Assembly: GCA_964593045.1 (NCBI GenBank)
Contig: CAZQJQ010000002.1
Span: 704 to 57,461, forward strand
Reading direction: 5' to 3'
DNA length: 56,758 nt
Source of the DNA: an uncultured Clostridiaceae bacterium
GTDB taxonomy: Bacteria; Bacillota; Clostridia; TANB77; CAG-465
The position numbers and the translations under genes were made by a program. Shown piece after piece: positions 1 to 56,758 of the stretch (position 1 is the stretch's first letter; each line of letters begins with the position of its first letter). Under the pieces are notes generated by a model that did no database searches, was not told where the DNA came from, and worked only from the letters and a program-made list of their open reading frames with translations.

Positions 1-40
1 TTTCAATGATTTTCTGATACTTTATCAATATATTATGTAT

Positions 41-72
41 ATGGCTATTCAAAAAATGAATAGCCATTTTTA
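41..72 (+). terminator. intrinsic terminator-like hairpin
   Basis: Perfect 10-bp stem atggctattc/gaatagccat (41-50/58-67) with a 7-nt loop, followed by TTTTT (68-72). It lies just beyond the stop of the minus-strand gene ending at 84. Confidence 0.5.
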
Positions 73-83
73 TACTAATTATT

Positions 84-1748
84 TCAATTAACCATAAAAT
101 AGTTAAATTGGGATGATTTACTCCATTCATAAGAACTCCATAAATCTGTACCATTACTTCCTGGATCAACAATATTTACATTGTTTCCATTCACTCCAGT
201 AATAGCAACCCAATGTTGATTCCCTGGTGTTGCACCTTTCACTTCTATAATCAAATAATATCCTTGATTATAATATTGTGTTATTAGTGCAAGTTTTTCA
301 GTTCTTGATTTTCCTCTTAAATTAACATTACCACCATATTTAAAATTAGGAACTGCTTTAGTAACACCAGCATGTTGAAGATTTCCATTTATATCAAAAG
401 CATTATTTGTATTTAGTGCTTCCAAAAAAGTACCTGGATTAAATGGAGTAATAGTTGTATTGCAACCAGATTTTTCTATTAAAATTGATATAGAAGTAAC
501 CAAACATCCTATTTGTCCAAGTGTACTATTCGTATTTCCAATTTTTATATTTGACCAACTTTGTCCATTTTGTCGCCATGATATATATTCTCCAGAGTCA
601 ACATTACCATAAATAGCTCCATTCCATAGTGCAGCATATTTTTGACTAGACAATTCATTATATTGTTTTAATTGATTAGCATTAAAAGAATATTCCTTTT
701 TCATCTGTTCAGCTGTTTTTGAAATAAGTTTTATATGCAATACTCTTTTCTCAACTTCTTTAGGTAATTCATTAGTATTAATACCTTGTTCAGTAACCCT
801 TTCTGTTTTAACATCAGATGAAATATTATTCATATTCCAAAATATTTCTTTGAAAGTCTTTTTCTTCTCTTCATTCATAGTCATAACTTCTTGGTCATTG
901 ATGCCTTTTGATTCTTTTATAGTATAAACGAGCAATACATCTTTCCACGAAGCCATTGTACCATCTAGTATATAGTCATCATGTGGATTCTCATCTTGAA
1001 TATTTTGCAATCTATCAGCAAATTCTTGATTACATTCTGCTACTACCTCTTTCATAGTTAGAGAATTCGTACTTGTTTTTTCACTAGATAAAAAAATGCC
1101 AAATATAGAACTGCATAACATGGCTACTAAACAAACAACTAAGATTATTGCAACTGCCAACCACCCTCCTGCCATAATAGCTGTAACCAGAGCCTTTGTA
1201 CTAATAACTATTCCTTTTATTGCTGATATTGTTGCTTTAATTGCCATCCTAATTCCCTTAATAGTCGATTTAGCAGTTTCTTTTGCTAGTTGCATTGCTC
1301 TTTTACTTACCTTAACACTCTCTTTGGTCATTTTTTGAGTTTTTAATATGGCATCTTTACTTGTTTTTATAACCATCTTACTATTTTTTATAGTTGATTT
1401 ACCAGTTTTAATAGTATCTTTCGCTAATCTTTTAGCCTTTTGCTTATCTTTAAATTTTTTAATTTTAATTTTTGATTTTATAATATTTTCTTTTGTCTCT
1501 TTGAATGATTTTTTTCCATTTTTATTAAATTGAGTAGCAATGGTACTAGCAGTTATGCTACTAGCACCTGTTATTGCATTGCTACCATAATCAATAGTAT
1601 TTTCTTCATTATTATTTTTGTTAGAATTATCTTTCAATTTTTCTTTTGTGCTAACAATATTATCTTTTAGATTTTTAGTTCCTACTACTGCTTTGTTTAA
1701 AGTCTTTATTGTTTTAGGTTTAGAGTCTTTTGTTTTTATATTAGCCAA
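84..1748 (-). CDS. conjugative-element cell-wall hydrolase-like protein (Lys-rich N-terminus, TM segment, C-terminal papain-fold Cys peptidase)
   Basis: 554-aa ORF. The N-terminal ~190 aa are extremely Lys-rich, followed by a hydrophobic segment (GGWLAVAIILVVCLVAMLCSSIFGIF). The C-terminus has a Cys...His...Asp arrangement (GQIGCLVTS ... QHWVAITGV ... IVDPGS) typical of C39/CHAP-like peptidases. It sits directly downstream of the VirB4-type ATPase fragment, as in Tn916/Tcp-type transfer modules. Confidence 0.55.
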   Translation of the reverse strand: MANIKTKDSKPKTIKTLNKAVVGTKNLKDNIVSTKEKLKDNSNKNNNEENTIDYGSNAITGASSITASTIATQFNKNGKKSFKETKENIIKSKIKIKKFKDKQKAKRLAKDTIKTGKSTIKNSKMVIKTSKDAILKTQKMTKESVKVSKRAMQLAKETAKSTIKGIRMAIKATISAIKGIVISTKALVTAIMAGGWLAVAIILVVCLVAMLCSSIFGIFLSSEKTSTNSLTMKEVVAECNQEFADRLQNIQDENPHDDYILDGTMASWKDVLLVYTIKESKGINDQEVMTMNEEKKKTFKEIFWNMNNISSDVKTERVTEQGINTNELPKEVEKRVLHIKLISKTAEQMKKEYSFNANQLKQYNELSSQKYAALWNGAIYGNVDSGEYISWRQNGQSWSNIKIGNTNSTLGQIGCLVTSISILIEKSGCNTTITPFNPGTFLEALNTNNAFDINGNLQHAGVTKAVPNFKYGGNVNLRGKSRTEKLALITQYYNQGYYLIIEVKGATPGNQHWVAITGVNGNNVNIVDPGSNGTDLWSSYEWSKSSQFNYFMVN

Positions 1749-1765
1749 TATTTACCACCTACTTT

Positions 1766-2200
1766 CTATTCACCTTCTCCAGGTTTTGTAGTCATCAACT
1801 TATAAAGTTTTGTATTAGTTGGAAATTTATTTATAAATGGAATTAACGAACTGCCAACTTTTAGTAATCCTTGTCCTACACCAACATTAGTTATATATCC
1901 CATTTGCAACTCAGATATATTTAATAACTTTGAAAGTTCAATTCTATCAGTACTTGCTTGATTTAACATCACTATAAATTCAGAGTTTGCAAGCATAGTT
2001 CTTGCAGTATGACTTTGAAGTAAATCATCTACATTTTGGGTTATACCTGTACAATATGCTCCATACTTTCTTACTCTTTTCCATAAGGTAAATAAAAAGT
2101 TTGCCGAATATTCATGTTGAAATAATAAGTAAATTTCATCAACAAGAAAAATAACTTCGTTATTCCCCGTCGGGCTAAATTTAGAGTCTAACTTAAAAAG
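1766..2200 (-). pseudogene. 5'-truncated VirB4/TcpF/Tn916-Orf16-type conjugal transfer ATPase (C-terminal fragment only)
   Basis: The frame is open from 2200 to the stop at 1766. It reads ...GNNEVIFLVDEIYLLFQHEYSANFLFTLWKRVRKYGAYCTGITQNVDDLLQSHTARTMLANSEFIVMLNQ..., with a Walker-B-like hhhhDE and the GITQ motif of the C-terminal third of VirB4-like ATPases. There is no N-terminal ~500 aa and no plausible start, and the homology ends at the IS91-family element. Confidence 0.65.
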
Positions 2201-2260
2201 TTAGGCTTTTTCTTTAGTTGACTTAGATAAAAATATATTGTAAAATAATCTTGTGATATT

Positions 2261-3487
2261 ATGGAGAGTTTAACTGATTATTCTAAATCTTTAGGTAAAA
2301 GATTTCTTAAATTTGTAACTAATTCTATTGATTTAAAACCTTCAAAAAAAATTAAGTTGAAGGATATATTTAACGAGTACTGGAACGATTTCTTAACGTT
2401 CGCTAAAAGCAATAATATTAAACTTAGAGATGTTGTTTTAAAAGAGGTTGACCGTATCATTTGCTGTGGTAGCCTTTCTGAAGGATACTATACTTATGTA
2501 TGTAAAGATTGTGATAAAGTCCATTATTCGCCTTTTCATTGTCATTCAAGATTCTGTCCTTCCTGTGGTATTAAATCTATTCTTGTCAAGTCTAATAAAA
2601 TTTTAAAAATGTTAATTAAATACAAGCATAGACATGTGGTATTTACTATCCCTGAAGAATTAAGACCGCTTTTTAGAAAACATCGTAAAGATTGTATTGA
2701 TATCTTATTTGACTCAGTTAATGATACCATTAACTATATAGTTAAATCAGCTACTAGAAAATATGAGCAAAATGAAGATTATGTGCCAGGTTTTATCTCT
2801 ACACTCCATACTTTTGGTAGAGATTTGAAATGGAATCCTCATATTCACGTTATCCTTGCAGAGTGTGTTTTTGGTAAGAATACTATCTACAAACCATTAT
2901 TTATTTCATATGAGCAGATTAGAAAATCTTTCCAAAATATCTTACTTAAAAATCTAGAAAATCATTTCGGTAAACCTACGTTTAGAGCTTTAAAAAACAA
3001 GATTTATTCTCATACTCAAGATGGCTTCTACATTTATGCCAAACACAATCCTCTTGCTGATATTAGAATTGCTGTTTCTTACGTTATACGTTATCATGGT
3101 AGACCTGCAATTGCTGAATCTAGAATATTGTCTATGGATAACATGACCATTACATTTTGGTATGATAGACATGAAGATGGCAAAAGAGTTGTTGAGTCTT
3201 TGCATGTCTTCGAGTTTTTTAAGCGTTTAATTGTTCATATTCCTGATAAATTCTCTAATACTATTAGATATTATGGTTTCTACAATAAGCCTTTAAGACA
3301 ATTTAATAAAATGCTTAAATTATTCTCAGATAACTATTTCAAAGCTAGAGAATGTCTTAACAATTGGCGTAATAGATTACGTTATTATTTTAATTATGAT
3401 CCTTTAATTTGTAAATATTGTGGAAAGAAAATGCAACTACTTTCTATTACAGTAAAAAGTAGATCTTACATATTTGATTCTTGTTGA
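2261..3487 (+). CDS. IS91 family transposase (Zn-binding N-terminal domain plus Y2 HUH transposase domain)
   Basis: 408 aa. N-terminal Cys cluster CCGSLSEGYYTYVCKDCDKVHYSPFHCHSRFCPSCG. HUH-like LHTFGRDLKWNPHIHVILAE. Paired catalytic Tyr in SYVIRYHGRPAIAESRI (YxxxY). Confidence 0.85.
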   Translation: MESLTDYSKSLGKRFLKFVTNSIDLKPSKKIKLKDIFNEYWNDFLTFAKSNNIKLRDVVLKEVDRIICCGSLSEGYYTYVCKDCDKVHYSPFHCHSRFCPSCGIKSILVKSNKILKMLIKYKHRHVVFTIPEELRPLFRKHRKDCIDILFDSVNDTINYIVKSATRKYEQNEDYVPGFISTLHTFGRDLKWNPHIHVILAECVFGKNTIYKPLFISYEQIRKSFQNILLKNLENHFGKPTFRALKNKIYSHTQDGFYIYAKHNPLADIRIAVSYVIRYHGRPAIAESRILSMDNMTITFWYDRHEDGKRVVESLHVFEFFKRLIVHIPDKFSNTIRYYGFYNKPLRQFNKMLKLFSDNYFKARECLNNWRNRLRYYFNYDPLICKYCGKKMQLLSITVKSRSYIFDSC

Positions 3488-3711
3488 CGGAGGTGATTAA
3501 TATTTTTAAAAAATCTAAAGTTACTTATGAAAATTTTGATGATATTATTAGTACAGATAATATTCGTACTAATTTTACTTGTTCAAAATGTGGATATCAT
3601 GAAGATGTTCCTGATTGGATTGTATCTGAATTAAATCCTTTTTCTAGAAAACCTTCTATTGAATGTCCAAAATGTAATAAAGCAATGTATCGCACAAAAA
3701 ATATTAAATAA
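3481..3711 (+). CDS. small zinc-ribbon protein (hypothetical, possible IS passenger)
   Basis: 76-aa ORF overlapping the transposase stop, with two CxxC pairs (CSKCGYH ... CPKCNK). GGAGGTG lies at 3489-3495, but no in-frame ATG follows, so the start would have to be non-canonical (TTG/GTG/ATT). Confidence 0.3.
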   Translation: MLTEVINIFKKSKVTYENFDDIISTDNIRTNFTCSKCGYHEDVPDWIVSELNPFSRKPSIECPKCNKAMYRTKNIK

Positions 3712-3796
3712 TGCAAATTAAAGGAATTATTAATTATACATATTTACATATATTACCATATTGTTGGTAGTAATTATTTTTTATGCATTTTAAAAA

Positions 3797-3833
3797 GCAA
3801 AATTTGAGGATAACTCAAATTTTGCTTTTTTTT
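3797..3833 (+). terminator. intrinsic terminator / possible IS91-family end hairpin
   Basis: 12-bp perfect stem gcaaaatttgag/ctcaaattttgc (3797-3808/3814-3825), loop gataa, then an 8-T run. Confidence 0.65.
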
Positions 3834-3854
3834 ACTTGTAGATAATTCCTATTA

Positions 3855-3880
3855 TAAAAAAAAAACTAGCATTTGCTAGT
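3855..3880 (-). terminator. intrinsic terminator
   Basis: On the minus strand: ACTAGC-AAAT-GCTAGT stem-loop followed by a 10-T run (plus-strand A-run 3855-3864). It overlaps the stop of the small ORF 3876-4025. Confidence 0.5.
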
Positions 3881-4025
3881 CTAAAATTTCAATATACTTA
3901 ATTAATAATTCATCAATTACATCTGTATTTTCATTTTCTTTTATAAGTTTATTTCTAAATTCATTTAAGGAATTTATTATTATTTTTAATTCATATATAT
4001 CAAGTTTTAATTTATACTTTTTCAT
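3876..4025 (-). CDS. small protein, possibly Spo0E-family aspartyl-phosphate phosphatase
   Basis: 49-aa ORF absent from the supplied track (below its length cut-off): MKKYKLKLDIYELKIIINSLNEFRNKLIKENENTDVIDELLIKYIEILD. GGTGGA SD 5 nt upstream. The C-terminal TDVIDELLIKY resembles the Spo0E signature SQxLDxLIxxY. A terminator follows. Confidence 0.35.
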   Translation of the reverse strand: MKKYKLKLDIYELKIIINSLNEFRNKLIKENENTDVIDELLIKYIEILD

Positions 4026-4123
4026 ATACATCCACCACATTTAATATAACAATTTTTTATATGAATTAAAAATGTGCTAAAAAAAGAGAGATAAAATACA
4101 TTATCCCTCATTATAGTTTGATA

Positions 4124-4879
4124 CTACTTTGCTCCTATTTTAAATAACACTGCTGCTATTGTTAAGAATACACACTTAATATCTAATATTAAATTACAGT
4201 TTTTACAATAGAAATATTCTAATTCAAGTCTTCTTTCATAAGTAGTAGCTGATCTTCCGTTCGCGGCCCACCACCCCGAAATGCCTGGGCGAACACTTTC
4301 ATATATTGCATGATTTCCTTTATGAGCATCAAGCTCTCCTTCAACTAAAGGTCGAGGTCCTATCATAGACATATCACCTTTAATTACATTGATGAATTGT
4401 GGCAATTCATCTAATGATATTTTTCTTAAAATATTTCCCATTTTTGTTATTCTTGGATCGTTTTTAAATTTTTGATTTAAGTCCCATTCTTTTTTATACT
4501 TAGGGTCTTTTAAAAGTTCTTTTAGCACTTCATCTGCATTACATACCATACTTCTAAATTTATATATATATATTGGCTTACCATTTTTTCCGATTCTCTT
4601 TTGTTTATAAAATATTGATTTTTTATCTCCTGTTGCTATGTAACATATTTTAGTTACTATTGCTACTGGAATTAATGCTATAATGCCAAGCAATGAACAA
4701 ATTATGTCGAATATTCTTTTAATGCTAAAATATGAAGCTCTTTCAATTTTATGCAAAATTGCTTTTGATTTTTTTACTTTGTTGTTAACTGGTACTATAA
4801 CAGATTCAATCGCAACAACATCATTTAAAACTTTAGAATTATCTTTAGTGTCTATAACTGCTGAATCTATTGGAGCCAT
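4124..4879 (-). CDS. undecaprenyl-phosphate sugar phosphotransferase (bacterial sugar transferase family, small PglC/WbaP-C-terminal type)
   Basis: 251 aa. KRIFDIICSLLGIIALIPV re-entrant helix; KQKRIGKNGKPIYIYKFRSM; DPRITKMGNILRKISLDELPQFINVIKGDMSMIGPRPL; full C-terminal ...GISGWWAANGRS..YERRLELEYFY... SD AAGGGGGGTGG upstream. Confidence 0.85.
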   Translation of the reverse strand: MAPIDSAVIDTKDNSKVLNDVVAIESVIVPVNNKVKKSKAILHKIERASYFSIKRIFDIICSLLGIIALIPVAIVTKICYIATGDKKSIFYKQKRIGKNGKPIYIYKFRSMVCNADEVLKELLKDPKYKKEWDLNQKFKNDPRITKMGNILRKISLDELPQFINVIKGDMSMIGPRPLVEGELDAHKGNHAIYESVRPGISGWWAANGRSATTYERRLELEYFYCKNCNLILDIKCVFLTIAAVLFKIGAK

Positions 4880-5489
4880 TCATGCCACCCCCCTTTGCTG
4901 ATTGAAGTATTCCCTTATCTGAAAATAGAGGAACTTGCCATGGTCCTGTAATACCTGGTTTACATTGTATTATGTGTGTATAGTACTCTCCCATCTCTTT
5001 TTTCTCTCTTGGAAGATATGGTCTAGGTCCTACTAAACTCATTTCACCTTTTAAAACATTAATAAATTGTGGAATTTCATCTATTGAGTTTTTTCTTAAA
5101 ATCTTACCTATTTTTGTTACTCTAGGATCATTTGCTAATTTTTTCTTTATTTTATACTCTACTCTTGCCTCTTTATTTTTTGTTAAATATTTTTTTAATT
5201 CTTCATCTGCATTATCTATCATTGTATTAAATTTATACATTTTAAATAATTTACCATTTTTACCTATTCTTTCTTGTACAAAAAATAACTTTGTTTTATC
5301 TCTACTTATTTTTTTTGCAAAGAATACTATTATTGTTATTGGTAAAAGTAAAACTATGCCAAATATTGATGCAAATATATCTGTAGTTCTTTTTAAAAAA
5401 ACTGAAAATACACTGGTATTTTGCTCAGCATTTTCTATTGGTATTATATCCATATTTGCTTCTGCTAAATTTGAATTATTTACATTCAC
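4845..5489 (-). CDS. sugar phosphotransferase paralog with a divergent or truncated C-terminus
   Basis: 214 aa. KRTTDIFASIFGIVLLLPI; QERIGKNGKLFKMYKFNTM; DPRVTKIGKILRKNSIDEIPQFINVLKGEMSLVGPRP; PGITGPWQV. It then continues with 28 unrelated residues instead of the family's conserved GRS...LD..Y tail. Overlaps the next gene by 35 nt. Confidence 0.7.
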   Translation of the reverse strand: MNVNNSNLAEANMDIIPIENAEQNTSVFSVFLKRTTDIFASIFGIVLLLPITIIVFFAKKISRDKTKLFFVQERIGKNGKLFKMYKFNTMIDNADEELKKYLTKNKEARVEYKIKKKLANDPRVTKIGKILRKNSIDEIPQFINVLKGEMSLVGPRPYLPREKKEMGEYYTHIIQCKPGITGPWQVPLFSDKGILQSAKGGGMNGSNRFSSYRH

Positions 5490-6015
5490 CCTTCTTCACT
5501 TCCTTACTTTTATCATTTATTTTCTTTATATAGATTATCATAACAAACAAAATACCAGTTATTGCTCCAAGAGTATCTATTGATACATCGGTTATTTTAG
5601 GAGTTCTTGCTTCTGAAAATGCTTGATGTATTTCATCTAACATAGCAAATATAACTGATATAATTATTGAATAGCCTATTATGTCTATTTTATCTTTTAT
5701 ATGTTTTTTTATTTTGTTTTTTTCTTCTAATACTCTTATTAATATATTAGATGTAACTAGTACTCCACCTATTAAATACAATGTATAATGTGCATATTTT
5801 CTAATAATATATTCTGTTATATCATATCTATCGTTATAGCTAAGTTCATTATTTATTTTTAATATATTTTCTTGAAAATACATTGCTATTTTTACAAATA
5901 CACCACTTGTATTTTTGGAGCTTGTCCCATCTTGTGATGAAAATAAAAATACAGCTAATATCCATAATATCATGAGTATTGATAGTAATAATTTTATTTT
6001 TTCTTTTTTTTCCAT
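5476..6015 (-). CDS. VanZ-like family membrane protein
   Basis: 179 aa with multiple TM segments. KYAHYTLYLIGGVL and DEIHQAFSEARTPKITDVSIDTLGAITG match the VanZ-family pattern (DE.HQ.F...R......D...D..G). Confidence 0.7.
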   Translation of the reverse strand: MEKKEKIKLLLSILMILWILAVFLFSSQDGTSSKNTSGVFVKIAMYFQENILKINNELSYNDRYDITEYIIRKYAHYTLYLIGGVLVTSNILIRVLEEKNKIKKHIKDKIDIIGYSIIISVIFAMLDEIHQAFSEARTPKITDVSIDTLGAITGILFVMIIYIKKINDKSKEVKKGECK

Positions 6016-6229
6016 TTTTCCTTTAATATTCTTTTATTTTTGTTTTATAATCTATTAACATACTTATTTCTATTTATTTTTTAAAAATAAGTGATAAATA
6101 CTCATATATATTATACCTTTTTATTTTTAATTTGTCAAACTATATATTTTTTTTTAACTTTTTAAGTTAACTTATTTATAATTTTATATTTATTTTACTT
6201 CATTTTTATACTTTTATTTCCATAATTTT

Positions 6230-7339
6230 CTATTCATTATATTCTTTATAGTACCTTATTTTTTTAATCTTTTTTTCTTTAAACATACTTTTTAAATATC
6301 CTGTTTCAAGTACAAGTGTAAGTACATCTTTTAATATTATAGTAATTATTGGTCCAAGTATCATTCCTATTACTCCAAATGTTTTAAAACCTATATACAT
6401 TGTTATAAGGGTAATAATTGGTTTTATTCCTATGCTATTACTTATTATTTTTGGCTCTATTAGTTGCCTTATTACAAGTACTAAACCATATATTATGGTA
6501 AGTGCTATAGCATGCTCCATATTTCCTATTATACCTGAATATATAATCCATGGTACCATAACTGTTCCAATACCCACTACGGGAAGTAAATCAAGTATTG
6601 CTAGCACTATAGATATAGTAAATGGATATGGTTCTTTTATTATTAAAAAAGAAATTACTAGTTCTATAAACGAGATACCTACAAGTATGAGTTCTGCTTT
6701 TAAATAATTAAACAATGATGATATTGATTTTTTTACTATGTTTACAAAATTTTCTACCCATTTTTTAGGTAATGTTTCATTTAAAAAATTATATATCATA
6801 TTTTTATCTATTGCAAAAAAGTACGTTGCAAGTATTGTTACTACTGCATATATAACAAGTGTTGGTAAAAACAATATAAAATCAAAAATTGAGTTTAATA
6901 CATTTATTATAACATGAGATAATGTAGCTAATACTTCCATTCCTATATCATAAATTTTAGTAGATACTACATCTGGTAAAACATTATTCATTTCTTTAAA
7001 TTTTGAAAAAGTTGTTCTAAATAACGTTTCTGCTTTTTCATACATACTAGGTATTAAGTCAATAAGTACTATTGATTCTTTTATTATTTTTGTACACATT
7101 AAAAAAAGAATAAAACCAATTATAACATATACAAGTGCTACTACTATAAAAGCGGAAATTTTTCTTGGAACTTTTATTTTTTTATTTATATATTCTATTA
7201 CTGGTTTTATACTAAATGCAATTATTGCTGCAAGTGTAAATGGCCAAAAATATACTGATAATCCTATAAAACACATTACCGTAAATATTATTGCTATAAG
7301 TCCTATAAATTTAAGCAAAAAATTCTTTATATCTATCAT
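6230..7339 (-). CDS. AI-2E family transporter (YtvI-like sporulation integral membrane protein)
   Basis: 369 aa, 7-8 TM segments. The C-terminal LDLLPVVGIGTVMVPW ... IGIKPIITLITMYIGFKTFGVIGMILGP is typical of the PerM/AI-2E (UPF0118) family. Confidence 0.7.
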   Translation of the reverse strand: MIDIKNFLLKFIGLIAIIFTVMCFIGLSVYFWPFTLAAIIAFSIKPVIEYINKKIKVPRKISAFIVVALVYVIIGFILFLMCTKIIKESIVLIDLIPSMYEKAETLFRTTFSKFKEMNNVLPDVVSTKIYDIGMEVLATLSHVIINVLNSIFDFILFLPTLVIYAVVTILATYFFAIDKNMIYNFLNETLPKKWVENFVNIVKKSISSLFNYLKAELILVGISFIELVISFLIIKEPYPFTISIVLAILDLLPVVGIGTVMVPWIIYSGIIGNMEHAIALTIIYGLVLVIRQLIEPKIISNSIGIKPIITLITMYIGFKTFGVIGMILGPIITIILKDVLTLVLETGYLKSMFKEKKIKKIRYYKEYNE

Positions 7340-7510
7340 ATTTTACCTCCATTTTTCTTTTTTAATATTATACCCTCTTTTTTTTAATATATTTGTCGTA
7401 TATTGTAGTATGATATAATTTTTTATTTTTTTGTAATCTTTTTAATACTTGACACATATGATATAATTATAGTATTCACAAAAAATAGCTTTTAAAAATT
7501 TTAAAAAAGA

Positions 7511-7701
7511 AAGGATGAGCACTAATGAGACTCATTAACAAAATCGTGGAGGCAATCGAGAAGTATGGACGTAGAAAGAGGCTTTGGCTTTCTTTGTAGG
7601 CGACCCTATTTGTTAGCAACATGCCGGTGCATGTTGATTTCATATACTTATCTCCTTATTACACATTTGGTCAAGATTATATCTTGGCCATTTGTGTTTT
7701 T
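7511..7701 (+). promoter_or_regulatory. structured 5' leader of dapA with terminator (riboswitch-like; lysine/L-box expected but not confirmed)
   Basis: This is the only GC-rich non-coding island in the window. GGAGGC (7548-7553) can pair with CTCC (7652-7655) to close a multi-helix region. There is a perfect hairpin caacatgc-cggt-gcatgttg (7617-7636) and a terminator at 7662-7701, 85 nt before dapA. GGAGGC..GAGAAGUAUGG and GCCGGUGCAU recall L-box segments, but I cannot find the GCCGAAG and ACUGUCA cores. Confidence 0.4.
7662..7701 (+). terminator. leader (attenuator) terminator upstream of dapA
   Basis: 15-nt arms cacatttggtcaaga / tcttggccatttgtg (7662-7676 / 7682-7696; one U-G wobble plus a 2-nt internal mismatch), a 5-nt loop, then TTTTT (7697-7701). 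Confidence 0.6.
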
Positions 7702-7785
7702 ATATTTGTAACAGATTATATTTTTTAAAATATTATATATTAAATACATTTGTATTTATAACATTTTGAAAAGAGGTAAAAATAT

Positions 7786-8664
7786 ATGATTTTTAAAGGA
7801 TCAGCTACTGCGATAATTACTCCTTTTAAGGATGATTATTCTATAAATTTCAAAAAACTAGAAGAATTAATTGAATTTCAAATTTTAAATAACACGGATG
7901 CTATAGTTATATGTGGGACAACTGGTGAATCTAGTACACTTAATAGAGATGAAAAGTTAACGTTAATAAAAAGAACCGTTGAGATAGTAAACAATAGGAT
8001 TCCAGTTATAGCTGGAAGTGGCTCAAATAGTACAGAATATGCTATAGGTATGTCTAAAGAATGTGAAAAACTAGGTGTAAGTGCTTTACTTATAGTAACT
8101 CCATATTACAATAAATGTAGTCAAGATGGGCTATTTTTACATTATGAAAAAATAGCAAAAGCAGTAAAAATACCCATTATATTATACAATGTACCAAGTA
8201 GAACTGGTGTAAACATATCTACAGATACAGTAATAAAATTATCAAAACTTTCTAATATTTGTGGTATAAAAGAAGCAAGTTCTAATATTTCTCAAATTGC
8301 TGAAATTTCAAGTCTTGTACAAGATGACTTTGCAATTTACTCAGGAAATGATGATCAAACATTGCCTATACTTTCTCTTGGTGGTATGGGTGTAATATCT
8401 GTCATTTCAAATATTTTACCAAATGAAATGCATGCTCTTTGTAATAGTTATTTTAGTGGTGATATTGTAAAAGCAAAAAACATACAACTTAAATATTTAG
8501 ATTTAATGAAAAATTTATTTATTGATGTAAATCCAATACCTATTAAAGAGGCAATGAATATTTTAGGATATAACGTGGGACCTACTAGATTACCACTTTC
8601 TAAAATAAGTGATTATAACATGGAAAAACTAAAGGCAAGCTTAAATAAATATAGTAATATATGA
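7786..8664 (+). CDS. dapA: 4-hydroxy-tetrahydrodipicolinate synthase
   Basis: 292 aa. ICGTTGESSTL, TPYYNK, Schiff-base Lys context ICGIKEASSN. AGAGG SD 8 nt upstream. Confidence 0.95.
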   Translation: MIFKGSATAIITPFKDDYSINFKKLEELIEFQILNNTDAIVICGTTGESSTLNRDEKLTLIKRTVEIVNNRIPVIAGSGSNSTEYAIGMSKECEKLGVSALLIVTPYYNKCSQDGLFLHYEKIAKAVKIPIILYNVPSRTGVNISTDTVIKLSKLSNICGIKEASSNISQIAEISSLVQDDFAIYSGNDDQTLPILSLGGMGVISVISNILPNEMHALCNSYFSGDIVKAKNIQLKYLDLMKNLFIDVNPIPIKEAMNILGYNVGPTRLPLSKISDYNMEKLKASLNKYSNI

Positions 8665-8692
8665 AATATCATTGGGGATTTTGCACCAACTG

Positions 8693-8721
8693 TTGACATA
8701 AATTAAATATGGTGATATAAT
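8693..8721 (+). promoter_or_regulatory. sigma-A type promoter (consensus -35, extended -10)
   Basis: TTGACA (8693-8698), 17-nt spacer, TGaTATAAT (8713-8721). Confidence 0.6.
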
Positions 8722-8744
8722 TATATAAATTTTTATGAAAGGCA

Positions 8745-9128
8745 GTGAGTCTAATGACTTTCGAAGAAATTGCAGACATAGTTCGGTATAATGTTCCAAA
8801 AACAGATATTGTAACCCGCACAACTATATCTTCATTTGCGTTGAATTCTGATTTACCATTTTCGTATGATCAGATTGTAAATTTAGGTATGGCATATCAA
8901 TCATGTTACAAAAGTGTTGTGAAAAATGTTACTTCTAAATCGCAAAAACCTTGTAATTCTACATTATGGGTAAATTCACTTGATGATCTTGACTTTATGT
9001 TTGACACTATTATTAAACAATTGGGACCAAAATATTTTTCAAAATTTAGCCAATTTGAAATTAAAAAACATGTTTTTACAATGTCACCTAACCAAATATG
9101 CAAAACCATATATCCAAAATTATTTTAA
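8745..9128 (+). CDS. hypothetical protein
   Basis: 127-aa ORF (GTG at 8745, or ATG at 8754 giving MTFEEIADIV...). It lies between a consensus promoter and a strong terminator. I recognise no family signature. Confidence 0.5.
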   Translation: MSLMTFEEIADIVRYNVPKTDIVTRTTISSFALNSDLPFSYDQIVNLGMAYQSCYKSVVKNVTSKSQKPCNSTLWVNSLDDLDFMFDTIIKQLGPKYFSKFSQFEIKKHVFTMSPNQICKTIYPKLF

Positions 9129-9133
9129 AAAAA

Positions 9134-9162
9134 ACACCGCATTTTTTTGCGGTGTCTTTTTT
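9134..9162. terminator. bidirectional intrinsic terminator
   Basis: acaccgc/gcggtgt stem (9134-9140/9149-9155), flanked by an A-run upstream and a T-run downstream. It sits between convergent genes. Confidence 0.7.
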
Positions 9163-9541
9163 AAAATACTGTATCTATTTGTATATCTTGAGTACTAGCA
9201 ACATGATTTAATAAATACTTTAATACATTTCCAGATACGAGGGCTTCTTCTTTTTTTTCTAAACTCACATATTCTTTGTATTTTATAATTTCGCTCTCTA
9301 CTTTATCTATTTCTTGATGCTCTATAAATATATTCCATACATCTTTTATATTACTCCATGATTCATCAAGTGATTTTAAATGATTTTTTGCAAGTTCAAA
9401 ATTGTTGTTATTTAATGCATTAATTATATAATCGACATCTGCTTGCATATATTCTGAAGTATTATCAAAATATTTTATTTCCCAAATTCCTGCAAAAATT
9501 AAAATTATCGTTGTAATTATTAAAATTATATATTGTTTCAT
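9161..9541 (-). CDS. DUF4363 family protein
   Basis: 126 aa. N-terminal TM, then W..IK..W.IFIEH.EIDK.E pattern (SWSNIKDVWNIFIEHQEIDKVESE). Overlaps and follows a DUF421 gene, the usual pairing in Clostridia. Confidence 0.6.
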   Translation of the reverse strand: MKQYIILIITTIILIFAGIWEIKYFDNTSEYMQADVDYIINALNNNNFELAKNHLKSLDESWSNIKDVWNIFIEHQEIDKVESEIIKYKEYVSLEKKEEALVSGNVLKYLLNHVASTQDIQIDTVF

Positions 9542-10206
9542 TTTTGCACCTCTTTTAATTGATACAGAAAATTTGAATTTTGATCCATTGTACCAATTAA
9601 AACATTTTCTTTTTTAATATTTTTCTTTTCGAGTATCTGTTCTATTTCGCTTTTTGATATATTTAATACGTTTAGACTATGCTCTACATATTCTCCATCT
9701 TCAATTACATCAAGCGGTATATTTTCCATATTATCTGAGTTTTTTATAATATTTAATTTACCGTTATTTTCAAGTATTGCATATTTGACATCTTGAACCA
9801 TAAATACTTCCTTTTCTCTTAGTTGTTGCATTAAATCAGATACCGTATATTGTTGTTTTTTAAGTTCTTCTTCGTTTATTTTTCCATTTTCTATAAGTAT
9901 GGCAATATTACCACAAAGAACACTTTGCACTTTATTATTCGACTGAATTAGTAGTGTAAATATTATATATGATACTAATAATGCAAGTATTGGTATTATA
10001 CCATCAAACATTGATATACCTTTTGAAGCCATGGGACCAGATGCTAGATCTGCTATTAAAATTATTATAGCAAGTTCAAAAGGTTGAACCTTTGAAAGTT
10101 CTCTTTTTCCCATAAGTCGTATAACGAAAAAAACTACTATGTATAAAATAAAAGCTCTTAAAAAAACAACTAACATTATATCATCTCCTAAAAGTATTTT
10201 TTGCAT
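9538..10206 (-). CDS. DUF421 (YetF-like) membrane protein
   Basis: 222 aa. FLRAFILYIVVFFVIRLMGKRELSKVQPFELAIIILIADLAS is the characteristic YetF/DUF421 N-terminus. 4-nt overlap with the next gene. Confidence 0.75.
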   Translation of the reverse strand: MQKILLGDDIMLVVFLRAFILYIVVFFVIRLMGKRELSKVQPFELAIIILIADLASGPMASKGISMFDGIIPILALLVSYIIFTLLIQSNNKVQSVLCGNIAILIENGKINEEELKKQQYTVSDLMQQLREKEVFMVQDVKYAILENNGKLNIIKNSDNMENIPLDVIEDGEYVEHSLNVLNISKSEIEQILEKKNIKKENVLIGTMDQNSNFLYQLKEVQK

Positions 10207-10255
10207 AAATTATTTTTTTATACAAATAATATTTGTAAATTATGGAGGTAATAAT

Positions 10256-10621
10256 ATGTTAGATGATGATTACGAAAATATTTCTGATAAACTTAGAATA
10301 TTTCAAATGATTATACGTTTTGTAGCATCTGTTTCAATATTTTCTGTAACTGTTTTCTTTACACCAAATTTTAATATTTCATCATTTTGGATATTAATAC
10401 TTAGCTCTATTGTTATAATAATACTTGATTATCTTATGTCAATTGTGACTGGAATACATGATATTCCTTTAGGAAGAGGATTTGTTGGGTTTACATGTGC
10501 AGCTATTATAATATACATAACACAGTTTTTTGTTGCTGGATATTATATAAGTGTTATAAGTAGTTTAATTGCTGCAGCTATATATGGTGTTATAGATAGT
10601 ATGTTACCAAACAAAGTATAA
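10256..10621 (+). CDS. small integral membrane protein (hypothetical; DUF2512/YndM-like at best)
   Basis: I place the start at ATG 10256, preceded by GGAGG (10244-10248), rather than at the track's 10139, which overlaps the divergent DUF421 gene. 121 aa, 3-4 TM segments. Terminator downstream. Confidence 0.55.
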   Translation: MLDDDYENISDKLRIFQMIIRFVASVSIFSVTVFFTPNFNISSFWILILSSIVIIILDYLMSIVTGIHDIPLGRGFVGFTCAAIIIYITQFFVAGYYISVISSLIAAAIYGVIDSMLPNKV

Positions 10622-10627
10622 TATAAA

Positions 10628-10661
10628 AACAGAGTATATTTTCAAATACACTCTGTTTTTT
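10628..10661 (+). terminator. intrinsic terminator
   Basis: aacagagtata...tacactctgtt stem (one mismatch) followed by a T-run, directly after the stop at 10621. Confidence 0.6.
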
Positions 10662-10853
10662 ATCAACTATTATTTATTTTATATTATTACCTATATTTTA
10701 TTGTTATTACCAATGTTATTAAAGAAATACCTTTACTATTTTGTTTCATTTGTTAACCACCATTTACTTTTATATAAAAAATAATATCATATAACTATTT
10801 TAATTTCAATGTTTTTTTGAAATCTTACTAATGTTGACATGTTTTTACAATGT

Positions 10854-12170
10854 CTATTTACAGTATTTTTTTGAAATATTATTACATTCATCTATAGCAA
10901 TTTTTTCATCAAATACACATAACTTTCTGTCTTCCATAACTACTTCACCATTTATTATGGTTGTTAATACATCTTCTCCACTAGCTGAATATACAATATT
11001 TGAATATACATCATTTAAAGGATTAAGTCTAATTGATTTTCCATCTATTATTATTATATCTGCATATTTTCCTTCTTTTATACTACCTATTTTATCTTCC
11101 ATATTTAATACTTTAGCTCCATTTATCGTAGCAAGTTGTATAGTTGTATATGCATCTATACATGTACTATCAAGCGTACTTACTTTTTGCATATAATTTG
11201 CAAGTTTCATCTCAAGAAACATATCTAATGTATTTGTACTACAGTTTCCATCTGTACCAAGTGAAACATTGATTCCTTCTTTTATATACTTTGTAATTGG
11301 TGCTATACCTGATGCAAGTTTTGCGTTGCTTACTGGATTATGTGCTATTCCTCCTTTTATATTTTTAAGGAGTTTTATATCACTATCAGTAGCCCAAACT
11401 CCATGTGCAATTACTAGCGGTATTTCTAATGCACCAATTTCTTTTAAAAGTTCAAATGGAGTCATATTATATTTTTCTTTTATTATTTTTATTTCATCTT
11501 GTGTTTCAGCAAGATGAATATGCATTGATATGTTATTTTCTTTTGCTATTTTTACACATCTTTTTAGTGTATCTTTGCTACATACATATGGAGAATGAGG
11601 TCCAACCATTATATTTATCATATCATCTTTATTACAGTATTTGTGAATTAACTCTAGTGTTTCTTTTATTCGTATATCTTCATTATCCTTTGTATCCATT
11701 ATGCATCTAGATATAACAGTCCTAATTTTAGATTCTTTTGCTGCCTTTATTGTGGCATCTACTAAAAAATACATATCTAAGAATGTTGTTGTTCCTGTTT
11801 TTATCATTTCCAATATACCTGCTTTTGAACTTTTGTATATGTCATCACTATTTAATTTATCTTCGATTGGCCATATTTTTTTATTTAACCAGTCCATTAA
11901 ATTAAGTCCATCTGCATATCCTTTTAAAAAATTCATTGCTATATGGGAATGTGTGTTTATATATCCAGGCATTACAATATTTGAGCTTGCATCAATTATT
12001 TTCAGGTCATTCTCATTTTCTTTTTTTATATCTTCTACTTGTATATCTTTATCTATTTTTTTTATGTAGTTATTTTCAATTAAAATATCTTTTAGCCCTG
12101 TATTATTCTTGTTTTCAACATCTATTACAATCCCATTTTTTATTAATATTTTACTCATTTTTATCTCCAT
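10854..12170 (-). CDS. mtaD: amidohydrolase, 5-methylthioadenosine/S-adenosylhomocysteine deaminase-like
   Basis: 438 aa. PGYINTHSHIAMNFLKGYADGLNLMDWL (metal-binding HxH), HLAET, GTDG. Classic MtaD/chlorohydrolase subfamily layout. Confidence 0.75.
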   Translation of the reverse strand: MEIKMSKILIKNGIVIDVENKNNTGLKDILIENNYIKKIDKDIQVEDIKKENENDLKIIDASSNIVMPGYINTHSHIAMNFLKGYADGLNLMDWLNKKIWPIEDKLNSDDIYKSSKAGILEMIKTGTTTFLDMYFLVDATIKAAKESKIRTVISRCIMDTKDNEDIRIKETLELIHKYCNKDDMINIMVGPHSPYVCSKDTLKRCVKIAKENNISMHIHLAETQDEIKIIKEKYNMTPFELLKEIGALEIPLVIAHGVWATDSDIKLLKNIKGGIAHNPVSNAKLASGIAPITKYIKEGINVSLGTDGNCSTNTLDMFLEMKLANYMQKVSTLDSTCIDAYTTIQLATINGAKVLNMEDKIGSIKEGKYADIIIIDGKSIRLNPLNDVYSNIVYSASGEDVLTTIINGEVVMEDRKLCVFDEKIAIDECNNISKKYCK

Positions 12171-12190
12171 TTTCTAATTAGTTTATTTTA

Positions 12191-13942
12191 TTAATCTTCA
12201 TATACTTCTTGTATATGATATTTTGTATGCATTATTTCATGAGCTTTCTTAGAATTTGGTTTTTCTAAAAATTCATCATATATTTTTATAACTTCAGGAT
12301 TTTTATATGATATTCTATACTTAGCATCTTTATCTGCTTTATATAGTGCTTGGGCCCTTAATTTTCGTATATCTATTTTAGCTTTTTCGTATGATGTATG
12401 TAGAGGTTGACCTCCGCCCATTATACATCCACCTGGACAGGTCATCACTTCTATAAAACTATACTTTGATTTACCTTCTTTTATTTCATCCATTAATTTT
12501 CCTACATTTTTAAGACCTTGTGCTACAGCAATCCAAATTTGTCTGTCTCCCAAACTAATCTTTGCCTCTTTAATTCCTTCATTACCTCTAATCTCAGCAA
12601 ATTCAATATTTTCTAGTTCTTTATTTGTATATAACTCAGAGATAGATCTAAGAGCAGCTTCCATAACTCCACCTGTAACACCAAATAGATGTCCTGCACC
12701 TGTTGCTTCTCCTAGCGGTGAATCAAAATCCTCATCTTCTACATAACGTATGTCTATATTTGCTTCTTTTAACATTCTTGCTGCTTCTCTTGTTGTTATG
12801 ACTTGATCAACCATTTGAATTCCATCCATTTTAAGTTCTTCTCTTACTGCTTCAGCTTTTTTAGCACTACATGGCATTAATGCAACTGAGTAAATATCTT
12901 TTTCATCTATTCCAACTTTTTTTGCATAGTATTTTTTTATAAGGACAGCCATAATCTCCATTGGTGATTTTGTAGTTGACAGATGGTCTAATATATCAGG
13001 ATAAAATTTTTCTGCAAAAGTAATCCAACCACTACTACATGATGTAATCATAGGTAACTTTCCACCATTTTGAAGTCTTGATATAAACTCTGTGCCTTCT
13101 TCCATTATTGTTATATCTGCTGCAAGATCTGTGTCAAATACCTTATCAAATCCAAGCTTTCTAAGTCCTGAAACAAGTTTTTTTGTTGCAAGTGTTCCAA
13201 TAGGCATTCCAAATTCTTCACCTATTGTAGCTCTTACTGCTGGTGCAACTTGTACAATTACATGTTTTTTCTTATCGTTTAATGCATCTTTTACATCATA
13301 TGTATAATCTTTTTCAGTAAGTGCTCCGGTTGGACAGTTTATAATACACTGTCCACAACCAACACAAGTAGATTTTGCAATAGTCTTGTTTAAAGCAACA
13401 CCTACATGAGTTTTAAATCCTCTTTCCATAGTTTCAATTGCAGATACACCTTGTACTTTTTTACATACATTTACGCATCTTCTACATAGTATACATTTAG
13501 AATTATCCCTTACAATACACTTAGAATCAGCATCTATTTTTGTTTTTGTCATAGCTCCTTCAAATGGGACATCCTTAATTCCAAACTTTTTACATAAAGT
13601 TTGCAACTCACAATTTGTATTTCTAACACATGTAAGACATGTTTTATTATGATTTGATAATATTAACTCTAGAATTGTTTTCTTTGTTTCAATTAAATCA
13701 GGCGTATTTGTCCTTACAACCATACCTTCTGTTACTGGATATACACATGAAGCAACATATCCTCTTGCACCCTCTACTTCAACAATACACATTCTACAAG
13801 CACCAACTTCATTAATTTCTTTTAAAAAACATAGAGTAGGTATATCAATATCAATTTTTCTTGCAGCATCTAATATAGTAGAGCCCTCTTCTATTGATAC
13901 ATTTCTTCCATCAATAGTTAAATTTATCATTTTTTTACTCAT
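12191..13942 (-). CDS. hydA: [FeFe]-hydrogenase catalytic subunit (HydA of HydABC/Hnd type), with atypical L1 motif
   Basis: 583 aa. N-terminal 2Fe-2S and multiple 4Fe-4S Cys clusters. H-cluster motifs L2 MPCSAKKAE and L3 EVMTCPGGCIMGGGQP are present. L1 reads TSCSSGW (13025-13045) instead of TSCCPxW. Confidence 0.9.
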   Translation of the reverse strand: MSKKMINLTIDGRNVSIEEGSTILDAARKIDIDIPTLCFLKEINEVGACRMCIVEVEGARGYVASCVYPVTEGMVVRTNTPDLIETKKTILELILSNHNKTCLTCVRNTNCELQTLCKKFGIKDVPFEGAMTKTKIDADSKCIVRDNSKCILCRRCVNVCKKVQGVSAIETMERGFKTHVGVALNKTIAKSTCVGCGQCIINCPTGALTEKDYTYDVKDALNDKKKHVIVQVAPAVRATIGEEFGMPIGTLATKKLVSGLRKLGFDKVFDTDLAADITIMEEGTEFISRLQNGGKLPMITSCSSGWITFAEKFYPDILDHLSTTKSPMEIMAVLIKKYYAKKVGIDEKDIYSVALMPCSAKKAEAVREELKMDGIQMVDQVITTREAARMLKEANIDIRYVEDEDFDSPLGEATGAGHLFGVTGGVMEAALRSISELYTNKELENIEFAEIRGNEGIKEAKISLGDRQIWIAVAQGLKNVGKLMDEIKEGKSKYSFIEVMTCPGGCIMGGGQPLHTSYEKAKIDIRKLRAQALYKADKDAKYRISYKNPEVIKIYDEFLEKPNSKKAHEIMHTKYHIQEVYED

Positions 13943-13953
13943 TATAATACCCC

Positions 13954-15789
13954 CTACTTACTGATTGCTTTGAATGGACATTTTGCTACACATGCCATAC
14001 ATTTTATACATTTATCTTGATTTATTTTAAATGGTCCTTGCCTTACAACACCATCTATTGCTGAATTAGGACATACTTTTTGACACAAACCACATTGTTT
14101 GCATTTTTCAGGATCAATAGTAACTTTACTAAGTGCTCTACATTCATGAGCAGGACATTTTTTTTCTACTATATGTGCAATATACTCATCTTTGTAATAT
14201 CTAAGAGTGCTAAGTACAGGATTTGGTGCTGTTTGTCCAAGTCCACAAAGTGAACCTTTTTTAATATGACTTGCAAGTCTTTCTAATTTATCAATATCAT
14301 CTAGTCTACCTCTTCCTTCTGTTATTCTAGTTAATATTTCAAGCATTCTCTTTGTACCAATTCTACATGGAGAACATTTACCACATGATTCATCTACAGT
14401 AAATTCTAAGAAAAATTTTGCAATATTTACCATACATTTATCTTCATCCATAACGATAAGCCCACCTGAACCCATCATTGAACCAATTTTATTTAATGAT
14501 TCATAATCTATTGGCAAATCTAAATATTCTTCAGGTATACAACCCCCACTCGGTCCTCCCGTTTGAGCTGCCTTAAATTTTTTACCATTAGGTATTCCTC
14601 CACCAATATCATAAACAATTTCTCTTAGTGTAGTACCCATTGGAACTTCCACAAGTCCCACGTTGTTTATATTTCCACCAAGTGCAAACACCTTTGTTCC
14701 CTTTGATGATTCAGTTCCAATTGATGAAAACCAATCTGCACCTTTTAATATTATTTGAGGAATATTTGAAAGAGTTTCTACATTATTTAATATTGTTGGT
14801 TTACCAAATAGTCCTTTTATAGCAGGAAAAGGTGGTCGTGGTCGTGGTTCTCCTCTTTTACCTTCTATTGAATTCATAAGAGCAGTTTCTTCTCCACATA
14901 CAAATGCCCCTGCACCTAATCTTAATTCAATATTAAAATTAAAGTCGGAACCAAAAATATTGTTTCCAAGTAAACCATATTCTCTTGCTTGATCTATTGC
15001 AATAGTAAGTCGTTCAACTGCAATTGGATATTCTGCACGAACATATATATATCCTTGTGAAGAACCAATTGCATAACCTGCAATTGCCATTGCTTCTAGT
15101 ACACTGTGAGGATCACCTTCTAATATACTTCTATCCATAAATGCCCCTGGATCGCCTTCGTCAGCATTACAACACACATATTTTACATCACTTTCTACAG
15201 CTTTTGCAAATTGCCATTTTTTACCTGTTGGAAAGCCTGCACCGCCTCTTCCTCTTAAACCAGATTTTAGCATTACATCTATTACTTCATCTTGATTATA
15301 TTCAGTAAGTACTTTTTTTAAAGCTTGATAACCATCATTTGCTATATACTCATCTATATTTTCAGGATTTATATATCCACAATTTCTAAGTACAACTCTT
15401 TTTTGTTTTTTGTAGAAATTAAGTTCATGCCATTTTTCAATAAACAAAGATTCTTCTTTTGGCATTAATCTTTCTACTCTTGTTCCATTTTTAATGGCAT
15501 CCGCAATATCTTTTGCATCTTCTACTTTAACAAGCTCATAGAAAGTCTGATCTGGTTCAATTACTACAATAGGTCCTTTTGCACAAAATCCAAAACAACC
15601 TGTTTTAGAACATACTGCATTTATCTCAAGCTTTTTTAATTCCTCTTTTATAGCCTCTAAAATTTTATCACTATTTGATGAAGTACAACCTGTACCAGAA
15701 CATACCATTACTCTAACTTTTTTAAGCTTTGGAAGTATACTTGTTTTTATACTATCTAAATCAACCGTTTTAACAGAATTTTTTTTCAT
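13954..15789 (-). CDS. hydB: NuoF-like NAD(P)H-binding flavoprotein subunit of the hydrogenase (HydB/HndC)
   Basis: GRGGAGFPTGKKW, SCGKCSPCR, and two C-terminal CxxCxxCxxxCP ferredoxin motifs. I chose the start at ATG 15789 (AAGGGGA SD) over 15813, which has no SD. Confidence 0.9.
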   Translation of the reverse strand: MKKNSVKTVDLDSIKTSILPKLKKVRVMVCSGTGCTSSNSDKILEAIKEELKKLEINAVCSKTGCFGFCAKGPIVVIEPDQTFYELVKVEDAKDIADAIKNGTRVERLMPKEESLFIEKWHELNFYKKQKRVVLRNCGYINPENIDEYIANDGYQALKKVLTEYNQDEVIDVMLKSGLRGRGGAGFPTGKKWQFAKAVESDVKYVCCNADEGDPGAFMDRSILEGDPHSVLEAMAIAGYAIGSSQGYIYVRAEYPIAVERLTIAIDQAREYGLLGNNIFGSDFNFNIELRLGAGAFVCGEETALMNSIEGKRGEPRPRPPFPAIKGLFGKPTILNNVETLSNIPQIILKGADWFSSIGTESSKGTKVFALGGNINNVGLVEVPMGTTLREIVYDIGGGIPNGKKFKAAQTGGPSGGCIPEEYLDLPIDYESLNKIGSMMGSGGLIVMDEDKCMVNIAKFFLEFTVDESCGKCSPCRIGTKRMLEILTRITEGRGRLDDIDKLERLASHIKKGSLCGLGQTAPNPVLSTLRYYKDEYIAHIVEKKCPAHECRALSKVTIDPEKCKQCGLCQKVCPNSAIDGVVRQGPFKINQDKCIKCMACVAKCPFKAISK

Positions 15790-15805
15790 ACCTACAATCC
15801 CCTTT

Positions 15806-16291
15806 TTAATCATTATATTTATTTAAAATTTGATCAACCATATCAGGTGTTACCTTACCATATACTTCTTTATTTACAACAATAGCAGGAGCAAGTCCAC
15901 ATGCGCCGATACATCTTACAGCTTCTAAAGAAAATTTTCCATCTTCAGTTACTTGTCCTTCTTCTATTTTTAGTTTTTCTTTAAATTCTTTTAATACACT
16001 TTCAGCACCTTTTACATAACATGCTGTTCCTAAACATACCTGAATATTATATTTACCTTTTGGCATAAGTGAAAATCTAGAATAGAATGTTATAACCCCA
16101 TAAACTTCACTAAGTGGTACATTTAACTCCTTAGAAAGATATTTTTGACACGCCTCTGATATATATCCATAAGTATCTTGTATTTCATGTAATGCAGCTA
16201 TAAGTCCACCATCTATATTTTTATATTTATCAACTATTTTTACTACTTTTTCATCAACCGTAAGTCCAGTACAACCTTTACAATGTTCCAT
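15806..16291 (-). CDS. hydC: NuoE-like [2Fe-2S] subunit of the hydrogenase (HydC/HndA)
   Basis: 161 aa. VCLGTACYVKG ... CIGACGLAP thioredoxin-like 2Fe-2S motif. GGAGGTAG SD. Confidence 0.9.
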   Translation of the reverse strand: MEHCKGCTGLTVDEKVVKIVDKYKNIDGGLIAALHEIQDTYGYISEACQKYLSKELNVPLSEVYGVITFYSRFSLMPKGKYNIQVCLGTACYVKGAESVLKEFKEKLKIEEGQVTEDGKFSLEAVRCIGACGLAPAIVVNKEVYGKVTPDMVDQILNKYND

Positions 16292-16318
16292 AAAACTACC
16301 TCCATATAATTTAAATAT

Positions 16319-16347
16319 ATTTTATACTATACGTAAAAAAATTGCAA
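16319..16347 (-). promoter_or_regulatory. putative sigma-A promoter of hydCBA
   Basis: Minus strand TTGCAA (16347-16342), 17-nt spacer, TAAAAT (16324-16319), about 30 nt upstream of the hydC ATG. Confidence 0.4.
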
Positions 16348-16375
16348 TACATTTCGTATTTTATTACATTTTTTG

Positions 16376-16409
16376 AAAAAAAAAATAAGTGGCCACAATA
16401 TGTGACCAC
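16376..16409 (-). terminator. intrinsic terminator
   Basis: Minus-strand stem GTGGTCACA/TGTGGCCAC (one G-U pair), 3-nt loop, then TTA plus a 10-T run. It separates the upstream orphan gene from the hyd operon. Confidence 0.65.
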
Positions 16410-16417
16410 CAAAAAAC

Positions 16418-16846
16418 TTATGATACCATTTGTTCTTGACTTTGAAGATGAATAGTATATTTCACCCCATCAAATTCAATAAATGGTACTTGAACGAATG
16501 CATTTTTTATTACAACTATGTTTTCAGTCTTGCCATAATACTTTTGCCCTTCATGCAAAACAGCAAAAGTCACCCCATCTTCATCAGATTCAACATATTT
16601 ATATGAATCTTCTATAGTACCAAGAGGTACTAAGGTGTATTTTTTGCCCTGCTCAATTACAGGAAACTCTTCTTCCGAAGATGATACTGACTCCGTAGGA
16701 GTTACTTTATTCATCCTATCAATATATGCATTAAGAGCATACTTTGCATAGAATACTGCTACAAGATAGATGGATAATGCAAGTAATGCAATCCCAACTT
16801 TTTGTAACCGTTTGTCTTTTTGATCATTCGTTAGATTTTTCCACAT
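16418..16846 (-). CDS. hypothetical membrane-anchored protein
   Basis: I place the start at ATG 16846, preceded by AAGGAGGA; the track's longer start translates the SD. 142 aa with a single N-terminal TM (VGIALLALSIYLVAVFYAKYAL). No recognised family. Confidence 0.5.
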   Translation of the reverse strand: MWKNLTNDQKDKRLQKVGIALLALSIYLVAVFYAKYALNAYIDRMNKVTPTESVSSSEEEFPVIEQGKKYTLVPLGTIEDSYKYVESDEDGVTFAVLHEGQKYYGKTENIVVIKNAFVQVPFIEFDGVKYTIHLQSQEQMVS

Positions 16847-16896
16847 TCTAATTCCTCCTTGCAATTATGCAAAAATATTTTTTGATTTACATAATT

Positions 16897-16925
16897 ATTT
16901 TAACATAAATTTATATAAATTGCAA
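16897..16925 (-). promoter_or_regulatory. putative sigma-A promoter
   Basis: Minus strand TTGCAA (16925-16920), 17-nt spacer, TAAAAT (16902-16897). Confidence 0.4.
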
Positions 16926-16930
16926 GGATT

Positions 16931-17563
16931 TTACCTAAGGTTCTTCTCTCCAGCTATTTTTTTATCAAGTTCATTACACATATTTTGATATCCATCATTT
17001 TTTGCCACTTCACTATGACTATATGTTTTTTTAGATAATGTGTCTTTTAGAAGTGATTTTTGTTTTTGTTTTAACATTGTTTCATATTTTTTTTCAAATT
17101 CTTTATCAATATATCTTCTTTTAGTATATCTTCCATATTCATCTGTCTCAAGTGCACCTATGTAGTTAGTTGTTTGAGACTTAACATCATCTTTATTAAA
17201 AAATCCTTTAAATAACGAATACTGTGTTTCATACAATCTCATATAATATTCTTTAGTCTGATTCAAATATCTACCATCATGTAATCTTAATATAGCAGGA
17301 TCAACTAAATATTCTTTTCCAGAAAGTTCAGTACATTTTCCCATTTCATTTGGATCATCATATGAAACACGAATTTTTTGGAGTTTCTTACCTTCTATTT
17401 CTACCATATCATTATCATCAATCCATATGTCAGTTTTTATTCCTGTAGAGTTACTTATATATGACAAATCTGACTGTTTTATATCTGCATAACTATTTAC
17501 TCTTTTATTTGTTTCATTTTGTATATTTTTATTCTCTTTTTTTCCTAAATTAAAAATACCCAT
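16931..17563 (-). CDS. hypothetical protein
   Basis: 210-aa ORF, soluble and Lys/Tyr/Asp-rich. It is far too long to be chance in DNA this AT-rich. No recognised signature. Confidence 0.5.
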   Translation of the reverse strand: MGIFNLGKKENKNIQNETNKRVNSYADIKQSDLSYISNSTGIKTDIWIDDNDMVEIEGKKLQKIRVSYDDPNEMGKCTELSGKEYLVDPAILRLHDGRYLNQTKEYYMRLYETQYSLFKGFFNKDDVKSQTTNYIGALETDEYGRYTKRRYIDKEFEKKYETMLKQKQKSLLKDTLSKKTYSHSEVAKNDGYQNMCNELDKKIAGEKNLR

Positions 17564-17612
17564 ATATCTACCTCTGTTATTACTTTATTATTTTAACTAA
17601 ATTTGTTAAAAT

Positions 17613-18557
17613 TTACATCATATTTTCACTACCAAGTGCGTTCTCTATTTTAGATATAACCATTTTTTTAACTTCTGTTCTTGCAAGACCTAAATATTTT
17701 CTAGGATCAAATACTTCTGGTGTTTCTACAAAGCATTCTCGTATACTTGCTGTCATTGCTAAACGAATATCACTATCAACATTTATTTTACAAATACCAA
17801 GTTTTGAGGCTTGTCTTAACATATCTTCAGGAACACCTCTTGCTCCTGGTATGTTTCCACCATATTTATTACATTTCTCAACGAACTCTTGAGGGACTGA
17901 TGAAGCACCATGTAGCACCAATGGATAATTTGGCATTAAATCTGATATTTCTTTTAAAATATCAAATCTAAGTCTTGGCTCTCCTTTAAATTTATATGCA
18001 CCATGACTTGTACCAATTGCAATAGCAAGTGAATCGCACCCTGTCTTTTCTACAAATTCTACTGCTTGTTTTGGTGATGTATACATTGCATCATCTTCTT
18101 TTACATTTACATCATCTTCTACACCTGCAAGCTTACCAAGTTCAGCTTCAACCACTACTCCTCTTGGATGAGCATATTCTACAACTTTTTTTGTAAGTGC
18201 AACATTTTCATCAAAACTATATTTTGAACCATCGATCATAACAGATGTAAATCCTGAATCAATACACATTTTACATGTTTCAAAATCAGGTCCATGATCT
18301 AGGTGTAGAGCAATCGGAATATCAGCACCTGCCTCTTTATTACATTCCACTGCTGCTTCTAACATTTTTTTCAAATATACAACATTTGCATATTTAATCG
18401 CACTTGAAGAAACTTGTAAAATAACCGGTGATTTTTTTTCTCTTGCTGCTTCTACAATTCCTTGTATGATCTCCATATTGTTAATGTTAAATGCACCTAT
18501 TGCATAATTACCTTCATATGCTTTTTTAAACATCTCTTTGGTTGTTGTAAGTCCCAT
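17613..18557 (-). CDS. fba: class II fructose-1,6-bisphosphate aldolase
   Basis: 314 aa. YAIGAFNINNME, IALHLDHG, GTSHGAYKF, LVLHGASS. Confidence 0.93.
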   Translation of the reverse strand: MGLTTTKEMFKKAYEGNYAIGAFNINNMEIIQGIVEAAREKKSPVILQVSSSAIKYANVVYLKKMLEAAVECNKEAGADIPIALHLDHGPDFETCKMCIDSGFTSVMIDGSKYSFDENVALTKKVVEYAHPRGVVVEAELGKLAGVEDDVNVKEDDAMYTSPKQAVEFVEKTGCDSLAIAIGTSHGAYKFKGEPRLRFDILKEISDLMPNYPLVLHGASSVPQEFVEKCNKYGGNIPGARGVPEDMLRQASKLGICKINVDSDIRLAMTASIRECFVETPEVFDPRKYLGLARTEVKKMVISKIENALGSENMM

Positions 18558-18569
18558 ATATATTACCCC

Positions 18570-19928
18570 CTATTTTCTTACTGGGCTATCTTGTTTAATT
18601 TGTCTTTTTTCTTTTTGTAAATTATCAGAATAACCCTTTAACCTATTTATATCACTCTTCATTATAACGTTTTTAGATTTAACCCTACCAAGCTCTTCAT
18701 CAAATCCAAATGCCTTTTTATCTTTATCTTTTTTACTAGTACTTGAATCTGGTGCTGAATCAATAGTATTGTTATTAATAGAAGAGGTATAACCTGCTAT
18801 TTCATTTGCTTTATCTATATATTCTTGTGCTTTTACATTGTTCCCTTTTTCCATTTCTTCTTCAGCTTTAAATATAAAATTATCAATAACATCTTTTTGT
18901 GAATCTACTTGTTCGGTCTGTACATCAACCATTTGTTCAGTATTTTGTTCTTGTTTTTTGTCAGCGATGTTTTTGTCATCACCCATTAAACTTTTTTCTT
19001 TTTTATCTGTATATACACCTAATTTTTTCTGTTCTACATTATCATATTCTTGTTTTCTCTGTTGCATAGTAAATAGTTCTTCAATAGTAGGTTCCATATG
19101 CTCTAAATATATGTTTTCTTTAATTAGTTCACGTTGAAGATTATCAATTTTACTATCATATTCATTAGCAGATATACTTCCATTAGAGTATTTATTGCTA
19201 AGTTGTATTATTTCTTCATTAATAGCTTCTATTCTATTTTGTACTTTATCATACTTTGCAATACTATTTCCTCTATTTTTTTCAATTTTATATTCTCCAC
19301 GCATTTCATACCTTAAGAAATTAGATTCTTTTTTAGATACTTCTTTATCATCTTGTGATATGTATTTACCAGTCAAAGAATAATATTTACTATCAATTTT
19401 TTTAATATAGTTTTGATATAGCAAATACTTATTTTCTAATTCTTCATTGCTTGTCCACACTTCATTATTTTTTGCAAGAGATTTATCAACTTCTAATTTT
19501 AAGTTATAGTATTCTTCAATCATTGCAGCATAAATCATTTTTAAAATTTCTTCTCTTTCATTGTTATAATCTTCATCAGAAAGTCCTTCTTTTTTCTTTA
19601 ACATATCATCTGCCATTTTTTCAGGATCTGATAAATTTTTAGAATTACCACTTGCTACTTTTCTTTTTATTTCATTTTCTGTCTTTTGTTTTTGTTTTCT
19701 TTTCTTTTCTTCAATGTCTTTTTTCATTACTTCCATTTTGGAATAAGTATTTTGTTTTAATGAATTAAAGAATTCCTCTTGTACATCAACTTTAAACTTA
19801 TTACTATTTCTTGCATATCTATCAAGTAATACTTCAGATGCTTGTTCATATGAAGGTTTACTTGATGATTCTCCTCTTCCTTTTAATTCTTCCATTACGT
19901 TTTCATATTCAGATTTATTTAAATACAT
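18570..19928 (-). CDS. hypothetical Lys/Glu-rich coiled-coil protein
   Basis: 452-aa ORF with low-complexity, charged, heptad-like stretches. It ends 12 nt before fba, so co-transcription is likely. No recognised family. Confidence 0.5.
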   Translation of the reverse strand: MYLNKSEYENVMEELKGRGESSSKPSYEQASEVLLDRYARNSNKFKVDVQEEFFNSLKQNTYSKMEVMKKDIEEKKRKQKQKTENEIKRKVASGNSKNLSDPEKMADDMLKKKEGLSDEDYNNEREEILKMIYAAMIEEYYNLKLEVDKSLAKNNEVWTSNEELENKYLLYQNYIKKIDSKYYSLTGKYISQDDKEVSKKESNFLRYEMRGEYKIEKNRGNSIAKYDKVQNRIEAINEEIIQLSNKYSNGSISANEYDSKIDNLQRELIKENIYLEHMEPTIEELFTMQQRKQEYDNVEQKKLGVYTDKKEKSLMGDDKNIADKKQEQNTEQMVDVQTEQVDSQKDVIDNFIFKAEEEMEKGNNVKAQEYIDKANEIAGYTSSINNNTIDSAPDSSTSKKDKDKKAFGFDEELGRVKSKNVIMKSDINRLKGYSDNLQKEKRQIKQDSPVRK

Positions 19929-20173
19929 TTTTTCATCTCCTCACATATATACAATAATCTTATTCGATCTATATTATAGATTTTATCACTTAAATTATAT
20001 TATTTCAATACTTTTAGTCATTAATGTAATATTTTTATAATTATTAATATACAATATTTATTATATAGTAATAACATACAAAATATTTTCTGCTTTTTTA
20101 ATTATATTTTCAATAATTTTACTCTACATTTTTGTATAAACTATATATTTTCATATTTTTGAAAGGAGTTAAT

Positions 20174-22027
20174 ATGTGTGGTATATGTGGCTATGTAAAT
20201 TACATGGAATATATAACTAATGAGAATGAGATTTTAAATATGAATAGTAAACTAAAAAAAAGAGGTCCTGATTCACAAAAGATATATGTAAACAAAAATA
20301 CAGCATTTGGTCATTCAAGACTTAGTATTATTGACATTGATAACGGAACACAACCGATGATAAAAAAACATAATGAAAATAATTATGTTATAGTATATAA
20401 CGGTGAGATATATAACACAAAAGAAGTTCGTGATTTACTTATATCTAAAGGTTATTCATTTTTTAGTAACTGTGATACAGAAGTTGTTCTTACTGCATAT
20501 ATAGAATTTAGAGAAAATGTAGCTAATATACTAAATGGAATATTTGCATTTGCAATATATGATGAAACTAAAAATACAGTTTTTTTATGTAGAGACCATT
20601 TAGGCATAAAACCATTATTTTACTCTTTAACAGAAGATAATACATTTATTTTTTCATCGGAAATAAAAGGAATACTAGCCCATTCTAAAGTAGATGCTAT
20701 AGTTGATAAAAATGGCTTATTAGAACTATTTGGTGTTGGTCCTGCACATACTCCAGGTATTACTTACTTTAAAAATATATATGAACTAAAAGCAGGACAT
20801 TATGCAATATTCTCAGAAAAAAAATTACATATACAAAAATATTGGGATCTTACAACAAAACAATGTAACGACACAATAGATGAAGCGGTGGAAAAAATAC
20901 GATATCTAGTTACGGATGCCGTAAAAAGGCAATTAATATCTGATGTTGGAGTATCAACTATGTTATCTGGCGGAATTGATTCTAGCATAATAACAATGAT
21001 TGCAAAAAAACATTTAGGAACTTTAGATACCTTTTCTATTGATTTTGATAATAACGATAAAAACTTTATGTCAAATGAATATCAAATTTCAAGAGATAGT
21101 GATTATGTAAATATAATGAGAGAATATTTAGATACAAGTCATCATAATATTTTTTTTGATAACACTACATTATTTGAACTTTTGGCCGACTCTATGATAG
21201 CAAGAGATGTTCCATCTATGGCAGATATAGATTCATCAATGTTTGCATTTTGTAAAAGTATACAAGAATATGGATTTAAAGTATGTCTTTCTGGAGAATG
21301 CTCAGATGAAATATTTGGTGGATATCCTTGGTATTATAGGGCAAAACTTGCAAATAGCAATACATTTCCTTGGTCATTATCTAAAAAAGAAAGAAATTTA
21401 ATTACAAAAAAAGGCCTTTTTAAAGATGGGCAGTTATCAAATTATATTAATTTTAGGTATAACGAAACACTTAGTAATGTTAAACATAAAGATGATTTGG
21501 ATTTTTTTGAAAATAGATTTAGAAATATAACATACCTAACCGTTAAATGGTTTATGAATACACTAGTAGAAAGAACAGACAGAATGTCGATGTCTAATTC
21601 ACTTGAAGTAAGAGTACCATATGCTGACTTTAGAATATTTGATTATGTATATAACTTGCCAGCAAAGTATAAACTTGGAATAAATGATATATCGGATGAA
21701 GTAACCGAGAAAAACTTACTCAGACTAGCTTTTGAAAAAGATATTCCAAATGAGATTATACATAGAAAAAAATCCCCTTTTCCAAAAACATATGATCCAA
21801 AATATTTAAATTTAGTAGAAAATGAAATATTAAATATATTAAAGAATAAAAAATCAAAAATTGTACAGATTGTACAAAAAGAATATATAATAGATACAAT
21901 CAATCAAAATGGAAAAAATTTAAAAGAAAATTGGTTTGGTCAGTTAATGACATATCCTCAAACACTTGCATATTTAATTCAAATAGAATATTGGTTAAAT
22001 ATATATAACATAGAATTAGATATATAA
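20174..22027 (+). CDS. asnB: asparagine synthase (glutamine-hydrolysing)
   Basis: Start at ATG 20174 (MCGICGY, N-terminal nucleophile Cys) with GAAAGGAG SD. SGGIDSS PP-loop. Confidence 0.92.
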   Translation: MCGICGYVNYMEYITNENEILNMNSKLKKRGPDSQKIYVNKNTAFGHSRLSIIDIDNGTQPMIKKHNENNYVIVYNGEIYNTKEVRDLLISKGYSFFSNCDTEVVLTAYIEFRENVANILNGIFAFAIYDETKNTVFLCRDHLGIKPLFYSLTEDNTFIFSSEIKGILAHSKVDAIVDKNGLLELFGVGPAHTPGITYFKNIYELKAGHYAIFSEKKLHIQKYWDLTTKQCNDTIDEAVEKIRYLVTDAVKRQLISDVGVSTMLSGGIDSSIITMIAKKHLGTLDTFSIDFDNNDKNFMSNEYQISRDSDYVNIMREYLDTSHHNIFFDNTTLFELLADSMIARDVPSMADIDSSMFAFCKSIQEYGFKVCLSGECSDEIFGGYPWYYRAKLANSNTFPWSLSKKERNLITKKGLFKDGQLSNYINFRYNETLSNVKHKDDLDFFENRFRNITYLTVKWFMNTLVERTDRMSMSNSLEVRVPYADFRIFDYVYNLPAKYKLGINDISDEVTEKNLLRLAFEKDIPNEIIHRKKSPFPKTYDPKYLNLVENEILNILKNKKSKIVQIVQKEYIIDTINQNGKNLKENWFGQLMTYPQTLAYLIQIEYWLNIYNIELDI

Positions 22028-22065
22028 AAAAAAGGAGTATATACATAATAACGTATATACTCTTT
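22026..22065. terminator. bidirectional intrinsic terminator
   Basis: Perfect 10-bp stem gagtatatac/gtatatactc (22035-22044/22053-22062). An 8-A run upstream gives a T-run for the minus strand, and TTT lies downstream. It sits between the convergent asnB and the small-membrane-protein operon. Confidence 0.65.
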
Positions 22066-22081
22066 AAATTTAACAATGTCA

Positions 22082-22399
22082 TTACATCATATCTCTTCTA
22101 TCTTTTACCTTTATCATCCTTCTTCTTTTTTTGTTTTCATACATTGGTCGTAAAACAACAACCAAAGAAAAAATAAGCATAACGATAGAAACCACTATTC
22201 CTGTTGGTATGTATACCCACACATACATTGCATCTGCTCCATCTCTTCTTGCAAAAAAATGTGCAAAAACAAAACCAACAAATGAAACGAATGAAGAAAA
22301 CAGTAAAATCTTTCTTGCTAGTTTTTCTTCCATAAGTTTCTCAGAAATCGAACCAACTAACAGTAATATTAGGCACAGACAAAATAATTCTTCAGTCAT
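22082..22399 (-). CDS. small integral membrane protein (hypothetical)
   Basis: I place the start at ATG 22399 (MTEELF...), preceded by AAGGAGAA, with an 8-nt overlap with the upstream gene. About 105 aa, 3 TM segments, Arg/Lys-rich tail. Confidence 0.5.
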   Translation of the reverse strand: MTEELFCLCLILLLVGSISEKLMEEKLARKILLFSSFVSFVGFVFAHFFARRDGADAMYVWVYIPTGIVVSIVMLIFSLVVVLRPMYENKKRRRMIKVKDRRDMM

Positions 22400-22718
22400 T
22401 TTCTTTTTTCTCCTTATCATCACATGTCATTATTACCTTCTGATTATGTTCAAAAACAAAGTCCAATTGCTCATCTTCTTCTTTTACTTGATTTTTTTCT
22501 TTCTCAAATGTAAAATTGAAATCGTCTATATCTGCCTTGTCTACTGAAGATTTGTCTGCTGAATTTTGGCTTGTTTCTTTGTCACTTTCCATAATGTATG
22601 GAAAAAGTTCATGTCCTCTGTACTTCTTATTCTTCAAAGAAATTATAATAAAATATAATGCCATAAAAATAAAGACACAAACGCCAAATCCAATTACAGC
22701 AAACATAAAGTCAGTCAT
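22392..22718 (-). CDS. single-pass membrane protein with acidic C-terminal tail (hypothetical)
   Basis: 108 aa. AAAGGAGA SD. N-terminal TM (FMFAVIGFGVCVFIFMALYFIIISL), then an Asp/Glu/Lys-rich tail. Confidence 0.5.
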   Translation of the reverse strand: MTDFMFAVIGFGVCVFIFMALYFIIISLKNKKYRGHELFPYIMESDKETSQNSADKSSVDKADIDDFNFTFEKEKNQVKEEDEQLDFVFEHNQKVIMTCDDKEKKEND

Positions 22719-22720
22719 AA

Positions 22721-22936
22721 CTATTCTCCTTTCAACTTTAATCTAGTTTTTGATTTTTCTTCTGACTGTACATTGCTGACTAAAAAAATGACAAGTCCTG
22801 CAATCACAAGACAAATTCCTGAGATTCGGACAATGAATATAGGTTTTGTGAAAATCAAAACCAATAACAGAAAAAAAGAAAAAGTATAGAATGTCAAAAG
22901 TATTCTTGTTGCTTCTTTACATATGAATTTTTTCAT
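22721..22936 (-). CDS. small two-TM membrane protein (hypothetical)
   Basis: I place the start at ATG 22936 (MKKFICKE...), preceded by GGGAGGTG; the track's extra MGGVH translates the SD. 71 aa. Confidence 0.5.
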   Translation of the reverse strand: MKKFICKEATRILLTFYTFSFFLLLVLIFTKPIFIVRISGICLVIAGLVIFLVSNVQSEEKSKTRLKLKGE

Positions 22937-22997
22937 ATGTACACCTCCCAAAATATTAATTTTTTTTTATTATTGTCAATATGTATATATTTTAACA

Positions 22998-23033
22998 TAG
23001 AAAAATGATATAGTCAATAAAACTATATCATTT
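22998..23033 (-). terminator. intrinsic terminator
   Basis: Perfect 11-bp stem aatgatatagt/actatatcatt (23004-23014/23022-23032) with a 7-nt loop. The minus-strand T-run corresponds to the plus-strand A-run around 23001-23005. Ends the gatCAB-HD transcription unit. Confidence 0.6.
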
Positions 23034-23094
23034 ACATAATTTTTATATAATTTTGTATTAATTTATATTATTTAAATAATATTATTATTAAATT

Positions 23095-23682
23095 CTATAT
23101 TATGTTTATATCGGATTTTTCTTTTTTATTTAGACTCTTTATTCTAAGCAACAATTCATTTTTTATATTATCTAACACTTCAATTCGTTTTGATACTTTA
23201 TCTGGGCGATGAGCTTTAGCATCTGCATATTGCATTCTTAATAATCTTATATATTTATTTAGATCCTTATTTTCTACATTATCTAAATCTATCATTGTAT
23301 CATGATTTTTTATTAAGAATAAAATTTCATCAGATTCTTCTTTATCTACACTTAACCTTTCAAGTATTTTTTTAGACATTAAATATGATACTTCAGCATG
23401 TCCATGAAAATGTCTTATTTCCTCATCTTGATATGAATGAGGTTTACCTATATCATGAAGTAAAAGTGCCAAACGTAATATGTGATCTTTAGGACTATTT
23501 TCAAGCGCTAATATAGTATGATTAAAAACATCTAAATGGTGATGTGGGTGATTATGCATAAAACCAATCATATCACCAATTTCAGGAATTATTTCTAATA
23601 TTTTTTTAATATTTTTTTCGTTTTCTAACTCATCTTTTATATTATCACTCTGAATCAGGTTTTTTAACCAACTATTTTCCAT
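23095..23682 (-). CDS. HD-domain phosphohydrolase
   Basis: 195 aa. HHHLDVFNHT ... LLLHDIGKP ... HFHGHAEVS, the HD-domain metal ligands as in the HD module of CCA-adding-enzyme-related proteins. Confidence 0.7.
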   Translation of the reverse strand: MENSWLKNLIQSDNIKDELENEKNIKKILEIIPEIGDMIGFMHNHPHHHLDVFNHTILALENSPKDHILRLALLLHDIGKPHSYQDEEIRHFHGHAEVSYLMSKKILERLSVDKEESDEILFLIKNHDTMIDLDNVENKDLNKYIRLLRMQYADAKAHRPDKVSKRIEVLDNIKNELLLRIKSLNKKEKSDINII

Positions 23683-23701
23683 AATACAGTCCTTTATTTT
23701 T

Positions 23702-25135
23702 CTATTTACTTAGAATTTCAATCAGTAATTTATTTATAATCTGAGGATTAGCTTTACCTTTTGATTCTTTCATAATTTGTCCTACTAAAAATCCTATTGC
23801 TTTATCTTTTCCTGCTTTGTAATCTGCTACAGATTGTGGATTTTCCAAAACCACTTTCTCAACCATTTCTTTTATAGCAGATTCATCTGTTATCTGTACA
23901 AGTCCTTTTTCTTTTACAATTTCTTCAGCATCTTTTCCTGTTTCAAACATATCTATAAAGACTTTTTTAGCAATTGCAGAACTTATTACCCCTTTATCAG
24001 TTAATATTACTAATTTAGCTAAATTTTGGGGAGTTACTTTTGAATTACTTATTGTTATTTCTGATTCGTTTAACATTTTAGCAAAATCACTCATAATCCA
24101 GTTTGAAACTGCTTTTGGATTATTACATATTGAAACTGTTTTTTCAAAGAATTCAGCCAATTCTTTTGATGAAGTTATTTGTTCACTATCATATTCTGGA
24201 AGATTGAATTCGCTCATATATCTTTCCTTCTTTATATGTGGTAATTCTGGTAAATTGTTTTTTATATTCTCTATGTATTCATCACTTAGAACTATAGGGG
24301 CAAGATCCGGTTCAGGAAAATATCTATAATCATTTGCATCTTCTTTTGAACGCATTGCATATCCATAACCTTTATCATCATCCCATCTTCTTGTTTCTTG
24401 ATATATTACTCCACCATTTTCAATTTCATTTATTTGTCTATCAATCTCAAATTTTATGGATCTTTCAATTGACTTAAATGAATTTAAATTTTTAGTTTCT
24501 GTTCTTGTACCAAACTTAGTTTGGCCTTTAGGTCTTACAGATAAATTAACATCACATCTAAGTGAACCTTCTTGCATTTTACAATCAGATACTTCTAAGT
24601 ATTCAAGTATTGATTTTAGTGTTTGCATATACATTACAGCTTCTTCAGCTGATCTCATATCAGGTTCAGATACTATCTCTATTAAAGGAACGGCACATCT
24701 ATTCATATCAACTAATGTATCTCCTGTATATGGATCATGTATTAATTTTCCTGCATCTTCTTCTATATGTATTCTTGTTATTCCTACTCTTTTTGTTTTA
24801 TCTCCAACTTTAAAATCTAAATATCCACCTATACAAAGTGGTAAATCATACTGTGATGTTTGATATGCTTTTGGTAAATCAGGATAAAAATAATTTTTCC
24901 TATCTTGTTTTGAAAATCTAGATATTTTACAGTTTGTAGCAAGTCCAGCTTTAGTTGCATATTCTACTACTTTACCATTTAATACTGGTAATACTCCTGG
25001 CATTCCTGTACATATAGGGCAACAATGAGTATTAGGATCTGAACCAAATTCTGTAGAACATCCACAATACATTTTAGATTTTGTTGCAAGTTCAGCATGT
25101 ACTTCAAGTCCAATAACTACTTCATATTCTTTCAT
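23702..25135 (-). CDS. gatB: Asp-tRNA(Asn)/Glu-tRNA(Gln) amidotransferase subunit B
   Basis: 477 aa. VIGLEVHAEL, NRCAVPLIEIVSEPD, C-terminal YqeY-like domain. Follows gatA. Confidence 0.95.
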   Translation of the reverse strand: MKEYEVVIGLEVHAELATKSKMYCGCSTEFGSDPNTHCCPICTGMPGVLPVLNGKVVEYATKAGLATNCKISRFSKQDRKNYFYPDLPKAYQTSQYDLPLCIGGYLDFKVGDKTKRVGITRIHIEEDAGKLIHDPYTGDTLVDMNRCAVPLIEIVSEPDMRSAEEAVMYMQTLKSILEYLEVSDCKMQEGSLRCDVNLSVRPKGQTKFGTRTETKNLNSFKSIERSIKFEIDRQINEIENGGVIYQETRRWDDDKGYGYAMRSKEDANDYRYFPEPDLAPIVLSDEYIENIKNNLPELPHIKKERYMSEFNLPEYDSEQITSSKELAEFFEKTVSICNNPKAVSNWIMSDFAKMLNESEITISNSKVTPQNLAKLVILTDKGVISSAIAKKVFIDMFETGKDAEEIVKEKGLVQITDESAIKEMVEKVVLENPQSVADYKAGKDKAIGFLVGQIMKESKGKANPQIINKLLIEILSK

Positions 25136-25146
25136 ACTCTTACCCC

Positions 25147-26610
25147 CTATTTTATTTCTGGTTTCATATTATGAAACTCAGTATTTTGTTCATATGTATA
25201 TGCTACTTGTAGCAATTTTTCTTCTCCAAATGATGGAGCTATAAACTGAAGTCCAATTGGAAGACCTGATTTATCAAAGCCACCAGGCACTGATATTCCA
25301 GGAAGTCCAGCTATATTTACAGGAACTGTAAATATGTCTTCTAAATACATTTCTACTGGATTTTCAGTTTTTTCACCAAATTTAAATGCTGTATTTGGTG
25401 TTGTCGGTATCATTATAACATCAAATGTTTCAAATGCTTTTTTGAAATCATTTATTATTAGTGTTCTTACTTGTTGTGCTCGTTTATAATACGCATCATA
25501 ATAACCTGCTGAAAGGACATATGTACCAAGCATAATTCTTCTTTTTACTTCAGTACCAAATCCTTCTGTTCTTGAAGTTTTATATAAATCTATTAAGTCA
25601 TCAAAATCTTTAGCTCTATGTCCATATTTTATTCCATCATATCTACCAAGATTTGATGAAGCTTCAGCTGTAGCAATTATATAATATGTTGCAAGTGAAT
25701 ATTTAATATAATCAAGTGAAACATCCTCTACTGTAGCACCTAATTTTTTTAAAACTTGAACACTATTTTCAAACGCATCCTTAACATCTGAGTTTATGCC
25801 TTCTCCTAAAAATTTATTTGGAACACCTATTTTCATTCCTGATACATCATTTTTAAGTGACTTTGTATAATCTGGATATTCAATATTTGCAGATGTTGTA
25901 TCTAATTTATCATGTCCAGATATTGCATTTAAAAGAATTGCTGCATCTTCTACTGTTTTAGCAAATGGTCCTACTTGATCAAGAGATGATGCGTATGCTA
26001 TAACACCGTATCTTGAAACTAGACCATATGTTGGTTTTAAACCAACTACAGAACATAAAGAGGCTGGTTGTCTAATAGAACCACCTGTATCTGTACCAAG
26101 AGCACCAAACGCCATATCAGCTGATACACAAGCAGCACTACCACCACTAGAACCTCCTGGAACTCTTGATAAATCCCATGGATTACAAGTATTTTTAAAA
26201 TATGATGTTGCTGTAGAAGAACCCATTGCAAACTCATCCATATTTGTTTTTCCTATCATTATAGCACCATTATCTTCTAAGTTTTTCATAACTGTTGCAG
26301 TATATGGTGGTATAAAATTTTCAAGCATTCTTGATGAACATGTTGTTTTTATTCCCTTTGTACAAATAATATCCTTTATAGCAATTGGTACACCACCAAG
26401 CATTCCGATATCCTCGCCATTATCTAATTTTTTTTGAAGCATCTCTGCTCTTGCATATGCATATTCTTTTGTTATAGTAACATATGCTTGTACACTTGGT
26501 TCAATGTCCTCGATTCTTTTATATACATCATCTAATACTTCTTTTATACTAACCTCTTTACTTTTTATTTTTTCTGAAATTTCAGCTATTGTAAGACTAA
26601 ATAAATTCAT
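25147..26610 (-). CDS. gatA: Asp-tRNA(Asn)/Glu-tRNA(Gln) amidotransferase subunit A
   Basis: 487 aa. Amidase signature GGSSGGSAA ... [12 protein letters not shown]. Confidence 0.95.
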
Positions 26611-26620
26611 AAACTCACCT

Positions 26621-26917
26621 CTACTCTACTACTTTTGGAACACTAATACAACCAGCTTCTTTTGTTGGAGCATTAGTAAATAGTTCTTCTCTATCATATG
26701 AAGGTTCAACCTTATCTTCTCTAAATACATTTTGTATTTTTAAAATATGAGCTGTAGGCTCAATCCCTTCTACGTTTATTTCAGATAAAGTATTTGCAAA
26801 ATCTACTATACTAGATAAATCATTAGCATATTTTAAAACTTCTTCATCTGTTAGTTTTAGTCTTGATAAATTAGCAATATGTTTTACTTCTTCTTTTGAT
26901 ATACTCATAATGTTCAT
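26621..26917 (-). CDS. gatC: Asp-tRNA(Asn)/Glu-tRNA(Gln) amidotransferase subunit C
   Basis: About 95 aa. [21 protein letters not shown] is the typical GatC N-terminus. First gene of gatCAB. Confidence 0.9.
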
Positions 26918-27077
26918 CCTCCTTTAACAATATCTAAAATTATATATCATAGCCGTCTTAAAATCAAGTAAAATAATAAAAGAAACAGAAAAAACTGTTT
27001 CTTAATTTAACTATGTTTCAAGAATAAATAATAATTTTTAACTAATTAGCTTTTAATACTTATTAAAACTCATTAAG

Positions 27078-28586
27078 CTATATTAGAGGTTTCATTGTTG
27101 GAAATAATAATATATCACGAATTGAAGCACTATCTGTAAGTAGCATTATAAGTCTATCTAGTCCAATTCCTAAACCTCCTGTTGGTGGCAAGCCTTGTTC
27201 TAATGCCATTACAAAGTCTTCATCCATCATACCTGCTTCTTCATCACCTTGTTTTTTTGCTTCAACTTGTGCTAAAAATCTTTCATATTGATCTATTGGA
27301 TCATTTAACTCAGAATATGCATTACCGTATTCTCTTCCTCCAATAAATAGTTCAAATCTTTCTACAAGTCTTGGATCATCTTTTCTTCTTTTTGCAAGTG
27401 GTGATACCTCAACTGGATAATCAATTACAAATGTTGGTTGAATTAATGTATCTTCAACAAATTCTTCAAAAAATTGATTTATTATATGTCCTCTTGTTTC
27501 TTTTCCCGGTTCTAACTCAAGTTCCTTTGCTTTTAATACTTCTTTTGCTTCTTCTAGAGTATTAATAGTATTAAAATCTACACCTGTAACTTCTTTTATT
27601 GAATCAATCATAGTAATTCTTTTCCATTTTGGAGCTAAGTTTATATCTAGTCCTTGATAAGATATATCCGTTGTACCTAATACATTTTTTGCAATTGTAG
27701 ATACTATTTCTTCTGTTAAATTCATCATATCGTTATAATCATCATATGCAGAATACATCTCAATATTTGTAAACTCAGGATTATGCTTTATATCCATTCC
27801 TTCATTTCTAAATAGTCTTCCTAATTCATATACTTTATTAAATCCACCTACTATTAATCTTTTTAAATATAGCTCTGGTGCTATTCTTAAATACATGTCC
27901 AAATCAAGTGTATTATGATGAGTTATGAAAGGACGAGCAGCATCTCCTGTAACTATTGTGTTTAAAATTGGAGTTTCTACTTCTATATATCCTTTTTCAT
28001 CTAATATTCTTCTTAGTTCTTTTATTATTTTACTTCTTTTTATAAAAGTATCTTTTACTTCTGGATTTACAATTAAGTCTACATATCTTTGTCTATATCT
28101 TAAATCTACATCTTTTAATCCGTGCCATTTTTCAGGAAGTGGCCTTAATGATTTTGAAACCAATGTTATTTCTTCTACATTTACAGATATTTCACCCATA
28201 TGAGTTTTAAAAACTTTTCCTTTTATCCATACTATATCACCAATATCATATTTTTTAAAATCATTATATGATTCTTTGCCAATATTATCCATTTTAACAT
28301 ATAATTGAATTCTGCCAGTAGAATCTTGTATGTCAGCAAAAGAAGCCTTTCCCATTCCTCTTTTAGACATAATTCTTCCAGCAATTTGCACTTCTTTTTC
28401 AGTATCTTCTACAAAATTATCTTTTATATCTTTACTAAAATCGGTTACTTCACATTTTGTTATATCGAATGGGTTTTTACCTGCATTTTGTAACTCTTTT
28501 AATTTTTCTTTTCTTACCTCTACTAGTTTATTTATATCTGTAACTTCATTTACTTCATTTATATTTTCTACACTATTTTGATCCAC
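27078..28586 (-). CDS. lysS: lysine--tRNA ligase (class II)
   Basis: 502 aa. OB-fold N-terminal domain, class II motifs ([15 protein letters not shown]). Confidence 0.95.
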
Positions 28587-28613
28587 TTAAAAGACACTTC
28601 CTTCCCTTAAAAT

Positions 28614-29093
28614 TTATTGTCTTGTTATCTCTAGAATTTTATATTTTGATACTCCTCCTGGTGTTTCTATTTGAACAACTTCATTTTTCTTTTTTCCTAT
28701 TAGTCCTTTACCAACTGGAGACTCATTAGATATTTTGTTTTTAGAAATATCTACTTCTGCTGCACCAACTATAGTATATATAACCTCTTCTTCAAATTCA
28801 TAATCATATACTTTTACTGAAACACCTACTCCGACTTTCCTTAATGATATTTCATCATCATCTACAACTTTTGCAAGTCTTAATGTATTTTCAACCTCTA
28901 ATATTTTTGCTTCAAGCAAAGCTTGTTCATTTTTAGCTTCATCATACTCTGAATTCTCTGATATATCTCCAAATTCCCTTGCTATTTTAATTCTTTCAGC
29001 AACTTCCATTTTTTTAGGACCTTTTAAATATGCAAGTTCCTCTTCTAATTTTTTATATCCTTCCTCAGTTAATACTATTTCTCTTTCACTCAT
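28614..29093 (-). CDS. greA: transcription elongation factor GreA
   Basis: 159 aa. [13 protein letters not shown] ... ENSEYDEAK ... [12 protein letters not shown]. Confidence 0.93.
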
Positions 29094-29169
29094 TTTTATT
29101 CCTCCTTAAAAATTATAAATATTATACACTATTTGTCAAGTATTATTCAACTTGGTACAATATTTAAAA

Positions 29170-30057
29170 TTATTTATATGCAATATTGTTCAACATATAT
29201 CCCAACTCAGTTTTACTGTATTTAGATATATTTTGTATGTTATATATTATGTAGTTATTTTTTTCATAAAAAATATTATATTTATTAAACTCATCTTCTT
29301 CTACATTTTGCATATTTAGAATATATCTTTTCCTAGATAAAATATATTTTTCTATATCATCACTTTTTACATCAATATTTACATATATGTTATATTTTGA
29401 AATATTTCTTGATGATATAACTTGTATAGATGTACCATACTCTTTATTTATATTATTTACCATGCTTAAAAGTAACTTGCTTTTTTCGCCTACTTTTAAT
29501 ACATCTATATATTTATATTTTTCTATATATTTGAGTAATATACTAGAATCAAAATTTTTAATATAATTTACTAATACAAGTAGTTTTACTTCTTTACAAC
29601 TTATATTATTTTTTTCTATATATTTTTGTATATTTAATATATCATTTTCAAAGTTAGAGTTAGATACATCTATATAATTTATATTAATACTACTTAAAAT
29701 ATCATATATGTAGTTATACACTCGTATATTTTTCTTTATTGATTTAGATAATATACAGTTATTATTTGGATTAATGTTTGTATTCAAATACTTTTTACAA
29801 TTTAATATCTTTAATAGATGTTTTTTAAAAATATATGAATATATACTACCTAGCTTTTTTATATAAAACTTATTGCTAGATAAAAGAGCAAATATTTTTT
29901 CCAATTTTTTTTCATTAATATTAATTGATATAACATTACATTTATCTAATATTTTAAGTACTTCCTCATATATGAAAAAGTACTTTAGTTTTTTTAATAT
30001 GTTTTTCTTTTGTAAATAATTTTTAGAATTATTTACATCTATCAAAAAATAGTTCAT
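29170..30057 (-). CDS. hypothetical Asn/Ile/Lys/Tyr-rich protein
   Basis: 295-aa ORF in some of the most AT-rich DNA of the window; chance ORFs of this length are implausible here. No TM segment, no recognised motif. It occupies the position where cdaR normally follows cdaA. Confidence 0.5.
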   Translation of the reverse strand: MNYFLIDVNNSKNYLQKKNILKKLKYFFIYEEVLKILDKCNVISININEKKLEKIFALLSSNKFYIKKLGSIYSYIFKKHLLKILNCKKYLNTNINPNNNCILSKSIKKNIRVYNYIYDILSSININYIDVSNSNFENDILNIQKYIEKNNISCKEVKLLVLVNYIKNFDSSILLKYIEKYKYIDVLKVGEKSKLLLSMVNNINKEYGTSIQVISSRNISKYNIYVNIDVKSDDIEKYILSRKRYILNMQNVEEDEFNKYNIFYEKNNYIIYNIQNISKYSKTELGYMLNNIAYK

Positions 30058-30165
30058 ACATACACCTCACATTATATAATCAAGATATATGTATATTTAC
30101 ACTATTTTATTACTTTTTTAAGTAGTTTTATATTGATTTTGTTATTTTACCATTTTGCTATTTTG

Positions 30166-31026
30166 TTATTTTTTATTACTTTTTTTTGATATAACAACTT
30201 TATTGAGTTTAGTTCTATCTAATTTTTTTAAAAGTAGATTCTTAAGTTCCTCAGATGTAAGATCTCTTTTTAATTTCCCAGCCTCAGCAAGTGATATAGT
30301 ACCTGTTTCTTCTGATACTACAATAGCAAGTGCATCAGATATTTCTGTAATTCCAATAGCAGCCCTATGTCTTGTCCCAAGATTTTTTTCAACTGTACTC
30401 TCAGATGCAAGTGGTAAAATACATTTTGCAGCAAGTATTTTATTTGATTCAATTACTACCGCACCATCATGCAAAGGTGTTCTTGGCATAAATATATTTT
30501 GTAATAATTCACTTGAAACCTTAGCAGATAAATTAATTCCCTCTTTTAGCACTTCAGATATTTTTGTGTTTCTTTCTATTACTATAAGTACACCTATTTT
30601 TTTTAGTGACATTATTTCAACTGCTTTTACAACTTCTGATATGGAATGTTTTACTAATATATTATCATCCATATCAAATACATCTACTATTTTACTTCTA
30701 CCTATTCTTTCAAAAGCATTTCTAAGCTCGGGCTGAAATATAACTATAAAAAGTAAAACTCCATATGTCATTATATTAGTTAGTATAAATTTCAAAATAA
30801 CCATATTAAATAGTTTAGAAATTATAAGTAAAAAGATTAAAATAAGTATTCCTTTTATAATTTGTTCAGCTCTTGTTTGCTTTATAAGCCTAAAGAAATA
30901 ATATATTATAAGTGCCACAATTGCAATATCAAAAATAAGTATTACAACTCTTAGTGGACTAGTTAAATCTAGTGCGTTTGCCACATTATACATTAACTCA
31001 ATAAATTTATTTAATATTCCTTGCAT
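30166..31026 (-). CDS. cdaA: diadenylate cyclase CdaA (c-di-AMP synthase)
   Basis: 286 aa. Three N-terminal TM segments, then a DAC domain with PLHDGAVVI and GTRHRAAIGITE. AGGAGGTA SD. Confidence 0.88.
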   Translation of the reverse strand: MQGILNKFIELMYNVANALDLTSPLRVVILIFDIAIVALIIYYFFRLIKQTRAEQIIKGILILIFLLIISKLFNMVILKFILTNIMTYGVLLFIVIFQPELRNAFERIGRSKIVDVFDMDDNILVKHSISEVVKAVEIMSLKKIGVLIVIERNTKISEVLKEGINLSAKVSSELLQNIFMPRTPLHDGAVVIESNKILAAKCILPLASESTVEKNLGTRHRAAIGITEISDALAIVVSEETGTISLAEAGKLKRDLTSEELKNLLLKKLDRTKLNKVVISKKSNKK

Positions 31027-31041
31027 ATTATACCTCCTATA

Positions 31042-31170
31042 TTATACATTTTGAATAGCATAAAATAGGTATATAAACACTGAGAATATCATTGAAAATA
31101 CCATAAAACCAACTACTGAATATTTAAGTATTTTTTTTGTTTTTTCTGAACCATTTGATTTTTTTCCCAT
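31042..31170 (-). CDS. 42-aa single-TM mini-protein (hypothetical)
   Basis: Not in the track (too short). AGAGGTGAG SD 7 nt before the ATG at 31170. MGKKSNGSEKTKKILKYSVVGFMVFSMIFSVFIYLFYAIQNV. Fits tightly between the glyQS stop (31190) and the cdaA SD. Confidence 0.35.
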   Translation of the reverse strand: MGKKSNGSEKTKKILKYSVVGFMVFSMIFSVFIYLFYAIQNV

Positions 31171-31189
31171 CTGACTGCTCACCTCTTTA

Positions 31190-32572
31190 TTATATTTCAA
31201 ATTTATTTTCAAACCATGAATTTAAGTCATCAATTTTTATTCTTACTTGTTCCATTGTATCCCTATCTCGTATAGTTACTGAGTTATCATTTTTACTATC
31301 AAAATCATAGGTTATACAGTATGGTGTACCAATTTCATCTTGTCTTCTATATCTTTTTCCGATACTTCCTGCTTCATCAAAGTCAACATTATATTTTTTA
31401 GCTAATATTTCATAAACTTTTATAGCATCTTCAGATAACTTCTTAGAAAGCGGAAGTATAGCTATTTTAATTGGAGCTATTACTGGATGTAAATGAAGAA
31501 CTACTCTTGCATCATCTTCTGATACTTTTTGATTTTCATATGCATTACAAAGTATTGCAAGTACCATTCTATCTGCACCAAGTGATGGTTCTATTACATA
31601 TGGTAAATACTTTTCATTTGATTCAATATCTTGGTATGACATATCTTCTTTTGAATGTTCCATGTGTTTTGACAAATCATAATCTGTTCTGTCCGCTATT
31701 CCCCAAAGTTCTCCCCAACCAAATGGGAATTTAAATTCAATGTCGGTTGTAGCTTTACTATAGAATACAAGTTCATCTGCTTTATGGTCTCTTAATCTAA
31801 TATTTTCTTCTTTTATACCAAGATTTAATAACCAATCTTTACAAAAACTTCTCCAGTAATTAAACCAATCTAAATCAGTACCTGGCTTACAGAAAAACTC
31901 AAGTTCCATTTGCTCAAACTCTCTAATTCTAAATATAAAATTACCTGGAGTTATTTCATTTCTAAAAGCTTTACCTATTTGTGCAATACCCATAGGTAAT
32001 TTTTTTCTTGTAGTTCTAAGTACATTTTTAAAATTAACAAAAATTCCTTGTGCTGTTTCAGGTCTTAAATATATTTCAGATTTTGAATCTTCAGTTACAC
32101 CCTGGAATGTTTTAAACATTAAATTAAATTTCCTTATATTAGTAAAATTTTTAGCTCCACAATTTGGACAAGGAATTTCATTTTCAGCCATAAATGAAAC
32201 TAATTCATCATCAGACATTCCATCAGCAATCATATCTTTGCCATTACTATGAGCCCACTCTTCAATTAATTTATCTGCTCTGTGCCTTGTTTTACATTCT
32301 TTACAATCTATAAGTGGATCAGAAAAACCTTGCACATGACCAGATGCAACCCAAGTTTCAGGATTCATAAGTATTGCCGCATCTAACCCAACGTTATATT
32401 TACATTCTTGAATAAACTTCTTTCTCCATACATTTTTTATGTTGTTTTTTATCTCTACACCAAGTGGACCATAATCCCAAGTATTTGCAAGTCCACCATA
32501 TATCTCTGAACCAGGATATATTATACCTCTTGCCTTACATAAATTTACAAGAGTTTCCATTGAATCAACCAT
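31190..32572 (-). CDS. glyQS: glycine--tRNA ligase (homodimeric alpha2 type)
   Basis: 460 aa. [45 protein letters not shown], anticodon-binding C-terminus. Confidence 0.93.
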
Positions 32573-32586
32573 TTTATTCTCCCCTT

Positions 32587-33387
32587 TTAAATATCAGTGT
32601 CTATTTCTATATCCAAACATTGATCTTCAACCATATCTCCTTCATTAAATATTAAATGAAGTTTAGAATCATTAACATAGAAATTTTCCATCTCTGTACA
32701 TGTATATGCATATTTAGATTCCTTTATATATCCTTTTTGATTTACTACATAGTCTTTTACCTTATTTTTTAAAACATCTTTGTAATTTGCACCAAGTAAA
32801 TCAACTAAAATATCACATTGTTCCAAAGTCTCTTTTGTACTAACATCAATATTGTATGTATAATACTTGTCCATTGTTGTTGTATTTTTTTTAGAGTCAT
32901 CTGTTATTCTTTCATATATCACAACAGATAAAACTCTTCTTTGTCCAACTATATTATCATATGTATCATATGTAACTTTATATGTATATGGATTGTCTAC
33001 ATTAGAATTTGAAGACTTAAGTGTTTTATACATTTTATTGAAGTCTTCCTCAATAGTGTTATTTAATTCTGTAAGTTCTTGACTATCTATTGAAATTACT
33101 GGAAGCACCATATTACCTTTAAATTTTGAATTAGAACTATCAGTAACAGTTTTATCAGTAACTAAAACTTCAATATTATTTAAATCATCTATACTTACAG
33201 TGTTATTTTCAACATTTTTTAAACTTGAAGTATCTATGCTCTTACTAACATCACCTATAACTACAGGTTCATGTTCATTAGTTATAGCAAAATATATTAT
33301 AAATCCTCCTATCGCAAAAAATAGCAATAGAAAAATTGTAAAGCCCTTGAAACTTTTCTTTTTTTCCGTATATCGCATTGTATTCAT
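32587..33387 (-). CDS. hypothetical membrane-anchored protein
   Basis: 266 aa. N-terminal TM ([20 protein letters not shown]) and an extracytoplasmic domain of unknown family. It ends 14 nt before glyQS. Confidence 0.5.
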
Positions 33388-33514
33388 ATATCAATCACCT
33401 TCACATATTTTACTATATTTTTATAAATATTTCAACAAAAATTTGTTAATTGTTATATTTTTACAAAATAATTTAATGGAAACAACAAATAAATGAAATA
33501 ACATTGTAATACAG

Positions 33515-33543
33515 TTGACATAAGTAAAATATAATGATACAAT
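33515..33543 (+). promoter_or_regulatory. putative sigma-A promoter
   Basis: TTGACA (33515-33520), 17-nt spacer, TACAAT (33538-33543). Confidence 0.5.
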
Positions 33544-33583
33544 TAAATATATTGCAAAAGCCCAAAATTTAAATAAAGGATGG

Positions 33584-33805
33584 ATGATTATGTTAGATTA
33601 TAACTTCTTCAATCAAAAATACAGTGAAGCAACAAAAGAAACCGCACATATTTTGAGTGAATTACTATGCATTTCTCCATATTGTAAAGAAATTGAAAAA
33701 TTTAAAGTGAACTTTATCGGAGAAATATTTGAAACGTTCAAAGATATTGACATTGAAGGACTTTCTTTCTATTGTATTTATATTGAATTTGAAACTTTTT
33801 TCTAA
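33584..33805 (+). CDS. hypothetical small protein
   Basis: 73-aa ORF downstream of a near-consensus promoter with an AAAGGA SD. No recognised family. Confidence 0.35.
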   Translation: MIMLDYNFFNQKYSEATKETAHILSELLCISPYCKEIEKFKVNFIGEIFETFKDIDIEGLSFYCIYIEFETFF

Positions 33806-33915
33806 TACTTCATATTCATAATCTAAACTTTCAAATATTGTATCATCTCCGCATCAAAAAAGTCTGGATTTTCAAGTGAGCAAATAAGTATAATAGAAGA
33901 TACTATATGTTTATC

Positions 33916-33944
33916 TTGACACCTCATTGATAATATGTTATTAT
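33916..33944 (+). promoter_or_regulatory. putative sigma-A promoter
   Basis: TTGACA (33916-33921), 17-nt spacer, TATTAT (33939-33944). Confidence 0.5.
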
Positions 33945-33993
33945 ATGTCTACAAAAAAGTAGCCCATAAATAACTATTTAAGGAGGTGCTAAA

Positions 33994-34191
33994 ATGTTCA
34001 CTCACACATCTTTTGTCGAAAAGATCGTAGAAATCACTTCTTACTCTACAAACTCAACTATATGTAGAGTTCTCTGGAAAGGTCAAGTTCGGCAACTAGA
34101 AAAATCTGGACATTTCAATATTGAAAAGCTAGATGAAAAACCAAACTGTGAAAAAGGCCAAATTATTTGCAAAATAACTTTGAAGAGTTAA
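33994..34191 (+). CDS. hypothetical small protein
   Basis: 65-aa ORF with an AAGGAGGTG SD 6 nt upstream, a consensus promoter and a terminator. No recognised family. Confidence 0.45.
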   Translation: MFTHTSFVEKIVEITSYSTNSTICRVLWKGQVRQLEKSGHFNIEKLDEKPNCEKGQIICKITLKS

Positions 34192-34196
34192 AAAAG

Positions 34197-34224
34197 GCAC
34201 CAACTTATTAGTTGGTGTTTTTTT
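34197..34224. terminator. bidirectional intrinsic terminator
   Basis: caccaac/gttggtg stem (34198-34204/34211-34217) with a 6-nt loop. A 7-T run lies downstream and a 5-A run upstream. It sits between convergent genes. Confidence 0.65.
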
Positions 34225-34243
34225 ATACTTTTTTATCAGTATT

Positions 34244-34687
34244 TTATTTATTATTCATCTTGTCTAAATTTTCTTTTCGTATAACCCCTGTGGTATTAAT
34301 ATAATAATCATGTTTTGATATAATTGATTCAATATCTACTTTGATATCGAAGATTTCATAGCAGTTAATAATATAACCATTAAATTCGTTTAAATCCAAA
34401 TATTTATTTACTCTTTCAACAAACTCTTCCTTTCCATTTACAACTATAACAAATGTTTCATTGTTATAATCGTTAATTAATTTTTCATTTAACCATTCAG
34501 TACAATACATTCTGTCTTCCATTTTTTTATAGAACTTAGCTATAATCTGCTTTAGTTTCTTCTTTTCACTTTTTTCATTCATATATATAACTTTTACATT
34601 AAGGAGCTCATTTGATATAAAGTTATTAGCTATTATACATGCATGAGTGGAATTTACAGTAAAGCAACATAATTTAATCTTATTCAT
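34244..34687 (-). CDS. hypothetical protein
   Basis: I place the start at ATG 34687 (MNKIKLCCFTV...), with AAGGGGG about 11 nt upstream; the track start at 34723 is a GTG without an SD. About 147 aa, soluble, no recognised family. Confidence 0.45.
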   Translation of the reverse strand: MNKIKLCCFTVNSTHACIIANNFISNELLNVKVIYMNEKSEKKKLKQIIAKFYKKMEDRMYCTEWLNEKLINDYNNETFVIVVNGKEEFVERVNKYLDLNEFNGYIINCYEIFDIKVDIESIISKHDYYINTTGVIRKENLDKMNNK

Positions 34688-34758
34688 CTTTTGTTCAACC
34701 CCCTTACACCTAAATTTTATCACTCAAATAGGCAATTGTCAATTTCGAATTTTAGCCT

Positions 34759-34778
34759 GTTTTGTAGTGTTTTGTAGT
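34759..34778. repeat. tandem 10-mer (gttttgtagt x2, then a degenerate third copy)
   Basis: gttttgtagt at 34759-34768 and 34769-34778, followed by attttatgtt. It lies in the divergent intergenic region between the 34244-34687 gene and spoIIR. Confidence 0.6.
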
Positions 34779-34906
34779 ATTTTATGTTGTTGCTTTTACA
34801 TAATACATTTTTCAGCTTATTATATTAAAATAATATATTTTTTTTAACTATAGATAAGTATCAATTGGAATTTTTTACTAATAATATATTTAGGTGATGT
34901 TATATT

Positions 34907-35560
34907 ATGAAAAAAAATATTAAAATTGAAAACATACAATTTACTCTCCCTCTTTTTTTAGTTATTCTTTTAGTTATATTACTTAATACATATTTAACTA
35001 TAAAGCTATATAGGGGATATGTATTAAAAGAAGATATTTTTAGATTACATGTAGTTGCAAATAGTAACAATATATCTGATCAGATAACCAAACTCAAGAT
35101 AAGCAAAAAAATAGAAAATTATATAGATTCTTTAAATATTGATAATCAAATAAATGAAAAACAAGATTATATAAATGAAATTAAATCTCATATGTCAAAT
35201 ATATTAGCAATTTCAGATAATACGCTAAAAGAAAATAACTTAGATTATACTGCATATGCAAAACTTGGCAATATATCATATGATCAAAAAGAAGCAGCAA
35301 ATATATCAATGGAGCAAGGTAATTATGATAGTTTAGAAATAATTCTTGGTAAAGGAGAAGGCAAAAATTTCTGGTCTATCATTTTTCCAAATGAAAATAA
35401 CATAGAAAAATTAGAAAGTTTAAATACCATACTACCAGGTATTACATATATTTACGATGATGCTAGTTATAGTGAAAACAAAGATAACAATGAAAATAAT
35501 TCAAAAGTTAAGTATAAAATAAAAACATTAGAAATAATTAAAGAACTAATAGAAAGCTAA
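34907..35560 (+). CDS. spoIIR: stage II sporulation protein R
   Basis: 217 aa. N-terminal TM, then the hallmark FRLHVVANSNNISDQITKLKI, and later YDSLEIILGKGEGKNFWS. Confidence 0.82.
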   Translation: MKKNIKIENIQFTLPLFLVILLVILLNTYLTIKLYRGYVLKEDIFRLHVVANSNNISDQITKLKISKKIENYIDSLNIDNQINEKQDYINEIKSHMSNILAISDNTLKENNLDYTAYAKLGNISYDQKEAANISMEQGNYDSLEIILGKGEGKNFWSIIFPNENNIEKLESLNTILPGITYIYDDASYSENKDNNENNSKVKYKIKTLEIIKELIES

Positions 35561-35569
35561 TTGCTTTCT
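35551..35569. terminator. compact hairpin spanning two convergent stop codons
   Basis: agaaagc-taatt-gctttct (35551-35557/35563-35569). It covers the spoIIR stop (35558-35560) and abuts the activase stop (35568-35570). Confidence 0.4.
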
Positions 35570-36530
35570 ATTTTCCCATTTTTTCACATCTATTTCCCCA
35601 TTTATCAATTACCTTACCATCTTTTAAAACGGATATTATTTCACAGTTATTACTACATCCCCTACATTCATTCATACAAGTTTTAAAGTCACAATTTGAT
35701 ATATTAAAATCAAATAAATTTTCTTCTTTTTCATTCTTTGCAATTGTAGCGATTCCTAGTGCTCCCATTAAATGTGAGTTTGGATCTACAGATACTTTTT
35801 TATTTGTAGATTCTTCAAAAAATCTGACTACCCCTTTATTTTTGCTTACACCACCTTGAAAGACTATCCTATCCTCTATTTTTTTACCCTTGCCAACATT
35901 ATTTAGATAATTAGAAACAACCGCTTTACAAAGTCCTGCAATTATATCCTCTTTACTACAACCAACTTGAGCTTTATGTACTAAATCTGATTCAGCAAAT
36001 ACAGTACATCTTGCTGCTATATTTACAGGTTTTGTTGACTTTAATGCAATATCCCCCAGTTCCTCTATTTCTACTCCAAGTCTTTTTGCTTGTGAAGATA
36101 AAAATGCACCTGTTCCTGCTGCACATAAGGTGTTCATTGCATAATCTACTACTACCCCATCTTTTATTATAATAATCTTCGAATCTTGACCACCTATTTC
36201 AAATATTGTTCGTACATCTGGATAAACACTTAATGTTCCAACTGCATGTGCTGTAATCTCGTTTTTAACAACTTGTGCATCTAACATTACTCCTGCTAAT
36301 TTCCTTGCAGAACCAGTTGTTCCAACTGCAACAATAACTATTTTTTCAAGTGTTTTCTTTTCAAAATCAGTTATTTTTTTTTGCATATTTTCTAAAACCT
36401 TTTTTACTGCATTTATAGGGTTGGCTTCTGTCCAAATATATTCAGAAACAATTATACTTGATTTATCATCAATAACTACCGCCTTAGTTGATATTGAACC
36501 TATATCTATTCCTAAATACCCTTTTATCAA
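35568..36530 (-). CDS. BcrA/BadF/HgdC-type ATPase (acyl-CoA dehydratase activase family)
   Basis: 320 aa. LGIDIGSISTKAVV (ASKHA phosphate-1), cluster-ligand contexts NTLCAAGTGAFL and ARCTVFAESD, plus an extra C-terminal Cys-rich tail CMNECRGCSNNCE. Confidence 0.8.
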   Translation of the reverse strand: MIKGYLGIDIGSISTKAVVIDDKSSIIVSEYIWTEANPINAVKKVLENMQKKITDFEKKTLEKIVIVAVGTTGSARKLAGVMLDAQVVKNEITAHAVGTLSVYPDVRTIFEIGGQDSKIIIIKDGVVVDYAMNTLCAAGTGAFLSSQAKRLGVEIEELGDIALKSTKPVNIAARCTVFAESDLVHKAQVGCSKEDIIAGLCKAVVSNYLNNVGKGKKIEDRIVFQGGVSKNKGVVRFFEESTNKKVSVDPNSHLMGALGIATIAKNEKEENLFDFNISNCDFKTCMNECRGCSNNCEIISVLKDGKVIDKWGNRCEKMGK

Positions 36531-37621
36531 AACTTTTCCACCTCTTTTTCTTTTTTCATTTTAAGCATATCATAAAATGCTTCTAATCTAGTTTTTATTC
36601 CTACCTCACTTGTTTGGCTATCAAAAGTAAAATATATTATAGGTATGTTGTAATCATTTGATATTCTTTGTAACATTGGCATTGCATTAATCTCTGGAGT
36701 ACAACCAAATGGTTTTATATGTATAATACCATCATACCCTTTATTACACAGTTCAATACTGTGTGCAACACTCTCAGTACCATCAGCACCCAGTGCATAT
36801 TTTATATATTTTTTTGAATCATTTAAAAGTTTTTTTTCAGCCTTAGATTTTTCAAATAAGAGATAGGTAACTGTTGTATATCTTTTAGTATGAACACCCA
36901 TGTCACTCAATGTTTTTTCTAAAAACAAACTAGAAAAGGGTTCCATGGATGTATATAATTCTCCAACTATTCCTACTTTCAAATTATTAAAATAATCTTC
37001 TTTTAATTTTACATTTTTAAGTATTTTTATATATTTTTTATAGAATTTTTTTAATTTAGAAAAAGTATTAACATCTTTTAAATCATCTAATAATTTATTA
37101 TGTATTTTTTCAAATTCTCCTTTTTTATCCTCATATGATATATTGAATCTTATATAATTTTCTAGTTCATCTAAGACCCTTATTGTTTTTATTGCAAGTA
37201 AAGCAAAATATGAAATTTTTTTAACAGATATACTAGAATCTATTTTTTTCAATTTTCTATATATCTTAATTAAATTTATTTTACCTTCTTCTGTAAGTGT
37301 TATAAATGAAAAATTATAACCTAAATTTTTTAAAATTTTCTCTTGTACTTCAGCATAATAGCCAAATCTACATCCACCACCTGCCTGTATTAATACATTT
37401 GCACCAAGTTCTAATGATTCTATAAAATTACCTAAATTGTACTTAAAAGGAGTACACACAAAATCTGGTGAATATTTTTCGCCAAGTTCAATTGTTTTTT
37501 TAGTCATTTTTGGCGGTACTAATATTTTAGCATTTTTAAATATATTTTTAAATAACGTAGTTATAGGTATATAATAATTTCCAAGATGAGGAAATGATAT
37601 TACAACTTCATCAATTTTCAT
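36527..37621 (-). CDS. acyl-CoA dehydratase activase-related protein (DUF2229-like)
   Basis: 364 aa. FPHLGNYYIPITTLF ... YSPDFVCTPFKYNLGNF ... GGGCRFGYYAEVQ ... IKPFGCTPE. 4-nt overlap with the ATPase gene. Confidence 0.6.
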   Translation of the reverse strand: MKIDEVVISFPHLGNYYIPITTLFKNIFKNAKILVPPKMTKKTIELGEKYSPDFVCTPFKYNLGNFIESLELGANVLIQAGGGCRFGYYAEVQEKILKNLGYNFSFITLTEEGKINLIKIYRKLKKIDSSISVKKISYFALLAIKTIRVLDELENYIRFNISYEDKKGEFEKIHNKLLDDLKDVNTFSKLKKFYKKYIKILKNVKLKEDYFNNLKVGIVGELYTSMEPFSSLFLEKTLSDMGVHTKRYTTVTYLLFEKSKAEKKLLNDSKKYIKYALGADGTESVAHSIELCNKGYDGIIHIKPFGCTPEINAMPMLQRISNDYNIPIIYFTFDSQTSEVGIKTRLEAFYDMLKMKKEKEVEKF

Positions 37622-38573
37622 TTGTTTTTTCCTTCTTTCTAATATTTAATATATCAATAAAACTTTCAAGTCTTGTGACCTGACCAGCATTTGCCTCTGA
37701 TTCATCAATTACAATATTAAGTTTTGGAATATTTTCTAAACTATACATACAAATTTCATTTACAAGAGCATCAATACCACATGGAAATACGGATACAAAT
37801 ATAACTCCATCTACCATATTGATATATTTTTTTAAATTACTAATCAGTTCTTTGTTATGTTTCCAATATATACTCTTTGAAAAATATGTATATTCACTTG
37901 TATCATTCTTAGTATCTGCATAAATAACATCTATATTCTCATTTTTGATTATACTTAATATATTATCACCTAAATATTTATCATAAATCACATATGGATG
38001 AGAAACTATTAAAATTTTAATATTATTACTAACTTTAGCATATTCATCTTGTGTTTTCACCTTTTCTTCAATATATTTTCTATATACGTTTTTTGCAATC
38101 ATATACGCCTTAATAGTATCATACATATTTTTGCCAAGTTTTCTACCAAGTTTTATATATCCTTTTAAATCAGTATTTTTTTTATCATAATCTATATCAA
38201 CAGTTAAAAACTTATCCTCACCGAATATATTAACACATATATCATAAAGTGCATTAAATTTTACACATGCTGCATCTTTGGTTTTAAAAGTACAAAATCT
38301 AGGTACAAATATATAATCTACTTTATATAGAAGGTTATATACATGTCCCATAAATACTTTAGCTGCTAAGCAATTTTCATCAATTGAATATCTAATACCA
38401 TTTTTTAAGATTTCTTTATTAGTATCTTCACTAATTACAACTTCAAAACCAAGTTCATTAAAAAAACTTTTCCAAAATACCCCATATTTATAATATAACA
38501 AAGCTCTTGGTATACCTATTTTCAAATTGATCACCTTATTATATTTTTTACATTTTTTTAAATTTATATTCAT
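37611..38573 (-). CDS. acyl-CoA dehydratase activase-related protein (DUF2229-like)
   Basis: 320 aa. IGIPRALLYYKYGVFWKSFFNELGFEVVIS ... DENCLAAKVFMGH ... VDYIFVPRF. 11-nt overlap with the next gene. Confidence 0.6.
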   Translation of the reverse strand: MNINLKKCKKYNKVINLKIGIPRALLYYKYGVFWKSFFNELGFEVVISEDTNKEILKNGIRYSIDENCLAAKVFMGHVYNLLYKVDYIFVPRFCTFKTKDAACVKFNALYDICVNIFGEDKFLTVDIDYDKKNTDLKGYIKLGRKLGKNMYDTIKAYMIAKNVYRKYIEEKVKTQDEYAKVSNNIKILIVSHPYVIYDKYLGDNILSIIKNENIDVIYADTKNDTSEYTYFSKSIYWKHNKELISNLKKYINMVDGVIFVSVFPCGIDALVNEICMYSLENIPKLNIVIDESEANAGQVTRLESFIDILNIRKKEKTNEN

Positions 38574-38614
38574 AAAAAAGAAAAACTCTTATATTATATA
38601 TAATAAAGGTTATA

Positions 38615-38655
38615 AAATAGTAGTCCACGTAAAAAAATTACGTGGACTACTATTT
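38615..38655 (-). terminator. long perfect hairpin downstream of the DUF378 gene
   Basis: 18-bp perfect stem (38615-38632/38638-38655) with loop aaaaa. The T-run is weak on both strands, so terminator function is inferred from position only. Confidence 0.45.
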
Positions 38656-38666
38656 AGATGACTTTG

Positions 38667-38873
38667 TTATTCTTTCTCATCTGTAACTTTGTCATAAAAA
38701 GCAAAAGACCATAATGCTGCTATACCTACAAGTGTATATATTATTCTACTAAGTGCAGAAGTTGAACCACCAAATATAGTAGCAATTAAGTCAAATTTAA
38801 AGAGACCAATTAATCCCCAATTTATCGCACCTATTATGACAAGAGTAAGAAAAATACTATTTAAAGCCTTCAT
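38667..38873 (-). CDS. DUF378 family small membrane protein
   Basis: I place the start at ATG 38873, preceded by TAGGAGGT; the track start translates the SD. 68 aa. LVIIGAINWGLIGLFKFDL is the DUF378 hallmark. Confidence 0.75.
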   Translation of the reverse strand: MKALNSIFLTLVIIGAINWGLIGLFKFDLIATIFGGSTSALSRIIYTLVGIAALWSFAFYDKVTDEKE

Positions 38874-38957
38874 AATAATACCTCCTAGCAAATAAAATTG
38901 CCTATTTATATATTGTGCATTTTTTAAATCATTATACTACTAGAAAGTTTATATATA

Positions 38958-39770
38958 TTATTTATTTATATATTGTTCATATAAAATTATTCCTCCTGCA
39001 ATAGCGACATTCAGGGATTCAGCTGTACTCTCCATTTGTATTTTTATATATTCATCGCATAGTTTTGATATTTCACTTGAGATACCATTTGCTTCATTTC
39101 CAAGTACAAAGATACTTTTTTTTGAAAAATTGAAATTTTTTAAATTATTTTCTGTATTTAATATACTACCAATTAAACTATAGCCATGTTTTTTAAATTG
39201 ATTTAAATTCACTTTAAAATCATCTATATCTATTTCAAAAATATTCACTCTGAGTATTGATGACATTGTAGATCTTAAAACTTTTTGAGAATATATGTCA
39301 GCTGTGTTATTTGTACATATTATATTTTTTATTCCAAAAGCATCAGCTGTTCTAATTAATGTACCAATATTTCCTTGATCTTTTAAACCATCTAGAAGCA
39401 AAATATTGTCATTATAACTTACGTTCTTAATATCTTCTTTCCTTAATTTTATAACTACAAGAACTCCTTGGGTAGTTACTGTTTCAGTCATACTTTTAAA
39501 AATTTCTTCTTTTATATTTATTATTTGTATTTTTTTTAAATTCATTATTTTTTTTAAAAGTTTATCTGAACCATTTAAATTATTTAATATATCATATGAG
39601 TAAGCGATAAACTCAATGTCTATCGCTCCATTTTCATATATATCTAAGGCTTCACTTACCACCTTAATTCCTTCAAGATAATACGCCCCATATTTTTTTC
39701 TGTACTTTTTGTCATTTAGGCTTTTAATATATTTTACTTTTTCATTAGATTTACTTGTTATATATTCCAT
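38958..39770 (-). CDS. TrmH/SpoU-family RNA 2'-O-methyltransferase (RlmB-like)
   Basis: I place the start at ATG 39770 (MEYITSKSNEKVKYIKSL...), with GGAG 8 nt upstream. C-terminal SPOUT motifs LLLDGLKDQGNIGTLIRTADAFG, FVLGNEANGIS, ESLNVAIAGGIILYE. Confidence 0.8.
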   Translation of the reverse strand: MEYITSKSNEKVKYIKSLNDKKYRKKYGAYYLEGIKVVSEALDIYENGAIDIEFIAYSYDILNNLNGSDKLLKKIMNLKKIQIINIKEEIFKSMTETVTTQGVLVVIKLRKEDIKNVSYNDNILLLDGLKDQGNIGTLIRTADAFGIKNIICTNNTADIYSQKVLRSTMSSILRVNIFEIDIDDFKVNLNQFKKHGYSLIGSILNTENNLKNFNFSKKSIFVLGNEANGISSEISKLCDEYIKIQMESTAESLNVAIAGGIILYEQYINK

Positions 39771-39783
39771 AGATATAACTCCA

Positions 39784-40896
39784 TTACTCATTTTCAGTTG
39801 TAGTTGTAGTTGTATCTTCATCTGTTGTAGTTGTATCTTCATCTGTTGTTGTTGTTGTACTATCATCTTCATCAGATGGATAACTTCCTGTTATTTCATA
39901 TACTACTTTATTAACTACATCATCATTTACTTCTAATTGTTCCCACATTACATCTATAATTTTTGAATTTACGTAGTTTGATCTTTCAGTAGTACTATTT
40001 GCTCTACCATTTTCATTAATACTTTCAAGTTTTATTATATGATAACCATAATCTGATTCAACTAATGTAGAATAAATTTCACCAGCTTTTAGTGTTTTAA
40101 CTGCATCTTCATATTCTGTTACAGTGCTATCATCCATATACATTTTATATTCTCCGCCATCTTCACTTGTTCCAGAATCATCTGAGTTCTCTTTTGCAAG
40201 AGTTGCAAAATCTTCACCTGCTTTAACTTTTGCAAGTATTTCTTCTGCTTTTGTTTTTGCTTCTGCTTTTTCTTCATCAGTAAGTTCCGAACCTGTTGTT
40301 GAATCAGTTGTTGAGAATAATATTTGTCTTGTAACATATTCATTTAGGTCAGCATCTTCTCCATATGTTTCTTTTATATATGCTATCATATCATCATTTG
40401 AAACATCTGCTTCTAATTTTTCAATATAATTATTTATTATATTGTCTTGATAGTATAGCTCTTTCATTTTATCAGGATCTATACCTTGTTCAACAAGTGA
40501 ACTTACTTGATCTTCATCAGCAAATATTTCATCAACTTCTTGTTTTTGTTCATCTGTTTGAGTTATACCTGCTTCCTTTGCTTTTAAATAAAGCATTTTA
40601 TCAACACCTGCTTTTTGTGCTATATATTCAGGTATCTGTGTTTCTGAATATCCATAATATGACAACGTTTCAGCAAATATTTTATAATATATTGAATATT
40701 CTGCTTTTGTAACTTTACCACCTTCAAACGTTACTACTGCTTCTACATTTGCTTTGTAATAGTAAAATCCAAAAATTCCTCCTGCTGCAAGTAATACCGC
40801 TACTATTAAAGAAATTATTACAACTTTTTCTTTATTTACGGAATATTTTTTTAGTTGTTTAACTGCTCCTTCTTGATTTTCCTGTTTTTCTTTCAT
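39784..40896 (-). CDS. prsA: PrsA-like peptidylprolyl isomerase (parvulin-type foldase) with Thr/Asp/Glu-repeat tail
   Basis: 370 aa. N-terminal TM anchor, SurA-like region, parvulin domain (RQILFST ... GEDFATLAKENSDD ... GYHIIKL), and a C-terminal DEDDSTTTTTDEDTTTTDEDTTTTTTENE. Confidence 0.72.
   Translation of the reverse strand: MKEKQENQEGAVKQLKKYSVNKEKVVIISLIVAVLLAAGGIFGFYYYKANVEAVVTFEGGKVTKAEYSIYYKIFAETLSYYGYSETQIPEYIAQKAGVDKMLYLKAKEAGITQTDEQKQEVDEIFADEDQVSSLVEQGIDPDKMKELYYQDNIINNYIEKLEADVSNDDMIAYIKETYGEDADLNEYVTRQILFSTTDSTTGSELTDEEKAEAKTKAEEILAKVKAGEDFATLAKENSDDSGTSEDGGEYKMYMDDSTVTEYEDAVKTLKAGEIYSTLVESDYGYHIIKLESINENGRANSTTERSNYVNSKIIDVMWEQLEVNDDVVNKVVYEITGSYPSDEDDSTTTTTDEDTTTTDEDTTTTTTENE
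39803..39844. repeat. perfect 2 x 21-nt tandem repeat inside the prsA-like 3' end
   Basis: gttgtagttgtatcttcatct at 39803-39823 and 39824-39844, flanked by partial GTT-rich copies (39797-39858). Each unit encodes DEDTTTT on the minus strand. Confidence 0.85.
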
Positions 40897-40916
40897 TTCT
40901 ACTCCACCTTTTCCTC

Positions 40917-43900
40917 TTAATTTTTTAGCATATCTTCTATTTGAGATATTGCTATCTGTACAAAAGCAAGTATATCATTATTACTTTCTTTTGTCAACCA
41001 AAATTTCAAATTACTTGGCTCAAATACTAAGTAATTATTTTTAATAGAGATTTTTGTTATTCCAATTTCTCTTGATTTGTTTCTTATCTCTACTACTTTA
41101 AATAAATTTTCTGTTTCTTTTGGTATATCTCCATACCTGTCTATTAACTCATCTATTACTATGAGTGCATCTTCTTTTGTTTGTATATTTGATATTTTTT
41201 GATATATCATTATCTTTTGTGTTAAATCAGATATATATCTATCAGAAATATATGCTGAAACATTTATATCTATTTTTACATCTATATTTGAATCTTTTTG
41301 AGAATTTGTTATTCCAACACCTAATTTTTCATCATTTAATGCTCTTTCTAACATTGATACATATAATTCATAACCTACTGAAGCTATATGACCACTTTGT
41401 TCACTTCCAAGTAAATTACCAGCTCCACGAATTTCTAAATCACGCATTGCTATTTTAAAACCACTACCAAATTCAGTAAAATCTTTTATTGCTTTTAATC
41501 TTTTTTCTGCTATCTCTGATATCTGTTTATTTTTGTTATATGTTATATATGCATATGCAAGTCTACTAGATCTTCCAACTCTGCCTCGTATTTGATATAA
41601 CTGAGCAAGCCCTAATTTATCTGCTTCTTCTACTATTATGGTATTTGCATTTTGTATATCTATTCCAGATTCTAGTATTGTTGTACATACTATTACATCT
41701 ATTTCATGTTCCATAAATTTTATCATTATATCTTCAATCATATCAGGTGGCATTTGACCATGTGCAAATACAACTCTTGCATCTTTTACCATGCTCTGTA
41801 CTTTTGTTGCAACTTCTTCTATTTTGTCAACCCTGTTATATATGTAGAATACTTGACCATCTCTTGATAACTCTTTTTCTATCGCTTCTTTTATAACATC
41901 ATAGTCATATTCTAATACATATGTATGTACCGGCATTCTTTCAAGTGGTGGCTTAGTAAGGGTACTCATGCTTCTTACTCCAATCATAGACATATGTAAT
42001 GTTCTAGGTATTGGGGTTGCTGTCATTGATAATACATCTACATTTTCTTTTAGTTTTTTTATAGTTTCTTTTGCTCTTACACCAAATCTATGCTCTTCAT
42101 CTATTACAAGAAAACCCAAATTTGAAAATTGTACATCTTTGGACAACATTCTATGTGTTCCAATTACAACATCAACTTCTCCAGAATTTAATTTTTGAAT
42201 AATTTGATCTTGTTTTGATTTTTTCACAAACCTACTTAGCATTTCAACTTTAATCGAAAATTTTTCCATTCTTTCTTTAAAAGTCCTATACTGTTGTAAG
42301 CAAAGAACTGTTGTTGGTACTAGATATGCAACTTGTTTGGAATCCATTACTGCTTTAAAAGCGGCCCTTAATGCTAGTTCAGTTTTACCATAACCAACAT
42401 CTCCACAAAGTAATCTATCCATTGGTATTTCTTCTTCCATGTCTTGTTTTATTTCTTCAATTGCTTGTTTTTGATCATCGGTTAATTCATACTTAAAATT
42501 ATCTTCAAATTCTTTTTGCCATGGTGTATCTTTTGAAAATTTAAATCCTTTAGCATTTTTTCTTTTAGCATATAATATGATCAATTCTTTTGCTATTTCC
42601 TTTACGTGTTCAGATACCTTTCGTTTTGTTTTTTGCCACTGTTTACTTCCAAGCGTATTTAAAATAGGTTTTGAGTTATCATCACACATATATTTTTTTA
42701 CACTATCTAATTGAGTTATAGGGACATAAAGGGTTGCGTTATTTTCATATTCAATTTTTATATAATCTTTATATACTCCATATATTTCAACTGTATCTAT
42801 TCCTTTATATATTCCTATACCATGATTTTCATGTACTACATAATCTCCTATTTCTAAATCATCATATGAATTTATTATCTGTCCTTCAAAATTTTTATTT
42901 AACTTTTTCTTTTTAGATATGTTACTAAGTCCTGATACCTCTTCTGCTACTAATACAAAATTAAAATCTTCATATACATAGCCACTAGATAAAATTCCTG
43001 TTGTTATATATATTTTATTTTTTTCAAATTTTTCTACAACCGATGTATTTTCTATATATGTTATATTACGAACGCCACTATCTATTAATATATTTTTTAT
43101 CTGCTCTACCCTAGCCATTGATGGATATACAAGTAGTACTATTTTTTCTTCTTTTTTCCAGTTTTGTAAGTCTTGTATAAGTATATCCACTGAGCTACGA
43201 AAAAAGTTGACCTCCCTACAGCTAAAGCTGTACTCTTTTCTTTTCGCATGCAGGATCCTATCTGTATTTAATGTTTCTAAATACACATTTGTCATATGTT
43301 TAAATTTTTGTTCTAATTCTTCAAATGTTAAATTTTTTATAGCGTATCGTATATCTAAATATTCTTTTTCAGAAAGCATTTTTAAGGTTTCACTATTTTC
43401 ATAACATATATTTTTACATCTAGTAATACTTCTTACAATTTCATCAATATATATAACATAATTATCTAAATAATCTAATAAAGTACTTTGTTTATCTACG
43501 AATAGTTCAAAATATTTATATATGGTATTTTCATAATTTTCATCTTCTATTTTTTTTATATCTTCTTCTATCTTTTCTTTTAAATTAGATGATATTTTTT
43601 TATCATTTGATACCTCATTTAATTTTTCTACTACTTCAGTTATTTTTTCGTTATCAAAAATATATTCGGATGCATATGAAATTTCAATACTATCTACAGT
43701 ATTTATGCTTTTTTGTGTTTCAATATTGAACTGACGAATACTATCTATTTCATCTCCAAACAACTCTATTCTATACGGTATATCTGTATCAACAAGAAAT
43801 ATATCTAATATACCACCACGTACAGCAAACTGACCTTTTCCTTCTACTATACTTGTCCTTTTATATCCTAGCCTATCTAACTTTTTGACTAGCTCTTCTA

Positions 43901-44351
43901 AATTTACACTACTATCTTTATTTAATTTAATATTCAGGCCAATATATGTTTCTTTTGGCATCATTTTTTGAGTTAATGCATCAATTGTGGTTACAACAAT
44001 TATATTTTCCTTAGATAATATCTTTTGCGTTGCATATATTCTAGCATTTTCAATTTCTCTACTTTGTGCTGATATATCATAATATACAATTTCTCTTGCT
44101 GGAAAATATACTATTTCTATATCACTATAAAATTTAAGATCCTGAATTGTTTTTCTTGCTTGCATTACATTTGTACAAACAAATATACTTGGTCGTTTGC
44201 TATATACAGCTAAGCTATATACCATATGTGCTTTTTGTGAATTCGTAAGGCCTATTATGCTAATATCATTATCTCCTTTTAAATTTGATATATCATCTAA
44301 CAGTCTTTTATACTTTGTATGCTTTGGCAAATCTATTATTAATGGATTCAA
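40917..44351 (-). CDS. mfd: transcription-repair coupling factor
   Basis: 1144 aa. UvrB-homology N-terminus, RNAP-interaction domain, SF2 translocase motifs (LLCGDVGYGKTE, VIDEEHRFG, TATPIPRT), TRG motif. Confidence 0.95.
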   Translation of the reverse strand: MNPLIIDLPKHTKYKRLLDDISNLKGDNDISIIGLTNSQKAHMVYSLAVYSKRPSIFVCTNVMQARKTIQDLKFYSDIEIVYFPAREIVYYDISAQSREIENARIYATQKILSKENIIVVTTIDALTQKMMPKETYIGLNIKLNKDSSVNLEELVKKLDRLGYKRTSIVEGKGQFAVRGGILDIFLVDTDIPYRIELFGDEIDSIRQFNIETQKSINTVDSIEISYASEYIFDNEKITEVVEKLNEVSNDKKISSNLKEKIEEDIKKIEDENYENTIYKYFELFVDKQSTLLDYLDNYVIYIDEIVRSITRCKNICYENSETLKMLSEKEYLDIRYAIKNLTFEELEQKFKHMTNVYLETLNTDRILHAKRKEYSFSCREVNFFRSSVDILIQDLQNWKKEEKIVLLVYPSMARVEQIKNILIDSGVRNITYIENTSVVEKFEKNKIYITTGILSSGYVYEDFNFVLVAEEVSGLSNISKKKKLNKNFEGQIINSYDDLEIGDYVVHENHGIGIYKGIDTVEIYGVYKDYIKIEYENNATLYVPITQLDSVKKYMCDDNSKPILNTLGSKQWQKTKRKVSEHVKEIAKELIILYAKRKNAKGFKFSKDTPWQKEFEDNFKYELTDDQKQAIEEIKQDMEEEIPMDRLLCGDVGYGKTELALRAAFKAVMDSKQVAYLVPTTVLCLQQYRTFKERMEKFSIKVEMLSRFVKKSKQDQIIQKLNSGEVDVVIGTHRMLSKDVQFSNLGFLVIDEEHRFGVRAKETIKKLKENVDVLSMTATPIPRTLHMSMIGVRSMSTLTKPPLERMPVHTYVLEYDYDVIKEAIEKELSRDGQVFYIYNRVDKIEEVATKVQSMVKDARVVFAHGQMPPDMIEDIMIKFMEHEIDVIVCTTILESGIDIQNANTIIVEEADKLGLAQLYQIRGRVGRSSRLAYAYITYNKNKQISEIAEKRLKAIKDFTEFGSGFKIAMRDLEIRGAGNLLGSEQSGHIASVGYELYVSMLERALNDEKLGVGITNSQKDSNIDVKIDINVSAYISDRYISDLTQKIMIYQKISNIQTKEDALIVIDELIDRYGDIPKETENLFKVVEIRNKSREIGITKISIKNNYLVFEPSNLKFWLTKESNNDILAFVQIAISQIEDMLKN

Positions 44352-44389
44352 TGAATTTCTCTCCTTTCAACCATATCAATATTATATTA

Positions 44390-46411
44390 TTAACTTTTGT
44401 TTTCAATAAGTTTTAAAAATTCATCAATAGTTAAAATATTAATTCCTAGTTCATTTGCTTTTTTTAGTTTAGATCCTGAATCTTCACCAGATATTAAAAA
44501 AGAAGTCTTTTTAGATACTGAATTTACAAATTTACCAGCATTTTCTTCTATTATTTTTACTATGTCATCTCTTGTATAGTTTTCAAAAGAACCAGTTATA
44601 CATATATTTTTATCTTTTAATATTTCTGATGATACTGTTACTTTTTCAGATAACATATTTACACCAGCAGCTTTTAATTTATCTATTAATTTAATAGTCT
44701 CTTTTTTTCTAAAAAATGTGTATACCGACTCTGCCATTATTTGTCCGTAATCTTCCAGTGAGTTTATTTCTTCTATCGTTGCATTCATTATTTCTTCTAT
44801 ACTTTCAAATTTTTTACAAAGTATATTTGCTGCTTTTTTACCTATGTGCCTTATTCCAAGTCCAAATATGACCTTATCTAGTGGATTGGATTTTGACTTT
44901 TCAATTGAATTTATTAAATTTATAGCTGATTTTTTATCAAACCTATCAAGTTTTAAAATATCTTCATATTTTATATAATATATATCAGCTATATCTTTTA
45001 AATATCCTAGTTCAATAAACCTATCAATTATTGCTTCACCAAGACCTACTATATCCATTGCATCACGAGATACAAAATGTATTAATGAACGATACAGAAG
45101 TGCTGGACACTCACTATTAGTACATCTAAGTGCAACTGTATCTTCTTCTTTTTCTAAGTTCTCACCACAAACAGGACAAATTTTAGGTACTTCATATTCT
45201 TTTTGTGCACCATCTCTTTTTTCTTTTACTACCTTAACAATTTCAGGAATAACATCACCTGCTTTTTGTATTAGGCAAGTATCACCTATACGTATATCTT
45301 TTTCTTTTATATAATCAAAATTATGAAGTGTTGTTTTAGATATAACAGAACCAGCTACTTTTACTGGCTCAAGTATTGCCATTGGTGTAACAACTCCTGT
45401 TCTTCCTACTTGAACTATAATATTCAAAACTTTTGTGTTTCTTTGTTCAGGTGGATACTTAAATGCAACTGCCCACTTTGGAACCTTAGATGTTTTACCC
45501 ATTTCTTCACGAATTTTTAAATTATTTACTGTAACAACTGCTCCATCTATATCATATTTTAGTGAGTCTCTAATTTTCCCTATTTCTTTTATATATTCTA
45601 TTACATTTTTAACACCAACACATACTTTACTATAATCTAACACTTTTATTCCTATACTTTTACAATACTCTAAACTTTCACTATGTGTCAAAAATTTCTT
45701 TGTAGTTGATTTTTGTACATTGAATATAAATATACTGAGGTTTCTAGATTTAACAAGTTCAGGATTTAATTGTCTTAAAGTACCTGCAGCAGCATTTCTT
45801 GGATTTGCAAGTACTGATTTTCCTTGTTTTTCAAGTTCAACATTTATTTTTTCAAATTCCTCACGTGGAAGATATACTTCACCTCTTACTTCAATTGTAT
45901 CATTTGTTTTAAGTTTATTTGGTATATCTTTTAGTTGTAATAAATTTTGTGTTACATCCTCTCCAACTTGACCATTACCCCTAGTTGAGCCTCTAACTAA
46001 TATACCATTTTCATATTCAAGAGATACAGATAATCCATCAATTTTTGTTGATACTTGAAATTGTATATCACTCCCATACTCATTAATTACTTTATTTACA
46101 AAATCTTCTACCTCTTTGTAATCAAAAACGTCTTGAAGACTTTGCATTAGAACGTCATGTTTTACCTCTGTAAACATATTGTTAACTTTACCTCCCACTT
46201 TTTGAGTAGGAGAAGTGGTCACTACATATTCAGGATGCAGTGACTCTAACTCTTTTAACTTTTTATTTAACATATCATATTCATAATCTGAAATTTCTGG
46301 GTTATCATCTTCATAATACCTCTTATTATGATATTCTATTTGTTTTCTTAAGTCTTCAATTTGACTTTTTATGTCTGTAGAAGAAAACATACTTAATTGT
46401 TCATTTTCCAT
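44390..46411 (-). CDS. ligA: NAD-dependent DNA ligase
   Basis: 673 aa. Adenylation Lys in STKIDGLSV, OB fold, Zn finger CPVCG...C..SEC, HhH repeats, C-terminal BRCT. Confidence 0.95.
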   Translation of the reverse strand: MENEQLSMFSSTDIKSQIEDLRKQIEYHNKRYYEDDNPEISDYEYDMLNKKLKELESLHPEYVVTTSPTQKVGGKVNNMFTEVKHDVLMQSLQDVFDYKEVEDFVNKVINEYGSDIQFQVSTKIDGLSVSLEYENGILVRGSTRGNGQVGEDVTQNLLQLKDIPNKLKTNDTIEVRGEVYLPREEFEKINVELEKQGKSVLANPRNAAAGTLRQLNPELVKSRNLSIFIFNVQKSTTKKFLTHSESLEYCKSIGIKVLDYSKVCVGVKNVIEYIKEIGKIRDSLKYDIDGAVVTVNNLKIREEMGKTSKVPKWAVAFKYPPEQRNTKVLNIIVQVGRTGVVTPMAILEPVKVAGSVISKTTLHNFDYIKEKDIRIGDTCLIQKAGDVIPEIVKVVKEKRDGAQKEYEVPKICPVCGENLEKEEDTVALRCTNSECPALLYRSLIHFVSRDAMDIVGLGEAIIDRFIELGYLKDIADIYYIKYEDILKLDRFDKKSAINLINSIEKSKSNPLDKVIFGLGIRHIGKKAANILCKKFESIEEIMNATIEEINSLEDYGQIMAESVYTFFRKKETIKLIDKLKAAGVNMLSEKVTVSSEILKDKNICITGSFENYTRDDIVKIIEENAGKFVNSVSKKTSFLISGEDSGSKLKKANELGINILTIDEFLKLIENKS

Positions 46412-46461
46412 AACTACCTCACATTTGTTTTTTGTTTTTAACTTTTTTTATTGAATTTTCA

Positions 46462-47076
46462 CTATTTTTCTACATTTATATATTTTTTAAATTTAATGAT
46501 ATAATCTACTAAAGACCAGATTGTTGCAATTACTGCAACTACAACCATTACTGACATAAATATATTTGCAAAAAGTGAAATTTCACTCATAAGAATTGAT
46601 TTTTGTATAAATATTCCGAATGATGCATATTTAAAGAATGCTAGGTTCACAAGAGCAAGTATTAATGCAAGCATTTGAGTGAATGTCTTTATTTTTCCGC
46701 TAAGTGATGCTGCAATAGTTTCATTTGCGTTTGCACCAAACATTCTTATAGAGTTAGCAAAGAAATCTCTTAGTATAATTACAACAGTTAAATAAACTGG
46801 AATAATATCTAAGCTTGTTAACATTATAAAGGCAGAAGCAACAAGCATCTTATCTGCTAATGGATCCATTATTTTTCCAAATTCTGTTACAAGATTATAT
46901 TTTCTAGATATTATTCCATCTATATAATCTGTAATTGCTGCTAGAAGAAATATTCCAAATGCAACATAGTTTGGCCATTTTAAATCTTGTGGTAAACACA
47001 TAAATACTACGAATATTGGTACTAGTATTATCCTTAACATTGTTAATTTGTTTGGTAAATTCATTTTTTTCAACAT
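46462..47076 (-). CDS. pgsA: CDP-diacylglycerol--glycerol-3-phosphate 3-phosphatidyltransferase
   Basis: 204 aa. NLPNKLTMLRI and the CDP-alcohol phosphatidyltransferase motif DYIDGIISRKYNLVTEFGKIMDPLADK. Confidence 0.9.
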   Translation of the reverse strand: MLKKMNLPNKLTMLRIILVPIFVVFMCLPQDLKWPNYVAFGIFLLAAITDYIDGIISRKYNLVTEFGKIMDPLADKMLVASAFIMLTSLDIIPVYLTVVIILRDFFANSIRMFGANANETIAASLSGKIKTFTQMLALILALVNLAFFKYASFGIFIQKSILMSEISLFANIFMSVMVVVAVIATIWSLVDYIIKFKKYINVEK

Positions 47077-47130
47077 AAAAATCCCTCTTTCTTATTATAT
47101 ATAAATTACATGTATGTAATTTAAACCTAA

Positions 47131-48552
47131 TTATTTTAGATCGTTTACAAGCTTTTTGAAATGATCTCCTCTTTCTTCAAAGTTTTTATACATATCAAAT
47201 GATGCACTAGCAGGTGACATCACAACAATATCTCCTTGTTTAGCTATACCTGAAGCATAATGTACACATTCCTCTAAAGAATTCATATCTATTATATCAC
47301 ATATTTGATTACTTGTTAGCTTTTGTTTTTTAGCTTCATTTAAAACAGCTTCTTTTATCTTAGGTGCAGTTTTTCCCAGTAGAATTAAAACACTTACCTT
47401 ATCAATAATATATTTACCTATATCATCATATGGTATGTTTTTATCATATCCACCTGCTATTAAAATTACTTTTTGATTAAATGCTACAAGGCCTGCGATT
47501 GTTCGAGTTGGACTCGTTCCAATAGAATCATTATACCATTTTACTCCATTTCTTTGCCTTACTAACTCCATTCTATGCTCTACACCCTTTAATGTTGTTA
47601 CTACTTTTTTTATATCTTCTATAGATACTAATGGTAAAACAGCACTAGAAGCAGCACAAATATTTGCTAAATTATGGATTCCAACTAATTTTACATCCTC
47701 TATTTTTGATATTATCTCTTCTTTTCCCTTAAAATTGGATACAATATATCCGTTTTTAAGGAAAACTGCATTCTTAGGTTCTTCTACAACACTAAAAAAT
47801 CTGACCTCATTTTCTATTTTTTTATTTGAAATGTATTCTAAATACCTTTTAGTATATTGATTATCTTTATTTAAAACTATAACATCACAATTTTTTTGAA
47901 AATTAAATATATTTGCTTTTGCATTAATATATTCATTAAAATCCCTGTGATAATCTAGATGGTTTGGTGATATATTTGTAATTACAGAAATATTAGGACT
48001 TTTTTTCATGGTCATAAGTTGAAAACTACTAAGTTCAAGTACTACTATATCTTCTTCTCTCATTTCATCTATTTTAGAAAAAAGAGGAAAACCAATATTT
48101 CCGCCAAGCCATACTTTGTATGATGCTTGTTCTAAAAACTTAGATACCAGTGTTGTTGTGGTGGTTTTACCATCACTACCAGTAATCCCAACAATTTTGC
48201 ATGGACAAAGTTCCATTAAAAGTTCAATCTCAGAAGTTATTTTTACACCTGCACTCCTTGCTTTTTCAAATTCCATTAAAAATGGTTTTATACCAGGTGA
48301 ACGCAGAATAACATCATACTTTTCTAAATTATTTAAATAATCTTTACCTAGTATGAAATTTACATTTAAATGTTTTAAAATATTACATTCATTACCAAGC
48401 ACTTCTTTTTTATCAAGAATAGTAACAAAAGCACCAAGCTCTAGCAAATACTTAGCTGCTGGTATATTGCTTATTCCTATACCAGCAAGTGCAACATTTT
48501 TACCTTTTATATATTTTTTAAATTCATTTAGTTTATAATTTACAAATTGCAT
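47131..48552 (-). CDS. murD: UDP-N-acetylmuramoylalanine--D-glutamate ligase
   Basis: 473 aa. Mur ligase P-loop GITGSDGKTTTT, HLDYH, C-terminal domain. Confidence 0.93.
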   Translation of the reverse strand: MQFVNYKLNEFKKYIKGKNVALAGIGISNIPAAKYLLELGAFVTILDKKEVLGNECNILKHLNVNFILGKDYLNNLEKYDVILRSPGIKPFLMEFEKARSAGVKITSEIELLMELCPCKIVGITGSDGKTTTTTLVSKFLEQASYKVWLGGNIGFPLFSKIDEMREEDIVVLELSSFQLMTMKKSPNISVITNISPNHLDYHRDFNEYINAKANIFNFQKNCDVIVLNKDNQYTKRYLEYISNKKIENEVRFFSVVEEPKNAVFLKNGYIVSNFKGKEEIISKIEDVKLVGIHNLANICAASSAVLPLVSIEDIKKVVTTLKGVEHRMELVRQRNGVKWYNDSIGTSPTRTIAGLVAFNQKVILIAGGYDKNIPYDDIGKYIIDKVSVLILLGKTAPKIKEAVLNEAKKQKLTSNQICDIIDMNSLEECVHYASGIAKQGDIVVMSPASASFDMYKNFEERGDHFKKLVNDLK

Positions 48553-48663
48553 ATTTTAAAACACCTTCTGAAACATTTACTATTATATTATATTACACAC
48601 ATTATTTCAATAGTATGACTAATATTTAACTGTTTTTTGCAAATGTTCATTTTAAGTTCACAT

Positions 48664-48697
48664 TAAAAAGCTTGTAATCTCTTAAATTACAAGCTTT
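48664..48697 (-). terminator. intrinsic terminator-like hairpin
   Basis: Perfect 12-bp stem aaagcttgtaat/attacaagcttt (48667-48678/48686-48697) with a 7-nt loop. Downstream of the DUF1540 gene. Confidence 0.5.
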
Positions 48698-48731
48698 ACA
48701 AAAAATATACATTATACAATATTTATTATTT

Positions 48732-48938
48732 TTATGTCTTTATACCACTTTTTTCTTCAACATTTAAATTGCCCGTATATCTATATTGTGAACATAGTGT
48801 TTCTTTATCTGCAGTTTTATCTCCTTTTAAATCACATGGAGCTACTTGTATTTTTTCTAGCCTACATGTACTATCATCAATACAATTATGAACGCAACTT
48901 GTAACATTACATTCTATTTTTTGCCAATGTTTTCCCAT
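48732..48938 (-). CDS. DUF1540 domain-containing small Cys-rich protein
   Basis: 68 aa. Repeated C.V..C.HN / C....I.V pattern (ECNVTSCVHNCIDDSTCRLEKIQVAPC). Confidence 0.7.
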   Translation of the reverse strand: MGKHWQKIECNVTSCVHNCIDDSTCRLEKIQVAPCDLKGDKTADKETLCSQYRYTGNLNVEEKSGIKT

Positions 48939-48990
48939 AATATCATCTCCTAAATATATTATGTGGAAAATTTTATTATATATTCAAAAT

Positions 48991-50631
48991 TTAATTTAAC
49001 TTATCTCTAAGTGTTCTATGATATTTTATTACAAATCTATGAACTTCATCTTGAAGAAATGTTATAAAGTTAAAAAGTTTTTTGTCATCTTCTTCAAATC
49101 TTATTTTATTTCCATATATATCTATAAGTGCATCAGTTTTATGTTTATCATTTTTAATCATACCATACATATCAACAGTTTCTTTTGCCTCTTCTATAAC
49201 AGCTTTTTTAGCAGCATTTAGCTGATTAGTTCCACCATCTATAAATATTAGGTCTGGAAGTGGCCATTCATCTTTGTGTTTCATTCTTCTTGATAATACT
49301 TCATAAATACATAATGGATCATTTTGCTCTAATGTAGATTTTATTTTAAATTTTCTATACATTTTTTTATTCAATTTAGAATCTTCATATCTTATCATGC
49401 AACCGACAATATAATCATTTCTTAAATTAGATATATCATAACATTCTATAGAATTTATATCATATTGCAGTTTTAATTTTTCTCTCAAATCATGCATCAC
49501 ATTATTACTGCTCTCTTCTATGTTTATTCTTATGTTATTTTCAACCATTTCTATTAGTTTTAGTTTTTCACCTTTTTTAGGAACTAAAACTTCAACTTTT
49601 GACTTTTTTATATCTTTTAAATAATCTTTTAAAGAAGTAAGTAATTCCTCTTTTGCTAATTTAATATATATTTTTTTAGGAATATCTTCGTTTTTAAAAT
49701 TTATATAGTATTGTGAAATCACTTGCATTAAAATATCTTCTATTTCTTCTTTATCTACATCATCAATTTTTATATTATCGTTTAATACCACTTTATAATC
49801 ACGTATTTTAAATACTTGGATATGTAGTATATTTAAATAATATACATATCCAAAAACATCTGAATTTGTTTCATTTAAATTAGCAACATTTTGTTTTTTA
49901 CTTATATTTTCTATATCATCTAATCTTTTTTTTAAATTCCCTGCTTTTTCAAAATCTAACTTTTCTATGCACTTATCAATTTCTTGTATTATTTCATTTT
50001 CTATTTCTTTTGTTTTTCCTTGTAAAAACATAATAATTTGTTTTATCATACTTTGATATTGCTCTAAATTAACATCATTTTCACAAGGTCCTAAACATTT
50101 ACCTATATAATAATATAAACATGGCTTTATACTTTTATTTTTTTCCAAGTTATATTTACATCTTTTAAGTGGAAATATTTTTTTTATTAAAGCAAGAACC
50201 TCACGTATTGATGTAACATTTGTATATGGTCCAAAATACATTGAACCATCATCTTTTTTAGTACGAGTAATATATATAGTAGGATATTTTTCTTTTATAG
50301 TAATTTTTATATATGGATATGTTTTGTCATCTTTTAACATAACATTAAATTTAGGACTAAATTCTTTAATGTAGTTACACTCAAGTACTAAAGCTTCTAC
50401 TTCATTTTTCGTAACTATATATGTTATATTATGTACTAATGATACCATTTTTTCAATTCTTTTTGATTTAACATTTTTTTGAAAGTATTGTCTTACCCTT
50501 TTTCTTAAAGAGATTGCTTTACCTACATATATTATATTGTCATTTTCATCTCTCATTTGATATATTCCAGGTTCAAATGGTATTTTAGAAATAATTTTTT
50601 TTAATTTTTCAATTCTTTTTAAATTATCCAT
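48991..50631 (-). CDS. uvrC: excinuclease ABC subunit C, lacking the C-terminal (HhH)2 domain
   Basis: 546 aa. GIY-YIG (GIYQMRDENDNIIYVGKA ... RVRQY), UVR domain (FEKAGNLKKRLDDIENI), RNase H-like endonuclease domain (LIFIDGGTNQL ... KNDKHKT ... LQDEVHRFVIKYHRTLRDK), then a stop where homologs continue with ~55 aa of helix-hairpin-helix. Confidence 0.88.
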   Translation of the reverse strand: MDNLKRIEKLKKIISKIPFEPGIYQMRDENDNIIYVGKAISLRKRVRQYFQKNVKSKRIEKMVSLVHNITYIVTKNEVEALVLECNYIKEFSPKFNVMLKDDKTYPYIKITIKEKYPTIYITRTKKDDGSMYFGPYTNVTSIREVLALIKKIFPLKRCKYNLEKNKSIKPCLYYYIGKCLGPCENDVNLEQYQSMIKQIIMFLQGKTKEIENEIIQEIDKCIEKLDFEKAGNLKKRLDDIENISKKQNVANLNETNSDVFGYVYYLNILHIQVFKIRDYKVVLNDNIKIDDVDKEEIEDILMQVISQYYINFKNEDIPKKIYIKLAKEELLTSLKDYLKDIKKSKVEVLVPKKGEKLKLIEMVENNIRINIEESSNNVMHDLREKLKLQYDINSIECYDISNLRNDYIVGCMIRYEDSKLNKKMYRKFKIKSTLEQNDPLCIYEVLSRRMKHKDEWPLPDLIFIDGGTNQLNAAKKAVIEEAKETVDMYGMIKNDKHKTDALIDIYGNKIRFEEDDKKLFNFITFLQDEVHRFVIKYHRTLRDKLN

Positions 50632-50653
50632 TCTTTTTCTCCATTATATAGCC

Positions 50654-50685
50654 AAAAAGAGGGCATAACCCTCTTTTTGTTTTTT
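50654..50685. terminator. bidirectional intrinsic terminator
   Basis: aaaaagaggg-cataa-ccctcttttt. Lies between spoVG and uvrC. Confidence 0.65.
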
Positions 50686-50690
50686 ACAAA

Positions 50691-50981
50691 TTAATCTTCT
50701 TTGCTTTCTTCCTTGCTATCAACTTGATCATCTGTCTCATTGTATTTAGCAATTATAGCATTTTGGATTGCTTCTCTTGTTTCAGTGTTTATTGGATGAG
50801 CTATATCTTTAAATTCACCATTTGGAGTTTTTCTGCTAGGCATAGCTATAAATAAACCTTTATCACTTTCGATAACTTTTATATCGTGTATTACGAACAC
50901 TTCATCAAAAGTTACAGAAGCAATAGCTTTCATTCTGTTTTGAGAAGCCACTTTTCTAACTCTTACGTCTGTTATTTGCAT
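50691..50981 (-). CDS. spoVG: septation protein SpoVG
   Basis: I place the start at ATG 50981 ([11 protein letters not shown]...). [46 protein letters not shown] is near-invariant SpoVG sequence. Confidence 0.92.
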
Positions 50982-51183
50982 GTTTAACACCGCCTTCCCC
51001 TACTGTATGTCTATATTATACACTAAGCTTTAAATATGTCAATACTTTATTTACAAATTATTTATTTTTTTTGCATTTTATTTTCTTTACATATTTTTAT
51101 GTTTATTTAAATGCCTAAAGTCTATATATTAAGTTAATAAAATCATTCTATATTTACATCATTTTATTTTTTTATTGTTTTAA

Positions 51184-52620
51184 TTAATATTGTCTTGCCG
51201 TATATACCATATGTTTTGCAGGTTTACCACATATAGCACATGTATCTGATATATGTTCTTCTTTAAATGGTATACATCTTATAGTTGATGTAGTCAGTTC
51301 TTTTATTTTATCTTCACATTCTCTACAACCACACCACATAATTTTAACATATCCTTGTTTTTGAGTAAATATATCTTCATATTCTTTTAAATCTTTTGCT
51401 ATATATGTGTGTTCTTCAACGTTTTCTTGTGCCATTTTATACATGTTTTTTTGTATTTCATCAAGTAATTGTAATACTTTATTTTCTAGTTCATCTAAAC
51501 TTACTTCCTGCTTTTCAAAAGTATCTCTTCTAAATAATATGCAATTGTTATTTTCAATATCTTTTGGGCCTATCTCTACTCTTAGTGGTACTCCCTTTAA
51601 CTCCCAGTTGTTAAATTTGTATCCAGGAGAATTATTTTCGTTTATATCCGCTTCTACTCTACACATTTTAGATAATCTAATTTTTAGTTCCTCTACTTTT
51701 TGTAATACCCCTTGTTTATGCTGAGCTATAGGGACAATAATTACTTGTATTGGAGCAATCTTTGGTGGAAGTTTAAGTCCTCTATCATCACCATGTGTCA
51801 TTATAATACCACCGATAAGTCTTGTAGACATTCCCCATGAAGTTTGATATGCATATTCTTCCTTTCCTTCTTTATTTTGGAATTTTATATCAAAAGCCTT
51901 TGCAAAATTATTACCAAAATAGTGTGAAGTTGCTGATTGAAGTGCTTTACCATCATGCATTAATGCTTCAATTGTATATGTTTCTTCCGCACCAGCAAAT
52001 TTTTCTTTTTCAGATTTTCTACCCATTATAACAGGCATAGCTAAATATTCATTACAAAATGTTGCATAAATTTGATGCATTTTTAATGTTTCTTCTTTTG
52101 CTTCTTCAGGTGTCGCATGTAATGTATGCCCTTCTTGCCATAAGAATTCAGATGTCCTTAAAAATGGTCTTGTTGTTTTTTCCCATCTAACTACATTTAC
52201 CCATTGATTTATTAAAAGAGGCAAATCTCTATGTGATTTTATCCATTTTGAATACATTGTACATATCATAGTTTCTGATGTTGGTCTTATACATAATCTT
52301 TCAGGAAGTTCGTTATTACCACCATGAGTTACCCATGCAACTTCTGGAGCAAATCCTTCAACATGTTCTTTCTCTTTATTTAACATTGATTCTGGTATAA
52401 GCATAGGAAAATAGGCATTTTTATGTCCTGTTTCTTTGATCTTTGCATCCATTATTTTTTGTATATTTTCCCATATAGCATAACCATATGGCCTTATTAC
52501 CATAAAACCTTTCATAGGTGCGTAATCCACTAATTCTGCTTTTAATATTATATCTGTATACCATTTTGCAAAATCTTCATCCATTTTTGTTAATTCTTTT
52601 ACAAACTCTTTATTATCCAT
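51184..52620 (-). CDS. proS: proline--tRNA ligase (archaeal/eukaryote-like type with C-terminal Zn-binding domain)
   Basis: 478 aa. No bacterial-type INS editing insertion. Class II motifs (FRTSEFLWQEGHT, TSWGMSTR). C-terminal ...CIPF...C..CGKPA. Confidence 0.92.
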   Translation of the reverse strand: MDNKEFVKELTKMDEDFAKWYTDIILKAELVDYAPMKGFMVIRPYGYAIWENIQKIMDAKIKETGHKNAYFPMLIPESMLNKEKEHVEGFAPEVAWVTHGGNNELPERLCIRPTSETMICTMYSKWIKSHRDLPLLINQWVNVVRWEKTTRPFLRTSEFLWQEGHTLHATPEEAKEETLKMHQIYATFCNEYLAMPVIMGRKSEKEKFAGAEETYTIEALMHDGKALQSATSHYFGNNFAKAFDIKFQNKEGKEEYAYQTSWGMSTRLIGGIIMTHGDDRGLKLPPKIAPIQVIIVPIAQHKQGVLQKVEELKIRLSKMCRVEADINENNSPGYKFNNWELKGVPLRVEIGPKDIENNNCILFRRDTFEKQEVSLDELENKVLQLLDEIQKNMYKMAQENVEEHTYIAKDLKEYEDIFTQKQGYVKIMWCGCRECEDKIKELTTSTIRCIPFKEEHISDTCAICGKPAKHMVYTARQY

Positions 52621-52637
52621 ATTTATTCTTCTCCTCT

Positions 52638-53609
52638 TTACTCAAAACTTATATTTCCTATTTTACCATTTTTTAAGTCATCTAGCAATAGATTTGACAC
52701 TTTATATGTATCAATTTCTCCACCTTTTATTAATGCACCTCTTTTTTGTCCTATTTTCTCAATTATTTTCATTTCTAAAGCATATTTATTATACTCAAGT
52801 TCAGCATTATCTATTTCATTTTTTATACTATCAATATTTTCTATACCATATTTACTACACAACATATTTTTATATTTATCTTTTGAAAGTATTATTTTTA
52901 AACCTTCCACAGCAAGTTCTTCTACATCCAATATATCTTGCTTTATATTTCCTGTAAGAGCGAGCTTAATTCCTGCATCTTTATCATCTAAGTTTGGCCA
53001 TAAAAGTCCTGGTGTATCCATAAGTTCAATATTATCAGAAAGTCTTATCCATTGCTTTTTTCTTGTAACTCCAGGTTTATTTCCAACATTTGCTGAATTT
53101 TTATTTGATAGTTTATTTATAACAGTAGATTTTCCAACATTTGGTATGCCTATTATAACAGCTCTATAAATAGGTTGTATATGAATTTTTGAATTATTCA
53201 CTTTAGATTCATATATTTTTTTACCTATTTTTTTTATACTCTCTAATAATTTAGGAATATTCTCACCTGTTGAAGCATTAGTACAAATAACAGTAATATT
53301 CTGATTTTTAAAATATTCAATCCACTTTTTAAGATTTTCTTCATCTGCTAAATCAAATTTATTTAACACAACTATTCTCTCTTTTCCAACTGCAATTTTT
53401 TCTACAAATGGATTCCTACTTGAATTTGGCAATCTTGCATCAAGTACTTCTATTACTATATCTATTAACTTTATAACAGACTCAATTTCTTTTTTTGCAG
53501 TAACCATATGACCTGGATACCAGTTGATGTTTACTTTGTTAGTATTTTCAGTATTATTTTCCTCTGTTTTATTCTTCTTTCTTTGTTCTCGTTTTTGATA
53601 CATATCCAT
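52638..53609 (-). CDS. rbgA: ribosome biogenesis GTPase A (YlqF)
   Basis: 323 aa. INWYPGHM; circularly permuted G motifs NKFDL (G4), GIPNVGKST (G1), DTPG (G3). Its SD and first ~30 codons appear to be supplied by the adjacent cassette (see findings). Confidence 0.9.
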   Translation of the reverse strand: MDMYQKREQRKKNKTEENNTENTNKVNINWYPGHMVTAKKEIESVIKLIDIVIEVLDARLPNSSRNPFVEKIAVGKERIVVLNKFDLADEENLKKWIEYFKNQNITVICTNASTGENIPKLLESIKKIGKKIYESKVNNSKIHIQPIYRAVIIGIPNVGKSTVINKLSNKNSANVGNKPGVTRKKQWIRLSDNIELMDTPGLLWPNLDDKDAGIKLALTGNIKQDILDVEELAVEGLKIILSKDKYKNMLCSKYGIENIDSIKNEIDNAELEYNKYALEMKIIEKIGQKRGALIKGGEIDTYKVSNLLLDDLKNGKIGNISFE

Positions 53610-53625
53610 TATTTATCACTTCCTT
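53517..53625. repeat. copy A of the rbgA 5' module (SD, start codon, first ~30 codons, ending at core ATACCAGTT)
   Basis: Homologous to 55070-55175. Identical 9-mer ATACCAGTT (53517-53525 = 55070-55078). Identical 18-mer tttttgatacatatccat (53592-53609 = 55142-55159). Similar SD region. Indels in between. Confidence 0.8.
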
Positions 53626-53924
53626 TTATTTCTTAATCTATCTATCATTTTTAGTATAAAAATGATAATTCCATATATAAGCCAAATTACTATGTCTATC
53701 AATATACTATAGAATATAATTACAATACCTAATATTTTTGAACCAAAAAACACCCCTAATTCTGCCATTCCAGAAAAATCTGTTCCATCAACATATATAT
53801 TATTTGTATTGCTATTATTTACTAACTCATTTGATACATTTATCCCTGATATTATTCCTAAAATTAAGATAATAATAGAAATAAGTATCAATATTTTTTT
53901 TACAACCTTTTTATTAATCTTCAT
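53616..53924 (-). CDS. small 3-TM membrane protein (hypothetical)
   Basis: 102 aa. TM segments around residues 11-27, 56-76 and 77-92. Its start overlaps the RhuM-family gene end by 11 nt, and its stop lies inside the rbgA SD region. Confidence 0.55.
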   Translation of the reverse strand: MKINKKVVKKILILISIIILILGIISGINVSNELVNNSNTNNIYVDGTDFSGMAELGVFFGSKILGIVIIFYSILIDIVIWLIYGIIIFILKMIDRLRNKRK

Positions 53925-54918
53925 ATTTATTTTCTCCTAAATATTTTTTGTAAAATTCATCCATTGAAGAAATATATTTTTGATCTTGTATAATTCTAAA
54001 TTTTTCATATTCTTTTTCTGCTTTTTCTACTGCTTCTTTATGAGATATACTGCCACTATTATTTAATACTTCTTTTCTTCTAAATTTTAATAAATCATCA
54101 GTTGCATTTATCCAATCCTTCATTGTCATAACATGTCTTTGTTTTGCTTCATCTTCAGCAAATACTAAAAACATATTTGTTAAATCTTTTAAATTATTCA
54201 TTTCTTCTTCGTTTAAATAATTTTTTGCAATAATCACATCATATTTATATATTAAACCATCAGGAGAATTTTTCCAATTAGTTAGTCCCATATGTTCTTT
54301 ATCTGAGTTTGCTCTACTATATATTAATTCGGCTGCAGTATGTCCGCTTATAGCATAATGCAACTTATTTTGAACAATTTTAAAGAAAGCATACGCTTCT
54401 TCTGACTTCGGATTGTAATCAGTTGCTGTAGCAATAAATAAATCAGTGATTTTTTGGTATGCCATTCTCTCGCTAACTCTAATTGTTTTGATACGTTCTA
54501 ATAATTCATCAAAATATTTCGTATCATATTTATTTCCATTTATAAAACGTTCATCATTTAATGCAAAACCCTTTGTCATATATTCTTTTAATATTTTTGT
54601 AGCCCATATTCTAAATTCTGTTGCTTTTTTCGAATTAACTCTATAACCCACGGCAATTATGGCATCTAAACTATAAATAGTTGTATTATAGTTTTTCCCG
54701 TCATCGGCAGTTAACGAGCATTTCTCGGTAACTGATTTTTTCTCTAACTCTTTGTCTTCAAATATATGTTTCAAGTGTAAACTTATATTATCTGTAGAAC
54801 ATTCAAAAACTTTTGACATTCCTTTTTGTGATAACCATAAAGTTTCATCTTTATAAATAGCATCTACTATAATATTTCCTTCACTATTTTTATATATAAT
54901 TAATTTATTATCTTCCAT
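53914..54918 (-). CDS. RhuM-family protein (virulence-protein-RhuM-like, function unknown)
   Basis: I place the start at ATG 54918 (MEDNKLIIYKN...) with AAAGGAGAG SD. ETLWLSQKGMSKVF...ISLHLKHIFEDKEL ... YSLDAIIAVGYRVNSKKATEFRIWATKILKEYMTKGF matches the RhuM-family core as I remember it. Confidence 0.75.
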   Translation of the reverse strand: MEDNKLIIYKNSEGNIIVDAIYKDETLWLSQKGMSKVFECSTDNISLHLKHIFEDKELEKKSVTEKCSLTADDGKNYNTTIYSLDAIIAVGYRVNSKKATEFRIWATKILKEYMTKGFALNDERFINGNKYDTKYFDELLERIKTIRVSERMAYQKITDLFIATATDYNPKSEEAYAFFKIVQNKLHYAISGHTAAELIYSRANSDKEHMGLTNWKNSPDGLIYKYDVIIAKNYLNEEEMNNLKDLTNMFLVFAEDEAKQRHVMTMKDWINATDDLLKFRRKEVLNNSGSISHKEAVEKAEKEYEKFRIIQDQKYISSMDEFYKKYLGENKYED

Positions 54919-55033
54919 CAATACTCTCCTTTCCTTTAGTTTTTCATAAGTCATACACTTATCAATTTAAATTAAAATTTTATTAAAAAATGTTCCAAAA
55001 TGTAAAAAGCATTTAGTAAAAATTCTTTTATTT

Positions 55034-55159
55034 TCAAGGATTTAATAGTGTTTTTTCATAACTCCCCACATACCAGTTTATCGACACGGATGTACAACTT
55101 TTATTTTTACCTTCTTCTTTATCTTTTTTTCTTTGCTCTCTTTTTTGATACATATCCAT
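55034..55159 (-). pseudogene. displaced 5' fragment of rbgA
   Basis: MDMYQKREQRKKDKEEGKNKSCTSVSINWY, then unrelated VGSYEKTLLNP and a stop. The first 12 residues are identical to intact RbgA, homology ends exactly after N-W-Y, and it has its own AGAAGGAG SD. Confidence 0.75.
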
Positions 55160-55175
55160 AATTAATCACTCCTTC
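55070..55175. repeat. copy B of the rbgA 5' module
   Basis: See copy A. The sequence on the low-coordinate side of the 9-mer core is unrelated between the two copies. Confidence 0.8.
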
Positions 55176-55209
55176 TCTAATTATTTGAATCTTTTATTAT
55201 TATAACATA

Positions 55210-56433
55210 CTATATTTCTGTTTTAAATTTTGTTTCTATATCTCCATTTTCATAAATATAAATCACATCAACTAGTTCATTTAAAATATTCCTACTTAAG
55301 GTGAAACTATTATTATATTTTTTATTAATTTCATTTAATACTAATTCTTGGAGTTTGTTTTTATTAATTGAATGTTTAGTACAATTTTTATTTCTATTAT
55401 AGTTACTGCAATAATAATATATTTTATCTTTGCTTTTCTTAATTACAAATGAACTATCACAATCAGGACATTTCAAAAATCCAGAAAATAAATCAATTTC
55501 ATTATTTTTATTTATTTTACCAGTTTTTTTAATTATTTCTTGTACCTGTTGAAATTGTTCTTTGCTAATTAATGCTTCATGATGATTAGGAGTTATTATC
55601 CAGTCTTCTTTATCAACATCAATTAATTTATTACTTCTATAATTTAATTTTCTTTTTACTCCTTGAACTAAATCACCTGTATAAGTTTGATTATTTAATA
55701 TCCTGTTAATCATTTCTGAATTCCATTTATACATCGAATCAATTATTTTATTATTTGCAAGAGATTCTTGAACTTTATAAACAGCAGGTGGTAATTCTTT
55801 TTTATTATTTAATTTTTCTGCTACTTCTTTTTTACTTTTTCCCAATAGAATCATTTTAAATATCTTTTTTACTACTCTTGAAGCAGCTATATCAATAATA
55901 AACTTATGCTTATCATTAGGATCTTTTAAATACCCATACGGTGCTGAAACTCCAATAAATTGTCCATTTAGTTTTTTAGTTTTTAATGCTGACCTTACTT
56001 TCCTAGAAATATCTTTTGAATAAAAATCATTAGTAACATTTTTAAGTTGAATTGTATCTTCCATATAATATGAACTGTTTTCACTATCAATATTATCATT
56101 TATTGATATAGATCTAACTTTTAATATCGGAAAGATATCTTCAATATAATTTCCGACTGATATATAATTCCTTCCAAATCTAGATAAATCTTTAACGATT
56201 ATCGTATTTATTTTTTTATCTTTTATATCACTTAGTAATTTTTTAAATCCAGGCCTATTAAAATTAGTTCCAGTGTAACCATCATCTATATAATAATCTA
56301 TTAATTTAAAATCAGTTTTTGTTTTGATATAAAATTTTATTATATTTTTTTGATTAACAATACTATTTGATTCTTCAATACTATTTTCATCTTTTGATAA
56401 ACGCAGATATGCGGCTACTTTATAAATGAACAA
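55210..56433 (-). CDS. large serine recombinase (resolvase/invertase N-domain, recombinase domain, zinc ribbon)
   Basis: 407 aa. VAAYLRLSKDE (catalytic Ser context), DDGYTGTNFNRPGF, IIVKDLSRFGRN, C-terminal CPDCDSSF...YYYCSNY...C zinc-ribbon-like motif. Confidence 0.85.
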   Translation of the reverse strand: MFIYKVAAYLRLSKDENSIEESNSIVNQKNIIKFYIKTKTDFKLIDYYIDDGYTGTNFNRPGFKKLLSDIKDKKINTIIVKDLSRFGRNYISVGNYIEDIFPILKVRSISINDNIDSENSSYYMEDTIQLKNVTNDFYSKDISRKVRSALKTKKLNGQFIGVSAPYGYLKDPNDKHKFIIDIAASRVVKKIFKMILLGKSKKEVAEKLNNKKELPPAVYKVQESLANNKIIDSMYKWNSEMINRILNNQTYTGDLVQGVKRKLNYRSNKLIDVDKEDWIITPNHHEALISKEQFQQVQEIIKKTGKINKNNEIDLFSGFLKCPDCDSSFVIKKSKDKIYYYCSNYNRNKNCTKHSINKNKLQELVLNEINKKYNNSFTLSRNILNELVDVIYIYENGDIETKFKTEI

Positions 56434-56446
56434 ACAATCACTTCTT

Positions 56447-56758
56447 TTATATTATTAAAGCAATTTTATAACTCAATCTAAACTTATATTTTATTTTTTT
56501 TTGAAATTTTTTTATTATAAAATTTAAATAAATATCTTGATTCCTATTCAAAATTTCATATTCATCAGCACTCAATACATTATAAAATCCATAATGTATA
56601 TTATCCCTACATTTTCTATTAATTACATAAAATTTTTCATTTATTTCTTTTGGTAATTCTTTAAATATATTTTCTAAAAATAAAATATTATTATTTTTTT
56701 TATCATTCCATAACAATTCAATTACAGTGGCCTTTGCTTTTGATAAAAATTTATTAAA
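56447..56758 (-). CDS. hypothetical protein, 5'-partial (ORF open to the window end)
   Basis: The frame has no stop from 56758 down to 56447; the track starts it at a TTG. It ends 13 nt before the recombinase ATG. No recognised family. Confidence 0.4.
   Translation of the reverse strand, partial: FNKFLSKAKATVIELLWNDKKNNNILFLENIFKELPKEINEKFYVINRKCRDNIHYGFYNVLSADEYEILNRNQDIYLNFIIKKFQKKIKYKFRLSYKIALII

Follow-up and report, generated by a model that had tools for sequence, protein, structure and literature searches.

Tandem recombinase-bearing and recombinase-less units at the rbgA start of an uncultured Clostridiaceae bacterium, likely built by site-specific integration

[quoted passage not shown] Integration of Tn5253/Tn5252-type ICEs at this 5' end has been ascribed to a tyrosine integrase (PMC4701971). 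The window studied here, a stretch of 56,758 nt from an uncultured Clostridiaceae bacterium, carries an array of units at the same end of rbgA, and in this respect it resembles the streptococcal ICEs of the Tn5253/Tn5252 type. These are, however, large and conjugative, with duplications of 17-84 bp and a tyrosine integrase, whereas units of the type found in the window measure 0.6-4.5 kb and show a serine recombinase of ~406 aa, a core of at most 6 nt and a leader that adds ~27 residues. Judging from the pneumococcal RbgA N-terminus, the 11-bp core of Tn5253 presumably lies at the I-Q-W-F codons; Tn5253 targets the same rbgA 5' region as the units of the window, probably at the same W codon. 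Tandem accretion with non-autonomous units and the rbgA 5' end as Tn5253 target are both known, and the system of the window is a variant of them based on a large serine recombinase (LSR).

The accretion of CIMEs and ICEs described for ICESt1/ICESt3 of Streptococcus thermophilus, and generalised in the IME model, follows the same scenario of decay and then accretion (PMC5704250). Those cases differ from the window in their tyrosine integrases, their targets at the 3' ends of genes or tRNAs and their conjugative elements, and cis-mobilisation has been demonstrated for them. Closer in enzymology are the ssrA islands of Dehalococcoides, which lie in tandem behind one essential single-copy gene with a short gene-end repeat at each island, and which use a CcrB-like serine integrase, some of them lacking the integration module and having been proposed as cis-mobilisable (PMC3146451). 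Unlike the window units, they occupy the 3' end of the tmRNA gene, span 10-30 kb and carry a six-gene integration module. In SCCmec, serine recombinases (CcrAB/CcrC) place cassettes in the end of a conserved gene (rlmH/orfX) whose reading frame is preserved; the site is regenerated, which permits tandem stacking, and cassettes lacking ccr (ACME, psi-SCC) rely on the recombinases of their neighbours. SCC elements nevertheless sit at the 3' end of their target and use two-protein or ~560-aa recombinases. The large resolvases TnpX and TndX (Tn4451/Tn5397) differ in their 533-707 aa, their GA crossover, their association with resistance transposons and their target specificity. They catalyse insertion as well as excision and are not known to need a separate directionality factor; such a two-way catalysis would be well suited to an array in which units come and go. 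Integrons, finally, rely on the tyrosine integrase IntI, an attI site and attC hairpins, whereas the boundaries in the window are junctions between a module and a P' arm, and the recombinase is of the serine type.

All the features of the locus lie on the minus strand. The preliminary description of the window, which proposed tandem accretion at an att core inside rbgA, is largely right, and its starting observations can be read directly in the sequence: an intact rbgA ORF (52638-53609, starting MDMYQKREQRKKNKTEENNTENTNKVNINWYPGHM) and, upstream, a second start in a 41-aa ORF (55034-55159) that reads MDMYQKREQRKKDKEEGKNKSCTSVSINWY and then VGSYEKTLLNP before its stop, both with an identical 18-mer across the start codon (53592-53609 = 55142-55159). 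A repeat search ranked this pair first among the direct repeats of the region (69 nt, 81%, spacing 1550), and the two copies, called here modules A and B, are ~77-81% identical overall. Each one consists of a Shine-Dalgarno (SD) sequence followed by MDMYQKR... and ~29 codons, and terminates at AACTGG, the N-W codons at the RbgA WYPGHM motif. Module A (53520..53628; SD AAGGAAGTG, leader MDMYQKREQRKKNKTEENNTENTNKVNINW) matches the module profile from 53628 to 53520 with E 5e-11, a score at the 4th percentile for the family. Its reading frame runs on into the rbgA body, and it provides the current start of the gene and forms the right end, or P arm, of the inner unit. Module B (55073..55182; SD plus leader MDMYQKREQRKKDKEEGKNKSCTSVSINW; profile match 55182-55073, E 4.5e-13) closes the outer unit, the one with the recombinase, on its right, and at present abuts the P' arm of the inner unit in an attL-type junction. 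The rbgA body (52638..53519, running from the WYPGHM tyrosine codon as far as the stop) is the host part on the B' side and matches the GTPase_YlqF model TIGR03596 at 3.2e-92, the model starting at residue 28 of the ORF. The two starts had been regarded as diverged copies of the rbgA start; they are indeed homologous, each with its SD, yet they are leaders carried by the elements and not duplicates of the host start.

Pairwise alignment shows homology from the SD to AACTGGTAT, after which it is lost abruptly, CCAGGTCATATGG facing GTGGGGAGTTATG, as had been noted. The 9-mer ATACCAGTT, earlier taken as the core, does occur at both sites (53517-53525 and 55070-55078) and once more in the 56.7-kb window, but the core common to the family is only AACTGG or shorter (core A, 53520..53525, between module A and the rbgA body; core B, 55073-55078, at the end of module B). 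The additional TAT of the 9-mer is explained by the resemblance of the P' arm to the rbgA body. That the att core lies inside rbgA, at the N-W codons, is borne out by module junctions elsewhere: in other genomes more than 160 of them break at the same position and continue into either an rbgA body or one of the P' arm families.

Two similar copies in direct orientation 1550 bp apart could also be read as a plain tandem duplication in which the rbgA 5' region was copied and DNA unrelated to it was caught in between. Copies of only ~77-81% identity whose homology ends abruptly at the core are hard to reconcile with this, as are modules that are horizontally mobile, a nearest relative (L208) that has no leader, and intervening DNA found with the same ends in other species. 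Because homology ends at the core, and because the part made of P' arm and RhuM recurs in species with only ~70% identical rbgA, a plain local duplication is excluded, its probability being practically negligible.

The modules are mobile. A scan of species-representative genomes gave at least 119 stretches that match, and more than 100 gut Firmicutes MAGs combine near-identical modules with rbgA bodies of only ~68% identity. In the 194 pairs of loci with modules at least 93% identical, the bodies fall below 75% identity in 184; their median identity (68.5%) equals the background, and the correlation between both parts is low (r=0.17). Among 171 module matches, 91 run on into rbgA (8 with one extra C) and 77 do not, these continuing mostly into recurring P' arm families, with a minority of mis-registered or partial matches. 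Arrays of two or three modules are common, and comparable stacks are found in many uncultured gut bacteria. It could still be argued that RbgA of this clade had the MDMYQKR leader ancestrally, as an N-terminal extension of which the elements captured copies, and that the copy fused to rbgA is the native one, since many called RbgA proteins carry it. This we consider very improbable: the extension is patchy among close RbgA relatives, the same leader sits on unrelated bodies, and different leaders are found on rbgA genes that are 97.5% (L066/L147) and ~98% (L068/L131) identical. Moreover, the YlqF family model begins only at residue 28. The RbgA of the window has relatives of ~60% identity at most in the protein database (best 60%), and the search for an empty site, suggested beforehand, found one in the nearest of them, L208, which keeps the rbgA-proS synteny, proS lying downstream of rbgA in both, and has a plain MNINWYPGHM start. 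RbgA proteins called from the M of GHM might suggest disrupted genes, but in the case of P0035 this was just a gene-calling choice on an intact and unoccupied gene.

Complete elements elsewhere carry their own SD and leader, as had been supposed for the window and as the decoupling of module from body identity also indicates. In L126, an element of 3.9 kb follows rplS and lepB: a displaced 5' fragment encoding MDNENKTHINW is joined to the P' arm, then come a BroN gene, a 417-aa protein, the LSR and a module, MNEEKSFPKTTINW, joined to YPGHM..., AACTGG being the sole sequence common to both ends. L077 holds an equivalent complete element, and the layout is thus a displaced 5' fragment joined to the P' arm, cargo, LSR and an SD with leader joined to rbgA. 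Successive integrations at one core can be seen in two same-species pairs that differ by exactly one unit within flanks that are 97-99% identical. L131 equals L068 plus a 965-bp unit lacking an LSR, inserted directly after ...AACTG, with AACTG(G) as the shared end sequence; L147 equals L066 plus a unit of 2218 bp, inserted after ATCAACTGG. In both pairs the extra unit separates the resident module from the rbgA body exactly at their junction.

The flanks of the inner unit of the window are attL/attR-type sites of the family of the neighbouring element, module B meeting the P' arm at 55073 and module A meeting the gene body at 53520. We regard it as likely that the array upstream of rbgA consists of two units built by site-specific integration at the att site of the LSR: an inner one (53520-55072) without recombinase, with RhuM and a membrane protein, and an outer one with an intact LSR, from 55073 to beyond 56758. 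From the sequences, the arrangement reads as site-specific tandem accretion with a CIME-like inner unit. Crossover would occur within AACTGG, the N-W codons just ahead of the RbgA WYPGHM motif. Each unit in the family begins on the left with the P' arm, similar in sequence to the opening ~25 nt of the rbgA body, and ends on the right in a portable module made of SD, ATG and a leader of 10-30 codons that closes with ...INW. On integration the previous gene start would be displaced and the leader of the unit fused in frame, so that the essential rbgA would remain expressed. Since the new junction between module and body resembles the target, later units would enter between the resident module and the gene body; the inner unit adjoins the body, so it was probably the last to arrive, after the outer one. 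We infer that the LSR family is the catalyst at the rbgA site and that the exchange takes place at or near the TG of TGG.

The LSR of the window (55210..56433, 407 aa) appears intact, with Resolvase, Recombinase and Zn_ribbon_recom domains, and its stop lies ~28 nt upstream of module B (55182). The N-terminal catalytic domain, of resolvase type with the serine nucleophile (PF00239, 1.2e-20, residues 6-158), contains the motif AAYLRLSKDE and is followed on its C-terminal side by PF07508 (3.5e-21) and PF13408 (4.3e-16), with the four invariant cysteines of the zinc ribbon at 322, 325, 342 and 351. An AlphaFold model (pLDDT 78, a prediction and not a solved structure) matches serine integrase-DNA complexes in Foldseek with E down to 3.5e-19 and shows no long coiled-coil in the zinc-ribbon domain, the motif that in serine integrases controls synapsis and direction; after the ribbon there are only two helices (358-373 and 381-387) before the protein ends at 407. 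Among solved catalytic domains the nearest is that of TnpX (2mhc, E 4.6e-29), and TndX-annotated genes match at 37.5% identity, while the scores against the NCBIfam equivalog models of CcrA, CcrB and CcrC stay far too low (70.8-83.3 bits, with cut-offs of 700-900). The family comprises thousands of proteins of ~406 aa, and the nearest to the window LSR among those adjoining rbgA are those of L126 and L077 (63% and 57.5%). One homologue, P0127 in L127, does not lie beside rbgA, so targeting of this site is not universal in the family. In phage and plasmid collections the LSR gave matches of at most 43% identity and module plus P' arm gave no match at the DNA level; neither the region of the window nor the complete elements of L126 and L077 contain a tyrosine integrase. 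Upstream of the LSR, the C-terminal part of an ORF (56447..56758) found no match in family searches and is unrelated to the 417-aa protein at the corresponding place in L126; it is still open at the end of the window, and the outer unit therefore runs past 56758.

These very small elements with serine recombinases make up a family that had not been documented before and is apparently widespread. [quoted passage not shown] Many annotated RbgA N-termini in gut MAGs are accordingly mosaics of mobile origin. The family also offers natural att sites with both arms and with empty and occupied alleles for compact LSRs lacking the coiled-coil, data of use for the control of directionality and for genome-engineering toolkits.

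The ~1.55-kb interval between both starts had been described as holding two genes and no recombinase, and this is what it holds: two ORFs and no recombination or transfer genes. A RhuM-family gene (53914..54954; Pfam Virulence_RhuM 2.8e-98; PADLOC PDC-S05 3.4e-130) is a candidate anti-phage defence gene. Between it and module A sits an ORF for a predicted membrane protein of 102 aa (53616..53924), whose overlap with the RhuM stop is 11 nt and whose end is separated from the rbgA ATG by 6 nt; it has no family match, its sole homologue found is in L124, and it is missing from the RhuM units of 1251-1261 bp in L116, L111 and L137. To the left, the unit begins with a P' arm of family F1 (TATGTGGGGAGTTATGAAAAAAC...) and a spacer of ~60 nt (54969..55072), an arm found behind module cores in L004, L017, L079, L108, L110, L111, L116, L137 and others. 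Just upstream of RhuM lies a relic junction (~54930..54968), AAATTG followed by ATAAGTGTATGACTTATGAAAAAC, a decayed core plus the P' arm of a minimal RhuM unit. The inner cassette, proposed as one unit, is indeed bounded by two junctions, but this relic makes it a composite. The arm of the relic junction follows directly the TGG of the resident module in L096 and L086, and a native-like 5' fragment in L094; the F1 arm with the relic junction constitutes a gene-less mini-unit of ~110 bp, and the composite is kept in L009, L030, L048, L079, L110, L111 and L116.

More than 12 further genomes and metagenome contigs carry copies of RhuM with 89-96% identity to that of the window, and the part made of P' arm and RhuM is 88-94% identical at the nucleotide level in L009, L030, L048, L079, L096, L110, L111, L116, L094, L125, L099 and L086, and recurs in more than 20 metagenome contigs. 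The data point to the rbgA start as a hotspot that gathers RhuM-type defence candidates. On its left, the minimal RhuM unit is joined to at least four different neighbours, always at the same core position. Homologous recombination offers another explanation for such exchanges: the 5' parts of the modules and the RhuM paralogues would act as arms of homology once DNA has been taken up, and the array of the window would have been built with no part played by the recombinase. In this regard, the modules hardly vary across the family over their first ~38 nt, and RhuM units with different modules at different loci, together with one chimeric RhuM, do point to recombination among units. As the origin of the array it is nonetheless improbable, because homology always stops at one nucleotide position, the same-species insertions are bounded by AACTG(G) alone, and the left partners of the minimal RhuM unit include sequences that are not modules (L094 and the relic of the window).

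As for the lack of a recombinase, the inner unit could be the dead remnant of an autonomous element that lost its recombinase and most of its cargo by deletion in place, immobile by itself and kept because it provides the sole rbgA start and a useful RhuM. None of 22 units bounded by two junctions has an intact LSR, LSR fragments are frequent, and an element with the order P'F2-UDG-like-LSR-RhuM1-module, ~99% identical at the nucleotide level between hosts, shows different LSR deletions in each; these several independent deletions indicate that recombinase-less units often result from decay in place. The strong divergence of module A goes in the same direction. On the other hand, separate deletions should leave differing end points, whereas the RhuM unit has identical ends in at least 12 species-level genomes and at least four left partners at a single core position, and the search between its P' arm and RhuM found no LSR remnant. 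We take decay in place as a real possibility for the inner unit, though one below even chances. Mobilisation in trans by the neighbouring recombinase is plausible from the distribution of the unit, and we slightly favour that an LSR acting in trans inserted it. That it can still move in this genome is doubtful: module A falls in the lowest 4% of scores, and AAAAGTT, a motif that left arms commonly contain, is missing from it, so the inner unit may be fixed in place.

As many as 42 of 45 unit ORFs of at least 100 aa are co-oriented with rbgA. We tentatively suggest, as a broader reading that we consider rather unlikely as a whole, that in many gut Firmicutes the rbgA 5' end is an integron-like cassette platform run by short (~406 aa) serine recombinases lacking the coiled-coil, where small units with almost all their genes in one orientation would be gained, lost and exchanged at a single crossover beside the gene body, a portable SD and leader would restart rbgA, and RhuM (PDC-S05)-type units would be moved in trans. 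If so, the array would be a hitch-hiking site for defence-type genes, retained through the dependence of rbgA on the leader of the last cassette.

As for other signals in the region, no terminator-like sites were found in 53400-56758, Rfam gave no match in 50000-56758, and dyad symmetry between left and right arms, looked for by eye in the position profiles, was not convincing. Promoter-like sites at 55227-55199 and 55006-54977 (minus strand) are no more frequent than in shuffled sequence and are therefore hints only. The true start of RhuM is likely the ATG at 54916-54918 (MEDNKL...), which lies downstream of the SD AAAGGAAAGGAG.

All features of the window considered here lie on the minus strand. 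An ORF left unclosed at the window end (56758-56447) is followed by a large serine recombinase (LSR) of 407 aa (56433-55210), module B (55182-55073), a 1.55-kb stretch, module A (53628-53520) and the remainder of rbgA (53519-52638), and then by proS, spoVG and uvrC. Each module consists of a Shine-Dalgarno (SD), an ATG and a short leader ending in INW at an AACTGG core, which encodes the N-W of the RbgA WYPGHM motif. The 1.55-kb stretch carries RhuM (54954-53914) and a 102-aa predicted membrane protein (53924-53616), whose ORF starts before the RhuM stop and itself ends 6 nt short of the rbgA ATG. The preliminary description had proposed that two diverged rbgA starts bracket this cassette, which pairwise alignment and a repeat search confirmed: homology between the modules extends from the SD via ATGGATATGTATCAAAAA... 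up to AACTGGTAT and gives way to complete divergence, with no continuation beyond, and the pair is the top direct repeat of the region. The 18-mer and 9-mer identities quoted there are exact, and the structural parts of the model are supported.

The other part of that model, successive integrations at one core, finds the same geometry as natural polymorphism in homologous contigs from other genomes (L-numbers; slashes mark junctions). Three of them, L068, L131 and L134, have rbgA genes 98-99% identical. The L068 junction reads ...KSFPSVGINW/YPGHM, and L131 keeps this module, behind which come TTGATTACG... and a unit of 965 bp that contains two small ORFs, of which one is HTH-like, and closes in aaggaagtgattttATGAACGAAAATAAAACAAACATCAACTGG/TACCCTGG...; their flanks are 97.8-98.2% identical and AACTG(G) alone is repeated. 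L134 holds yet another array, RhuM unit included. In the same way, L147 corresponds to L066 plus a 2218-bp unit directly behind ATCAACTGG of the resident module. Both pairs indicate that gain, or loss, of units takes place precisely where the resident module meets the gene body. At least 12 genomes have arrays in which an 8-kb span contains two or three modules. Moreover, the search for an empty site in relatives was successful: L208, the nearest relative of the window rbgA (RbgA 60%, ProS 77%, rbgA-proS order kept), is unoccupied and reads ...aggaatataaataaATGAATATAAATTGGTATCCAGGTCATATGG.

RbgA homologues form two groups, one with the short start MNINWYPGHM (~286 aa) and a patchy set with an added leader, MDMYQKR[EK].R...; the YlqF family model starts at residue 28 of the window RbgA. 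Among species-representative genomes, a scan with the MDMYQKR[EK] pattern gave at least 119 stretches, the matches listed being all from gut MAGs with labels such as Clostridia, Bacilli or Tenericutes, and it gave 6 stretches in viral contigs. Very different rbgA bodies carry near-identical leaders: 184 of the 194 locus pairs with modules at least 93% identical have rbgA bodies less than 75% identical (first 750 nt), and the median body identity of these pairs, 68.5%, equals that of all pairs (r=0.17). Judged from these comparisons, the modules are mobile and not host sequence. In all modules (L001-L207), the SD and first ~8 codons (GGAAGTGAT..ATGGATATGTATCAAAAAAGAAAA; window 53586-53625 and 55136-55175, minus) are nearly invariant, synonymous sites included, and the leader middle is hypervariable with indels; 60-100 nt separate this 5' part from the crossover, which puts it beyond a usual LSR site. 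The short starts MNENKTNINW, MNEEKSFPKTTINW and MSEEKSFPKTSINW look native but are element-borne modules too, with a GGAAGTGAT-type SD (L131 10571-11535; L126 5700-5760; L077, reverse complement, 4222-4263), and some short RbgA N-termini in databases may also be of mobile origin.

A module profile found 171 copies across all DNA collected for the loci: 83 run into rbgA in frame, 8 reach it with a single extra C, and the sequence behind 77 is not rbgA. Most of these 77 show recurring sequences of several families, the P' arms or left ends of units, directly after the W codon, and a minority are mis-registered or partial profile matches. The arm of the window's type is TAAGTGGGGAGTTATGAAAAAAC, and further examples are TAAAGAACGACTTATATAAAC, TATAAACCGACTTATGGAAAAC and TTGATTACGATTTATTTAACC. 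P' arms share ...CGAnTTATnnAAAA..., resembling GGnCATATGGCnAAAAC at nearly the same offset in the rbgA body, so that the element attachment site looks like a decayed rbgA 5' end. Core variants differing in the base after TG (AACTGA, AACTGC, AACTGT) would place the crossover at or before the TG.

The closest homologue of the window LSR (63%) resides in L126, in the order rplS, lepB, a module (SD ATGGATAATGAAAATAAAACACATATCAACTGG/GTAAGTTGTATTTATGGAAAACC...), a Bro-N protein, a 417-aa protein, LSR, and a second module (SD ATGAATGAAGAAAAAAGTTTTCCTAAGACGACGATTAACTGG/TACCCTGGGCACATGGCC...) leading into rbgA. The ends of this ~3.9-kb element have only AACTGG in common. L077 (LSR 57.5%) repeats this plan behind a resident MDMYQKR module, and in both elements the LSR is the sole recombinase. 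The window enzyme contains all three LSR domains, its fold matches solved serine integrase complexes, its catalytic domain is nearest TnpX of Tn4451, and its family comprises thousands of unusually short proteins (~406 aa). The predicted structure lacks a long coiled-coil past the zinc ribbon, with helices 358-373 and 381-387 only, which would fit an LSR with looser directionality than phage integrases have. In L002 (2849-5639) and L074 (537-3384), the module-rbgA junction is directly preceded by two full-length LSR genes in tandem. In a phage collection, distant LSR relatives (35-43%) are encoded by 'Bacteriophage sp.' records that lack annotation and measure 4-8 kb (H1-H10; MT837953.1 and others); these records come from human faecal viromes and might be small excised LSR elements; module DNA had no match in this collection.

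The inner unit had been described as a single cassette with two genes and no recombinase. The gene content stands, but the cassette is nested: a relic junction, AAATTG/ATAAGTGTATGACTTATGAAAAAC, lies directly upstream of RhuM (54930-54968, minus), so the apparent single cassette is a ~110-bp gene-less mini-unit plus a minimal RhuM unit. The P' arm of this relic junction is found directly behind the TGG of a resident module in L096 and L086, behind a native-like 5' fragment in L094, and, in the window and about eight other loci, behind the ~110-bp piece, which opens with the first P' arm. Bounded RhuM units measure 1251-1261 bp in L116, L111 and L137, and the window unit reaches 1553 bp because of the added membrane ORF, whose sole homologue is in L124 (61% over 54 aa) and which is absent from every other RhuM unit. 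The P' arm plus RhuM (55081 to ~53906) is 88-94% identical at the nucleotide level in at least 12 species-level genomes with rbgA at ~70%, and more than 20 metagenome contigs contain it too. Site-specific insertion with a recombinase supplied in trans would best explain the RhuM unit, since it is a one-gene recombinase-less unit with at least four left partners at the same core position and many hosts, although this falls short of proof.

Other findings point against such mobilisation: an intact LSR is present in none of 22 bounded units and in only 2 of the 35 module-rbgA junctions whose upstream sequence extends over 3 kb. In addition, one family (P' TAAAGAACGACTTATATAAAC, uracil-DNA-glycosylase-like gene, LSR, RhuM1, module; L013, L020, L004/L017, L147, L140, L025) is ~99% nucleotide identical across hosts, with the LSR intact in L013 and several different, independent internal deletions in the other loci; on this evidence, recombinase loss after integration is recurrent. 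Both window modules are also divergent within their family (profile scores at the 18th percentile for B, the 4th for A). Given the rarity of intact LSRs, these deletions and this divergence, the window inner unit may well be fixed now.

SCCmec composites are a comparable case of stacked serine-recombinase islands behind an essential gene. As in our arrays, the rbgA 5' end is the integration site of Tn5253/Tn5252-type ICEs, where element sequence restores the CDS; from the pneumococcal RbgA N-terminus, we take the Tn5253-type core to be probably the same W-codon neighbourhood. In these ICEs the core is confined to the first 17-20 nt of the CDS (PMC8571831), and their rbgA 5' integration has been assigned to a tyrosine integrase (PMC4701971), whereas a serine recombinase is found at window-type arrays. 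Recombinase-less CIMEs in tandem accretions belong to an established model (PMC5704250), and in Dehalococcoides serine-recombinase islands are stacked behind the essential gene ssrA (PMC3146451). Literature searches on rbgA/ylqF with a serine recombinase or attB, and on RhuM with a serine recombinase, returned nothing describing such arrays; what is new is the enzyme class at the rbgA 5' site, the very small units, the long mobile leader on RbgA and the breadth in gut Firmicutes.

The window RhuM is a hit of PDC-S05, a candidate defence family in PADLOC (E 3e-130). The reading frames of RhuM, the membrane protein and rbgA overlap or adjoin, their region yielded no terminator-like sites, and in 22 units 42 of the 45 ORFs that reach 100 aa are co-oriented with rbgA. 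Transcription of this essential gene thus most likely reads through the cassettes, and its translation most likely starts in the leader of the last one, a reliance that would also stabilise that cassette. The extra C, absent from the window, occurs 7 nt past the junction (TGG TAT CCA C GGA CAT ATG; TTT CCC C GGA in L109). No fewer than 8 independent loci, drawn from different projects, carry it (L001/L006/L017, L029, L032, L064, L069, L109, L112), and their leader is thereby out of frame with an rbgA body of 290 aa that is intact in all other respects; there, RbgA would either start at the M of GHM, without WYPGH, or require a +1 frameshift at the rare CGG codon.
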